DNA from: a virus
Lineage: Duplodnaviria; Caudoviricetes
DNA length: 49,099 bases
Direction: 5' to 3' (one strand)
Virus record (IMG/VR): IMGVR_UViG_3300032318_001710
Span: 1 to 49,099 of that record
The stretch's first letter is position 1, and each line of letters starts with the position of its first letter. The notes below the pieces were generated by a model that saw only the letters and a program-made list of their open reading frames with translations, was not told where the DNA came from and did no database searches. This document shows positions 1 through 49,099 of this stretch, in pieces. The position numbers were made by a program, and so were the translations under genes.

Positions 1-1397
1 ATGTTTGGAAGTATGCTTCCGTCTTTTGCGTATTTAAAATTCCAGTGTGCAGTGGTTTGAGAAAATAGGTAATCTCTTGTATAAAATTGAAGAACATTGT
101 TCTCATCAAAGGTAGCTACCATCTGTGAGTCTCTGCAAATTTCTTGTATGGCATTCCATACAGTTTCGCTGTCATCTGTCCACCAGTATATAGGACTAAG
201 AATAGACTTGTCTGTTATTTTTCCATTAATGTCTTTTTTATAATTTATTTTATAGTTAGTAAATCCTACATTGTCTAATAATCTTCTTATAATTCCTATT
301 GCAGAAGTATCTGTGCAAACCATTCCTGGAACAATTATATCTTGTAAAGCTTTTGCTCCGTCTAATGCTCTTAAATTAATGTCACCAAACTCTGAAGTAT
401 CCCAGGTATCGATATAGAACGTACCTTGTTTTACCTTTTGATGATTACCTTTTGTGTCTGTAGATGGTCCAGCAGAATAATAAACTTTAATGTGTGGCTT
501 GAGCTCTGCACCTTTGTACATATACAAATAAGATGAGCTAAGGGATGTTCCTTTTTCGTATGAAATAATTTTTCTTGTAGACTCATATGAAACTAATGAG
601 GCCGACATAGAGTTAGCTGAAACTTTTCCAACTGGCAATATGTCATCGGCGCTAGTAGAGGACTCTTGAGATGTAGAAAAATTTGTTATATGCTCAGTTA
701 AATCTGCTATCCATCTAGGAGATAGCTCAATGACTCCAATATGTGAACCACTTACTGCTCCCGTTGTTAGTCTTAAAGATGTTATTGATATAGGAGTTGA
801 TATTGTTGAAGGCTCTGTTGTTACCCAAGATGTTCCGTTATAATAAAGAGTTAGTGTTCCTGAATCATAATTTTTTGTTCCACTAGTAGTAAATGGTTTA
901 ATTGCAGTATTTGTTCCTGTGGCAAGCTGAACGTTTCCTTCTTTAAATATTGTCCATGTTGTTGGAGTTGAATGAGATAATTCAAATCTAACAATAATTT
1001 TATTTGTTAATATTGCTTGTGGGTAGGTAATTGTTATATCTGCTCCTACTCCTTTTTGAGTAAGGTGATACTTGTAGTATGTATCTATGCCAGGGTAATA
1101 GGTTCTATAGTCTAGGTTATAGTCTATATTCTTTGGGTCCCTCCAAGTATTACTAGAAACGTCTCCAATAACCCCGTACTTGACGCCAGCCCCTACTGGT
1201 CTAAAAGCTTTTATAACAGAAGAGGCGGGAAATAATTTTTTGTAAGGTTTCGATCCATCTGCTCTGGTATATTCAGTTCCTGTAACCGTAATGTTGTCTA
1301 CCATTGAGTTCATATTGTATTCAATAGTGCAACCTACATTAGATTGAATTGTAGTACTTTGCTCTACTATGTCTTTAACTGCTGGCAAATTAATCAT
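1..1397 (-). CDS. Minor tail / tail-tip (hub-like) protein, runs off the window edge (partial)
   Basis: Not in ORF track. ATG at 1395-1397 overlaps the TAA of the upstream gene (TAATG). Reads MINLPAVKDIVEQSTTIQSNVGC... and appears open to position 1. Second gene after the tape measure. Confidence 0.75.
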   Translation of the reverse strand, partial: MINLPAVKDIVEQSTTIQSNVGCTIEYNMNSMVDNITVTGTEYTRADGSKPYKKLFPASSVIKAFRPVGAGVKYGVIGDVSSNTWRDPKNIDYNLDYRTYYPGIDTYYKYHLTQKGVGADITITYPQAILTNKIIVRFELSHSTPTTWTIFKEGNVQLATGTNTAIKPFTTSGTKNYDSGTLTLYYNGTSWVTTEPSTISTPISITSLRLTTGAVSGSHIGVIELSPRWIADLTEHITNFSTSQESSTSADDILPVGKVSANSMSASLVSYESTRKIISYEKGTSLSSSYLYMYKGAELKPHIKVYYSAGPSTDTKGNHQKVKQGTFYIDTWDTSEFGDINLRALDGAKALQDIIVPGMVCTDTSAIGIIRRLLDNVGFTNYKINYKKDINGKITDKSILSPIYWWTDDSETVWNAIQEICRDSQMVATFDENNVLQFYTRDYLFSQTTAHWNFKYAKDGSILPN

Positions 1398-1867
1398 TAA
1401 ACTTCTTCCAACTCAATAGACACGTTCCAATGTGGCTGTAGGCCACGCTTGACAACTGAAAAATTACAACCCCCAAATACTACTGTGTACTCTTCGTATC
1501 CAGAAGAGGTTTGATCTGCGCCATTTTTTGCTAAGTTTATTCTTATTCTAAAAGAAGTTTTGCCTTCATCGCTTAAATAAAATGATCGTAGATCTTCTGC
1601 TCCCCAAGCTCCGTCAACAGTTAGCGTTCTGTAAGAAGGAAGCATTGTCCATGATGCAGAAAACCTTCTTTTATCTGTTATGTAATTTTTTCTTAAAGTC
1701 CCATTAGAAGTTCTAGTAACCTGCTCAATTCTTTCTATAGAGACTCCCAGGTCAGATCTATTATGCTCTGTTACCTTATTAAAAATTTTAGTTGTGCCAG
1801 CTGGGTTTGCCAATAAGTCTGTGGCTTCTATGCTAAGGATTGACCCTCTAGGTAAAATCATAGCCAT
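1397..1867 (-). CDS. Distal tail (Dit-like) / minor tail protein
   Basis: 156 aa, beta-rich, directly after the tape measure gene with TAATG coupling. Confidence 0.6.
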   Translation of the reverse strand: MAMILPRGSILSIEATDLLANPAGTTKIFNKVTEHNRSDLGVSIERIEQVTRTSNGTLRKNYITDKRRFSASWTMLPSYRTLTVDGAWGAEDLRSFYLSDEGKTSFRIRINLAKNGADQTSSGYEEYTVVFGGCNFSVVKRGLQPHWNVSIELEEV

Positions 1868-4800
1868 TAGTAGTTACCTCCAAGTTTTCTGTCAATTCCT
1901 TCTTTTGCATTAACCAATGCAAGTTCTCTCTTGAAGCTACGCATTACGTCATCTGCAGTAACTGTTGTTCCATTTAATGCTATATCAATATTATACACAT
2001 TGTTGCTGCTTGGGCTATTACTAATATTAACCCCAGACATTTTGGTTCCAGAAGGTATATCATATCTTGGCATAGTAGCAATATTTGGATATATAGTTCC
2101 AGACATGCTAGGCATAAATCCTTCTTGCTGATATCCCAATGGATTAACTCTATCATTAATAGTATACTTTTGTCCAGCAACAACTGGTCCGCCCAAAGAC
2201 TTACTCTGCCTTACTGCTTCTTTAGGACCAATTTTAAATCTTTTTTGTACCTTGTACTTAACTCCATTAGGATCTTCAATTATATCTCCAACTTCTAATT
2301 GATCTCCAGCAATTAATGCTGCTCTTGCATCATTCGTCAAATACCCGTCCTTGCCATAAGGATTTTTAAGAGTGGCATCACTTGCGTTACCATCATACAT
2401 TGCTGAGTAAAGGTCTCCCGCAGTAGCATACTTACCCTTCATTCCGTCTTTTACTTGATCGGTATAAATTGTAACACTCTGAGCATTAATTCCATTCTTT
2501 AAAGCCTTCAAGGTTTCATCTACAACCGAAGAGGCTGGTTGTTTAATACCAAGGGTTTTGCCCATGGATTCTAAGGCAGCCATAGTATTCTTAAACTCTT
2601 CGGTCATCTTAAACTTGTCGCCTTCAGTTTGAAGTTTATAAATTATGTTAGATAGGTTAGTACTGTAGTTAGTTAAATTTGTATTTAAGGTGTCTGCTCT
2701 TTTTTGAAGAACTCCTAGCTGATCCCCAGCTAGAGCTGCTTTATCTGCAAGTTTTTGATTCTTATTAGATAGTGCATCTATTTGATCTTGTAGTGGCTTA
2801 ATGTCAAGCTCGGCCTTAAGGTTAATTGCTTCCTCTGCTGATTTGCGATTTGACTCATTTAGTATCTGCTCTATGCTCATCTGCTCTTCTGCATAAGAAT
2901 TCATGTTGCCAGTTGCAAGAGCTTGCTGTGCTCTTAGTTGAGCTTTTTGAATTTCTAGCTGAGAGTTTTCCGCCTCAGTTGCTTTACGAATTCCATTAAT
3001 TTTATCTTGAGCAGCCTTTTTAATTTTATCTATTTGCTTGTTTAATGAAGCAATTGCATCTCGGCTGTCTATTTGAGCTTTTGCAGATTGTCCCTTTTGA
3101 GCAGTTTGAAGAGCTTTAATTTGATCGGTAAGTTGCTTGTATTTTCCGTATTGAGCCCCAACTGCACCTGTTGTTTTTACTGTATCATTAACGATTGAGG
3201 AAAGGTTAACTGCAGCTATAGCAGCAGTACCACTTAATGCACCTACGTCTACGTTAGTTCCTTGAACTAACAATTTAAGTTTAGCAAAAGCTGAGACTAG
3301 GGTATCTGTACTATTTAAAACTTCTGCCAGTTCTGGATTTGCTTTACCAATTTCAGAAATAACTTGTTTTGTTAAATTAGATTGATTTTTGTAAGAAGCA
3401 TTTATAGAATCAATTTGATCTCTTGTGGCTTGCCCAACTGAAACTGCAACACCCTTATTCTTTGATGCCGCTTCTTCGCTCTTCCTAACTGTTTCATCAA
3501 TTGATCCATTAATTGCTGCAAAACTAGTAAGGAGTGCTGAGGCTTGTCCTTCAACGTCAGAGACCTTTAGGGCTGATTCAAATGTCTTTGTTGATTGCAT
3601 TGCAGCTTGTTCTAGTGTTTGAATACTTTGGAAAGCTTTTGTTCCTATTGCGCTGCCAGCCATAGATGCTTTATTAGACTCATCTATCAGAGCATATATT
3701 TTAGCTGTCGCAGTTTCAGCAGAATCTCCTGCCGCCATAAATTGAGCCTTTAATTGAATAGCAGTTTGACCAACATCTTTTCTATCTGTTTGATCAAACA
3801 GTTTAATGTAGTCCTGCATAGTAGACTTAACCTGAACCTTAAGTTTCTTGTACTGCTCAATTGTCATATGTATTGGAACGTTAGCTTTTGTCATGCTCTC
3901 GTAAATCATTTTATTTTGAGCCTTCAAAGCCTTGGCATCTTCTATAGCAGTCTTAATCTGCTTATTATAGTCTGTGTACTTATATCCAGCCTTTGCAGCA
4001 GCATCTGCTGTCATTCCAAATGCTGTTCTATTAATTCTTAATTCTTCTGTATGCTCTTTATGTCTTTTAATCAGCAGGCCTACGGCTAATGTAACTCCAG
4101 TAAATGCTATTCCTATTGGGCTAGTTAACTTAAGTAGTGTTGCAAATCCTTTAAGTAGGGGCCCGAATATTCTTAATATTCCTGAAAGACTTCCTCCAGT
4201 TTTTGATGCCGCCTGTGCTAAGTTGTTTAATGGACCTATTGGTTGTTTTAATTGTCCTGGAATTTTGTCCATTTGTCTTGATATCATTCCGCCGCCGCCT
4301 CCGCCGCCTCCGCCGAATCCCATTCCCATGCTTGCAATCATAGATGCTATTTGAATTGCGCTTCCAGCTGTTCCACCAACCTTTTGACCTAGCATTTGGC
4401 CACCCATACCTATTGCTAAAGAAGGTCCTACTGCTCTTAACATTCTTCCGCCGCGAGGTCTACTTGCGTCAACTACTCCTTCTTCGAATCCCATCATTTG
4501 ATCTAGGCTGTACCCTTGATTCATCAAAGTAAGGGCTCCCTGATTTCCACGAGTTCCAGTTTTTGTAACAACGGATTCTCCTGGTTCTAAAAGAGCTGGA
4601 ATTGAATCTCCTCCGCCATATCCTGGAAGTTGTGTTACTCCATCTTTAAATGGCGTTGGGGAAAGGCCTAAGTTTCTAGAATGCATGTCGCTTCCAAGTG
4701 GGTTTATCTGCCTTGTCATTGATGGCTGAAATCCACTACGCAATGCTCTTACTGTTGATTGGTTAAACATATCTCCAAACATTGATTCTGTTATTGGATT

Positions 4801-7800
4801 TTTAGAACCTTTAATTTTTTGATTAAGTAGTGTGGCAGCTCTATCTGCTAGTAATCTTGCTTTTTGTGGTGGAATTCCTTGATCTTTTAGAAAAGCCAAG
4901 AAGCTGACCATGTCGCTTCCGTCTACATCTCTCCAATCGCTTGGGTCTGCTCCAACCTTTAGTTTGTCATTAAAACCTTTTCTGTTTTTAACAAATGTAG
5001 TTGGAACTGTTTGTAAAAATGGAGATTTAGATGTTGTTGAAATTCCAAATTCGTCAAATCTTTCTCTAGGAATAGAAGGGGTTGCCTGTCTTCCCATGGT
5101 AGGAAGATCTGCTGTTCTTTTTCTATATCCAGGAGTAATAGCATGTACTAAATATTCATCGTCTGCCCCAATACCTTTTTTGGTTGGAGTAACTCCTGCT
5201 GCTTGATACCATGGATCATCATAAATTTTATTTTTTCTATCAGAAAAATGTTTAAAAGGGCTTCCCATGCCAGCTTCATTTGCTGTTCCAGTAGAAGCCC
5301 CACTACCAGTACCTCTAAGGTTTGGAGTTCTAGTTCCACCTATCCCAGAAGATCTTCTTGAATATTCTCTAAGTAGTGCTGCAGCTCTTTTAGCATGAGC
5401 TAAGTTTGTAAATTTTGGAAGAAGTCCTAGTGCCACAGTTCCTAAAGCTAATCTTCTAGGCTTTGTTGTTTCAATATTATATCCTGCTCCTGAAGTTCTT
5501 ACTCCAAGTGCTCCTGCCACCTTATTAATAAAGTCTCTCGTGCTTCCCTTTTTAAATAACTCTCTCATATTAGACTTACCAGTAGGATCAACTACAGGCT
5601 GATTTAATGTAGGAATAATTGTTGGGTTTAATGTTCTTCCCATTGAGGTTGCTTGAGCCTGCATAGAAGTTGAAATCATTCTTTCAGTTTCAAGGTTTAG
5701 GGCTATAATTTTTGCTCTTGCTTGCTCTACATTTAATTTACCTGCACGAAGTTCAGCAACAATTAATGCCGATTCCCTTGCAGCGTTATCTGTTAGTTTA
5801 GAAACAATTGGTAATATGTCATCGAACTGTCCCATAAATTCTTTACTTAAAACTCCAGTTGCAACCATCTGCTTCTTAAGTGCTTCTATCTCTGCCTTAG
5901 ATTGCATTCCTAATGTTGCCATCATTGCATGATGCCTTGCCGCTTCTGCCGCTACAACTCCTGTTGATACTCCGCCTACAGTAGTTAATCCAGGAACACT
6001 TGGCAAATTGTCGTTCATGTATATTTGAGGATTCTGGCCAATCTTTTGATTTACTGGACCTGATCCTGGAACCATACCAAACATTGTTTGTTGAAGTCTT
6101 TGTGCTTCAGTCATTCCAGATCTAGGAACCATATGTGAGCTTGCTCTTGTTCCCATCTTACCAACAAGTGGATGGTTTGGATCTACTATTCTTCCTCCGC
6201 CTGACATAACAAGATTACCCGCCATTGTGTTGACTGCTGGGTTAACAGATATTGAACCAGACTTTGCTTTTGCTTCTAATAAAGAAAACTCGTCTAAAAG
6301 GTTTCTAAGGGCCTGTTGTAATACTGCTGCTGCTTTTGCATCGCTATAAAAAGATTGTTCTACTAGTTTTCCAGCTTTTTCTGCTGCTAGCATTTCTGGG
6401 GTTAGATATTTAAATCCTTCTCCACCCTTAAAGAAAGCTCTTAGATGGAATACTCCCTTTGCCATATTACCAAAAAAGTTTGCAAGCAAACCAGTTAACA
6501 TAATTAGTGGGCCAGCAATTGCTGTAACTCCACCTAGCAATGCCAGTATCTGTTTAACTGGGCCAGGAAGGTTCATAGCAAATTGAACTATCTTATCTAT
6601 TACTGTAATTAAAACGGTATTGATTGTTAAGAACTGTTCTCCAACTTCTGCTAGAGATGCTTTAAGTCCTTCTAAAGCCCTTCTATATTTACCAGATGCT
6701 GACTCTGTAACTTGTGATAATTCTCGACCCGCTACTGATGCTAAATCATCAGAAGAAGCTTTCATTAAATCTAAGACCTGTAGAGTCTGACTTCCTTGAC
6801 GACCTAAATTTTCAAACAAAGCGTTCAGTCTTGAAAACTGAAACTTACCAAACAATTGTTCAATAGCCTGTTGTTTCTTAAGTGGATCTAAGGTGTCTAA
6901 TGCTCCTTGAAGAGCCATAAGTGTTCCAGTAAGATCTCCAGCATTGTTATTTACTATGCCCAGTAAATCAATACCTAATGTTTGGAACTTGCCTACCGCA
7001 ACATCTGTCGGGTTAATTAAAGATGCTAATGCAGACTTTAATGCGTTTGCTCCTTCTGACGCATTTATTCCGCCTTCACGCATTGCAGTCAAGTAAAGAG
7101 CTAAGTCCTGTACGCTTCCACCTAGTCCTTGAATAATTGGACCTGCTTTTGGAATTGCTTCTACTAAATCTGCAAGGCTTGTTGATGTCTGGTTTTCAAC
7201 TGCGTTAAGGAAGTTAATTGACTGCGCTAGTTCTTCCGTATTAGATTTAAATGCAGATTGAATTGCAAGTGTCGCTCTCATGGCATCTTGTCTGTCTACT
7301 TCACCAAGGACTGCAAGTCTTGTTGTTTCTCTAATGGATCCTAGTAACTCATCACCAGTTTTTCCAGTTGCTGCAATATCAGCGGCTAGACCAATGGTTT
7401 CTTTAAATGAAACTCCCATTGCTGATGAAATTTCTTTGGCTGTTTGAACAACATCATCCCTTACTTTGCCAAGCTCTACTGATGAAGTTGCTGCAATTCC
7501 TCCATAAACCTTTGTTAGTCTTACTAATTCTTGATCTGCTTCTCTAAATGCTTTTGCGGCTGCGTTACCGAATGCAACTAATGGCACGGTAAGTCCAACT
7601 GTTAGCTGGCGACCTGTCCACTGAGTGTTTTTACCGAAGTTAATAATCTGTCCAGCACCATCCTGGACAACCTTATTCATAATCTGAAGTTCTGTTCTTG
7701 CTATTGCTGCAGCATTCTTTACTGTATCAAGTCCTCTAGGAACTTGAACATTGAACTGCATAAGTCCTTGTGCGTTTCTTCCAAGTGGTTGTAGTACTGA

Positions 7801-8160
7801 ATTTTGTAATGCTACTTGCTGTTTTGCTAGGTCTCTAATAAGTCCGCCAGAAGTTTTAGTTTGATCTCTAAAGGCATTAAAGTATTGATTTAACTTTAGT
7901 TTTCCGCCGTCAAGATTCTTACCAAACTTTTCTACATCTGAAGTAAGGCTTACAAAGTGTGTGGAGAACTGACCTGTGCTTCTTAATGTATCAGAGAACG
8001 ATCTATTCATGACGGCAATTTGATTTGCCATCATCTTATTAGAGTTAGCTAATTTTTCTTGTAATTTTGATAGGCTGGCAGTAACCTTATGCACATCGGC
8101 AATAAGGGCTGAAAAGTCGGCATTAGCGACTATGCGGGTACTGATTGTTTCGTCAGCCAT
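1867..8160 (-). CDS. Tail tape measure protein
   Basis: 2097 aa, Ala/Gly/Leu-rich and helical; TP901-type core (GINASEGANALKSALASL); GGGDSIPALLEPGE motif; follows tail chaperones. Confidence 0.95.
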   Translation of the reverse strand: MADETISTRIVANADFSALIADVHKVTASLSKLQEKLANSNKMMANQIAVMNRSFSDTLRSTGQFSTHFVSLTSDVEKFGKNLDGGKLKLNQYFNAFRDQTKTSGGLIRDLAKQQVALQNSVLQPLGRNAQGLMQFNVQVPRGLDTVKNAAAIARTELQIMNKVVQDGAGQIINFGKNTQWTGRQLTVGLTVPLVAFGNAAAKAFREADQELVRLTKVYGGIAATSSVELGKVRDDVVQTAKEISSAMGVSFKETIGLAADIAATGKTGDELLGSIRETTRLAVLGEVDRQDAMRATLAIQSAFKSNTEELAQSINFLNAVENQTSTSLADLVEAIPKAGPIIQGLGGSVQDLALYLTAMREGGINASEGANALKSALASLINPTDVAVGKFQTLGIDLLGIVNNNAGDLTGTLMALQGALDTLDPLKKQQAIEQLFGKFQFSRLNALFENLGRQGSQTLQVLDLMKASSDDLASVAGRELSQVTESASGKYRRALEGLKASLAEVGEQFLTINTVLITVIDKIVQFAMNLPGPVKQILALLGGVTAIAGPLIMLTGLLANFFGNMAKGVFHLRAFFKGGEGFKYLTPEMLAAEKAGKLVEQSFYSDAKAAAVLQQALRNLLDEFSLLEAKAKSGSISVNPAVNTMAGNLVMSGGGRIVDPNHPLVGKMGTRASSHMVPRSGMTEAQRLQQTMFGMVPGSGPVNQKIGQNPQIYMNDNLPSVPGLTTVGGVSTGVVAAEAARHHAMMATLGMQSKAEIEALKKQMVATGVLSKEFMGQFDDILPIVSKLTDNAARESALIVAELRAGKLNVEQARAKIIALNLETERMISTSMQAQATSMGRTLNPTIIPTLNQPVVDPTGKSNMRELFKKGSTRDFINKVAGALGVRTSGAGYNIETTKPRRLALGTVALGLLPKFTNLAHAKRAAALLREYSRRSSGIGGTRTPNLRGTGSGASTGTANEAGMGSPFKHFSDRKNKIYDDPWYQAAGVTPTKKGIGADDEYLVHAITPGYRKRTADLPTMGRQATPSIPRERFDEFGISTTSKSPFLQTVPTTFVKNRKGFNDKLKVGADPSDWRDVDGSDMVSFLAFLKDQGIPPQKARLLADRAATLLNQKIKGSKNPITESMFGDMFNQSTVRALRSGFQPSMTRQINPLGSDMHSRNLGLSPTPFKDGVTQLPGYGGGDSIPALLEPGESVVTKTGTRGNQGALTLMNQGYSLDQMMGFEEGVVDASRPRGGRMLRAVGPSLAIGMGGQMLGQKVGGTAGSAIQIASMIASMGMGFGGGGGGGGGMISRQMDKIPGQLKQPIGPLNNLAQAASKTGGSLSGILRIFGPLLKGFATLLKLTSPIGIAFTGVTLAVGLLIKRHKEHTEELRINRTAFGMTADAAAKAGYKYTDYNKQIKTAIEDAKALKAQNKMIYESMTKANVPIHMTIEQYKKLKVQVKSTMQDYIKLFDQTDRKDVGQTAIQLKAQFMAAGDSAETATAKIYALIDESNKASMAGSAIGTKAFQSIQTLEQAAMQSTKTFESALKVSDVEGQASALLTSFAAINGSIDETVRKSEEAASKNKGVAVSVGQATRDQIDSINASYKNQSNLTKQVISEIGKANPELAEVLNSTDTLVSAFAKLKLLVQGTNVDVGALSGTAAIAAVNLSSIVNDTVKTTGAVGAQYGKYKQLTDQIKALQTAQKGQSAKAQIDSRDAIASLNKQIDKIKKAAQDKINGIRKATEAENSQLEIQKAQLRAQQALATGNMNSYAEEQMSIEQILNESNRKSAEEAINLKAELDIKPLQDQIDALSNKNQKLADKAALAGDQLGVLQKRADTLNTNLTNYSTNLSNIIYKLQTEGDKFKMTEEFKNTMAALESMGKTLGIKQPASSVVDETLKALKNGINAQSVTIYTDQVKDGMKGKYATAGDLYSAMYDGNASDATLKNPYGKDGYLTNDARAALIAGDQLEVGDIIEDPNGVKYKVQKRFKIGPKEAVRQSKSLGGPVVAGQKYTINDRVNPLGYQQEGFMPSMSGTIYPNIATMPRYDIPSGTKMSGVNISNSPSSNNVYNIDIALNGTTVTADDVMRSFKRELALVNAKEGIDRKLGGNY

Positions 8161-8171
8161 TTATATTCAGA

Positions 8172-8543
8172 TTACTCCTTCACGTATCCTAGTCCTTCTC
8201 CAATTCCGAAACCAGCTGCTGCTGCGAATCTTCCTTGAAGTGATACAACATCGTCTGCACTGGTAGTTATACCTGCTGCTCTTAGTTGTATTTCTTCAAA
8301 ACTAGAAGCCTTCTTCTCTTCTTCGTACTCGCCCATATCTACTCCAGTTAAAGAAGCTTGAAACTTTTTACTGTCGTAATCTCTTTTCTTTAAAGCTTTT
8401 AAAGTATTTACAAGTTCTGGCATTGAAAGACTTTCTTCTAATTCCTGGTAATTCTTCCAGTGTCCTAGTAAAAAAACTTCACCCTCTAAGGCGGCTAAGT
8501 CTAGTTCTGACCAGCCAGAACCGCTGCCGCTAGTAGGTTTGGG
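8172..8543 (-). CDS. Tail assembly chaperone, -1 frameshift extension (gpGT-like)
   Basis: The frame of ORF 8172..8423 stays open upstream to the slippery heptamer C CCA AAC (8537-8543) in the upstream gene. Confidence 0.8.
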   Translation of the reverse strand, partial: PKPTSGSGSGWSELDLAALEGEVFLLGHWKNYQELEESLSMPELVNTLKALKKRDYDSKKFQASLTGVDMGEYEEEKKASSFEEIQLRAAGITTSADDVVSLQGRFAAAAGFGIGEGLGYVKE

Positions 8544-8833
8544 TCGTCAAGCTTAATCCCTCCGCAAACTTCTAGAATGCGATTCATAGTTGGAACATCT
8601 AAGGCGTTCTCAAATGCTTCTCTATCTGCTACCAATTCTGGTAGTTGTTTTTCTATTGCAATTGCACAGGCATCGATCAAGATGTTTAGTGTGTCATCTT
8701 CTGTTTGTGATTCTGCCGTCTTTTTAATTGCTAGCATAAACTTACGAAGCTCTGCTATTGATAGTGGCTTCAGCTTTACGGTCTGCCCGTTTTGAAGCTG
8801 TACCTCTTCTACGCTATATACTGTTGTTGCCAA
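8501..8833 (-). CDS. Tail assembly chaperone (gpG-like)
   Basis: 110 aa between tail tube and tape measure; SD AGGAGG before a TTG start. Confidence 0.85.
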   Translation of the reverse strand: MATTVYSVEEVQLQNGQTVKLKPLSIAELRKFMLAIKKTAESQTEDDTLNILIDACAIAIEKQLPELVADREAFENALDVPTMNRILEVCGGIKLDDPNLLAAAVLAGQN

Positions 8834-8896
8834 TTTAGGTCCTCCTAGGATCTACTCATAAACATTATACTAAAAGAAATATACTAATACAACCAC

Positions 8897-8922
8897 AAAA
8901 CCCCCAATTTCTTGGGGGCTTT
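8897..8922 (-). terminator. Intrinsic terminator after the major tail gene
   Basis: CCCCCAA-4nt-TTGGGGG hairpin followed by TTTT on the minus strand. Confidence 0.8.
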
Positions 8923-8946
8923 GGGTATAGCTAATAAACTAAATTA

Positions 8947-9654
8947 TTATGCTACTAGAACACGGTCAATAATCTTGCCGTACTCAGAGCCAGCATAGCT
9001 AGCATCTGGTAGTAAACGGAAGGTTACTGGGAATGTTGTTGGAGTTGTACGTGCAAGTGAGAATTGTGACTGTTGTACAGACAATACTCGACGAGCATAA
9101 TATACACGCTCTGAAGTTGTTGAAGCTGCTGTTGGAGCTAGTCCAACTGCAATTAGCTGACGCTCTGTTGGAGCTGCACCAAGTGCACCTGCCTCTAGAC
9201 CAAGGGTATCCTTCTTTGAAGTTCCTGTGCCTGTTGTTGATAGAGTTGATGATGGTTGTCCAAATACTGTTGCAATGTTCTCAAGAGTACCTTCTGACAT
9301 TTCTGTTGCAATCATAACTTCCATTGCTGACTTGAACAGCTTAGCTGTATCAAGCAACTGATCTACAGTTACTGAGTCATATGTTGGGTTGTATGTGATT
9401 TGAAGACCGTTGTTAGTAAAACCAACGTTACGGTATCCAAATAGTCCTGCAGTTTGATTAACAGCGTTAAGCGAAGTTGTATAAGATACACCTGTTGCAA
9501 ATGCTGGTACTCCAACTGTGTTGGCTGCTGCTGTAACTGCTACGCCTGCTTCTGCGTTTGCGATGTAATCTGCGTCGTTGATGTCAGTATTTGACAAGAA
9601 CAGCGGAGATGCACCGACTAGAATATTTCTAGCATTACCTACGGATTGTGCCAT
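8947..9654 (-). CDS. Major tail (tube) protein
   Basis: 235 aa; VGFTNNGLQITY motif, beta-rich; strong SD AGGAGG; own terminator; precedes chaperones. Confidence 0.85.
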   Translation of the reverse strand: MAQSVGNARNILVGASPLFLSNTDINDADYIANAEAGVAVTAAANTVGVPAFATGVSYTTSLNAVNQTAGLFGYRNVGFTNNGLQITYNPTYDSVTVDQLLDTAKLFKSAMEVMIATEMSEGTLENIATVFGQPSSTLSTTGTGTSKKDTLGLEAGALGAAPTERQLIAVGLAPTAASTTSERVYYARRVLSVQQSQFSLARTTPTTFPVTFRLLPDASYAGSEYGKIIDRVLVA

Positions 9655-9768
9655 AGTTTTGTTTCCTCCTATATTTCAATATATATATATTTAAATCTTA
9701 AATTCAAGCTGGCTAGGCTTCTTTCCTCTTAGTACAAGTTTATAATATTATGGGTAAAAAGGCAAACC

Positions 9769-10281
9769 TTAGAGGAACCTGCCCACATCGTCTGTAATCC
9801 TGGAGTATTTTATTTCTAGGATAATCTCGGATGAGAAAAATCCCTGAAGTTCCTCTGATGGAGCCGTTGGGGATATGTCTGCTATATAGACGCTATGGAA
9901 TTTGAACTTATTTGAAAGACCTACCCATTTGTTTATGTCCTGAGCCGAGCTATCCATTCGTCTAAACTCATCTGTCATATAGTTTCTGATCTCATTAATA
10001 TCTGCCACCGAAGTTGAATATACGGTAAACAGAATCTGCTCACAACATATTAGCCAGTTGTCTTCATAGGACATCCCGATCTTGTCATAGACAATATGCT
10101 TCTTGCCGCTTAAAAATTGATTTAATTCTGGTGCCTGTTGTACTGGAATAATTGGGATAACGTTCTCATTTAAGTTATCGCTCCAATAGTCATTTTCGTC
10201 AAAAATGTCTCTGGTATAAAGTTCTTTCCATAGATACTTTCTTAGCTCTAGCATTGCGTCTAATTTATAGTTAGCCGTCAC
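9769..10281 (-). CDS. Tail terminator / tail completion protein
   Basis: 170 aa, acidic, immediately upstream of the tail tube gene. Confidence 0.6.
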   Translation of the reverse strand: MTANYKLDAMLELRKYLWKELYTRDIFDENDYWSDNLNENVIPIIPVQQAPELNQFLSGKKHIVYDKIGMSYEDNWLICCEQILFTVYSTSVADINEIRNYMTDEFRRMDSSAQDINKWVGLSNKFKFHSVYIADISPTAPSEELQGFFSSEIILEIKYSRITDDVGRFL

Positions 10282-11060
10282 ATTGCACCTCCGAATGACA
10301 AGGTTAGCGCTGAGTCAGCCTGAGACCTTATTGTATTTGCTGAAAAAGAATATTTAACTCTTTTAATATCTGACGGCACTCCAAGTGCTTTTGACATACT
10401 TGAATTAAATAGTCTCTGGAATCCAGATTTTTTAATTGAATCATTTACTAGTCTGCCGCTAAAAAATCTTGAGTGGGCCAGTGTAAATTGATTACGTGCC
10501 CCAGATCCACCAGGACGCTTTACTGTAACTGATGCACCCTTGGGCATGAATACTGTTTCTCCGTCAATTTCAAATACAAGTCTATCGGCGCTCTTTGGTC
10601 TAATTACTAAAGGCTCTCCCTTTTCCATAATTGAAGCCTTGTTTATAAACATATGTCTGCGTTTTCCAGTTGATGCTGGCACCATTGATTTAGATGGCAG
10701 GAATTCATAGTTAATTCCAAAAGAGAGTCCGACTTGTCCAGTCTTATTTAATTTAAATAGTCTTGCTGATTTGTTACCAGTTTTCTTCCATTCATAAACA
10801 TGGTGTAAAGATTTAGGCTTGCTTCTAGCAAGTGCGTCTATGTAGTTTCCAAAATCAAGGTTTATCTGATCAAACATAATCTTGCTGAATGCATTTTGAA
10901 ATGCCTTGTTTGTTGTTAGTTTAGCTATGACTGCTGCTTCATAATATACGTATGCTGATATTTGAGCTACTGTGCTATCTTTCAACACACCCTTTTGATT
11001 TGCATACATCATTCTTTCAAGTCCGCTTGCTGCTTGAATCAGCATTCCGCTATTGTCCAA
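10278..11060 (-). CDS. Neck / tail-completion protein (HK97 gp10-like position)
   Basis: 260 aa, basic; synteny between head closure and tail terminator. Confidence 0.5.
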   Translation of the reverse strand: MDNSGMLIQAASGLERMMYANQKGVLKDSTVAQISAYVYYEAAVIAKLTTNKAFQNAFSKIMFDQINLDFGNYIDALARSKPKSLHHVYEWKKTGNKSARLFKLNKTGQVGLSFGINYEFLPSKSMVPASTGKRRHMFINKASIMEKGEPLVIRPKSADRLVFEIDGETVFMPKGASVTVKRPGGSGARNQFTLAHSRFFSGRLVNDSIKKSGFQRLFNSSMSKALGVPSDIKRVKYSFSANTIRSQADSALTLSFGGAM

Positions 11061-11478
11061 TTTGCTGATTCTCCGATCTCTTTAGAGATGAGTTATAAGC
11101 AATCACTCTTCCAAATGGATCTGTCATTGGTGTTGTTCCCATTACTTCAAATACTGTAGGGGTCTCGTTTGGATAATTAATTTCGTTCCAAATTGTATTA
11201 CCCTCGACATCTCTTACGTTAGTTACTTTTTCTCTTACCGTTAATTTTTCAGAAGTTCTTACCTGAATAACTTGATCATTTAAATACTTGTTTGAAAAAA
11301 TTTGCTTATCGCTAGATCGAGTCGTTGCAGAGTTGCTGATTACACCCTTTGCGTGACATGCAATTGTTTTATAGTAATTCCACTCTTTTACGATTGCTCC
11401 AGTATCTGGATCCTGAGTTTCAAACTGTCTATAAACATCTAAATTCATAGACAAGACAGAGTCTACGATGCTACTCAT
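11050..11478 (-). CDS. Head closure (stopper) protein
   Basis: 142 aa, beta-rich, D-x-x-T-G near the N-terminus; synteny. Confidence 0.6.
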   Translation of the reverse strand: MSSIVDSVLSMNLDVYRQFETQDPDTGAIVKEWNYYKTIACHAKGVISNSATTRSSDKQIFSNKYLNDQVIQVRTSEKLTVREKVTNVRDVEGNTIWNEINYPNETPTVFEVMGTTPMTDPFGRVIAYNSSLKRSENQQIGQ

Positions 11479-12458
11479 TATATAATCTCTGCTTTAATTG
11501 TTAAGACATAGTCGGCTAAAAGATTATCTGCTAGGGCATTTCCTGTGCCAGTGTAGGCATCTCCAGTGTACTCAAAATCCCAATCGAATGTAGATATAGA
11601 CTTTACGTACTTGTTGCGCCAGATAGTATCCTTAGAAAAATAATCTTTCATCAATTCAGCTGTTGCTAATTCTACGTTCTCAGGAACTTTCTCCCAGCCA
11701 AATCTTGCAAATACTTTGTAAGGAACTCCAGAGTGAAACACTCCTGAATAATCGTGAATACTTGGTGGAACCATTCCGTTAGCAGTATATACGGTATTGT
11801 CTACCATTCCTGCTCTATTGATTCTAATTGAATATCCGCTCTCAGAAATTTGAACTGGAAAATTCCAGTTATCAATATTATTAATATTGTCTCTAAGAAG
11901 TATGTCATTTACAGACAATGTGTGTAGTTGATAAATTTTAGCTGGCAATGGAAGAGTATCGTACTCATACCCATAAACCATCAAGGTCTCGTCATAGAGA
12001 TAAAACTTTTGACCTGTGTATTGTTCTATTTGTTTACGAGCATATCTTTCTGCTCTAATTAATTCTTTATAAGACTTATATGATGGGTCTGAAGAATCTG
12101 TGCTATATCCAAGATCTTGAATATAGTTAAAGTCTACGTATGGAGTTACTACCTGTACCTCATCTGATCTTACTACCGCCACCGATCCTACTGAGTATTC
12201 CCAATTTACTTTTAATGTCTTGTTTCTATTTGTAAGAGAATAAGGTACGTTAACGAAATATGTTCCAGGGTTATTTTCGTCTAGGGTAGAGGTTATTGTG
12301 GCAAGTATGGTTGTTGGAGCTACGGCAGGACTAACTCTTGCATCTAGCGTTACGTCATATATTTTTACAACAGGTAAAGCGTCAGCAACTGCAATGTCAC
12401 CATTCCAAAAAATCTGATGGACAATCGGTGATTGTGAATTAATTAATATCTCTGCCAT
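11478..12458 (-). CDS. Head-tail adaptor with an extra N-terminal beta domain
   Basis: 326 aa; ARKQIEQYTGQKF and GWEKVPENVELATAEL adaptor-type motifs. Confidence 0.7.
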   Translation of the reverse strand: MAEILINSQSPIVHQIFWNGDIAVADALPVVKIYDVTLDARVSPAVAPTTILATITSTLDENNPGTYFVNVPYSLTNRNKTLKVNWEYSVGSVAVVRSDEVQVVTPYVDFNYIQDLGYSTDSSDPSYKSYKELIRAERYARKQIEQYTGQKFYLYDETLMVYGYEYDTLPLPAKIYQLHTLSVNDILLRDNINNIDNWNFPVQISESGYSIRINRAGMVDNTVYTANGMVPPSIHDYSGVFHSGVPYKVFARFGWEKVPENVELATAELMKDYFSKDTIWRNKYVKSISTFDWDFEYTGDAYTGTGNALADNLLADYVLTIKAEII

Positions 12459-12472
12459 TTTATAGGCTTAGA

Positions 12473-12874
12473 TTAACTGTAGTACTCCTGTACTTCTCTA
12501 GGAGACGCTAATCTAAAGCCCTCCTCCTTATCAAAAATTTCTTGTGCTACATCTTCAGATACTGCTACGAATGGGTGTTCTTTTGTGAACGTAATTCCCA
12601 TAATATCATATCTAAAGTTCTCTCTGGTCATTCTTACTAATACTGTATCCGCTGGCTGTGCTGCTTTTGGATCAAACTTTGGCAATACTTCGATTGACAT
12701 TTCTTCCGTCTCTTCTTCAATCTTTTTAATAGTGCTGTTATATACAGACCAAGTTACTCCCTCTTCTGCAAGGGCGGCAATGATGTCGGCTTTGTTTTTT
12801 AGACCGTCGGCATCGACTGCAAAATCTTCTGCAATCTTTTTCAACTCTGCTACTTTCAATGTCTCAAATGACAT
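12473..12874 (-). CDS. HeH/Rho-N-like helical-domain protein next to the capsid gene
   Basis: N-terminal LKVAELKKIAEDFAV...KADIIAAL matches the helix-extension-helix pattern. Confidence 0.6.
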   Translation of the reverse strand: MSFETLKVAELKKIAEDFAVDADGLKNKADIIAALAEEGVTWSVYNSTIKKIEEETEEMSIEVLPKFDPKAAQPADTVLVRMTRENFRYDIMGITFTKEHPFVAVSEDVAQEIFDKEEGFRLASPREVQEYYS

Positions 12875-12926
12875 GCAAATCTCCTATTTCTACTTAAAAC
12901 AATTATAGCATTACTAAATTAAAATG

Positions 12927-12956
12927 AAAAGCCCCTAAAATTAATTAGGGGCCTTT
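12927..12956 (-). terminator. Intrinsic terminator after the major capsid gene
   Basis: GCCCCTAA-6nt-TTAGGGGC hairpin (12931-12952) followed by TTTT on the minus strand. Confidence 0.85.
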
Positions 12957-12977
12957 CCAGCTAGTTAAATCCTATAA

Positions 12978-14033
12978 TTAGGAAGCAACCTTAACGTTTT
13001 TCACTACTACCCAGGCGTTTGCCTGCTCGATTTGAACGCCAACACGAGTATACATTGTGTACTCGATTGAGTCCTTACGTGGCTCGAAGAAGCGGTAAAC
13101 AGTTACATCACGCTTGATACCAATAACTACGTTATTTGGGAATGTCAAGTGGACGTCACCGTGTGATCCTGATGGAGCTGAATATGTTCCAGTCTGTGTC
13201 TCATTAAGAAGTGGTACTTCAACAATCGGAATACCGAATGCGAATGGCGCCACATATCCTGCTGGTCCACCTAGACCTGGTGTTGCTCCACGGATTACGC
13301 TTGATGCGATGTCTTGTGGAATTGTCTGATTTGTTCCAATGCTGTTAGCATATAGGAAATCTTGAATCAGGTTTGATCCCGCTAAGAAGCGAAGATCTGC
13401 ACGACGTTGCTTGTACTTACGTGGCATTGCTTTGAGTGCTTTGTTAAACAAATCACGGCTTACGCCTGCGCCACCAGCTTCTACTACGTGTGCTGAAGCC
13501 TTTGCCTTCTTTACAACGCCATCAAATGACTTGTATAGGGCATCGCCTGTTAGGGCTGTATCGCCATTTAGAATTACGTCTTCAATGTCGTTACCTGCCT
13601 GTGTTGCCATCAAACGTGCAATATGATCTTCAAGATCTGCACCTTCGATATTATCTTCTAGAGACTCTGTTGAAAGCTCCCAGTCCATGCGGAGTTTCTT
13701 TGTTGTCAAAGAGATTTTTGAGAAAGTTACTGCGCTGTTTGAAGCGTCGTTATCACCTTCGGTTGCAAGCTTCATAAGCTTCTCACCAACGGCCATACGA
13801 TCAATCTCAGATGTGTCTGACTTCATACGAACTGTACGGGCGACCTTACCGATAACGGTAGCGTCGAACATGTAGTCCAGGAAGCGAGCTGATTGTTCTG
13901 CGTTTAGGAGACCTGCGTTGCCAGCTGATCCAGCTGTGTGGATGCTTGTGTTAGCTGCGCCTGTAACTCCTGCAAAGGTACCTGTTGCAGTTGTACCTGC
14001 AGCGATAGCCTTTTCTAAGTTTTCATTACTCAT
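12978..14033 (-). CDS. Major capsid protein (HK97 fold)
   Basis: 351 aa; ELSTESLEDNIEG, DVILNGD and FGIPIVEVP motifs; follows the protease. Confidence 0.93.
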   Translation of the reverse strand: MSNENLEKAIAAGTTATGTFAGVTGAANTSIHTAGSAGNAGLLNAEQSARFLDYMFDATVIGKVARTVRMKSDTSEIDRMAVGEKLMKLATEGDNDASNSAVTFSKISLTTKKLRMDWELSTESLEDNIEGADLEDHIARLMATQAGNDIEDVILNGDTALTGDALYKSFDGVVKKAKASAHVVEAGGAGVSRDLFNKALKAMPRKYKQRRADLRFLAGSNLIQDFLYANSIGTNQTIPQDIASSVIRGATPGLGGPAGYVAPFAFGIPIVEVPLLNETQTGTYSAPSGSHGDVHLTFPNNVVIGIKRDVTVYRFFEPRKDSIEYTMYTRVGVQIEQANAWVVVKNVKVAS

Positions 14034-14056
14034 TTTATATTTTCACCTACCTTTTT

Positions 14057-14569
14057 TTAGTTAAAAATTTCGTTCACGGAACCAAGGAAAGAACCGTTCC
14101 ACTTTGATTTTTTGATCATTACTTCCTGAGACCCGCCAAGGTCCGAGGACTTCTTAATTGCAGTCTCTGATTCTACTGCATCGACACGCTTTTGTACACC
14201 ATCAATTGTGTTCTTGATGCTTTCAACTGCTGTTGAAAGTGCTGTGTGTTGTTCTGCCAACTCTGAAATTCGGCTATCTACGCTCTTGCTGAACGTTTCA
14301 ACTGTATCTTTAATTGTTGAAACCTGTACTGCATTTGCTTCTGAAGCCTTATTCAATGTCTCTGAGAAAAATCCCTTAAGGTCGCCAAGCATTTTAGCAA
14401 AATCAGGTTCATCAACCATAACTTCTGATACGTCGGCTGCTTTTTCTAGAGTTTCGGCAGGAGCGTCTTCTACTGGTGCTTCTACAACTGCTGGTGCTTC
14501 TTCAGCAACAACTGGTGCGTCTGCTACTACAGTCTCTTCGACTGCTGTGTTTTCTGTGTTTTCTGACAC
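14057..14569 (-). CDS. Putative nested in-frame scaffold protein (170 aa)
   Basis: SD AAGGAGGT (14576-14583) 6 nt before an in-frame GTG at 14569. Confidence 0.6.
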   Translation of the reverse strand: MSENTENTAVEETVVADAPVVAEEAPAVVEAPVEDAPAETLEKAADVSEVMVDEPDFAKMLGDLKGFFSETLNKASEANAVQVSTIKDTVETFSKSVDSRISELAEQHTALSTAVESIKNTIDGVQKRVDAVESETAIKKSSDLGGSQEVMIKKSKWNGSFLGSVNEIFN

Positions 14570-15355
14570 TTCATTACCTCCTTCTATGTCTGCCTGTTTT
14601 GCAATTTGTGTTTCAGGCGTGGACAATCTTGATTTTTTATGTAAATCAAGAATCTTGTTTATTTCTTTTGCTTTGTTAACATCGTTTGACTCTACCCATC
14701 CAATTAGTGTTGCAGGCTTTCCTGTAACTGGGGAATCGTATGATGATTCTGTTGAAATAAATACTGAGTCTGAGTCTGCACAATAAAAAATGTTCTCTGC
14801 TTTTACTTCAGTTGCTATTCCTTTAAATATTAGTTCGCCGTTCATCTTAGAGATAGACAAGATGTTGCATAGCTCGTTTGCTGGAGAGTCGACAATTGAA
14901 AGTTCCATCAATGAATAATCTTTAATGAATCTTGTAGTCTTACCAGTTGCTTTATTAACTTCGTTGTCTGATTCAATAATCTTTCCGCCGATTGAGAATC
15001 CTGTTAGAGTTCCGTCTAGAACTTTTTCCCAAGTGTCCTGAGCGCCTTTAGAAACATATGCGTCAACATATACTCCGTTATAAAATTCTTGTGACTTTGC
15101 ATCATAGTATGTTTCTGGCTTAAATGAAATCATCTTGCCTACTGCGTTTGAGCTGTGCATCTCACGAATGTTTCCACGGAAATTTTCAAAAGCTTTTACG
15201 CTTGCTTCCATAGTAACGACATCACCAGTTTGATCAACGTTGTCTAGTGTTGCAAAACCTGAGACTGTACGCTTTTCACGGTTGACTTTTGTAAAGGGGA
15301 CCGATAAAACTATCTGATCGCCAGTTGAAGACCATAGGGATTTTTCAATGTTCAT
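14057..15355 (-). CDS. Prohead protease fused to a scaffold domain
   Basis: REMH, GFSIGG and ELSIVDSPAN motifs of HK97-type maturation proteases; acidic linker and coiled-coil C-terminus. Confidence 0.9.
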   Translation of the reverse strand: MNIEKSLWSSTGDQIVLSVPFTKVNREKRTVSGFATLDNVDQTGDVVTMEASVKAFENFRGNIREMHSSNAVGKMISFKPETYYDAKSQEFYNGVYVDAYVSKGAQDTWEKVLDGTLTGFSIGGKIIESDNEVNKATGKTTRFIKDYSLMELSIVDSPANELCNILSISKMNGELIFKGIATEVKAENIFYCADSDSVFISTESSYDSPVTGKPATLIGWVESNDVNKAKEINKILDLHKKSRLSTPETQIAKQADIEGGNEVSENTENTAVEETVVADAPVVAEEAPAVVEAPVEDAPAETLEKAADVSEVMVDEPDFAKMLGDLKGFFSETLNKASEANAVQVSTIKDTVETFSKSVDSRISELAEQHTALSTAVESIKNTIDGVQKRVDAVESETAIKKSSDLGGSQEVMIKKSKWNGSFLGSVNEIFN

Positions 15356-15408
15356 ATGCTTAATTTTATAGCGTTATTGACTATAACGCAAATAATGGTT
15401 GAGCAGGG

Positions 15409-16992
15409 TCAGTCGACTTGTCTTCCATCCCCTTGAGCATTTCTTCCCTCTCCAGAAATATCGGGGGAATTTGCAGACCTTTCAGAATCTCTAGTTCTGG
15501 TTTTCCCTGCCTGTGCTCTTACTTCTGCCTGTGCCTGTGGTTTTAATTCTACAACTTTATCCCCACCATCAATTGGGACCATGCCCATTCTAATTCTAAT
15601 TTCATTAGGGGTCACTACCTGCATCCTTAAATATCGCTCATCAATTTTAGATTGAGTATCTTCATCGGTCAAGGTTAGCTCATTAAATTTAAGAATTAAA
15701 GCATCTGTCATTTCTTCAATAATTTTATTTAATTTCTTTTCTAAATTCATTTGGGCTGGACGGCATACTTGCTCTCTAAATGTTTTATCGGCATCTCTGG
15801 CTACCGCTAGATTTACTCCTTCTGGAGTTCCAATTTTATTAATTGGGACACGGTGAGACAATAGAATTTCATCTCTATTAGATTTGCGATATACGTTAAA
15901 TGAAGATTCCTGAGTGCCTGCCTCAATTGGCTCCATCTTAAATTCAGTCTTAGAATCTGGAGAATCTGGAGGAAGGGGAATATACAAAGATCTGTGATTC
16001 TTGCCTCTTAGTCCAACTTGGAAAAACTCAAGTAATTTACGCTCTGACTCTGTAGAAAGCTTTGCTCCCTTTACTGTAATAATATATCTTGGAACCGCCT
16101 TATTCTCAAAGTAGTCAAGGTTATACTTACCAGCAAATTCATTTCCTGCCATAGCATTTGATGAGGCTACAATATCTGGGATTCCGTAGTAGTTATTTGT
16201 AGGTGTGTATTTCTTAAGATGAATAATTTCGTTAGGTCTATCTAGCCCGCCTGCAATTGGATTCTCTGTTTCTTGATCTCCAAAGGTGCGGAAGAATACT
16301 GCCTTGCCGTAAAGCAATTGAATAAATCCATCACGCAAACGACGAACACGCATTGTTTTTGCGGGAATATGACCTAAGTAACCAATCTTTCCAGCAGATG
16401 TTCTACCAATTTCAATGTAGCCATTTCCTGTTGCTTCAACATCTGTATAGGCCTTGATAAGTGTTTCTGTAAAAGTTTCTTCTTCGTTGCATTCTTCTAG
16501 CCAATCATATAAATCTTGGCGAAGTCTATTTAATTTTCTACGTGCTCTGTCTAATGACTTCTCATCTGAAATATTATCAAACGCTTCTTGCGTCTTACGT
16601 GTTTCAATAAAGTCATGTCCGAGACCAACAATATTTGAAACCTTAGCATTAATTGCTGAATAGTTGTATGGAGAAATTTCGTAAATAGTTGATAGATAAT
16701 CTAGGTTGTATGGGGGCTCAACAAGATCAAACATTGCATAGCCAGTAACTGCTTGTTGTAATAGATTCTGTTGTGTTTCTGTTCCATCAATACCCTGGAA
16801 TCTTTTTTGTAAATCACGATTCATCTTACGACGAAATGCTGGGCTAAGCCCTGAAATTTTTGTTAGTTCGTCTCCGCTTACCTTAAATAGGTCGGTAGTT
16901 GTTTCTTCTCTTGGAGTATTAAACTTCATCCAGTCCGCCACGTTTGAGACTACAATATCTTGAGAGTCATCATCTTCTACAAATTTTGTCAT
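15409..16992 (-). CDS. Portal protein
   Basis: 527 aa; TGNGYIEI, YYGIP, FENKAVP and TPNEIR portal motifs. Confidence 0.93.
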   Translation of the reverse strand: MTKFVEDDDSQDIVVSNVADWMKFNTPREETTTDLFKVSGDELTKISGLSPAFRRKMNRDLQKRFQGIDGTETQQNLLQQAVTGYAMFDLVEPPYNLDYLSTIYEISPYNYSAINAKVSNIVGLGHDFIETRKTQEAFDNISDEKSLDRARRKLNRLRQDLYDWLEECNEEETFTETLIKAYTDVEATGNGYIEIGRTSAGKIGYLGHIPAKTMRVRRLRDGFIQLLYGKAVFFRTFGDQETENPIAGGLDRPNEIIHLKKYTPTNNYYGIPDIVASSNAMAGNEFAGKYNLDYFENKAVPRYIITVKGAKLSTESERKLLEFFQVGLRGKNHRSLYIPLPPDSPDSKTEFKMEPIEAGTQESSFNVYRKSNRDEILLSHRVPINKIGTPEGVNLAVARDADKTFREQVCRPAQMNLEKKLNKIIEEMTDALILKFNELTLTDEDTQSKIDERYLRMQVVTPNEIRIRMGMVPIDGGDKVVELKPQAQAEVRAQAGKTRTRDSERSANSPDISGEGRNAQGDGRQVD

Positions 16993-17330
16993 CTTAGTTT
17001 ACCCAACTTTTTCATTTCGTCTTTATAGTTTCCAATATCCAAAGGATCTGGAACTAGTCCCCACTCAAGTCTTTGTTTTTGATGTTCAAAGTCTTCGTCT
17101 GATATTTTGCGCCTAGCGGAAAGAAATTTAGGCCCGCCTTCATATATGCCGTATGAGCGAACTTCACGAGCCAGAGCATTGATGAGGGATCTATTTCCTT
17201 TTTTGGACGTGACCGAAAGAAAGTTCCCATCATCATCTCCAATCCATCTGCCGTCTGGCATTTCCCAAACATATATGCCCAGGGTTGATTCTTCATCTAA
17301 AAATCTTGTATTCTTCTTAGTAATGTCCAT
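16989..17330 (-). CDS. Hypothetical protein coupled to the portal gene
   Basis: 113 aa; ATGA overlap with portal; TGGTAAAAT promoter 8 nt upstream of ATG. Confidence 0.75.
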   Translation of the reverse strand: MDITKKNTRFLDEESTLGIYVWEMPDGRWIGDDDGNFLSVTSKKGNRSLINALAREVRSYGIYEGGPKFLSARRKISDEDFEHQKQRLEWGLVPDPLDIGNYKDEMKKLGKLR

Positions 17331-17393
17331 AGAAGTTTATTTTACCATTACTTACTGTCTAAGTCCAGCTTTTTGTCAAGGGGCGTGACAAAT

Positions 17394-19139
17394 TTAGATA
17401 CTTTGTACCACAACCCAGTCATTATCATAGTATTCTGGCGCTGCTTCTGTCACATTGATGGCTGGTTCTACGATTGAGGTATAGGGTCTGCCACAATATA
17501 AATCAAAATGATTGTCTACATCTGCCTCAGCCAATGCCCTAGTATACAAAGCAATATTATTATATAAATTGTCGGGACCACCAGAAGACTCATAATTAAA
17601 TCTAAATGCTCCTGTAATTGCAGATGCAAATACTAGAACTATATGATGAGGCTCTCCTACGACCAGGAAATTGTTTACATTTGTCTGGGATGTCTTATCT
17701 ACCCCATTGACGTATAAAGCGCTTATAGAGGCCTTAGAGACCGTTTGAGAGGCATTCCAGGCATACTTAGTCCCTGATGCTGCATGATAGAATAAAGTGT
17801 TTGCTCCATTTGTTTTAGGAGTAAAAAACATTTCTACAGTACTTATGTTTAATCCAGTATTAGAATCAAATCCATATCCTGATTTAGCTCTTATTCCATT
17901 ATTATAATGTCTAATTAATGGGGAGTAATTTAATGATCCCACCATAAATTGACTATTAGATCCAATATAACTATTTGAGTTATCTGCATATATCAAAGAT
18001 TCTCTATAGAATCTAATTGAGAAATATGAAAGTCTAGGTAGGAACTTACTAGCATCTGTGGTAGACATTGTAATTTTGATATATAGGACACCGCTTGAAT
18101 TAAATGATCCCTTTGTATATTGAGGGATAGAGTTTCCATTTTCACAAGTTAGATAATTGGTTCCGTCCACACTTGTTTCTACTACAATTCCTAAATCATT
18201 ACGCCACTCAATTTTTGAATTTGTAAATCCGCTTGCTGTTGGGATAAATAAAAAGTCTTGAATGATAGATGTTTTTGCTGTAGAAGATTCGGTGGGAATA
18301 AAAGATACATACTGCCCTGCTTCATCATAGTAAGTATTAGAATCTGTTAATTCATCCCATGGCTTAGATACCCCATATATGTAATCAAAGTCTACTCGGT
18401 TGTTAATGTCTGAGCAAGAAAATACTTTGCCGCCCTCTGGTTGGGCTACATGAACTGGTTGTACATAATAGTTGCCATCGGTAAAATGTTCTGCAATCTT
18501 AGCCCCTGTTAGCCCATATCTATATACGGCTGGAGCATCTACAATAAAAGAATCGGATGCATTTGAGGTTGGTCCAATTTGTAAGTCTAGGGAAGCGTTT
18601 GTGAATTTAAAATTATTATCAATTGTTTTAATTGCTACTTGTCTGCCATCTATAAATAGTTTAATAGAGTCAACTGAATATATTCCTACTAAATGAAATG
18701 CTTTTTTAGAATAACTTACTGCCCACCTAATTTGTTCCGTAGAAGATACTTTAAATACAACATCTCCTTTTTCCCAGAACAGTCCTATGTTGTCGGCGGA
18801 ATCAGCAAAGATAGTAGTTTGATTTACAGTTTGAATTGATGGACTAACCCATGCCTCTAAAGTAAAGTCATTGTCTGAAGTATAAGAGGTTGCAAATCCT
18901 GCTCCTACTGTTGCCCCATAATAATCTTTTGTAACGGGTACAGTTATATATGCTGTATTTGTTATCTTTGTTCCAGATACTCCGCCTGAAACTAATGGTA
19001 ATATATTTGATGCAGGTGATCCTACATATGTGGCATTATTCCCGCACCCCGATGAATCGGCGGCGGTAGAACCAGAAGACTCATCCAATGGCCAAAAGCC
19101 TATTGGGTAATCTTTAATCACTTTAAGTTGATATGACAT
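17394..19139 (-). CDS. Concanavalin A-like/LamG-domain virion protein
   Basis: GFWPLDESSG, FTLEAWV, FHLVGIY...KLFIDG, plus a second LamG-like C-terminal domain (HHIVLV, IALYTRAL). Confidence 0.8.
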   Translation of the reverse strand: MSYQLKVIKDYPIGFWPLDESSGSTAADSSGCGNNATYVGSPASNILPLVSGGVSGTKITNTAYITVPVTKDYYGATVGAGFATSYTSDNDFTLEAWVSPSIQTVNQTTIFADSADNIGLFWEKGDVVFKVSSTEQIRWAVSYSKKAFHLVGIYSVDSIKLFIDGRQVAIKTIDNNFKFTNASLDLQIGPTSNASDSFIVDAPAVYRYGLTGAKIAEHFTDGNYYVQPVHVAQPEGGKVFSCSDINNRVDFDYIYGVSKPWDELTDSNTYYDEAGQYVSFIPTESSTAKTSIIQDFLFIPTASGFTNSKIEWRNDLGIVVETSVDGTNYLTCENGNSIPQYTKGSFNSSGVLYIKITMSTTDASKFLPRLSYFSIRFYRESLIYADNSNSYIGSNSQFMVGSLNYSPLIRHYNNGIRAKSGYGFDSNTGLNISTVEMFFTPKTNGANTLFYHAASGTKYAWNASQTVSKASISALYVNGVDKTSQTNVNNFLVVGEPHHIVLVFASAITGAFRFNYESSGGPDNLYNNIALYTRALAEADVDNHFDLYCGRPYTSIVEPAINVTEAAPEYYDNDWVVVQSI

Positions 19140-19148
19140 AATTCTTTT

Positions 19149-21401
19149 TTACCTATACAAATAGTAGTGAGAGCCTGCAATAGTTCCTTGATGATCTGTA
19201 TTAAAGTATACATATCCTGGCTGATGACGATATACAACAGTTCTTGTGGCTGAATCATTTCTAGCATCTGCTGCAGTATTTACTGCCGAAGGTTTGCCAT
19301 AAAATATAGGGTTTCCAACTATTGCTCCTGTGCTTTTATTAACTACCGCAATTGAACACGCCCCATTTGAATGAGAATTTCCAAAATCTAACATTACTTC
19401 AATTGTTCCCGAAGGTGGCTCAAACCATACGGCTCCTCCAGTATCATTTGGACTTGATACTCCATCAAAAACAGTAGCAGAGCCAATTGTATTTGTTATT
19501 GCTGTATTTAATGCAGGATATGCTTGATTGCCTTTGGTGTCTGTATACCAATTACTAAATCCTGGTCCTGAAGTATTAGTAAAATCAACTGAGTCTCTAT
19601 AAAATTGCCCTGGTGTTACTTGTGAAGATAATGAAGACGTAGCACTTTGTTGATTTACTCTGCTTGTAACATGAGATGTATTAGATGCGTCTTTCCATTT
19701 TACTCCGCTCCATCTTGTAACTGGATTTGAGGCAGATCCAGAGTATCCCCAGTTTGCTAATATGTACCACCGATTGCTAGCAGAATCTGTAACATACTCT
19801 CCTACAGCATCTGTTGTATAAGATGAAGAAAGTCCTATTGTATTTGATGTGGCTATGTGTCTATCTGAATATGTACTAAAAGCTGTGCTAAAAAGACCTT
19901 GACCAACAACAATAGTTAATGTTCCGCTATTTGTAAAACCACCGTTTGCATCAGTTGCACGAACTGTAAATGTAGATGTTGCAGCAGTTGTTGTTGTTCC
20001 GCTAATTAATCCAGATGAGGATAGTGTTGTTCCTGCTGGCAATGAACCAGAGTTTAATGTATAGGTTGGCGCAACTCCAGAATCATCTGGTGCGCTTAAT
20101 TGATAAGAGTAAGGACCATTAATATACCCAGAAGACAATGTTCCAGATGTGGACCATGATGGCAAAGCGTTGGACATTGTAAATCCTCTATCTGCTGTAT
20201 TACCTGAATCATCTGTTACACGAATTGTAAAGGCTGCATTTGTTGATGAGCTTGGTGTTCCCGAAATTACTCCTGCTGAAGATAAAGATAATCCTGTTGG
20301 CAGGGTCCCAGAAACTAATGAGTATGTCAGTGTTCCGTCATCTGTTGCAACTACTGTTGTTGAATAAGCGGAGTTTCTTGTAAATACTGGAAGAGTTGCA
20401 GCGGTAGACCATGTTGGTCCTGTATTTGTAAGTGTAAATAATCTATCTGCTGTTTGTCCACCGTCGTCTGTTACTCTAAAAGTAAAAGAATATGTAAGGG
20501 GAGATGAAACACTTGGGGTTCCGCTAATGACTCCAGTTGAACTATTTATTGAAAGGCCAGTTGGTAAAGATCCTGATACTAATGAGTAAGATACTATTCC
20601 AGAGTCATCAGTTCCAGCAACTGTTGCAGAAAATGCTGAATTCTTTGTATATGTGCCTAGGCTTCCAGATACAGTTGACCATGCAGGAGGTCTATCATTA
20701 ACTAATATACTAAATGATCTATCTGCAACGTTTTGTCCATCTGATGCACGTACTGTAAAATTAAATGTGGTATTTGAAGTTATGTTATTAATTGTTCCAG
20801 AAATAACTCCAGTAGAAGTATTTATTGAAAGTCCTCCAGGTAATGCTCCAGAAGATATTGAGTATGATAACGCTACTGATTCTGGATCTGTAACTGTGAC
20901 TGGTATATTTACAGAATCAAGCTCTGTATATGTACCCAAACTTCCAGAAGCTGGATTTGACCAGATTGGTGTTTGGTCTACGTTCAAAATATCTAAATAA
21001 ACTCCAGACAAATTTGATGGGTTTGTAACTTTTATATCATAGGGCTCGTATGCACTAGATAGTCCTGTAAATGTAACAGAAATTGATGATGCTGAGCTAA
21101 CATTTACGCCTGTTCCAAAAATTTCTACATCGTTTGTTCCAATTACTGAAACTAAAGCTCCTGCTGCAAATCCAGTACCATTTAAGTTTATTGTATTTGA
21201 AGCAAATGATTCTTTATACACTCCAGTTATGCTTACTATGCTAGGTGCTTCTTGAACGATATTTTGCCAGCCACTAGGTGTGTATAACTCAAGTCTTCCA
21301 GCTTCGCCATTAAAGTATGGTTGTCCAGTAGATGGAGTTGCAGGACGTGCTGTTGTATTTCCAAAAGGAATACCTGTATTTGATGATTTTCTAATTGCCA
21401 T
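19149..21401 (-). CDS. Ig-repeat adhesin/fibre protein (cassette 5) with a non-Gly-rich tip
   Basis: Start corrected to MAIRKS at 21401 (TAATG overlap); GIPFGNT..RP motif, IPT domain, four SGSLPxGLS..SSTGVISGTP putative-Ig repeats. Confidence 0.8.
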   Translation of the reverse strand: MAIRKSSNTGIPFGNTTARPATPSTGQPYFNGEAGRLELYTPSGWQNIVQEAPSIVSITGVYKESFASNTINLNGTGFAAGALVSVIGTNDVEIFGTGVNVSSASSISVTFTGLSSAYEPYDIKVTNPSNLSGVYLDILNVDQTPIWSNPASGSLGTYTELDSVNIPVTVTDPESVALSYSISSGALPGGLSINTSTGVISGTINNITSNTTFNFTVRASDGQNVADRSFSILVNDRPPAWSTVSGSLGTYTKNSAFSATVAGTDDSGIVSYSLVSGSLPTGLSINSSTGVISGTPSVSSPLTYSFTFRVTDDGGQTADRLFTLTNTGPTWSTAATLPVFTRNSAYSTTVVATDDGTLTYSLVSGTLPTGLSLSSAGVISGTPSSSTNAAFTIRVTDDSGNTADRGFTMSNALPSWSTSGTLSSGYINGPYSYQLSAPDDSGVAPTYTLNSGSLPAGTTLSSSGLISGTTTTAATSTFTVRATDANGGFTNSGTLTIVVGQGLFSTAFSTYSDRHIATSNTIGLSSSYTTDAVGEYVTDSASNRWYILANWGYSGSASNPVTRWSGVKWKDASNTSHVTSRVNQQSATSSLSSQVTPGQFYRDSVDFTNTSGPGFSNWYTDTKGNQAYPALNTAITNTIGSATVFDGVSSPNDTGGAVWFEPPSGTIEVMLDFGNSHSNGACSIAVVNKSTGAIVGNPIFYGKPSAVNTAADARNDSATRTVVYRHQPGYVYFNTDHQGTIAGSHYYLYR

Positions 21402-21907
21402 TAATCGAACCTCCACCCAACTGTTGCGCCTGTATATATAAATACTGAACTTGATTGATTTACATCTATTATAGCATTATCTGCTACTCCATTAATATTG
21501 CTGCCGTTTCTTGCTATTGTAATATTGTTTGTTGCCGCCGTCCCTGATGCATCATATATTGAAATAGTATCTCCCAGGGCAGGGCTGGCAGGAAGAGTAA
21601 GGGTTCTTGCCGCTGAAGTATTTACAAAGTAGTTATTATTAGCCGCCATTGTTATATTTGATGATACCGCAGAAGATGCTGGTCCTGTAACAATTGTTAC
21701 GCTTCCGCCCAAAGAAACGGCGGACCCATTAACGGTAATTGCTGAATTTGTTAAGGATGCATTTCCAATATTAGTTAAAGTATTAGATGCACCCGATATA
21801 GTTTTATTAGTTAATGTTTGGGTTCCATCTGTTGTAAGTCCATTAGGAATAGCGGTGCCGACTTCTTGCCAGACCGTTCCATCCCATACTCTTATTAATT
21901 TAGCCAT
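21401..21907 (-). CDS. Small fibre adaptor (cassette 5)
   Basis: C-terminal TLPASP.LGD.I.I.DASG...NITIARNG..ING...YTGATVGWR domain shared with four paralogs. Confidence 0.75.
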   Translation of the reverse strand: MAKLIRVWDGTVWQEVGTAIPNGLTTDGTQTLTNKTISGASNTLTNIGNASLTNSAITVNGSAVSLGGSVTIVTGPASSAVSSNITMAANNNYFVNTSAARTLTLPASPALGDTISIYDASGTAATNNITIARNGSNINGVADNAIIDVNQSSSVFIYTGATVGWRFD

Positions 21908-23691
21908 TAGAAGGTTACACTTCCTGATCCTGTAAACTTAACATATCTATATCCGCCAGAAGTATATGTAGTTCCAGTTGTTGAAGATGGCAAAGCAGAT
22001 GAATCGGAATATCTAATAATTACAATTCCTGATCCTCCTGCGCCTCCTGCATATTCAGAACTTCCACCACCTGTTTGATTACCTCCGCCGCCGCCGCCTC
22101 CTGTATTAATTGTTCCTCCAGCATTAGTAGAAGTAGTAGATCGATTGTTTCCAGTAGCTCCGCCACCGTTTCCTCCTGGGCCACCAATTGTAATATTTCC
22201 TGCTCCAGGAGCGCCGCCGCCTCCGCCGCCTGCAAACCATCGTGTCCCACTTATATCTTGACCAGATACCGTCGCTAATCCCCATGATGAATATGAAGAA
22301 GAACCATTTCCTCCTGCACCAGCTGTTGAACCGCCATCATTTCCTCCTGCTACAGTAGCTCCGCCTCCACCTCCGCCAGATTCTCCGTATGATCCTTGGT
22401 TAGTTCCTTTACCGCCGCCAAATCCTTGACCAGAAACTCCAGTTCCAGCTGTTGCAAATGATCCGTTTGTTCCTCCACCAGATCCTCCATTTTTACCATT
22501 TGTTGAATCAATTCCACCTCCGCCACCACCAGCTGTTGCAATCTGATTGCTAAAAAATGAATTAGTTCCGCTATTTCCTGCAACACGTGCTAGAGCTCCT
22601 GATCCACCTCCGCCAATCTGTACAGAGTATTGTGTTGAAGCAGATACAGCAAATGAACTGTTGTAAAGTAATCCTCCTGCTCCTCCGCCGCCTCCGCCGT
22701 TTCCTCCTCCGCCGCCTCCGCCTGCGATAACTAATACTTCAATGCTTGGTGGCACTGGAGATGCTGCTGTTATTGATGAACTTGCTGAACTTGCCGCAGA
22801 TGTGCCATTTGCATTTGTAGCTGTAGCTGTAAATGTATAAGATGTTCCATTTGTTAAACCAGTAAAAGTATAAGGTGAAGATGAAGCTGTTTGTGTTGTA
22901 GTCGCTGGACTTGAGGTAATTGAATAAGAAGTAATTGGCGAGCCGCCTGTAGCGCCTGTTAAAGTAAGAACTGCTTGTGTGCTTCCTGCTGTTGCGCTTA
23001 TACTTGGAGCCTGTGGAACAGTAGTTGCAGTAACTGCGCTACTTGCAGATGATGCAGAAGATGTTCCAAGTGGTCCAGTTGCTGTAACTGCGTAAGTATA
23101 TGCTGTATTTGATTGCAAACCAGTAACTACAATAGGGCTAGATGAGCCTGTATTTGTATATGATCCTGGTGTTGAAGTAACTGTAAATGACGTTGCTTTT
23201 CCTCCGCTTGTTGCAGGAGTAAATGCTACTGAAGCTTGCCCATTATTGTATGCCCGTGATGAAGGTTGATTTGTTGCAACTGGTGATGTAGGAATTCCTG
23301 CGGCTGTATTTGGAAGCCACCATCCTGCATCATATACCTCAAGAGATGAAGTCTCTGTATTATAATATAGATCTCCATTTGCAGGAGAGGCAGGACGTGA
23401 GGCAGTATTGCCTTTATTTATTCCTTTATTATTTTGAACATATGTTTGTGTTGCTAATGCTGCTGTATCTGTAATACCGTGAATATCTGTTGTGTCTGAA
23501 CTGTGTGTGCTTATTGCTGTGCTAATTGCTGAAGATGTTGCTGAAGTGGTAGCAAGGGAGGAAGTATCAGCAATACCATGTACTGTTGTTGTTGAAGAGT
23601 TATGTGCAGAGATAGCAGCAGTTACTTCAGCATCCGTCGATGCCGACGTATTTGCGCTGAATAGGTTTGCTATATCTCTGATTCTAGACAT
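21907..23691 (-). CDS. FN3-repeat, glycine-rich fibre/adhesin protein
   Basis: Two FN3-like repeats (GLQSNTAYTYAVTA, GLTNGTSYTFTATA); Gly-rich tip ending GSGIVIIRY. Confidence 0.8.
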   Translation of the reverse strand: MSRIRDIANLFSANTSASTDAEVTAAISAHNSSTTTVHGIADTSSLATTSATSSAISTAISTHSSDTTDIHGITDTAALATQTYVQNNKGINKGNTASRPASPANGDLYYNTETSSLEVYDAGWWLPNTAAGIPTSPVATNQPSSRAYNNGQASVAFTPATSGGKATSFTVTSTPGSYTNTGSSSPIVVTGLQSNTAYTYAVTATGPLGTSSASSASSAVTATTVPQAPSISATAGSTQAVLTLTGATGGSPITSYSITSSPATTTQTASSSPYTFTGLTNGTSYTFTATATNANGTSAASSASSSITAASPVPPSIEVLVIAGGGGGGGNGGGGGGAGGLLYNSSFAVSASTQYSVQIGGGGSGALARVAGNSGTNSFFSNQIATAGGGGGGIDSTNGKNGGSGGGTNGSFATAGTGVSGQGFGGGKGTNQGSYGESGGGGGGATVAGGNDGGSTAGAGGNGSSSYSSWGLATVSGQDISGTRWFAGGGGGGAPGAGNITIGGPGGNGGGATGNNRSTTSTNAGGTINTGGGGGGGNQTGGGSSEYAGGAGGSGIVIIRYSDSSALPSSTTGTTYTSGGYRYVKFTGSGSVTF

Positions 23692-25445
23692 TAAAATGTT
23701 ACCGTTCCTGAACCTGCTGTAAACCGATAAACTCTATATCCCGCCCGTGTTGGCTGATCGTAAGTTAACGTACCAGGAATTGTAGTAATTGCTGGCATAG
23801 TATTTGGATATGCAATAATTACCACTCCTGGATTTGCTTTAGATCCAGATATTCCTGTTCCGTTAGATCCAAAACCATAATATCCTACTACAGTATTAGA
23901 CTGATTTGTTCCTGCTGGATAAACTACTCCACTATCTGCATTACCATAGCCTCCTCCTGCATAAGCTGTTGAAGTGCCAGTTATAGAAGAATAAATTGGT
24001 AGACCGCCGTTTACTGTTTGTCCAACTACTCCCTTTGCTCCAGGACCTCCTGCACCACCACCGCCTCCTGAGCCATAACCACTTCCTGCGTCATCTCCTC
24101 CGCTATATCCTTGTCCTGCAGTGCCGCTTCCTCCTAGGCCTAAACCACCATTTTCGCTAAGGTATGCTCCTCCGCCTCCTGAGCCACCACTACGCCCATT
24201 GCCTTGTGCTGGATAAGAACCACCACCGCCGCCGCCTATAGCTGTTAATCCAAATAGTGTTGAGTTTTGTCCATTATCTCCCTTTGAGTTGCTGCCGTTT
24301 GCTGGGTGAGAATTTCCTCCATCTCCAACTGATAATGTAAAAGTAGATCCTTTAACTCTTGCAGAAGTTCCAGATAAAACTCCGCCGCCGCCGCCTCCGC
24401 CGCCAACATCCCATCCAGTTCCACCTCCACCTGCAACTACAAGATAATCTACAGCAATATCATAAATTGAAGAAATGCTAAACGTTCTTGGTATTAAGCT
24501 TAATCCATCTGATGCATTAATTGTAAATGTATAAGTAGTATTTGCAGAAACTACTGGAAGTGTTCCTGAAATTACACCTGTTGATGAATTTAATGTTAAG
24601 CCTGTTGGTAAAGATGAACCACTTGCTAAAGAATATGTAATTGAATCGGAATCTGTTACAGACAATGCCGAGGTTGTAATAGATGTGTTATTTAAGAATG
24701 ATCCTAGAGATCCTGCGCTTGTTACCCAAACTGGTGATGCATTTGATACAAAGCTAAATGTTCTTGGCACTACAGTATTTAGACCATCTGATGCATTAAT
24801 TGTAAATGTATATGTTGTGTTTGACGCAACATCTGGGAGAGTTCCTGATATAAGTCCTGTTGAAGAATTTAATGTTACGCCTGTTGGCAGAGATGACCCA
24901 TTTGCTAAAGAATATGTTATTGTTGATTCATCTGTTGCAGTTGCAGAAACTGAAATAGCAACTTGTTCTGCAAATGTTCCTAGGGATCCTGATGTTGTTG
25001 TCCATACTGGACTAGCATTAATATATAATGCATCTGGCAATACTCCATACAAGTTTGATGTATTGGTTACCTTAACATCGTAAGGCTCATTAGCATTTGA
25101 TAGTCCTGAAAATACCGCCGTGATTGACACTATTGAGTTTACAGTAGTTGAACTAGCATTTACTTCAACACCGTTTGTTCCAATAACAGAAGCAATTGCT
25201 CCTGTTGTAAAATTTGTACCTGTAATTTCTATTGTGCCTGAGCCTGTTGATTCAAGATAATTTCCTGATATAGAAACAACTCCTGGAGTTTCAGAAACAA
25301 TGTTTTGCCATCCTGAAGATGTGTAAAGTTCTAGTCTTTTTTCTTCACCATTAAAATATGGCTGTCCAGCGGATGGGTTTGCAGGTCTACCTGAATTACT
25401 TCCAAATGGGATTCCTCCGAGTTTTGATGTTCTAATATCGCTCAT
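23691..25445 (-). CDS. Ig-repeat glycine-rich adhesin (cassette 4)
   Basis: Start corrected to MSDIRT at 25445; docking motif, IPT, two Ig repeats, Gly-rich tip. Confidence 0.8.
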   Translation of the reverse strand: MSDIRTSKLGGIPFGSNSGRPANPSAGQPYFNGEEKRLELYTSSGWQNIVSETPGVVSISGNYLESTGSGTIEITGTNFTTGAIASVIGTNGVEVNASSTTVNSIVSITAVFSGLSNANEPYDVKVTNTSNLYGVLPDALYINASPVWTTTSGSLGTFAEQVAISVSATATDESTITYSLANGSSLPTGVTLNSSTGLISGTLPDVASNTTYTFTINASDGLNTVVPRTFSFVSNASPVWVTSAGSLGSFLNNTSITTSALSVTDSDSITYSLASGSSLPTGLTLNSSTGVISGTLPVVSANTTYTFTINASDGLSLIPRTFSISSIYDIAVDYLVVAGGGGTGWDVGGGGGGGGVLSGTSARVKGSTFTLSVGDGGNSHPANGSNSKGDNGQNSTLFGLTAIGGGGGGSYPAQGNGRSGGSGGGGAYLSENGGLGLGGSGTAGQGYSGGDDAGSGYGSGGGGGAGGPGAKGVVGQTVNGGLPIYSSITGTSTAYAGGGYGNADSGVVYPAGTNQSNTVVGYYGFGSNGTGISGSKANPGVVIIAYPNTMPAITTIPGTLTYDQPTRAGYRVYRFTAGSGTVTF

Positions 25446-26311
25446 TATCCAACCTTCCATCCATAGGTGCTACCTGTATATAGTAATACATACCATCCAC
25501 CATTGTTATCTATAATTAAATTTCCTGTTCCGCCGTTTATTTTACTGGCATTTCGTGCCACAGTTATATTATACGTTGAAGCGTTCCCTGAAGCATCTAC
25601 TATTTGAATTTCATCGTTTAGAGAAGGAGAGGCTGGAAGAGTCAATGTTAGCGCTGATGCTGATGTAACATAATATCTTTTCTTTGCTACTAATGTAGTA
25701 TTTGCAGAAATTGCTAATGGGGCTACTGATGTATTTGCTGCTAGAAGGGCATCTACTTCTGCCTGGGTATATGTATTCGTTGAATTAAGATTGGTTATTG
25801 TAACTATCTCTACGATGTCGCCTGCCGCTGCGGCGGAACCAAGAATAACAGTAGTACCAGAAGATGTTGTGTAGTCTGTTGTCTTTAATAGTAGAAGACC
25901 ATTGAAGTATACCTGCTCATATCCATCTATAAATGCTACTGATGCTACGAAATTTGTTTGTCCCGACGTTGCTGTAAATGTATGACGGCGAATAATGTTG
26001 GGATCAAATGAGTCTGAAGTAGAATCTGATTCAATCCAGATATCGCCAATGTCGGGGGAAGAAGGAGCATTTGCTTGATAATTAGATCCTTGAATTAATG
26101 TAGAAAGAGTAGTTGGGGTATATGTAGTACCTGAAGCGGAATATAGGATTTGTCCTGAAGAAGGAGATTGAGTTGTTCCTGTTCCGCCATATTGGGTCGG
26201 AAGTAAATTATGGGAATCTAAAGTATTATTAGTTGAAAGAATTACGCCAGATGCATTATTAAGCCCATTGACAATGAGCTTATTTTTAACTTTAAAGTCT
26301 TTATCTGACAA
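25445..26311 (-). CDS. Fibre adaptor (cassette 4)
   Basis: MSDKDFKVK N-terminus; C-terminal ...YTGSTYGWKVG domain. Confidence 0.75.
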   Translation of the reverse strand: MSDKDFKVKNKLIVNGLNNASGVILSTNNTLDSHNLLPTQYGGTGTTQSPSSGQILYSASGTTYTPTTLSTLIQGSNYQANAPSSPDIGDIWIESDSTSDSFDPNIIRRHTFTATSGQTNFVASVAFIDGYEQVYFNGLLLLKTTDYTTSSGTTVILGSAAAAGDIVEIVTITNLNSTNTYTQAEVDALLAANTSVAPLAISANTTLVAKKRYYVTSASALTLTLPASPSLNDEIQIVDASGNASTYNITVARNASKINGGTGNLIIDNNGGWYVLLYTGSTYGWKVG

Positions 26312-26360
26312 TTTGGTTCACATATCCCCTAGTTGTTTATTACTTAATTATAGCATTAAA

Positions 26361-28541
26361 TTAACTTGAGTATCCCCAACTTATATTTATAAAACCATTA
26401 GATCCAGCATTACCACTTCCGCCGCCAACACCCGCACCACCTGCAGCTCCAGAACCTGTGGATGTTGAAATAATATTTAATGAGTAAACATTGGCAGCGT
26501 AACCTGATCCGCCTCCTGCTCCGCCTCCTGAACCATTTCCAGAAGCAGTTCCACCTGCGCCACCGCCATAATATCCTCCTCCTCCGCCGCCACCACCACC
26601 CATTGATCCTGCAGATGTATTAGTATTTCCATATCCACCGAGCAACTGTCTTCCTGGTTGATTTGATCCATCTGCTTGATTAGAACCATTTGATCCTCCT
26701 GCAGATATACTTCCGCCAGTTCCTCCACCTGCAAGACTATCTGAAGATGCACTTCCATTTCCTCCAGAAAGGTTAAATCCTCCACCTGCACCAGGACTTC
26801 CTGCAGTAACGTTATCGTCAGTACCTCCTCCTCCGCCGCCGCCTCCTGCGATTGCTAATGCGTTTGCAAAAGAAACTGAGTTGTTAATAAAGATTCCAGA
26901 GAATCCTCCTCCATCTCCACCTGCGCCACCACCAGATCTATTTACTGCATATCCTGCTCCACCTGAAGTTATTGGATAGTTATAATTTGCTACGTCGCTT
27001 CCTGAAGATAATCCTCCGCCTCCGCCTTGACCAACAATTGCAATTAGTTGTGGTAATTGAGCTCTTGGAATTAAATACTTAACAGTCCCTCTTCCTCCTG
27101 CGGCACCTGCTGGAGTAGATAATGTATCAAATCCTCCAGATCCTCCTCCAGCTCCAGCAATATCAAATTGAATTATAACTCCTTGTCCATCAATCATACT
27201 ATTATATATGGAAGTAAATGTTGAAGATAATGCAGTTTGTCCTACGGAAGTTAAAGAAATTGATGAGGATGTTGGAACATATGTTGCAGAAATTATTGAA
27301 ATACTGAATGCTCTATCTGTAGTTGATGCATTTACATCTGTAGCCCGTATTGTAAAATTAAAAGAACCTGCTACTGATGGTGTTCCACTTATAACTCCCG
27401 ATGAAGTATTTAAAGAAATTCCATTTGGTAACGAGCCTGATATAACAGAGTATGTAACAGTTCCATCATCTGTTGCAACTAATGTTTGAGAATATGACTG
27501 TGAACTAAATCCGCTTGGCAAAGATGATGCTGTAGACCAAATCGGCACAGCATTTGGCATTGTAAACTGTCTATCTGCAAATGTTGCGCTTGTATTATCT
27601 GTTGCTCTAAGGGTAAAAACTGCTGATGATTCAGAAGAAGGTGTCCCAGAAATTACACCAGTAGAAGAATTTAAAGATAAGCCTGTTGGCAAAGATCCAG
27701 AAAATAAACTATACGAAATTGTTGGCCCTGAATCATCCTGCGTTGCAGAAACTGTAGTTGAATATGAAATATTTTTTGAAAATGTTGGTAATGTTGCAGA
27801 TGTAACCCAAGTAGGGGCACGATCTGTAATTGTTATTGAAAAATTTCTAGTAATTGCAGTATTTCTTCCATCAGATACAGATGCAGTAAAGTTATATGTA
27901 GTACTTGTTGTTATGTTTGTAGGTGTACCGCTTATTACTCCAGTAGAAGAATTAATTGATAAGCCACCTGGTAAAGATCCTGTAGATATAGAATAGGATA
28001 AGGGGCTACTATAGGTGTCTATTGCATCTGTTGCTGCAATTGTGACAGACATTGGTGATTGTTCAATATATGTTCCAAGTGATCCTGATGCTGTTGCCCA
28101 AGCGGGTATATTATCAACTGTCATTGAGTCATAAAGAACTCCATAAAGATTTGATGGATTTACAACTTTTATGTCATATGGTTCATATGAAGGAGATAAG
28201 GCTGGAAAATTTGCAGTTATTTGAACAACAGAAACTAAGGTTGTAGTTGTTGCTGCAGTTTCAATTCCATTTGTTCCAACGGCATAAGCAATTGCTCCTA
28301 CTGCAAAATTTGTTCCATTAATAGTAACTGTTGATGAAGTATTTTCATTAAAAGCTCCTACAACATTTACAACTGATGGTGTTTCTTGTACAATATTTTG
28401 CCAACCTACAGTTTGTGTGTAAAGCTCAAAACGATTTGATTCACCATTAAGGTATGGCTGTCCTGGCTGAGGGCTTGCAGGACGTCCTGAATTAATACCA
28501 AACGGAATTCCGTCTAAATTATTTAAACTAATGTCAGCCAT
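26361..28541 (-). CDS. Ig-repeat glycine-rich adhesin (cassette 3)
   Basis: Docking motif GIPFGINSGRP, IPT, three Ig repeats, Gly-rich tip. Confidence 0.8.
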   Translation of the reverse strand: MADISLNNLDGIPFGINSGRPASPQPGQPYLNGESNRFELYTQTVGWQNIVQETPSVVNVVGAFNENTSSTVTINGTNFAVGAIAYAVGTNGIETAATTTTLVSVVQITANFPALSPSYEPYDIKVVNPSNLYGVLYDSMTVDNIPAWATASGSLGTYIEQSPMSVTIAATDAIDTYSSPLSYSISTGSLPGGLSINSSTGVISGTPTNITTSTTYNFTASVSDGRNTAITRNFSITITDRAPTWVTSATLPTFSKNISYSTTVSATQDDSGPTISYSLFSGSLPTGLSLNSSTGVISGTPSSESSAVFTLRATDNTSATFADRQFTMPNAVPIWSTASSLPSGFSSQSYSQTLVATDDGTVTYSVISGSLPNGISLNTSSGVISGTPSVAGSFNFTIRATDVNASTTDRAFSISIISATYVPTSSSISLTSVGQTALSSTFTSIYNSMIDGQGVIIQFDIAGAGGGSGGFDTLSTPAGAAGGRGTVKYLIPRAQLPQLIAIVGQGGGGGLSSGSDVANYNYPITSGGAGYAVNRSGGGAGGDGGGFSGIFINNSVSFANALAIAGGGGGGGGTDDNVTAGSPGAGGGFNLSGGNGSASSDSLAGGGTGGSISAGGSNGSNQADGSNQPGRQLLGGYGNTNTSAGSMGGGGGGGGGYYGGGAGGTASGNGSGGGAGGGSGYAANVYSLNIISTSTGSGAAGGAGVGGGSGNAGSNGFINISWGYSS

Positions 28542-28542
28542 T

Positions 28543-29082
28543 TTATCCTACTCTCCAACCATATGTTGATCCTGTGTATACTAGTGATGCCGCTCCACCA
28601 TTTACGTTAAATATTAAATTACCAGCGTTTCCGTTAATTTTTTCTCCGTTGCGGGCTATAGTTATATTATACGTTGCCGCCGTTCCTGAAGCGTCAAATA
28701 TATAAATCTCTGCTCCTAATGTAGGAGAGGCGGGAAGTGTAATAGTTCTTGCGGCTGTTGTATCTACAAAATATTTATTAAACGCTGCTAATGTAACATT
28801 TGAAGAAATGGCAGTAGATGGAACTGGAGTAAATCCTGCTGTTACTGTAGACCATGAAGCATTTGTTCCATCTGTCTTTAAGTAATATCCATCTAGGGAT
28901 GTTTGTACTGGAAGTAATGCATTTAAAGAGTTTGCAGCAGTTGTTTGACCTGTTCCGCCTTTATCAAGCGGAAGGGTGGTATGAGAAGTTAAAGTGCCAT
29001 CTGTATGTCTAACAATTGGGCCAGCTATTGTTAAGCCACCTACTACTAGGTTGCTTTTTACTTTAAAGTCTTTATCAGACAT
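28543..29082 (-). CDS. Fibre adaptor (cassette 3)
   Basis: MSDKDFKVK N-terminus; C-terminal ...YTGSTYGWRVG. Confidence 0.75.
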   Translation of the reverse strand: MSDKDFKVKSNLVVGGLTIAGPIVRHTDGTLTSHTTLPLDKGGTGQTTAANSLNALLPVQTSLDGYYLKTDGTNASWSTVTAGFTPVPSTAISSNVTLAAFNKYFVDTTAARTITLPASPTLGAEIYIFDASGTAATYNITIARNGEKINGNAGNLIFNVNGGAASLVYTGSTYGWRVG

Positions 29083-29107
29083 GCTTGCCCCCAGCTTTTA
29101 AATTAAT

Positions 29108-29485
29108 TTATCCTAAAGCTCTTTCTTCCCATGATGTTGTATCTTCGTTCCATGTAAAGAATTTTCCTTCTTCAACAGGCATAGGAGTTGGTGCATTCCA
29201 TGTGCATGTATCTTCATCTAGTGTCCATGAAGCAAAAGGCTTTGGAGCATAGAATGCATCTCTTACTGAATCGTATGTATATCCAATTCCAGCGTAATTC
29301 TTTCTTAGCGGGGTCCCGCCATTTGAATGAACTCCTGCGATTGTGTTATATGAAGTCTTGATCCATGTTCCGCCTAATCCTAGGTCGGTAGCAAGGAATT
29401 CCTGCCCTCTATCTTCTTGTTCGTTATCAACTACAAGAACACGGGTGACGATGTTATTCTCGTCAATTTCTGCAAAATGTGCCAT
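29108..29485 (-). CDS. Putative fibre assembly chaperone (MAHFAE type)
   Basis: Paralog of 32294..32653; Trp/Pro-rich C-terminus (SW.L.EDTC.W..P.P); own promoter and SD. Confidence 0.6.
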   Translation of the reverse strand: MAHFAEIDENNIVTRVLVVDNEQEDRGQEFLATDLGLGGTWIKTSYNTIAGVHSNGGTPLRKNYAGIGYTYDSVRDAFYAPKPFASWTLDEDTCTWNAPTPMPVEEGKFFTWNEDTTSWEERALG

Positions 29486-29549
29486 TTGTACTTCTCCTTA
29501 TTTCCATTTGTTCTATTTTACCATTTTATTGGTGATAAGTCTATATTTT

Positions 29550-29789
29550 CTATCTAAAAACTTCTGGCTCTTTTCCATCTAAATATTCTTTATAAAACTT
29601 TAATCCATCCCATTTTTCAAAAACGGTTGAACTGCTACTAGATGTTAGGCCTGTATTTTCATTTATTTCTATATACAAGCAGTTCGGATACTCTGACTGT
29701 AATAAAGGAATTGTAGTATCATCTATATCAGAAACTACAATAGTGTTGATTACCTCAGATGTATTTATATCTACTATTGCGACATTCAT
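29550..29789 (-). CDS. Small fibre-associated protein
   Basis: 79 aa; N-terminus (AIVD...VINTIVV) resembles the MAHFAE family; WDG motif; follows adhesin 2. Confidence 0.55.
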   Translation of the reverse strand: MNVAIVDINTSEVINTIVVSDIDDTTIPLLQSEYPNCLYIEINENTGLTSSSSSTVFEKWDGLKFYKEYLDGKEPEVFR

Positions 29790-29798
29790 ATATTACTC

Positions 29799-31919
29799 CT
29801 ATGCATAAGCATTAATTATAACAATTCCTTGAAATCCGCTTCCGCCTTCGGCAGAAGTTGCTGCGGCTGAACTTATTCCTCCACCACCGCCGCCGTAAGA
29901 TGTTGCATTACCTCCGCTTGAACTATTTGTTCCTTGTCCGCCGCCGCCAGAGCCACCAGAACCAGCAGAACTTCCTCCTCCGCCTCCGCCGCCTCCATAA
30001 ACTTGTCCATTAACAGACCAGGTATATCCTGGATTTCCAGCCGTTGAAGTTCCATTTCCACTTGTGGTAGATCCGCCGCCTCCGCCTGAGCTATTTCCTT
30101 CAAAAGTATTTCCTGCAAATCCTTGATCAACTATTTGATTTGCTTGTGAGTAGCCAAATCCATATGATGCGCTTCCGCCTCCTGGACCTCTTTCGGAAGC
30201 AGCCCTGTCCGCACCATTTCCTCCATTCATTCCTCCTTGTCCGCCGAAAGCCTCATATCCAAAAGCAGAAGATTTTCCTCCATCTCTGGCTCTACTTCCA
30301 GATCCAGTAGAAAGATTAGATCTTGGGGCACCAGCGCCAATAACAATATTGTATACCTGTCCTGGAGTAACCGCAACATTAGTAAGTGCTCTTACAAAAC
30401 CTCCGCCGCCGCCGCCAGAGCCACCAGCGCTATAGCTATTAGTACTTCCGCCTCCTCCTCCGCCTCCAACAATTAGAACACTATCTAATACTGATGTTTG
30501 TGGAGTAAAAGTTTGGCTACTTGTAATTGTTGTTGTTTGAATAACAGTTGCTCTCATATTAGTAATTGTTAATGAAGAAGATGTAGAATTTGCATCAGTT
30601 GCTAAAAATGTTACTGATCTTGATGTAGTATCTGATGTTGTTCCACTTATTACTCCTGTTGAAGAATTTAAAGATAGGCCTGTTGGAAGTGTTCCCGATG
30701 ATATTGAATATGATGGATTTGATCCGCTATCATCATTAGCCTGTAATGTAAAATTGTAAGAAATTCCTGATTTAGGATTAGAAAAATTAGAAGTTGTTGT
30801 TACCCACGTTGGACCATTATTAGCCATTGTAAATGCTCTATCGGCAGTCGTTCCGCTTGCAGTAACAGTTGCCCGAATTGTGAAAGAAGCATTTGTTGAG
30901 CTTGTAGGTGTTCCACTAATTACTCCTGCTGAAGATAAAGATAATCCTGTTGGCAATGAGCCAGAAGCTAATGAATAAGTAATTGCTCCAGAGTCATCAT
31001 CTGTTGCTGCTACAGTTGTTGAGTATGCAACGTTACGTGTAAATATTGGCAATACCGAAGAGGTTGTCCATACTGGACTTCTGTCAGAAATAGTAATTGA
31101 AAATGCTCTGTTTTGAACTGTATTTCTTGAATCAGATGCGCCTAGTGTAAATGAGTAAGTTGTACTTGAAACAACATTTGCTGGAGTTCCTGAAATTACT
31201 CCCGTTGAAGAATTTAAAGAAAGACCTGTTGGAAGCGATCCCGAAACTAAAGTATATTGAAGTGCAGAATTTGTTGAGTCTGTAGCATCTGTTGCTGCAA
31301 CTGTAATTGAAACTGCATCTACCTCAGTAAATGTTCCTAAAGACCCTGCTGTTGTAGACCAAACTGGCTTATCGTTAACACCTAGTGTTTCATAAAGAAC
31401 TCCGTAAAGATTCGAAGGGTTAACAACTTTAACATCATATGGAGCATCTGCCACGGCTAGAGCTGGGAACACCGCAGATAATTCTGCAACAGAAATAAAA
31501 GTTGTTGTGGTTGCAACAGTTTCTACACCACTAGTTCCAACTACATATGCAATTGCTCCTACAGCAAAATTAGTTCCATTTAAAGTTAATGTTGATGTTG
31601 TTGTTTCGTTTAATTGCCCTACAATAGAAACAACTGCTGGGGTTTCTTGAACAATGTTTTGCCAGCCGTTGCTAGTATATAGCTCTAGTCTTGCTTCTTG
31701 TCCATTAAAATAAGGCTCTCCAATAACTGGATTTGCTGGACGAGCAGCTGTATTTCCAAATGGGATTGCTTTTGCTGCCGCTGTCCAGCCTGATGCTGTG
31801 TAAATTTCAAGATATCCTAATGTACCATTGTAATATGTTTGTCCTACTGCAGGACTTGCTGGTCTATTTGCTGTTGTTCCAAATGGAGTACCTACTTGTG
31901 ACGATCTCTTAATTGCCAT
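29799..31919 (-). CDS. Ig-repeat glycine-rich adhesin (cassette 2) with a duplicated N-terminal motif
   Basis: Two tandem PFG.TA.RPA.P..G..Y.NG....LE.YT..GW motifs, IPT, three Ig repeats, Gly-rich tip. Confidence 0.8.
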   Translation of the reverse strand: MAIKRSSQVGTPFGTTANRPASPAVGQTYYNGTLGYLEIYTASGWTAAAKAIPFGNTAARPANPVIGEPYFNGQEARLELYTSNGWQNIVQETPAVVSIVGQLNETTTSTLTLNGTNFAVGAIAYVVGTSGVETVATTTTFISVAELSAVFPALAVADAPYDVKVVNPSNLYGVLYETLGVNDKPVWSTTAGSLGTFTEVDAVSITVAATDATDSTNSALQYTLVSGSLPTGLSLNSSTGVISGTPANVVSSTTYSFTLGASDSRNTVQNRAFSITISDRSPVWTTSSVLPIFTRNVAYSTTVAATDDDSGAITYSLASGSLPTGLSLSSAGVISGTPTSSTNASFTIRATVTASGTTADRAFTMANNGPTWVTTTSNFSNPKSGISYNFTLQANDDSGSNPSYSISSGTLPTGLSLNSSTGVISGTTSDTTSRSVTFLATDANSTSSSLTITNMRATVIQTTTITSSQTFTPQTSVLDSVLIVGGGGGGGSTNSYSAGGSGGGGGGFVRALTNVAVTPGQVYNIVIGAGAPRSNLSTGSGSRARDGGKSSAFGYEAFGGQGGMNGGNGADRAASERGPGGGSASYGFGYSQANQIVDQGFAGNTFEGNSSGGGGGSTTSGNGTSTAGNPGYTWSVNGQVYGGGGGGGGSSAGSGGSGGGGQGTNSSSGGNATSYGGGGGGISSAAATSAEGGSGFQGIVIINAYA

Positions 31920-32294
31920 TTAAAGCCTCCATCCAACTGTTGATCCTGAGTAAACAAATGATGCCATATCCATGTTAACATCTATTATAGCATCTTCTGT
32001 TAGTCCGTTAATTTTATTTCCGTTTCTTAATACTGTAATGTTATTTGTTGCTGCCGTCCCTGATGCATCCATAATTTGAACTTCATCGCCTACGCCTGGA
32101 GCGGCGGGAAGAGTAATAGTTCTAGCAGCAGTTGTATCTACTGCATATCTTCTACCTGACAAAGCGGTAATATTAGAGTTTACAGAAACAGAAACTTCTT
32201 GCTTATAACTCAATAGCATAGTAGCCATTTCAGAGTCGGAAGCTAAAGGGTTTGAATGTGAAAACACATTTGCTATATCTCTTGCTCTAGTCAT
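31920..32294 (-). CDS. Minimal fibre adaptor (cassette 2)
   Basis: MTRARDIAN N-terminus; C-terminal ...YSGSTVGWRL. Confidence 0.75.
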   Translation of the reverse strand: MTRARDIANVFSHSNPLASDSEMATMLLSYKQEVSVSVNSNITALSGRRYAVDTTAARTITLPAAPGVGDEVQIMDASGTAATNNITVLRNGNKINGLTEDAIIDVNMDMASFVYSGSTVGWRL

Positions 32295-32653
32295 TATGCT
32301 CTTTCAACCCATTTCATTTGATTATCATCCCAATTATATTTTTTATCATCATTTGGGTATTCTATTGGAGATTCCCACTGACAAGTATCTTCATTTAAAA
32401 TCCATGAAGAGTACATTGGTGGACTTACAAAAGCATCTAAATCTGATCTATATATCATTCCAGTTCCTGCAAAATTTTTTCTAAAATTACAGTTATACGA
32501 TGTTTGAATCCAATTTCCACCTAATAAATTTGAACAAAAACTTTTTCCTATTTCTTCTGATTCATTGCCCTCAGAGTCGAGTATGTCTGAGTTATTAACT
32601 ACAATAACTCTTTGTACGACATTATTTTCATCTAGTTCTGCAAAATGTGCCAT
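32294..32653 (-). CDS. Putative fibre assembly chaperone (MAHFAE type)
   Basis: MAHFAELDENN..WIQTSYN..RKNFAG, paralog of 29108..29485. Confidence 0.6.
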   Translation of the reverse strand: MAHFAELDENNVVQRVIVVNNSDILDSEGNESEEIGKSFCSNLLGGNWIQTSYNCNFRKNFAGTGMIYRSDLDAFVSPPMYSSWILNEDTCQWESPIEYPNDDKKYNWDDNQMKWVERA

Positions 32654-34992
32654 TATGCTACATACCTCACTATCACTATACCTGAACCGCCTGCGCCGCC
32701 AGGATAACCATCACAGCCACCGCCGCCTCCACCTGTGTTTACAACACCATCTCCAGCGGCATTATTTTCCTCATTACCGAATAGTCCCCGACCTCCGCCG
32801 CCAAGTCCTCCAGAACCTCTTGTAGCTACACTGTTATCTGATGATCCACCGCCTCCACCTGCATAATATCCAGATGAACCTGTACCAGTTGCAGAAGCCC
32901 ATGCAGAAAATAAACCTATACCAACTCCACCATCTCCACATTTTCCTGGAGAAGGAGTAGCGCTACCATTTTGACCAGCACCACCTGCTCCGCCACCACC
33001 ACCGCCTGCAAATACTGGATCTGAAATTCCATTTCCTCCAGCATTTCCATAACCAGTTCCGCCGCCATTGCTAGTCTGTGTTGATGATTTTCCACCGTTG
33101 TCAAATGGATAGCCTGCACCTCCGCCGCCGCCTCCACCTGAAAGACCTGCAATATTTGGCCAAGAAGTTCCTCCTCCGCCACGCATTGCTGTCATTCCAT
33201 TAAATGTACTATTAGAAGCACCGTTTCCAGTATCACCGCTTTGTCTTCTAGGAGATCCGCCTCCTACTACAACTGAATAAGAACCATTTGATATTGTATG
33301 AGCTGATCTATATATAGCTCCACCTGCTCCGCCGCCGCCGCCTACGTCATTTCCACCTCCGCCGCCGCCAGCAACTAACAAAACTTCAAAAGCATTTGGT
33401 GATGAAGTACTTACGCTAAATGTTCCAGATCCAGTAAATGTGTGATATTTGTATCCTCCAGAAGTCACAACTGACCCACCAGAAGCAACAATTCCACTAG
33501 AAATTGATAATGATAATGATTGATCTGATGTTGTTCCATTTGCATCTGTTGCACGAATTGTAAATGTAGAAGTTCCATAAGTTGTTGGAGTTCCAGAAAT
33601 TAATCCACTTGAACTTAAAGTTAATCCTGTTGGTAAGGAACCAGACAGCAATGAATATGATGGAGCATTACCTGAGTCATCTGTAGCAGTCACCTGTTGT
33701 GAGTATGCTACGCCAACTGCACCTGAAGTAAGAGTTGTTGTTGTCCATGTTGGACCAGCATTTGGCATTGTAAATGATCTATCTGCTGTACTGCCATTAA
33801 CATCTGTAACTCTTGCTGTAAATGTAGCAGTTGCACTAGAACTTGGTGTTCCTGAAATTACGCCTGTTGAAGAATTGATAGATAGTCCAGTTGGCAAAGA
33901 TCCTGACGCTATTGAGTATGTAGGGTTGTTGCCAGAATCATCTGCTCCAACCAAAGTAAATGAGTATGGAGAGTTCCTAGTAAAAGTAGAAACTGGAGAA
34001 GTAGTTGTCCATGATGGACCTACGTTTGGAATGGTAAATGAGCGATCTGCTGATTGTCCTCCAGCGTTTGTTGCCCTGATAGTAAATGTTTGAGCAACTC
34101 CATCAGATGGGGTTCCACTAATTACACCAGTTGTTGAATTTAAAGTTAGACCTGTTGGTAGGGATCCAGATGATACAGAATAAGTTATTGTGTGTGCATC
34201 AGTAGCAGAAATCGTTGCTGAATAAGAAACATTTCTTGTAAATGTAGATAAATTTCCACTTGCAGTAACCCATGTTGGAGATAAGTTGGTTGTGGTTATA
34301 GAAAATGCTCTAGGAGATGGATTTTTACCATCTGTTGCTGTAACTGTAAAATTAGATGTTGTAGTAGAAGAAACTTCTGAAATTGTTCCTGAAATTAATC
34401 CTGAAGAAGATAGCGTCAAACCAGATGGGAGTGCACCAGAAGTGACGGAATATGTTCTAGCAGTACTTTCATCATCTGTAGTCGCTAGCTGTATACTTTG
34501 AGTTGTGAGTTCGTTAAAAGTTCCTAGTGAGCCAGCTGATGTTGTCCAAACTGGAGTATCATTAATATACAAAACATCATTTAGTAATCCATACAAGTTA
34601 GATGGATTTACTACTTTAATGTCGTATGGCTCATTTGCTGGGGTTAGTCCACTAAATACTGCGCTTATTTCTACAATTGAATTAACTGAAGTAGATGCAG
34701 CTGGAACTTCAACACCATTTGATCCAATTACATATGCTAATGCTCCAGAAACAAAGTTAGTTCCAGAAATTATCAATGTATTACTAGCATTAGACTCTAA
34801 ATATTCTCCAGAAAATGATATAACTCCAGGAGTCTCTCCTACTATGTTTTGCCATCCTACATTTTGAGTATAAAGCTCTAGTCTATTTTCTTGACCATTA
34901 AAAAATGGTTGGCCAGCTTCAGGATTTGAAGGTCTTTGTGAATTAATACCGAATGGTATGCCACCTAATTTTGATGCTTTAATATCTCCCAT
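32653..34992 (-). CDS. Ig-repeat glycine-rich adhesin (cassette 1)
   Basis: Docking motif, IPT, four Ig repeats, Gly-rich tip ending GSGIVIVRY. Confidence 0.8.
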   Translation of the reverse strand: MGDIKASKLGGIPFGINSQRPSNPEAGQPFFNGQENRLELYTQNVGWQNIVGETPGVISFSGEYLESNASNTLIISGTNFVSGALAYVIGSNGVEVPAASTSVNSIVEISAVFSGLTPANEPYDIKVVNPSNLYGLLNDVLYINDTPVWTTSAGSLGTFNELTTQSIQLATTDDESTARTYSVTSGALPSGLTLSSSGLISGTISEVSSTTTSNFTVTATDGKNPSPRAFSITTTNLSPTWVTASGNLSTFTRNVSYSATISATDAHTITYSVSSGSLPTGLTLNSTTGVISGTPSDGVAQTFTIRATNAGGQSADRSFTIPNVGPSWTTTSPVSTFTRNSPYSFTLVGADDSGNNPTYSIASGSLPTGLSINSSTGVISGTPSSSATATFTARVTDVNGSTADRSFTMPNAGPTWTTTTLTSGAVGVAYSQQVTATDDSGNAPSYSLLSGSLPTGLTLSSSGLISGTPTTYGTSTFTIRATDANGTTSDQSLSLSISSGIVASGGSVVTSGGYKYHTFTGSGTFSVSTSSPNAFEVLLVAGGGGGGNDVGGGGGAGGAIYRSAHTISNGSYSVVVGGGSPRRQSGDTGNGASNSTFNGMTAMRGGGGTSWPNIAGLSGGGGGGGAGYPFDNGGKSSTQTSNGGGTGYGNAGGNGISDPVFAGGGGGGAGGAGQNGSATPSPGKCGDGGVGIGLFSAWASATGTGSSGYYAGGGGGSSDNSVATRGSGGLGGGGRGLFGNEENNAAGDGVVNTGGGGGGCDGYPGGAGGSGIVIVRYVA

Positions 34993-34993
34993 G

Positions 34994-36034
34994 TTATCCT
35001 ACCTTCCATCCGTAAGTAGCGCCTGTATAAACTAATGTATACCAGCCACCTGCTACGTCAATAATAAAATTACCCGCATTACCATTAATTAAATTGCTGT
35101 TACGGGATAGAGTTATATTATACGTGTTTGCTGTTCCTGATGCATCAAATACCTGAATCTCATCATTTAATGATGGGCTTGCTGGAAGTGTTAATGTTCT
35201 TGCAGCTGAGGTATTGACGAAATATCTGTTTCCCGCCACTAATGTTGTATTAGCAGAAATTGATTGTGCTGTAATTGTTGCAGATGCCCATTTGACTCCC
35301 GCTGTTTGAGCGGAATCCGCCATAAGGACTTGGTTGTTATTTCCAATGCCAACTCTTTGATAGGTGTTATTTCCAGTAGCAACCAGAATATCGCCTTTAG
35401 TTGTAAATGCAGTTGATTGAACTGTATCTGCTACGGCTGTTGAAATAAAGCCCATTATCTCTACTACGTCTCCCGCCGATAAAGCGGAAAGTCCAGTAAT
35501 TGAAGTTCCTGTTGTAGCAACATAGTCAATACCACGAACTAAGTTAATACCATTAAGAATAACTATTTCATATCCTGGGGTATAGGATAATGAAATTGAA
35601 TTGTCATCATTTCCAGATAAAGAAGTTTCTCCTCCTGCAACTATTTTAACCCAACGGGTAAACATTGCAGAGGCGTTTATTGTAATTGTAGTTGTATCTG
35701 TTCCAGCATTGTCTGTAATTGTTGCGCCTACTATATTTAAATTGCGGCGGGGAGTTACTGTAATTCCAGCATTCTGAATTGTCTGATTATAAAGCTTAGC
35801 CCAAGATACGTTAGTTCCGTCTGACTGGATTGTGTAATTTATTGTGGATCCGTTTTGAATAGGCAGAAGGGCATTTAAAGAGTTATTAGCGGTAGTCTGT
35901 CCTGTTCCACCCTCTGAAATTCCAAGGATAGATGAAGAGGATATGACTCCGAATGAATCAGTCTTAACAATTCCAGCAGTTGAAAGAGCGGAAACTGTAA
36001 GACCAGATTTTACTTTAAAGCTTTTATCTGACAC
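34994..36034 (-). CDS. Fibre adaptor (cassette 1)
   Basis: MSDKSFKVK N-terminus; C-terminal ...YTGATYGWKVG. Confidence 0.75.
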   Translation of the reverse strand: MSDKSFKVKSGLTVSALSTAGIVKTDSFGVISSSSILGISEGGTGQTTANNSLNALLPIQNGSTINYTIQSDGTNVSWAKLYNQTIQNAGITVTPRRNLNIVGATITDNAGTDTTTITINASAMFTRWVKIVAGGETSLSGNDDNSISLSYTPGYEIVILNGINLVRGIDYVATTGTSITGLSALSAGDVVEIMGFISTAVADTVQSTAFTTKGDILVATGNNTYQRVGIGNNNQVLMADSAQTAGVKWASATITAQSISANTTLVAGNRYFVNTSAARTLTLPASPSLNDEIQVFDASGTANTYNITLSRNSNLINGNAGNFIIDVAGGWYTLVYTGATYGWKVG

Positions 36035-36045
36035 TTACCCCTCCT

Positions 36046-38550
36046 TTATAATGCTACTTTGCTGAATTTTACCGTTACATTTGTTGTTGCTGCATCTGTT
36101 GCAGTTAACTGCAATACTGCATTTGTTGAGGCCGTTGTAGCTGAGATTACAACTCCTGCAATTGTTCCACCTGTTTCTGTAATTGCAAACTCTGTCATAT
36201 CTACAGAAGTTCCGTCTGTTTGAACAACTACCTTAGATGTTCTTACCTTTGAACCTTGCTTTAATGAAACCATGTATTCAATTGATGTAAATGCTGATAA
36301 TGCTGTTGTATCTATTGTTGTTGCTGTATTGGCTGAAACTGTTGAGGTACCAGTTGTAATTGGTACTACTAGAGTTCCCCATGTTGCTGATGTTCCATCA
36401 GTAGTTAAATATTTACCTGAATTTCCTGATTGAGAAGGAAGACTTACTGGTGCTGCCGCCCATTCAACTCCATTTGTAGCAGATGAATTAGCTGTTAGAA
36501 GATATCCATTTGTTCCAACTGAAAGTTTAGCTGGAGTATTGTCTGCAGAACCAACTAGCAAATCTCCCTTTGCATCAAATAGTGACTCGTCTACTTTTAG
36601 GTCTAAGGCTGTCTGAGTAGCAGTTGAAACTGGCTTACTAGCATCTGAAGTATTATCTACATTGCCTAGACCTACCATTGTGGAAGTTATGCCAGATACT
36701 GTACCAGTAAATGTTGGTGAAGCAATTGGAGCCTTTAATGCTACGTTAGTAATTGTTTCGTAAGTTGTAGCAGCTGTTGCTGATGCAAGTTTAAGATCAA
36801 GTGCTGTCTGAGTTGCTGTAGAGATTGGCTTATTGGCATCTGTTGTATTATCAACGTTACCCAAACCAACCATTGATTTTGTAATACCAGAGACGGTACC
36901 TGTAAATGTTGGGCTTGCTAGCGGTGCCTTAAGATCAAGTGCTGTTTGGGTAGCAGTTGAGACAGGCTTTCCTGCATCTGTTGTATTGTCTACATTTGCA
37001 AGACCTACATCTGACTTTGTAATCCCAGTTGGGGTATTAATAACTGGAGATGTAAGTGTCTTATTTGTAAGAGTTTCTGTAGCATCTTTTAATAGTGTAC
37101 CGTTTAAATATAATGACTTCCCTGAAGCAAGGTTTATGTGCTCTGATGAGGTCCATGCGTCTGTAGCATCTACCCAATTGAAAGTTTTATCTGTTGTTCC
37201 CTTTAGAGTTATTCCGCCGCCATCTGCTGTAGCATCTGATGGGGTGGCTACTGATCCTAGTTCAATATTTTTATCATCAACAGATATTGTTGTTGAATTT
37301 AATGTTGTAGTAGTTCCATTAACTGTTAGGTCTCCAGAAAGCGTTAAGCTTGTTCCAGAAACGGCTCCTGTAAATGTTGCTCCAGATAATGAAGCCTTAT
37401 TATCAATCTGTGTTTGAATTCCTGAAGTAACTCCATTTAGATACCCAATTTCTGTATCGTCAACATTTGCTACCTTGGCCTGAATTGCTGTTGTATCTAC
37501 TGATATAGCACCTGTTGTATCATTATAAGATAATCCTGTGCCGACTGCATTTCCAATCGCATCCTGTGCATTTTCATCTGTGTATGTTACTGCACCAGTT
37601 AATGAGATTGCATTACCAGCATCATTGTATGATACTGAAATATTTGTGTGTGTGCCTGCAGCTAAAGCTGTGGCAACAGCATCTACTGCTTGCTCATCTA
37701 CATAACCTGGGGCTGCTGCAAGACTGATTGAGTTTGCTGCATCGTTATATGTAACTGTAAGGTTTGTATGTGTTCCTGCCGCCAATGCTGTAGCTACGGC
37801 ATCTTGGGCTCTTTCATCTGTAAAATATTTATTTGTTGTACCTTCTGAAATATCATCTGTTCCTAGTGTGCGGGTACCGCCCAAAGATGTGGATGTTCCA
37901 TTAATAGTAATAGCTGAATTTGAAAGTTTATCATTTGCGATAGATCCAGCAAGCATCGTATTTGTAACTGAGCCTGTATCTCCAGTTGTTACAAATGTTC
38001 CACCTACATCTGGAATAGTAATTGTTCTATCTGCAGTTGGATCTGTTACTTGAATAGTTGTTTCAAAGTCATTTGCTGTTGCGCCTTCAAATGTAATTGC
38101 TGTAGGAACGCTAATGTTTCCTGTAAATGTTGCGCCTGAAAGTGCTGCTACATTTTCTGCTAAAGCTACTGTTCCAGTAGCATTTGGCAATGTAATAGTC
38201 CGATCTGCTGTAGGTTGTGTTGCGGTTACTGTTGTTTTATAAGTATAATCAGCATCATCCCAAAGAATTATTGAATTTTCTGGTACTAATAGGTCTCCGC
38301 TAGAATTTAATTTTGCTGGACCGCTAGGATTTCCTAAATCTGCCTCTAAAATATAATCATTAAGGCTGGTAGTTAAACCTGAAGAAGTAACGTTTGCATA
38401 ATTTGTAATTTGTGTCCATGTGCTGGAACCATTACCTATTTTAAATTTAAGGGTATCTGTTTCAATACCAAACTCACCTGCTCGCAATACTGGGTTTGTT
38501 GATGTCCAATTTGCGGCGGTGTCTCTACGTAATTGAATTCTAATTGCCAT
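36046..38550 (-). CDS. Long fibre protein with an Mtd_N-like N-terminal domain
   Basis: IQLRRDTAANWTSTNPVL..GE.G.ETDT.K.KIG.G N-terminus; internal VGL.NVDNT.DA.KP.STATQTALDLK repeats. Confidence 0.8.
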   Translation of the reverse strand: MAIRIQLRRDTAANWTSTNPVLRAGEFGIETDTLKFKIGNGSSTWTQITNYANVTSSGLTTSLNDYILEADLGNPSGPAKLNSSGDLLVPENSIILWDDADYTYKTTVTATQPTADRTITLPNATGTVALAENVAALSGATFTGNISVPTAITFEGATANDFETTIQVTDPTADRTITIPDVGGTFVTTGDTGSVTNTMLAGSIANDKLSNSAITINGTSTSLGGTRTLGTDDISEGTTNKYFTDERAQDAVATALAAGTHTNLTVTYNDAANSISLAAAPGYVDEQAVDAVATALAAGTHTNISVSYNDAGNAISLTGAVTYTDENAQDAIGNAVGTGLSYNDTTGAISVDTTAIQAKVANVDDTEIGYLNGVTSGIQTQIDNKASLSGATFTGAVSGTSLTLSGDLTVNGTTTTLNSTTISVDDKNIELGSVATPSDATADGGGITLKGTTDKTFNWVDATDAWTSSEHINLASGKSLYLNGTLLKDATETLTNKTLTSPVINTPTGITKSDVGLANVDNTTDAGKPVSTATQTALDLKAPLASPTFTGTVSGITKSMVGLGNVDNTTDANKPISTATQTALDLKLASATAATTYETITNVALKAPIASPTFTGTVSGITSTMVGLGNVDNTSDASKPVSTATQTALDLKVDESLFDAKGDLLVGSADNTPAKLSVGTNGYLLTANSSATNGVEWAAAPVSLPSQSGNSGKYLTTDGTSATWGTLVVPITTGTSTVSANTATTIDTTALSAFTSIEYMVSLKQGSKVRTSKVVVQTDGTSVDMTEFAITETGGTIAGVVISATTASTNAVLQLTATDAATTNVTVKFSKVAL
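36590..37030 (-). repeat. Three coding repeats (VGL.NVDNT.DA.KP.STATQTALDLK) in the fibre shaft
   Basis: Seen in the translation; coordinates approximate. Confidence 0.8.
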
Positions 38551-38553
38551 TGT

Positions 38554-39015
38554 CTATGCTGCTCCTCCGTCTATTATATCATTATTTGGTGCTGATGCAT
38601 ATGAGGTGCTTGCGGTTCCACCGTCCATAGAAACAATATAATTTAGCTCATCTACATATTGTCCATAATCTACATGTCTTACTAATCCTTCGCCAGCATA
38701 GTGTTGGTGATCTAGTAATTCTTTTGGACCAGCAACGTCATACCAAATAGTACCGTTATAAACTTTAATTGTATTTTCTGATGAATCAAAATATGTTCTT
38801 CCTTGAGCTGGAGAGGCTGGAGATGATGAAAGAACTTCAAATGAATTTGATGTTCCAGATCCTCCACCTGAACCAGTAAGCAAAGACCATGTGGAGCCAT
38901 TATATATTTTTAAGGCGCCAGATACAGTATTATAATAAATCTCTCCAGCTACAGTTCCTGTTGGATCTGAGCTTAAAGAAGGTGGGGCAATTGTTGTTTT
39001 AAATTGCTTTGCCAT
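38554..39015 (-). CDS. Small fibre-associated protein
   Basis: Two P....G..Y[YF][ND]......K.YNG..W repeats; DGG motifs. Confidence 0.6.
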   Translation of the reverse strand: MAKQFKTTIAPPSLSSDPTGTVAGEIYYNTVSGALKIYNGSTWSLLTGSGGGSGTSNSFEVLSSSPASPAQGRTYFDSSENTIKVYNGTIWYDVAGPKELLDHQHYAGEGLVRHVDYGQYVDELNYIVSMDGGTASTSYASAPNNDIIDGGAA

Positions 39016-39017
39016 GA

Positions 39018-40439
39018 TTAACCTGTAATTACTACTCTATATGCTCCTGCTGTTGGTGCGACTGCAAATGTCAGCGTTACCACGGTTGTTGATGTGTGAT
39101 CAACATCTACTTCAACTTCTCCATATGGTGAAGAGTTTGAATAAACCGCAACAGATACGTCTCTTGTTCCAAGATTGTGTGTTGCTGTAAATGTGTATGG
39201 TGCCTCAGCAGTTGTTGTAATATCTGAAGCAAACTTGCGAACAATTGCATGGTAGTTTGTACCATTATTTGTGAGTGTCCAGTTATCATTTGTTTCATTC
39301 CACAGAATTTCAACATCTGCACCATCTCCACGCTCTACACGGATACCAGCATCTACTGTTGGAGTTCCTGTAAAGTCTGTATTAAGGTTAATCTTGTTAT
39401 CAACAATATTTACCTGAGTGGTGTTTACTGAGTTAATTGTTCCAGTTACGTTTAAGTTACCGCCAACTGTAAGGTTATTAGTAATTGTTACGTCATTTGG
39501 AAGACCAATTGTTACCGCTGAGTTTTCTGAGCCAGAACCTGAAACCTCAACTTCGTTTGCTGTTCCAGCAATAGTTGCAATATAGTTTCCAGTTGTCTGT
39601 GTGGCAAGGTTAACATTTTTAATTGTTACTGCGCCAGTTGTTACTGTAAAGTCTGCATCTGCGAAAGAAGCAACACCCTTATTGGTTGTAGTTGCGTCTT
39701 CTCCAGCTACTGTTATTGATGTTCCAGCGTGAGTTACATCAATTCCTTCTCCGCCAAGAATTGATAGGCCGTGTCCTGATGGAGTCAATGCTCCAGAGTC
39801 AGTTGTTACTGTTTTAACAACAGTATCTTCTAGCTCTACATGTCCTGCTGTTGTATTAAAGTCATCTGTATTAAAAGATGCAATACCTTTGTTAGTGGTA
39901 GAAGCGTCTTCTCCAGTAATAGTAATTGTATTATTTGTTACAGTGGTGTCGATACCTTCGCCTGCGGCAAATGTTAAAGTATCTGTAAGAAGGCTTACTG
40001 TATCTGCTGTTCCAGATTCTGCAGCAATTGAAAGAGTTGTTGCTACTGTTGCAGTTCCTGCGGCAGTCAAACGTCCTTGAGCATCTACTGTAAATGTAGG
40101 AATTGCCGTTGAGGAACCATAAGATCCTGCTGTTACTGCTGTGTTATCTAAATCTATTGTTGTTATGCCTGTGTTATCAACGTATGTTCTTGTTAATCCA
40201 ACTCCGCCTTCAACAGATGATCCAATTACATCTTGAATAACCTCTGTCGAACCAGACATCGGCATCCATGGGCCGTCGGGTGAAGATAATCCATTGTAGT
40301 AGTACATCTTGTAATCAGATGTATCGTAGTAAATCTGTCCAGTAACTGGACTTGATGGGGCAGAACCTAAGTTCTGAATTCTAGCATTTAAGAGCTCATT
40401 CTTGTTGAGATCAACGCTAACTAAAAATTTTCTTGCCAT
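39018..40439 (-). CDS. Fibre protein
   Basis: Thr/Gly-rich; GEGID.T.....IT..GEDA.TTNKG.ASF duplicate; C-terminal THNLGT domain. Confidence 0.7.
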   Translation of the reverse strand: MARKFLVSVDLNKNELLNARIQNLGSAPSSPVTGQIYYDTSDYKMYYYNGLSSPDGPWMPMSGSTEVIQDVIGSSVEGGVGLTRTYVDNTGITTIDLDNTAVTAGSYGSSTAIPTFTVDAQGRLTAAGTATVATTLSIAAESGTADTVSLLTDTLTFAAGEGIDTTVTNNTITITGEDASTTNKGIASFNTDDFNTTAGHVELEDTVVKTVTTDSGALTPSGHGLSILGGEGIDVTHAGTSITVAGEDATTTNKGVASFADADFTVTTGAVTIKNVNLATQTTGNYIATIAGTANEVEVSGSGSENSAVTIGLPNDVTITNNLTVGGNLNVTGTINSVNTTQVNIVDNKINLNTDFTGTPTVDAGIRVERGDGADVEILWNETNDNWTLTNNGTNYHAIVRKFASDITTTAEAPYTFTATHNLGTRDVSVAVYSNSSPYGEVEVDVDHTSTTVVTLTFAVAPTAGAYRVVITG

Positions 40440-40451
40440 TTGCTAACTCCC

Positions 40452-40910
40452 TTAAGACAGGTACGCTGTCCCTGAGAATGGTTGAGCCATTGTCAGTGTA
40501 ATTGTGTTGTTACTATTATAATCTATTCCTGTTTCTAAAACATCTCCTGCGCTTGATTTGACTGTAACGTTTGGCTTCATTCCTAGATTGTGATTAATTA
40601 CTATAGAATATACTCCATTTACTGGGCCTGTAACCTGAACTAGCTCCCATGTGTACTCTAAAGTCATATTTAGAAGGTAGCTGGTTGCTCCAGCCCATGT
40701 TAGGTCAGTTGGCTTAGGTCCATAAAATTTTGTAGTTTGTTTATCGTAGTAGAAGTCTCCTTCTAGCCCATTATTTTCTGCAGGGACTCCATTGCCATTT
40801 AATATTGTTTTACCTCTAGGGCCTTGTGGTCCAGGAGATGCGACCAAAACATCATTTACTGTTTCAGTAATTACAAGTTTTGGAATGTTGTCATTGTTTA
40901 TAATTGACAT
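40452..40910 (-). CDS. Short collagen-motif virion protein
   Basis: PGPQGPRG; GDFYYD; C-terminal INHNLG domain similar to that of the neighbouring gene. Confidence 0.6.
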   Translation of the reverse strand: MSIINNDNIPKLVITETVNDVLVASPGPQGPRGKTILNGNGVPAENNGLEGDFYYDKQTTKFYGPKPTDLTWAGATSYLLNMTLEYTWELVQVTGPVNGVYSIVINHNLGMKPNVTVKSSAGDVLETGIDYNSNNTITLTMAQPFSGTAYLS

Positions 40911-41257
40911 TAGATGGTCACCGATCTACTTAATGTAATAAAACCTTCAAGCAATTTTACTTTGTTTGAATTTGAATCTATTACCATTACATCATATGAA
41001 GATTTTGGATAGAATAGTTTGCTAGTTTGTGTAGGGGTCATCTTAATGGTTAGTTTACCAAGTGCTGCGTCAATAGTAATGCCTGAGCTTGGTGAAGTAA
41101 GGGTAAAAGCTAATTTGCTTCCGCCTTTTGTATCACGCACCTGCATTTTTGCGGTTGCACCAGTAAGTGATATAGGGACACCTGCTGGGTCCTTATATTC
41201 TAAGATAAATGAGAAAGTAGTATTTTGATCTACTTCCCAGTTTTTTTGTCCTGCCAT
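40910..41257 (-). CDS. Beta-sandwich fibre-attachment/collar protein (BppU-N / T5 LtfC-like)
   Basis: DQ..TF......LTG.TA.MQVR...YDV.......LLEG pattern; heads the fibre block; start MAGQK with SD AGGAG. Confidence 0.55.
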   Translation of the reverse strand: MAGQKNWEVDQNTTFSFILEYKDPAGVPISLTGATAKMQVRDTKGGSKLAFTLTSPSSGITIDAALGKLTIKMTPTQTSKLFYPKSSYDVMVIDSNSNKVKLLEGFITLSRSVTI

Positions 41258-41277
41258 TTGCAAACTCTCCTAATAGG

Positions 41278-41307
41278 AAAACTCCTATGCCAATTTTAGC
41301 ATAGGAG
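41278..41307 (-). terminator. Terminator hairpin after the holin gene, with an embedded extended -10
   Basis: CTCCTATGC-8nt-GCATAGGAG then TTTT on the minus strand; TGCTAAAAT at 41293-41301. Confidence 0.6.
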
Positions 41308-41330
41308 CTATCCTAATCTGTTACTACTTT

Positions 41331-41558
41331 TTACTTCTTTGTAAACCCAAATGAGCTTTCGTTTGGATTAAGTGCCTTCAAAATAACTGGTAGACAAGCT
41401 GCGATACCACCCTTAATTAAATCTCCTGGGTCAGTATTTCCAGTCATGTAAAGAGCAATGGCGGCACCTAAAAAGTGACGACCATAGCTTGCTAACGCTG
41501 CTAGAATTTTTTCTTGCATTGTTACCTTTCCATCATTGTTAAGATCTTGCTTTGGCAT
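41331..41558 (-). CDS. Holin-like small membrane protein
   Basis: 75 aa, two hydrophobic segments, ..ALNP...FG and a basic C-terminus; SD AAGGAGG. Confidence 0.6.
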   Translation of the reverse strand: MPKQDLNNDGKVTMQEKILAALASYGRHFLGAAIALYMTGNTDPGDLIKGGIAACLPVILKALNPNESSFGFTKK

Positions 41559-41628
41559 AAGATCCTCCTTATTTCTGGGCCCTGTGCCCAGGAATTTTGG
41601 GTTTTACCCCAATTACATTATATACCTA

Positions 41629-43563
41629 TTAGGCGGAAATGTCTACAATCTCACAATTTCCGTCAGACGTACAGGCTAGAGTCTGTGTTCCGCTTGTTCC
41701 GTCCTCTGTCTCATAGAAAGACAAATCTTCCCAACGAATTTCTTTGGGCATCTTGGCAACCAAAGATTCGTAATCTTCTTTTGTTACTTCTTGGTAAGGA
41801 GCTTGCTTGTATGAGTGATCTGAGTGAGGCAGGAACGAGATACCAGAAACTTCATCAAAGTTCTTATATACCCAGGCTCCTACTTCCATCCATTCATCCT
41901 CTTTAACTGAAACTGTAATTGATGGCTTATGTTCACACCAAGCACGTTGGTAAACTAGCCAAATATTTAAATGCTCGATAGCTGTTAGGTCATTTCTAAC
42001 AATTGCACCCTCTGGTGCTTTTACTGGAAATGAAAATACGTAAGTCTCGTTTGGCTTCATTACGTCATCCTCTACTGGAATTCCGACTTCCTTCAAAAAA
42101 GTAGAAATTGGATCTCCCTTAGAGCCACGAACTGTGCGAATATAATATGGAGAATGCCATGCATGCATTCCTGAAGACACCCCGACCAATTGAGATACTG
42201 TTCCTGATGGCTTTACACATGTAATAGCGGCAGACTCTGGAATCCCAATTTTCCCAGCCTCATCTTTATTCTTTGCTCTTGCTGATTCTCTAAGGGTCAT
42301 TAAAAATGCTTCTAGCGAAACTAGGTCTTCTTTGCCTGACATGAACTTATGTCCAAATTGTCCAGTAAGAGATACTCCTAGTAGACGTTCTTCTTCTGTA
42401 TTGTCTTTCCAAATTTTGCGGAGATATTTAAAGTCTGTAAGCGTTGACTGCCATGTCCCAAGAATAGTAGCAAGCTCAACTTTACGTTCGATATCTTTCT
42501 TTGTATCGTTTTCACGTAGTACGACTTCTGAAAGGTTACAAAACTGATAAGGACGTAGGATAATCTCTGAGCAAGGGTTAGTTCCATAGTGTATATCTGG
42601 ATCTCTTCTTCCATATTTGGCTGCTTGGGCTTGAGCTGCGGCCACATTGTATATACCTCGTTCTCCTGACTTTGAGTCATATAGAGATTTCCATTCTGCA
42701 ATAAACTGCTCCATCTCTGGTTTGCGTGAATACGCAACAGAGTTATTAGATAGTGAACGCTGGGTATTATTCTCCCACCAGTTGCCAGATTTTGCTGCGG
42801 CCATTTCAATATCATTAATATTAGAAAGAGAAATCATAGCTGAGCGACGAACTCCTCCAACTACAACAACTTCACCAATCTTACACATAATGTCATGTGC
42901 TTCAATAGGCTTTAGATTGCGTCCTGCTGCTGATTTAAATTTTGCAACAGTAAAATCAAATAGGTTAACTAATGGTTGTGGGCCAGATGATCTACCGCCC
43001 ATTGTTTTAAGTCTTGCTCCTGCGGGACGTACCTTAGATACATCAATTGCTGGAATTTGTCCTGACCAAAGTAACGCAAGAAGTTCACGGTATGCTTTTG
43101 CCCAACCTTGTTTAGAATCTTCAACCACAATAACTGTTGTTGATTTTTCAAATGTTTCTGGAACGGCAGGAAGCTTATTAACATACTTATACTCAACAGA
43201 GAATCCTACACCTGTACCACACATAAGAATATACATGGTCTCATCAAATGATCTTGGGCTATCTACTGGAACGAATGAACAATTATATCCAGCAACATGA
43301 TCACGATCTAGTGCAGCACCTGCTGTCATGACTGATCGCATTGATGGCATAACATTTCTGTTAAAGACTGCTAACTTAAGCTCTTCTACTAACTTTGATT
43401 CTGGTTCATATGCGTGTTCTTTAAAAAGATGGTTTAGCATAAAGTCAAAATATCTATCTACTGTCTCTCCCCATGTCTCACGACGGTTTTCTTCTGACAG
43501 CCATCTTGCATAACGAGACAATGCAATAAAATTTTCGTATGGATTTTCAATAGTTCTTGACAT
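41629..43563 (-). CDS. nrdJ: Class II (adenosylcobalamin-dependent) ribonucleotide reductase
   Basis: YNCSF, GGVRRSA, TNPCSEI, CNLSEV, CVKPSGTVS and C-terminal C-x5-C; no beta subunit gene nearby. Confidence 0.9.
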   Translation of the reverse strand: MSRTIENPYENFIALSRYARWLSEENRRETWGETVDRYFDFMLNHLFKEHAYEPESKLVEELKLAVFNRNVMPSMRSVMTAGAALDRDHVAGYNCSFVPVDSPRSFDETMYILMCGTGVGFSVEYKYVNKLPAVPETFEKSTTVIVVEDSKQGWAKAYRELLALLWSGQIPAIDVSKVRPAGARLKTMGGRSSGPQPLVNLFDFTVAKFKSAAGRNLKPIEAHDIMCKIGEVVVVGGVRRSAMISLSNINDIEMAAAKSGNWWENNTQRSLSNNSVAYSRKPEMEQFIAEWKSLYDSKSGERGIYNVAAAQAQAAKYGRRDPDIHYGTNPCSEIILRPYQFCNLSEVVLRENDTKKDIERKVELATILGTWQSTLTDFKYLRKIWKDNTEEERLLGVSLTGQFGHKFMSGKEDLVSLEAFLMTLRESARAKNKDEAGKIGIPESAAITCVKPSGTVSQLVGVSSGMHAWHSPYYIRTVRGSKGDPISTFLKEVGIPVEDDVMKPNETYVFSFPVKAPEGAIVRNDLTAIEHLNIWLVYQRAWCEHKPSITVSVKEDEWMEVGAWVYKNFDEVSGISFLPHSDHSYKQAPYQEVTKEDYESLVAKMPKEIRWEDLSFYETEDGTSGTQTLACTSDGNCEIVDISA

Positions 43564-43654
43564 TTTTAAATAACACCTTTTCTCCGCCTTGCGGTTTATG
43601 ACTTTTTAGTTGAAGTCTAATTCTACCAAAGTTTAATTCAAAGGGGAAGGGGTA

Positions 43655-44641
43655 TTAGAATTTTTCTGTTAAATGACTAAAGGCATTCTTGGTCAACTTA
43701 ATCCAATTATATTCTTCATGTATCTTAGTTGACTGAGCAAAGTAATAATCAGAATATACTTTAAAATTACTAGCAGCATCTGACATAACCTTTACTAAAT
43801 GTTGATACTCTGGTTCAAATACTTGTCCTTCATGTGCATATTCCCAAGGAGAGTCTATTAGATTTGATTTTAACTTTAAAGGACCGATGTAATCTTTATA
43901 TTGGGCCCAATCATAAGTAGATATTGTTGGCATACCGCTTGCAAGTCCTTGAAGCGGAATAAATCCAAAGCCTTCCCCGTAACTTGGGTATACAAGAATG
44001 TCATGGTCATGGTAAAGCTTTACTAGAGACTTATCGTCTAACTCATCTGTTATCAATTTGATATTGCTATATAAATCGCCAGGAACCCCAATAATGTTTT
44101 TATCTACTCTGTTGTCATAGATGCGAGTAGTATTACTCTTGTGTGCTTTTATAGTTAAAGAGTACTTAGGGTTATTGCCATAAAGTTCTACAAATGCATC
44201 TACTACCATTTGTCCCGCTTTTCTTGGAGCAGGTTCTCCAACATGCAAAAACTTTATAGTGTCAGATTCTAATCTTCGTTTTGGTGTCCATATATCCTCA
44301 ATGCCATGTGAATACACTTTAACATTTTTATATCCATTATCTGTAAATACATTTGCACACCAATCTGACGTAGCCCATATCTCATCACAAAGATTTAGCT
44401 TTTCTCTCCAGCGCTCTGGTATAACTGTTGACTCCCATGGAGTATATGCAATTTGATATTGACCTCTGTGTAATTTGTAATTACTAGGTTGTGTAAAGTT
44501 TAATTGAACATCAGCTTTTGGATCACTCCAGTTTACTGTGTGTCCTAAAAGTTGTAATGAATTAACTATATGTTGCGCTGCGTATCCATACCCTGTTGCA
44601 GGGTTTAGTCCTAATCTAGGCATTCCAAGCGATATATTCAT
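43655..44641 (-). CDS. Glycosyltransferase family 4 (GT-B)
   Basis: TPWEST, RKAG, YPSYGEGFGFIPLQGLASGMP motif; likely start MNISL at 44641. Confidence 0.88.
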   Translation of the reverse strand: MNISLGMPRLGLNPATGYGYAAQHIVNSLQLLGHTVNWSDPKADVQLNFTQPSNYKLHRGQYQIAYTPWESTVIPERWREKLNLCDEIWATSDWCANVFTDNGYKNVKVYSHGIEDIWTPKRRLESDTIKFLHVGEPAPRKAGQMVVDAFVELYGNNPKYSLTIKAHKSNTTRIYDNRVDKNIIGVPGDLYSNIKLITDELDDKSLVKLYHDHDILVYPSYGEGFGFIPLQGLASGMPTISTYDWAQYKDYIGPLKLKSNLIDSPWEYAHEGQVFEPEYQHLVKVMSDAASNFKVYSDYYFAQSTKIHEEYNWIKLTKNAFSHLTEKF

Positions 44642-44662
44642 ATTTATTTTCTGGTCAACTAG

Positions 44663-44693
44663 CTTGACACCCGCTGTCAAGTAATGCTACTAT
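44663..44693 (+). promoter_or_regulatory. Sigma70/SigA promoter overlapped by an inverted repeat
   Basis: TTGACA (44664-69), 18 nt, TACTAT (44688-93) with TG extension; palindrome CTTGACA-N5-TGTCAAG. Confidence 0.7.
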
Positions 44694-44720
44694 TATAGTT
44701 CGTTATCTCTAAAGGAGGAA

Positions 44721-45287
44721 ATGCCAATGGAGAAAATCAAAGAGCGTTTGAGCGATGTTGCTCATAACTGGTCTTACATAGTAATGATAACATTATTTTT
44801 GTTTACAGTCCAGCCTGGTCCAACATCAAGTCAAGCGTTAACCACATTACCTGTAAAGGTAATAAAAACCGAAAAACAACTAAAAAGAGAAATACTAGAT
44901 AAGTTCAGTAATGACACTTATAAGCACTCAGAAATGCTTGCAGCCTCAGATTTAAAAGATTTATTATGGGCTGTAGGATTTGAAGGAGTCGCTTTAAAAA
45001 CAGCTTGGGCTGTTGCTCGTGTAGAGTCTAACGGGAGACCGCTAGCTTTAAATGACAACCACAAGACTGGAGATAAATCTTACGGGATTTTTCAGATCAA
45101 CATGTTGGGAAACCTAGGTGATGATCGTAAAGAGAAATTCGAATTAGTTTCAAATAAGGAATTATTTGATCCAGTAACAAACGCAGAGATAACGTACTAT
45201 ATGACCAAAGGCGGCAAAGATTGGTCATCTTGGCCAAACTCGATAGGTAAGGCCAGGGATCTCATATCAGAGTTTCCAAAAAATTAA
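44721..45287 (+). CDS. Membrane-anchored lysozyme-like lytic transglycosylase (SLT)
   Basis: N-terminal hydrophobic segment; catalytic VES, YGIFQIN, LFDP..NA, W..W motifs; SD AGGAGG. Confidence 0.85.
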   Translation: MPMEKIKERLSDVAHNWSYIVMITLFLFTVQPGPTSSQALTTLPVKVIKTEKQLKREILDKFSNDTYKHSEMLAASDLKDLLWAVGFEGVALKTAWAVARVESNGRPLALNDNHKTGDKSYGIFQINMLGNLGDDRKEKFELVSNKELFDPVTNAEITYYMTKGGKDWSSWPNSIGKARDLISEFPKN

Positions 45288-45299
45288 GGAGGGGTTAGA

Positions 45300-45509
45300 T
45301 TGCAAAAGATACAGATAGTATCTAAATACCTAACCCTCGCAGAGGAAGGCCTTGTTCCTAGGATTGATTGTCCGATGGATCAGGGCCTTCTGATGCCTAA
45401 CCTGTCAGAAGAAGATGAGATATACTTATATTGCCTTTCATGTGATTTTAAGAAAACTATTGGGACGGAATATTATGCAAAACTTAAAGAGTGCGTCGAT
45501 AGAAACTGA
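45300..45509 (+). CDS. Small zinc-ribbon-like protein
   Basis: CPMD...CLSC; SD AAGGAGG. Confidence 0.7.
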   Translation: MQKIQIVSKYLTLAEEGLVPRIDCPMDQGLLMPNLSEEDEIYLYCLSCDFKKTIGTEYYAKLKECVDRN

Positions 45510-45591
45510 CGGCGGCCAGATAGTAGAAACTGACTCTATGGGTAGAGAAAAGTTCTGGGAAGACTTGGGGCGTCCAGATGACGGAAAATGA
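45475..45591 (+). CDS. Possible 38-aa micro-ORF (MQNLKSASIETDGGQIVETDSMGREKFWEDLGRPDDGK)
   Basis: Fills the gap between two genes and overlaps both; not in ORF track. Confidence 0.45.
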   Translation: MQNLKSASIETDGGQIVETDSMGREKFWEDLGRPDDGK

Positions 45592-45793
45592 AAAACCACA
45601 AAATTTAGAAGATAACCTACCTATGGTTAATTACATTATGCTACACAGAATATATGACCTGCTTACCCTAATTGCAAACAAATTGGTGGGGCCAGAAGAT
45701 GTATCCAAGATGGTTGAATATCATAACCAAGGGTACCTACTAGGGCCTACACCCTCATTTACACCTAGCGAACAGGGAGAAGACAATGCATAG
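45578..45793 (+). CDS. Hypothetical protein
   Basis: 71-aa ORF in a tight operon. Confidence 0.7.
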   Translation: MTENEKPQNLEDNLPMVNYIMLHRIYDLLTLIANKLVGPEDVSKMVEYHNQGYLLGPTPSFTPSEQGEDNA

Positions 45794-45986
45794 TGCTCAT
45801 AGCATCAATGTAGTAGAGTCTTATTTAAACAAATGCCTGAATGTAGAGAACGGCAGATGTAGCCTAACCTGGAAGCATGAAGAATGCAGGATACTCATGG
45901 AGATCCTTTATGAAATGACAGAGGACAATAAGTACAAAGAAAAAGAATGGCTATTTGACCCAAATCAAAAACTTCTCTGGGACTAG
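45786..45986 (+). CDS. Hypothetical protein
   Basis: 66-aa ORF, SD GGGAG, overlaps the previous stop. Confidence 0.65.
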   Translation: MHSAHSINVVESYLNKCLNVENGRCSLTWKHEECRILMEILYEMTEDNKYKEKEWLFDPNQKLLWD

Positions 45987-45990
45987 ATGC

Positions 45991-46019
45991 TTGACATAGA
46001 ATTTAAGTTATTTTATACT
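45991..46019 (+). promoter_or_regulatory. Near-consensus sigma70 promoter
   Basis: TTGACA (45991-96), 17 nt, TATACT (46014-19). Confidence 0.85.
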
Positions 46020-46025
46020 TCATAT

Positions 46026-46123
46026 GTACTGGTTGTAGCATCCCACAAGATTAAGCTCCCAGTATAACGTGTAGCAATACACTAGGAAAGCCCAATCGGA
46101 TCCGCCTCTGATTGGGATTTTTT
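46026..46123 (+). ncRNA. Stand-alone structured small RNA with preQ1-I-like architecture
   Basis: Bounded by promoter and terminator, no start codon inside; stem GTACTGG/CCAGTAT; GTGTA-GCAA-TACAC GNRA hairpin. Confidence 0.7.
46088..46123. terminator. Bidirectional intrinsic terminator
   Basis: CCCAATCGGA-6nt-TCTGATTGGG, T-run on +, TTT on -; lies between the convergent ncRNA and tRNA units. Confidence 0.8.
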
Positions 46124-46141
46124 CTTTTATTACAATAATTG

Positions 46142-46214
46142 TGCCTTGGGCAGGAATCGAACCTGCGACCTTCACCTTAGAAGGGTGCTACTCTATCCGC
46201 TGAGTTACAAAGGC
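46142..46214 (-). tRNA. tRNA-Arg(TCT)
   Basis: Cloverleaf GCCTTTG...CTTCTAA...GGTTCGATTCC...CAAGGCA; one acceptor mismatch; no encoded CCA. Confidence 0.88.
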
Positions 46215-46511
46215 TTGATTTCTTTTATAATTTCCACGTTCTTGCGTTCTAATCCTATGGCAGTTTGCACAAACAACTTCGCATTTAGATATTTCTTTTA
46301 ATATGGTTTCCCATGATCTAGTGCTTCCAGACACAGCTCTTGAAACATTAAAACTTTTATCTACCAAGTGATCAAACTCCAAAACTCTTGGGTCAGTAGT
46401 ACTACAGTCTTTGCATGAGCTAGATTTTAAAAAGGTCCATAAGTTTTCTGCATTCTTATCTCTATGTAGCTTTTGTCTTGCGTATTGTTTTTCTTTATCT
46501 CTGTATGGCAT
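46188..46511 (-). CDS. HNH endonuclease
   Basis: CKDC...LEFDH...KCEVVCANCHRIRT; 3' end overlaps tRNA-Arg. Confidence 0.85.
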   Translation of the reverse strand: MPYRDKEKQYARQKLHRDKNAENLWTFLKSSSCKDCSTTDPRVLEFDHLVDKSFNVSRAVSGSTRSWETILKEISKCEVVCANCHRIRTQERGNYKRNQAFVTQRIE

Positions 46512-46563
46512 AAGGATATCATATCATGATCTACCACTATTGTATACCTGCATTTAACTCTAG

Positions 46564-46634
46564 AGCGATTAGCGGGAATCGGACCCGCACATTAACCTTG
46601 GCAAGGTTACGCACTACCACTATGCAATAATCGC
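46564..46634 (-). tRNA. tRNA-Gly(GCC)
   Basis: GCGATTA/TAATCGC acceptor; TAACC-TTGCCAA-GGTTA anticodon arm; T-loop TCCGATT. Confidence 0.9.
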
Positions 46635-46638
46635 ATCG

Positions 46639-46711
46639 CTGATCTGGCAGGTCTCGATCCTGCGAACTTTCGATTAACAGTCGAATGCTGTACCAACTCA
46701 GCTACAGATCA
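46639..46711 (-). tRNA. tRNA-Asn(GTT)
   Basis: TGATCTG/CAGATCA acceptor; TTCGA-CTGTTAA-TCGAA anticodon arm; T-loop ATCGAGA. Confidence 0.88.
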
Positions 46712-46785
46712 ATATATTCTATTATACTAAATAAAGTGCGATATGAAAAGTGAGTCCGAAAAAAGTGCGGCGGAAATAGAAGACC

Positions 46786-47067
46786 CTATTTAATCTTTGC
46801 TATCCTTCTCATATAAGTCCTAATACGATGACAATTAGAACATACGATCTCACATTTAGCTATTTCTTCATCAATCTTCTTCTTAGATAAACTCTTGATC
46901 AATTCCATAACATTTGCATGTTTCTGACCTCTTACGTGGTCAAAGTCCATAACATAGTATGGGTAGATCAATTTGCAGTCCATGCAAGGAGTTGAGTTCT
47001 TAAGGTCTCTAATGTATTGCGCCAAATAAGCCTTCTGCTTGGCTATAGAGAGCTTTTCAGCCTTCAT
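46786..47067 (-). CDS. HNH endonuclease
   Basis: CMDC...MDFDH...KCEIVCSNCHRIRT, paralog of 46188..46511. Confidence 0.85.
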   Translation of the reverse strand: MKAEKLSIAKQKAYLAQYIRDLKNSTPCMDCKLIYPYYVMDFDHVRGQKHANVMELIKSLSKKKIDEEIAKCEIVCSNCHRIRTYMRRIAKIK

Positions 47068-47129
47068 TGGTACCTTGTACCCGAAATGAGTCTCATATGG
47101 CTTAAGTATAGCAAGGAGAGTTTCTTAGG

Positions 47130-47246
47130 TTACCCGTTTTTATTTCTATTTAAATTAGATATACACTCTACACAATAATTCTCTAGTACACCTTTATTGT
47201 TTAATCTATCTACATATTTAGGATTGTCACAGAAATTACATTTCAT
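47130..47246 (-). CDS. 38-aa zinc-finger micro-protein (MKCNFCDNPKYVDRLNNKGVLENYCVECISNLNRNKNG)
   Basis: CxxC...CxxC; starts 1 nt after the upstream stop; not in ORF track. Confidence 0.75.
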   Translation of the reverse strand: MKCNFCDNPKYVDRLNNKGVLENYCVECISNLNRNKNG

Positions 47247-47247
47247 A

Positions 47248-47454
47248 TTAGTCAACTACAATATCTTTATCTTTTTTAGTTAACTTATTACCTTTATACA
47301 CTTGCATTGAATCCATAAATGTAACTTTACGAGATGTTACATATCCACCCTTTTCATCAAGTTGTGCTCTAGCTGTTGGTTCATCTGCCGCTAATATTTG
47401 TATAATCATTTCAACCTTGTATGTGAAGCAAGATGTATTCTCATTCTCTGCCAT
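47248..47454 (-). CDS. Hypothetical protein
   Basis: 68 aa; SD AGGA. Confidence 0.7.
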   Translation of the reverse strand: MAENENTSCFTYKVEMIIQILAADEPTARAQLDEKGGYVTSRKVTFMDSMQVYKGNKLTKKDKDIVVD

Positions 47455-47511
47455 ATATATCCTAGTCGACTAGTATTTTAGAATTAACAAAATGTTAATA
47501 AAATTTTTTTT

Positions 47512-47619
47512 CTACTTACAGCTCTTATAATGATTGGATAGTGTCATATGGGCAAATCCAGATCTTACTTCGATTTCCCGCCCACATTTATCACAAACTA
47601 CTAATCGAGTTGATGCCAT
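47512..47619 (-). CDS. 35-aa zinc-finger micro-protein (MASTRLVVCDKCGREIEVRSGFAHMTLSNHYKSCK)
   Basis: CxxC...HxxxC; TATAAT 6 nt before ATG (leaderless); not in ORF track. Confidence 0.75.
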   Translation of the reverse strand: MASTRLVVCDKCGREIEVRSGFAHMTLSNHYKSCK

Positions 47620-47741
47620 TGTTTTATTATATACTATCTATATATTCTAGTCAACTGCTTTATACTATATATGTTATATATGTTATATGTTTGTATGTTT
47701 TGTATTTTTTGTATTTCCTGACCCCCCGACCCCCCTATGGA

Positions 47742-47771
47742 ATTATAACATTACATATTTTCGTATGTCAA
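47742..47771 (-). promoter_or_regulatory. Consensus sigma70 promoter
   Basis: TTGACA, 18 nt, TATAAT with TG extension on the minus strand. Confidence 0.8.
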
Positions 47772-48169
47772 GAGTTCAATAAATATTTTATAGCATTGTC
47801 CATATTGTCCGTATTATCATTAAACTGACCTAAAGCTAAATTGCAATTGTTGCAAAGTAACCCTCTAACAATGTTTGTGTCGTGACAATGATCTATATGG
47901 GTATCCTTAGTGCTCTTAAATTCATTACTGCATATCTTACACATATTATTTTGGTCAACTAGCATACTGTTAAATTCTTCTTGAGTAATCCCATATCTAC
48001 GTTCTTTAAGATATTCATTAGCTCTCTTTTTATATTTTGCATATCTTTCTGGTTTATCAACTCTCATTTTTCTAGCTGCAGCATTTACACAGTCTTTACA
48101 CTTATTTCTACCGCTATAAAAGTCAGAAATATTTTTTTCTACTCCGCAAACATTACACTCCTTTGACAT
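47768..48169 (-). CDS. Endonuclease VII-type (putative homing) endonuclease
   Basis: N-terminal CxxC..CxxC; RRYGIT, CKIC, HIDHCHDT..VRGLLCNNCN; start MSKEC. Confidence 0.88.
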   Translation of the reverse strand: MSKECNVCGVEKNISDFYSGRNKCKDCVNAAARKMRVDKPERYAKYKKRANEYLKERRYGITQEEFNSMLVDQNNMCKICSNEFKSTKDTHIDHCHDTNIVRGLLCNNCNLALGQFNDNTDNMDNAIKYLLNS

Positions 48170-48605
48170 ATGCAATAGCCTTTCTAATTGTTTCAATATT
48201 GTCTTTAAATCCACCTAATCCAAAGTTGCACTTTCTGCAAAGTAATCCACGAACCTTATTTGTAGTGTGACAATGATCTACTGCAGCTTCCCACCCAATT
48301 TGTATTTTGCATATAGCACATTGATTATTCTGGGCAACCAGCATTTGTGCATAGTCTTCACGAGATATTCCATATTTAATTTTTCTAGATGTTGCAATAG
48401 TTGCAGATTTAGACTTTTCTGGATTCTCTTTATTCCACTTCTTATTCCGCTCTGTAAAGCAAGGGATACAGTATGCAGTCAACCCATCTTGTCTGGATTT
48501 CCACTTATAGAATTCCGATCTTTCTTTTAGTTCCCCGCAAATAGGACACTTTTTGTGCGTCGCATTATTCACCATATAGAACTTGCCTTTTCCAATGTTT
48601 GCCAT
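48153..48605 (-). CDS. Endonuclease VII-type (putative homing) endonuclease
   Basis: CPIC..CIPC; KYGIS, CAIC, VDHCHTTNKVRGLLCRKCN. Confidence 0.88.
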   Translation of the reverse strand: MANIGKGKFYMVNNATHKKCPICGELKERSEFYKWKSRQDGLTAYCIPCFTERNKKWNKENPEKSKSATIATSRKIKYGISREDYAQMLVAQNNQCAICKIQIGWEAAVDHCHTTNKVRGLLCRKCNFGLGGFKDNIETIRKAIAYVKGV

Positions 48606-48743
48606 TGAATTATTGTATCATATATATTAACATTTTTAAATATTACAAAATGTTTGATTTGGTTTTTCATGTATGATCCAGGGTTTAGAAATGTCCGTTT
48701 TGTCCATACAGTGAGCCCAGATACTTTTAACTTTGAGCGTGAG

Positions 48744-48759
48744 TGTGATGCTAATCACA
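48744..48759. promoter_or_regulatory. CRP/GlxR-type binding site
   Basis: Perfect TGTGA-N6-TCACA in a divergent intergenic region. Confidence 0.7.
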
Positions 48760-48870
48760 AAAATAGTTTAACAATACTAGCGAGTAACCCCCCTAAATGT
48801 CAGTCCCCCGTGTTAGGCTTATAGTATAAAGAAAATCAAGAAAGGTTCTTGATAAAGAAAGGAAAACAAA

Positions 48871-49077
48871 ATGTTTTCACTAAGTTATAAAGTCCAATAC
48901 TCGGACACCGAGTTCTCTACTTGTCTAGGTGTTCTAATGAATACCGAACAAGATGCTAATGAGTATCTTGACCTACTAGCCCTAAGAGGCACTATCTTAG
49001 AAACTAATCTAAGAGAGTTAGAAAATTACAAGCCTAGCACTCGCAAGGTTTATGCTACTACTAGAAGTTGGGAGTAA
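48871..49077 (+). CDS. Hypothetical protein
   Basis: 68 aa; SD AAAGGA; TG-T-TAGGCT -10 at 48811-48819. Confidence 0.7.
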   Translation: MFSLSYKVQYSDTEFSTCLGVLMNTEQDANEYLDLLALRGTILETNLRELENYKPSTRKVYATTRSWE

Positions 49078-49099
49078 TACTAATGAACGATTACTATGA

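Follow-up and report, generated by a model that had tools for sequence, protein, structure and literature searches.

The stretch of DNA analysed here (the window; 49,099 nt of the IMG/VR virus record IMGVR_UViG_3300032318_001710) is a fragment of a tailed-phage genome. On its minus strand it carries the gene of a class II (B12-type) ribonucleotide reductase (RNR; 41629..43563), a candidate regulated gene in what follows, whose product shares 66% identity with enzymes of Streptomyces phages. The Streptomyces phages with a similar RNR belong, by record, to the Stanwilliamsviridae, and Streptomyces phages have a transglycosylase, glycosyltransferase and RNR neighbourhood similar to that of the window. 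Because both the enzyme and the gene neighbourhood resemble those of Streptomyces phages, the host of the window phage is probably actinobacterial. Contigs at least 99% alike to the window were found in an RNA run recorded as freshwater.

On the plus strand, positions 45991..46123 hold a compact promoter-to-terminator unit. A host sigma-70-type promoter, with the -35 hexamer TTGACA (45991..45996) and the -10 hexamer TATACT (46014..46019) separated by 17 nt, shows 11 of 12 consensus matches and predicts a transcription start at G46026. This is the first base of the hairpin P1 (46026..46065; 46026-46032 pairs with 46059-46065), whose apical region is variable. It is followed by P2 (46069..46082), a variable hairpin with a GCAA tetraloop, and by P3 (46091..46123), an intrinsic-terminator hairpin in which 46091-46100 pairs with 46107-46116 and which leads into a U tract. 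The P3 loop UCCGCC (46101..46106) is complementary to GGCGGA and constitutes the predicted seed of the RNA. With a run of A residues 5' of its stem, P3 may have a second role as a stop for the convergent tRNA transcript. No ATG occurs between the predicted start at 46026 and the terminator, and the fold of 46024-46125 has a z score of -4.76. A first-pass annotation of the locus had described a consensus promoter, about 100 nt lacking a start codon and an intrinsic terminator, and we find all three as described; it had read the sequence of the element correctly but overlooked the terminator loop, which is its most conserved part.

The unit faces a minus-strand tRNA cluster (46141..46711) comprising tRNA-Arg(TCT), an HNH ORF, tRNA-Gly(GCC) and tRNA-Asn(GTT). 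The convergence on a cluster containing tRNA-Asn had been pointed out before and stands, but the nearest gene is tRNA-Arg(TCT) (46141-46214), with tRNA-Asn third and about 510 nt away. The first tRNA downstream of the RNA is not constant among relatives, in which the RNA is followed by antisense tRNAs, antisense ORFs or a sense gene; the earlier statement that no sense gene lies downstream is correct for the window, but many relatives have one with its own -10 box. Four HNH/endonuclease VII-type ORFs are found on the minus strand in or beside the tRNA cluster (46188-46511, 46786-47067, 47768-48214 and 48153-48605), the first of which lies between tRNA-Arg and tRNA-Gly and is variable among relatives. 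An ORF of about 90 aa, missing from the window, is present after P3 in many relatives (L005, L010, L024, L086, L114 and others), where it is often apparently leaderless and has its own -10 box. At 46735-46775 on the plus strand, three AAAGTG(C/A)G copies follow each other in tandem at a spacing of about 14-15 nt, directly upstream of a promoter-like site that belongs to the tRNA cluster; they are iteron- or operator-like, and 88 of 160 loci selected by the transglycosylase contain the motif.

In a scan of the window alone, neither promoter-like sites (29 versus 23.5 in shuffles) nor terminators (3 versus 3.4) exceeded chance. Such a single-window scan is insufficient, and the unit at this locus is beyond chance because it is conserved across homologs. 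A promoter-like site lies upstream of the RNA in 129 of 137 distinct parsed homologs, at 4-8 nt from P1 in 126, and in most of the eight homologs without such a site the RNA is placed 3' of a small ORF. At five loci (L131, L134, L181, L186 and L573) the RNA has no adjacent promoter and occupies the 3' region of an ORF that is small and leaderless, which suggests a 3'-UTR-derived form. The element is a conserved structured non-coding element of about 100 bases, and it is likely transcribed as a small RNA of about 100 nt. The element's phage was present at small shares in 11 RNA runs, and contig cover was inspected in four. Summed contig depth in run X1 was 52-193 over 46014-46115 versus 6-12 just upstream, with like peaks at tRNAs; runs X2 and X3 were flat over the element and X5 had no cover there. 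RNA-run contigs give no start, strand or level, and we left them out of the evidence for transcription.

Judged by sequence matches, the RNA appears to be carried by hundreds of related uncultured phages that are kin to Streptomyces phages. A 20-base pattern from the 5' end of the RNA was found at 69 viral loci, and the apex was identical in all 39 distinct contexts among them that extend to the terminator; a terminator-derived pattern was found at at least 121 loci, of an estimated 650 stretches. To keep either RNA end out of the selection, 80 loci were chosen via the neighbouring transglycosylase, and the model R1 had a match in 71 of them. Eight of the nine R1-negative loci end early (two judged by position in relatives), and at the ninth the RNA lies further along the contig, L017 and L193 being on one contig. 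The RNA is single-copy in the records searched. It is absent from Paradiddles, in which R1 had no match, and from G006 and G007, two near-complete records where a plain terminator stands instead.

Rfam, which the first-pass annotation had named as a check, returned no family for the element: at the gathering score the window contained just three tRNAs, and five chance matches around the element had E values of 1.4-8. Among cultured phages, blastn gave no record covering 80% of the query. Bacterial genomes gave five matches, two of which are contigs of this phage clade (L489 and L492, binned in a Saccharibacteria and a Bacteroidia genome, respectively) and are likely misbinned. Three Prescottella matches were discarded as a terminator after a sigma-factor-like gene (identity by eye), with the structure of the RNA absent. 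G016 and G017 (L494 and L497) represent an unrelated phage of 54% GC, in which a promoter and a long hairpin with a second UCCGCC-containing loop accompany a matching P3 apex (35.6 bits) at about position 1500 of each locus, upstream of replication-like genes; GGCGGA is not enriched in their leaders. At L153, L195 and L616, P3 stands alone directly after an ORF; on the contig of L616 there is one more match, L617, at a distance of about 1 kb. None of the open papers covered by title and abstract start describes the RNA, subscription papers being outside this scope. Motif searches of four supplementary files belonging to PMC10690425 came back empty, and the alignments of that paper may still hold the RNA.

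Covariation was assessed in a 62-sequence alignment against shuffles that ignore kinship. P1 showed changes on both sides at 8 of 11 pairs, each of the five outer pairs having changed in a compensatory way, and its covariation score was reached by 0 of 500 shuffles. The covariation test on phage homologs that had been suggested earlier thus came out in favour of the RNA, and the suggestion of a stand-alone structured non-coding RNA, perhaps of a new class, agrees with the promoter, the covarying stems, the terminator and the lack of an Rfam match. P2 varies freely and is missing in the shortest members. An AUCCCAC apical loop occurs in just 60 of 137 homologs, and an antiterminator formed by this loop and the 3' strand of P3 was rejected on that count. 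HDV-like and other ribozyme folds were dropped by eye against their consensus. A bulged helix near the 5' end and, in a few members, the sequence GUCGAAG, which fits the GNCGAAN0-1G given for the Y RNAs YrlA and YrlB in the excerpt of PMC4201824, recall these RNAs, but a tRNA-like module is absent. We discarded this reading, as GUCGAAG occurs in 1 of 111 distinct sequences and a Ro60/TROVE gene within about 4 kb in 0 of 5 records, three of them at least 90% complete.

A direct parse was applied to 142 distinct sequences, all picked by the exact P3 apex, and was passed by 137; it required the bulge U and the UC before the 3' strand of P1. In these 137 the P1 core consists of a purine-pyrimidine pair, a bulged U with zero to two further bases, a G-C pair, an optional looped-out base and an A-U pair. 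The first pair is G-C in 131 of the 137, the pair above A-U is G-C in 85, G-U in 42 and G-A in 10, and the next pair is canonical in 134, with six pair types. In the window (46032..46059, plus strand) the core is made up of G46032-C46059, the bulged U46033 (plus U46034), G46035-C46058, the looped-out U46036, A46037-U46057 and G46038-C46056, and the A46037-U46057 pair is predicted to take up U46033 in a triple. By the definition in the excerpt of PMC6189040, the arginine sandwich motif found in TAR and 7SK is composed of a Watson-Crick pair followed by a bulged pyrimidine, a G-C pair and an A-U pair taking the triple; the order of Watson-Crick pair, bulged U, G-C and A-U matches this definition in 137 of 142 sequences, with bulges of 1-3 nt. 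The likeness is one of secondary structure alone, and by analogy arginine might be bound at the bulge. Unlike retroviral TAR and 7SK, the element is a prokaryotic phage RNA, its triple is a predicted one, and one subclade dispenses with the motif: a plain hairpin replaces the bulge in 11 of the 40 groups that make up a second locus set. The bulge is accessory, because this subclade is without it. In members of the subclade (L391, L512-L515, L520, L524, L535 and L538), P2 contains GCGGAU, the complement of their own P3 apex, and a self-masking fold is possible there.

The first-pass annotation had interpreted the element as resembling a preQ1-I aptamer with inserted hairpins, acting in trans or as a sponge for preQ1, preQ0 or a related purine. 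Part of this likeness is real. The excerpts of PMC11625349 and PMC10622847 name G5, U6, C7, G8, A10 and G11 as features of preQ1-I RNAs, as well as a UC or AC that precedes P1's 3' strand. The 5' part of the element reads G-U-Y-G-(N)-A-G, with UC before the 3' strand of P1, and the short stem of 5-6 bp closed by G-C, with U following, is present as well (G-C in 131 of 137, the U and UC being required by the parse). The remainder of the proposed layout did not hold. UAG and CUA are unlinked across the 137 homologs (both in 26, UAG alone in 39, CUA alone in 35, neither in 37), covariation is absent between the partners of the supposed pseudoknot, and the tail contains a complement to the L1 trimer in 27. 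A run of A residues followed by C-(U/A)-A occurs in 0 of 137 distinct homologs, as does the form AAAC(U/A)A; a run of four A is present in 42 and AUAA in 44. N, the base expected to pair at the pseudoknot end, is absent in 71. G-A-G is predicted to pair with the adjacent Y-U-C, and a paired state is the better reading for the supposed specificity C. RF00522 had no match at the locus even at an E value of 10, and its eight weak matches over five records include none at the RNA and none above the cut-off. QueC and TGT are absent from 5 of 5 complete phage records, and tRNA-Asn(GUU) also occurs in G007, which has no RNA. Unlike the preQ1-I riboswitch (RF00522), the element thus has no H-type pseudoknot, no conserved A-rich L3, no downstream queuosine gene and no model score, and we consider a preQ1- or preQ0-binding aptamer or sponge highly improbable.

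What the homologs do hold constant is the P3 loop. UCCGCC is present in 37 of 38 distinct copies from the loci chosen by the neighbouring transglycosylase, and all six of its bases have a modelled unpaired probability of 1.0. P3 is paired in 100% of the cells of the 62-sequence alignment. Its lower stem has 17 different forms among the parsed sequences, and distant members keep UCCGCC on wholly different stems; near invariance extends to the three loop-closing pairs. A UCCGCC-GGCGGA duplex of six pairs has a predicted energy of -11.2 kcal/mol. The seed comprises 6-7 bases only, and the flanking bases show no selection for longer pairing (the 3' flank is U in 8 of 59). In the sole loop variant (L258) the RNR leader still contains GGCGGA, and no case of loop and target changing in compensation came to light.

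The complement of this loop recurs in leaders of the same phages. In the window, GGCGGA (43588-43583, minus strand) lies in a small CCGC/GCGG hairpin of the RNR leader (43583..43594), 19 nt before the ATG and upstream of an ordinary Shine-Dalgarno sequence. Within the clade, 47 of 47 distinct RNR leaders contain it, away from the position of the Shine-Dalgarno sequence, and it is missing from the RNR leader of Paradiddles. Of 48 distinct DnaE leaders 42 contain the word, which here occupies the Shine-Dalgarno position and has contexts as different as the end of a small ORF, the region after a tRNA-like stretch and plain intergenic DNA. At DnaB it is present in 28 of 40 cases as Gly-Gly codons of the upstream gene. 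It stands 5' of four small genes of unknown function, and the leaders of a 68-aa gene contain it in 26 of 38 cases, in other reading frames. Across 1448 called leaders of 13 records, with start codons set by a simple caller and orthologs non-independent, GGCGGA was observed 58 times versus 10.0 expected, which places it at the top of the 448 hexamers that contain at least five G+C, by count as well as by gene families. Paradiddles had 0 versus 0.8 expected in 169 leaders. The word is strand-specific (58 sense versus 1 antisense), and a double-stranded DNA site was rejected for this reason. GGAGGA is more enriched (70 leaders), and GGGGGA occurs in 15. Since 25 of the 58 sites are spaced 5-6 nt from the start codon, these may be plain weak Shine-Dalgarno sequences, and GGCGGA sites swap with GGTGG or AGGAG in orthologs.

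Loss of the RNA and loss of the word tend to coincide. Over seven gene families, the word is kept at 54 of 67 sites in 11 RNA-positive records versus 5 of 14 in G006 and G007. These two records fall into one DnaB clade with G002 and G010, and the RNA-less records share one replacement terminator. In G007 the word persists in front of RNR and DnaE, in G006 in front of three small genes. A second sample, 80 loci of the clade of G006 and G007, gave 40 groups, four of which were dropped (three truncated, one without RNR). Here, GGCGGA is present in the RNR leader of 32 of 32 RNA-positive groups versus 2 of 4 RNA-negative groups (nominal P 0.0095), and the remaining two RNA-negative groups have AGCGGA. 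This substitution hits a base in the loop of the leader hairpin, the one that the hairpin does not need. As G006 and G007 were chosen partly because they are without some sites, the co-loss P values of 0.0015 and 0.0095 are nominal. The RNA was probably lost in one event in one lineage, and the comparison suggests that the word decays in phages that have lost it.

The element has the hallmarks of a trans-acting base-pairing small RNA in that it combines a promoter and a terminator with a covarying structure and has no ORF; in addition, its conserved, single-stranded seed is complementary to conserved translation-initiation sites. We propose, with a probability of roughly 0.55, that it acts in trans, with the terminator loop pairing with GGCGGA in the ribosome footprint and thereby likely lowering translation of the tagged replication genes. 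The unit would give rise to a small RNA of about 100 nt with an exposed UCCGCC loop, the loop would pair with GGCGGA in leaders of the phage's own replication genes, and the pairing would likely block ribosome loading there. The core of the Shine-Dalgarno sequence is GGAGG, of which GGCGG would be a one-letter variant, just as the RNA loop would be a one-letter variant of the anti-Shine-Dalgarno sequence. The host ribosome would still be able to use GGCGG, and the RNA loop would pair with GGCGGA perfectly, so that tagged phage messages might be picked out and GGAGG messages spared. DNA replication could in this way be damped or timed with no need for a chaperone, similarly to the action of the C-rich loops of 6C RNA. 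The TAR-like bulge of P1 likely offers an arginine-rich protein a place to dock, and this protein would tune the stability or activity of the RNA. The data show the unit, its covariation, the near-invariant loop and the leader word, from which we infer transcription, the pairing, the sign of its effect, its timing and the role of the bulge. The strong, early-type promoter fits a repression of replication genes awkwardly.

A doubtful but serious competitor holds that loop and leader word are not partners at all: GGCGGA would be a usable Shine-Dalgarno variant or a protein site, and the RNA a protein decoy or scaffold built from the P3 apex and the bulge, unless its loop pairs with a host RNA. 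The near invariance of the three loop-closing pairs exceeds the needs of a seed and speaks for it, as do the many sites at Shine-Dalgarno spacing, the GGTGG and AGGAG swaps in orthologs and the retention of the two main sites in G007, which has no RNA. It does not readily account for the enrichment of GGCGGA above 447 other GC-rich hexamers, including GGGGGA, which is expected to be the better anti-Shine-Dalgarno pairer, nor for an RNR site that is off Shine-Dalgarno spacing yet invariant in RNA-positive phages. The protein that a decoy would bind is not apparent either, as two crude scans of phage ORFs revealed no conserved arginine-rich phage protein. By another reading, which we regard as unlikely, recoded GGCGG, a phage-encoded mimic of the anti-Shine-Dalgarno sequence and the TAR-like module would make up a private translation-initiation code, a natural orthogonal pair, in which the module docks on an arginine-rich host or ribosomal protein and steers ribosomes to or from the tagged messages.

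The RNA could also pair with GGCGGA and activate, as an adaptor or private anti-Shine-Dalgarno sequence that opens a hairpin or delivers messages to the ribosome, with the bulge docked on an arginine-rich ribosomal or host protein. An early host-type promoter would suit targets that are needed early, the word in the RNR leader sits in a small cis hairpin that pairing would open, and the P3 apex is like the 3' end of 16S rRNA. RNA-less phages keep some of the sites, however, which makes the RNA dispensable for translation, pairing at the Shine-Dalgarno position of DnaE should exclude the 30S subunit, and one subclade has no bulge; activation seems decidedly unlikely to us. Repression is preferred over it because the RNA-less phages keep working sites and the DnaE word takes the Shine-Dalgarno position. 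Very unlikely, finally, is a role in cis, as a bidirectional terminator or attenuator between convergent units in which a protein on the P1 bulge controls read-through in the manner of Tat/TAR or N/boxB. Promoter, bulged hairpin, GNRA hairpin and terminator do stand in series, some members combine a weak U tract with a downstream sense gene, and at two loci (L153 and L195) P3 occurs alone. Against this, the RNA is followed variously by antisense tRNAs, antisense ORFs or a gene that has a -10 box to itself, a terminator can do without a fixed loop and that of the RNA-less phages is plain, and a conserved antiterminator pairing is missing, AUCCCAC being confined to 60 of 137 homologs.

The proposed repression in trans has counterparts among known RNAs. 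Members of the 6C family have runs of six or more C in two hairpin loops. The element contains no two six-C loops, and Rfam gave no 6C match. According to the excerpt of PMC6486639, 6C RNA represses dnaB via a C-rich loop. Similarly to this small RNA of Actinobacteria (B11), the element would direct a C-rich hairpin loop against G-rich ribosome-binding sites, require no chaperone and have dnaB among its targets, and the host phylum is likely shared. Unlike 6C, which is chromosomal and has two poly-C loops, it is phage-encoded, has a single UCCGCC loop on its terminator and matches the phage's own genes. The c4 antisense RNA of phages P1 and P7, as portrayed in the excerpt of PMC12197685, is likewise phage-encoded, and its short loop sequences act in trans on its own mRNA close to ribosome-binding sites. 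Whereas c4 belongs to an antirepressor operon of temperate phages, the present matches involve no fewer than seven gene families, among them RNR, DnaE and DnaB, and Rfam gave no c4 match. By analogy, the RNA might work like both 6C and c4, being a member of neither.

If the proposal is correct, a widespread clade of actinobacterial-type phages has its genes for nucleotide and DNA synthesis under joint control, in a single regulon that an RNA defines through a one-letter recoding of the ribosome-binding word. To our knowledge, few trans-acting small RNAs are known from virulent-type phages. The element would also represent a prokaryotic TAR/7SK-type arginine-sandwich bulge that is kept despite heavy covariation of its stem. 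Both modules are short and suited to tests that do not involve culturing the phage.

Two minor observations concern start codons and leaders. Inside the 527-aa ORF 15412-16992, a further GGCGGA (16939-16934, minus strand) lies four bases before an in-frame ATG, also in G003, and may mark the true start of this ORF and a further target. G001-G012 and G015 show a strong enrichment of AACGAAAG-type words in their leaders, 5' of start codons, with CGAAAG observed 74 times versus 4.3 expected.
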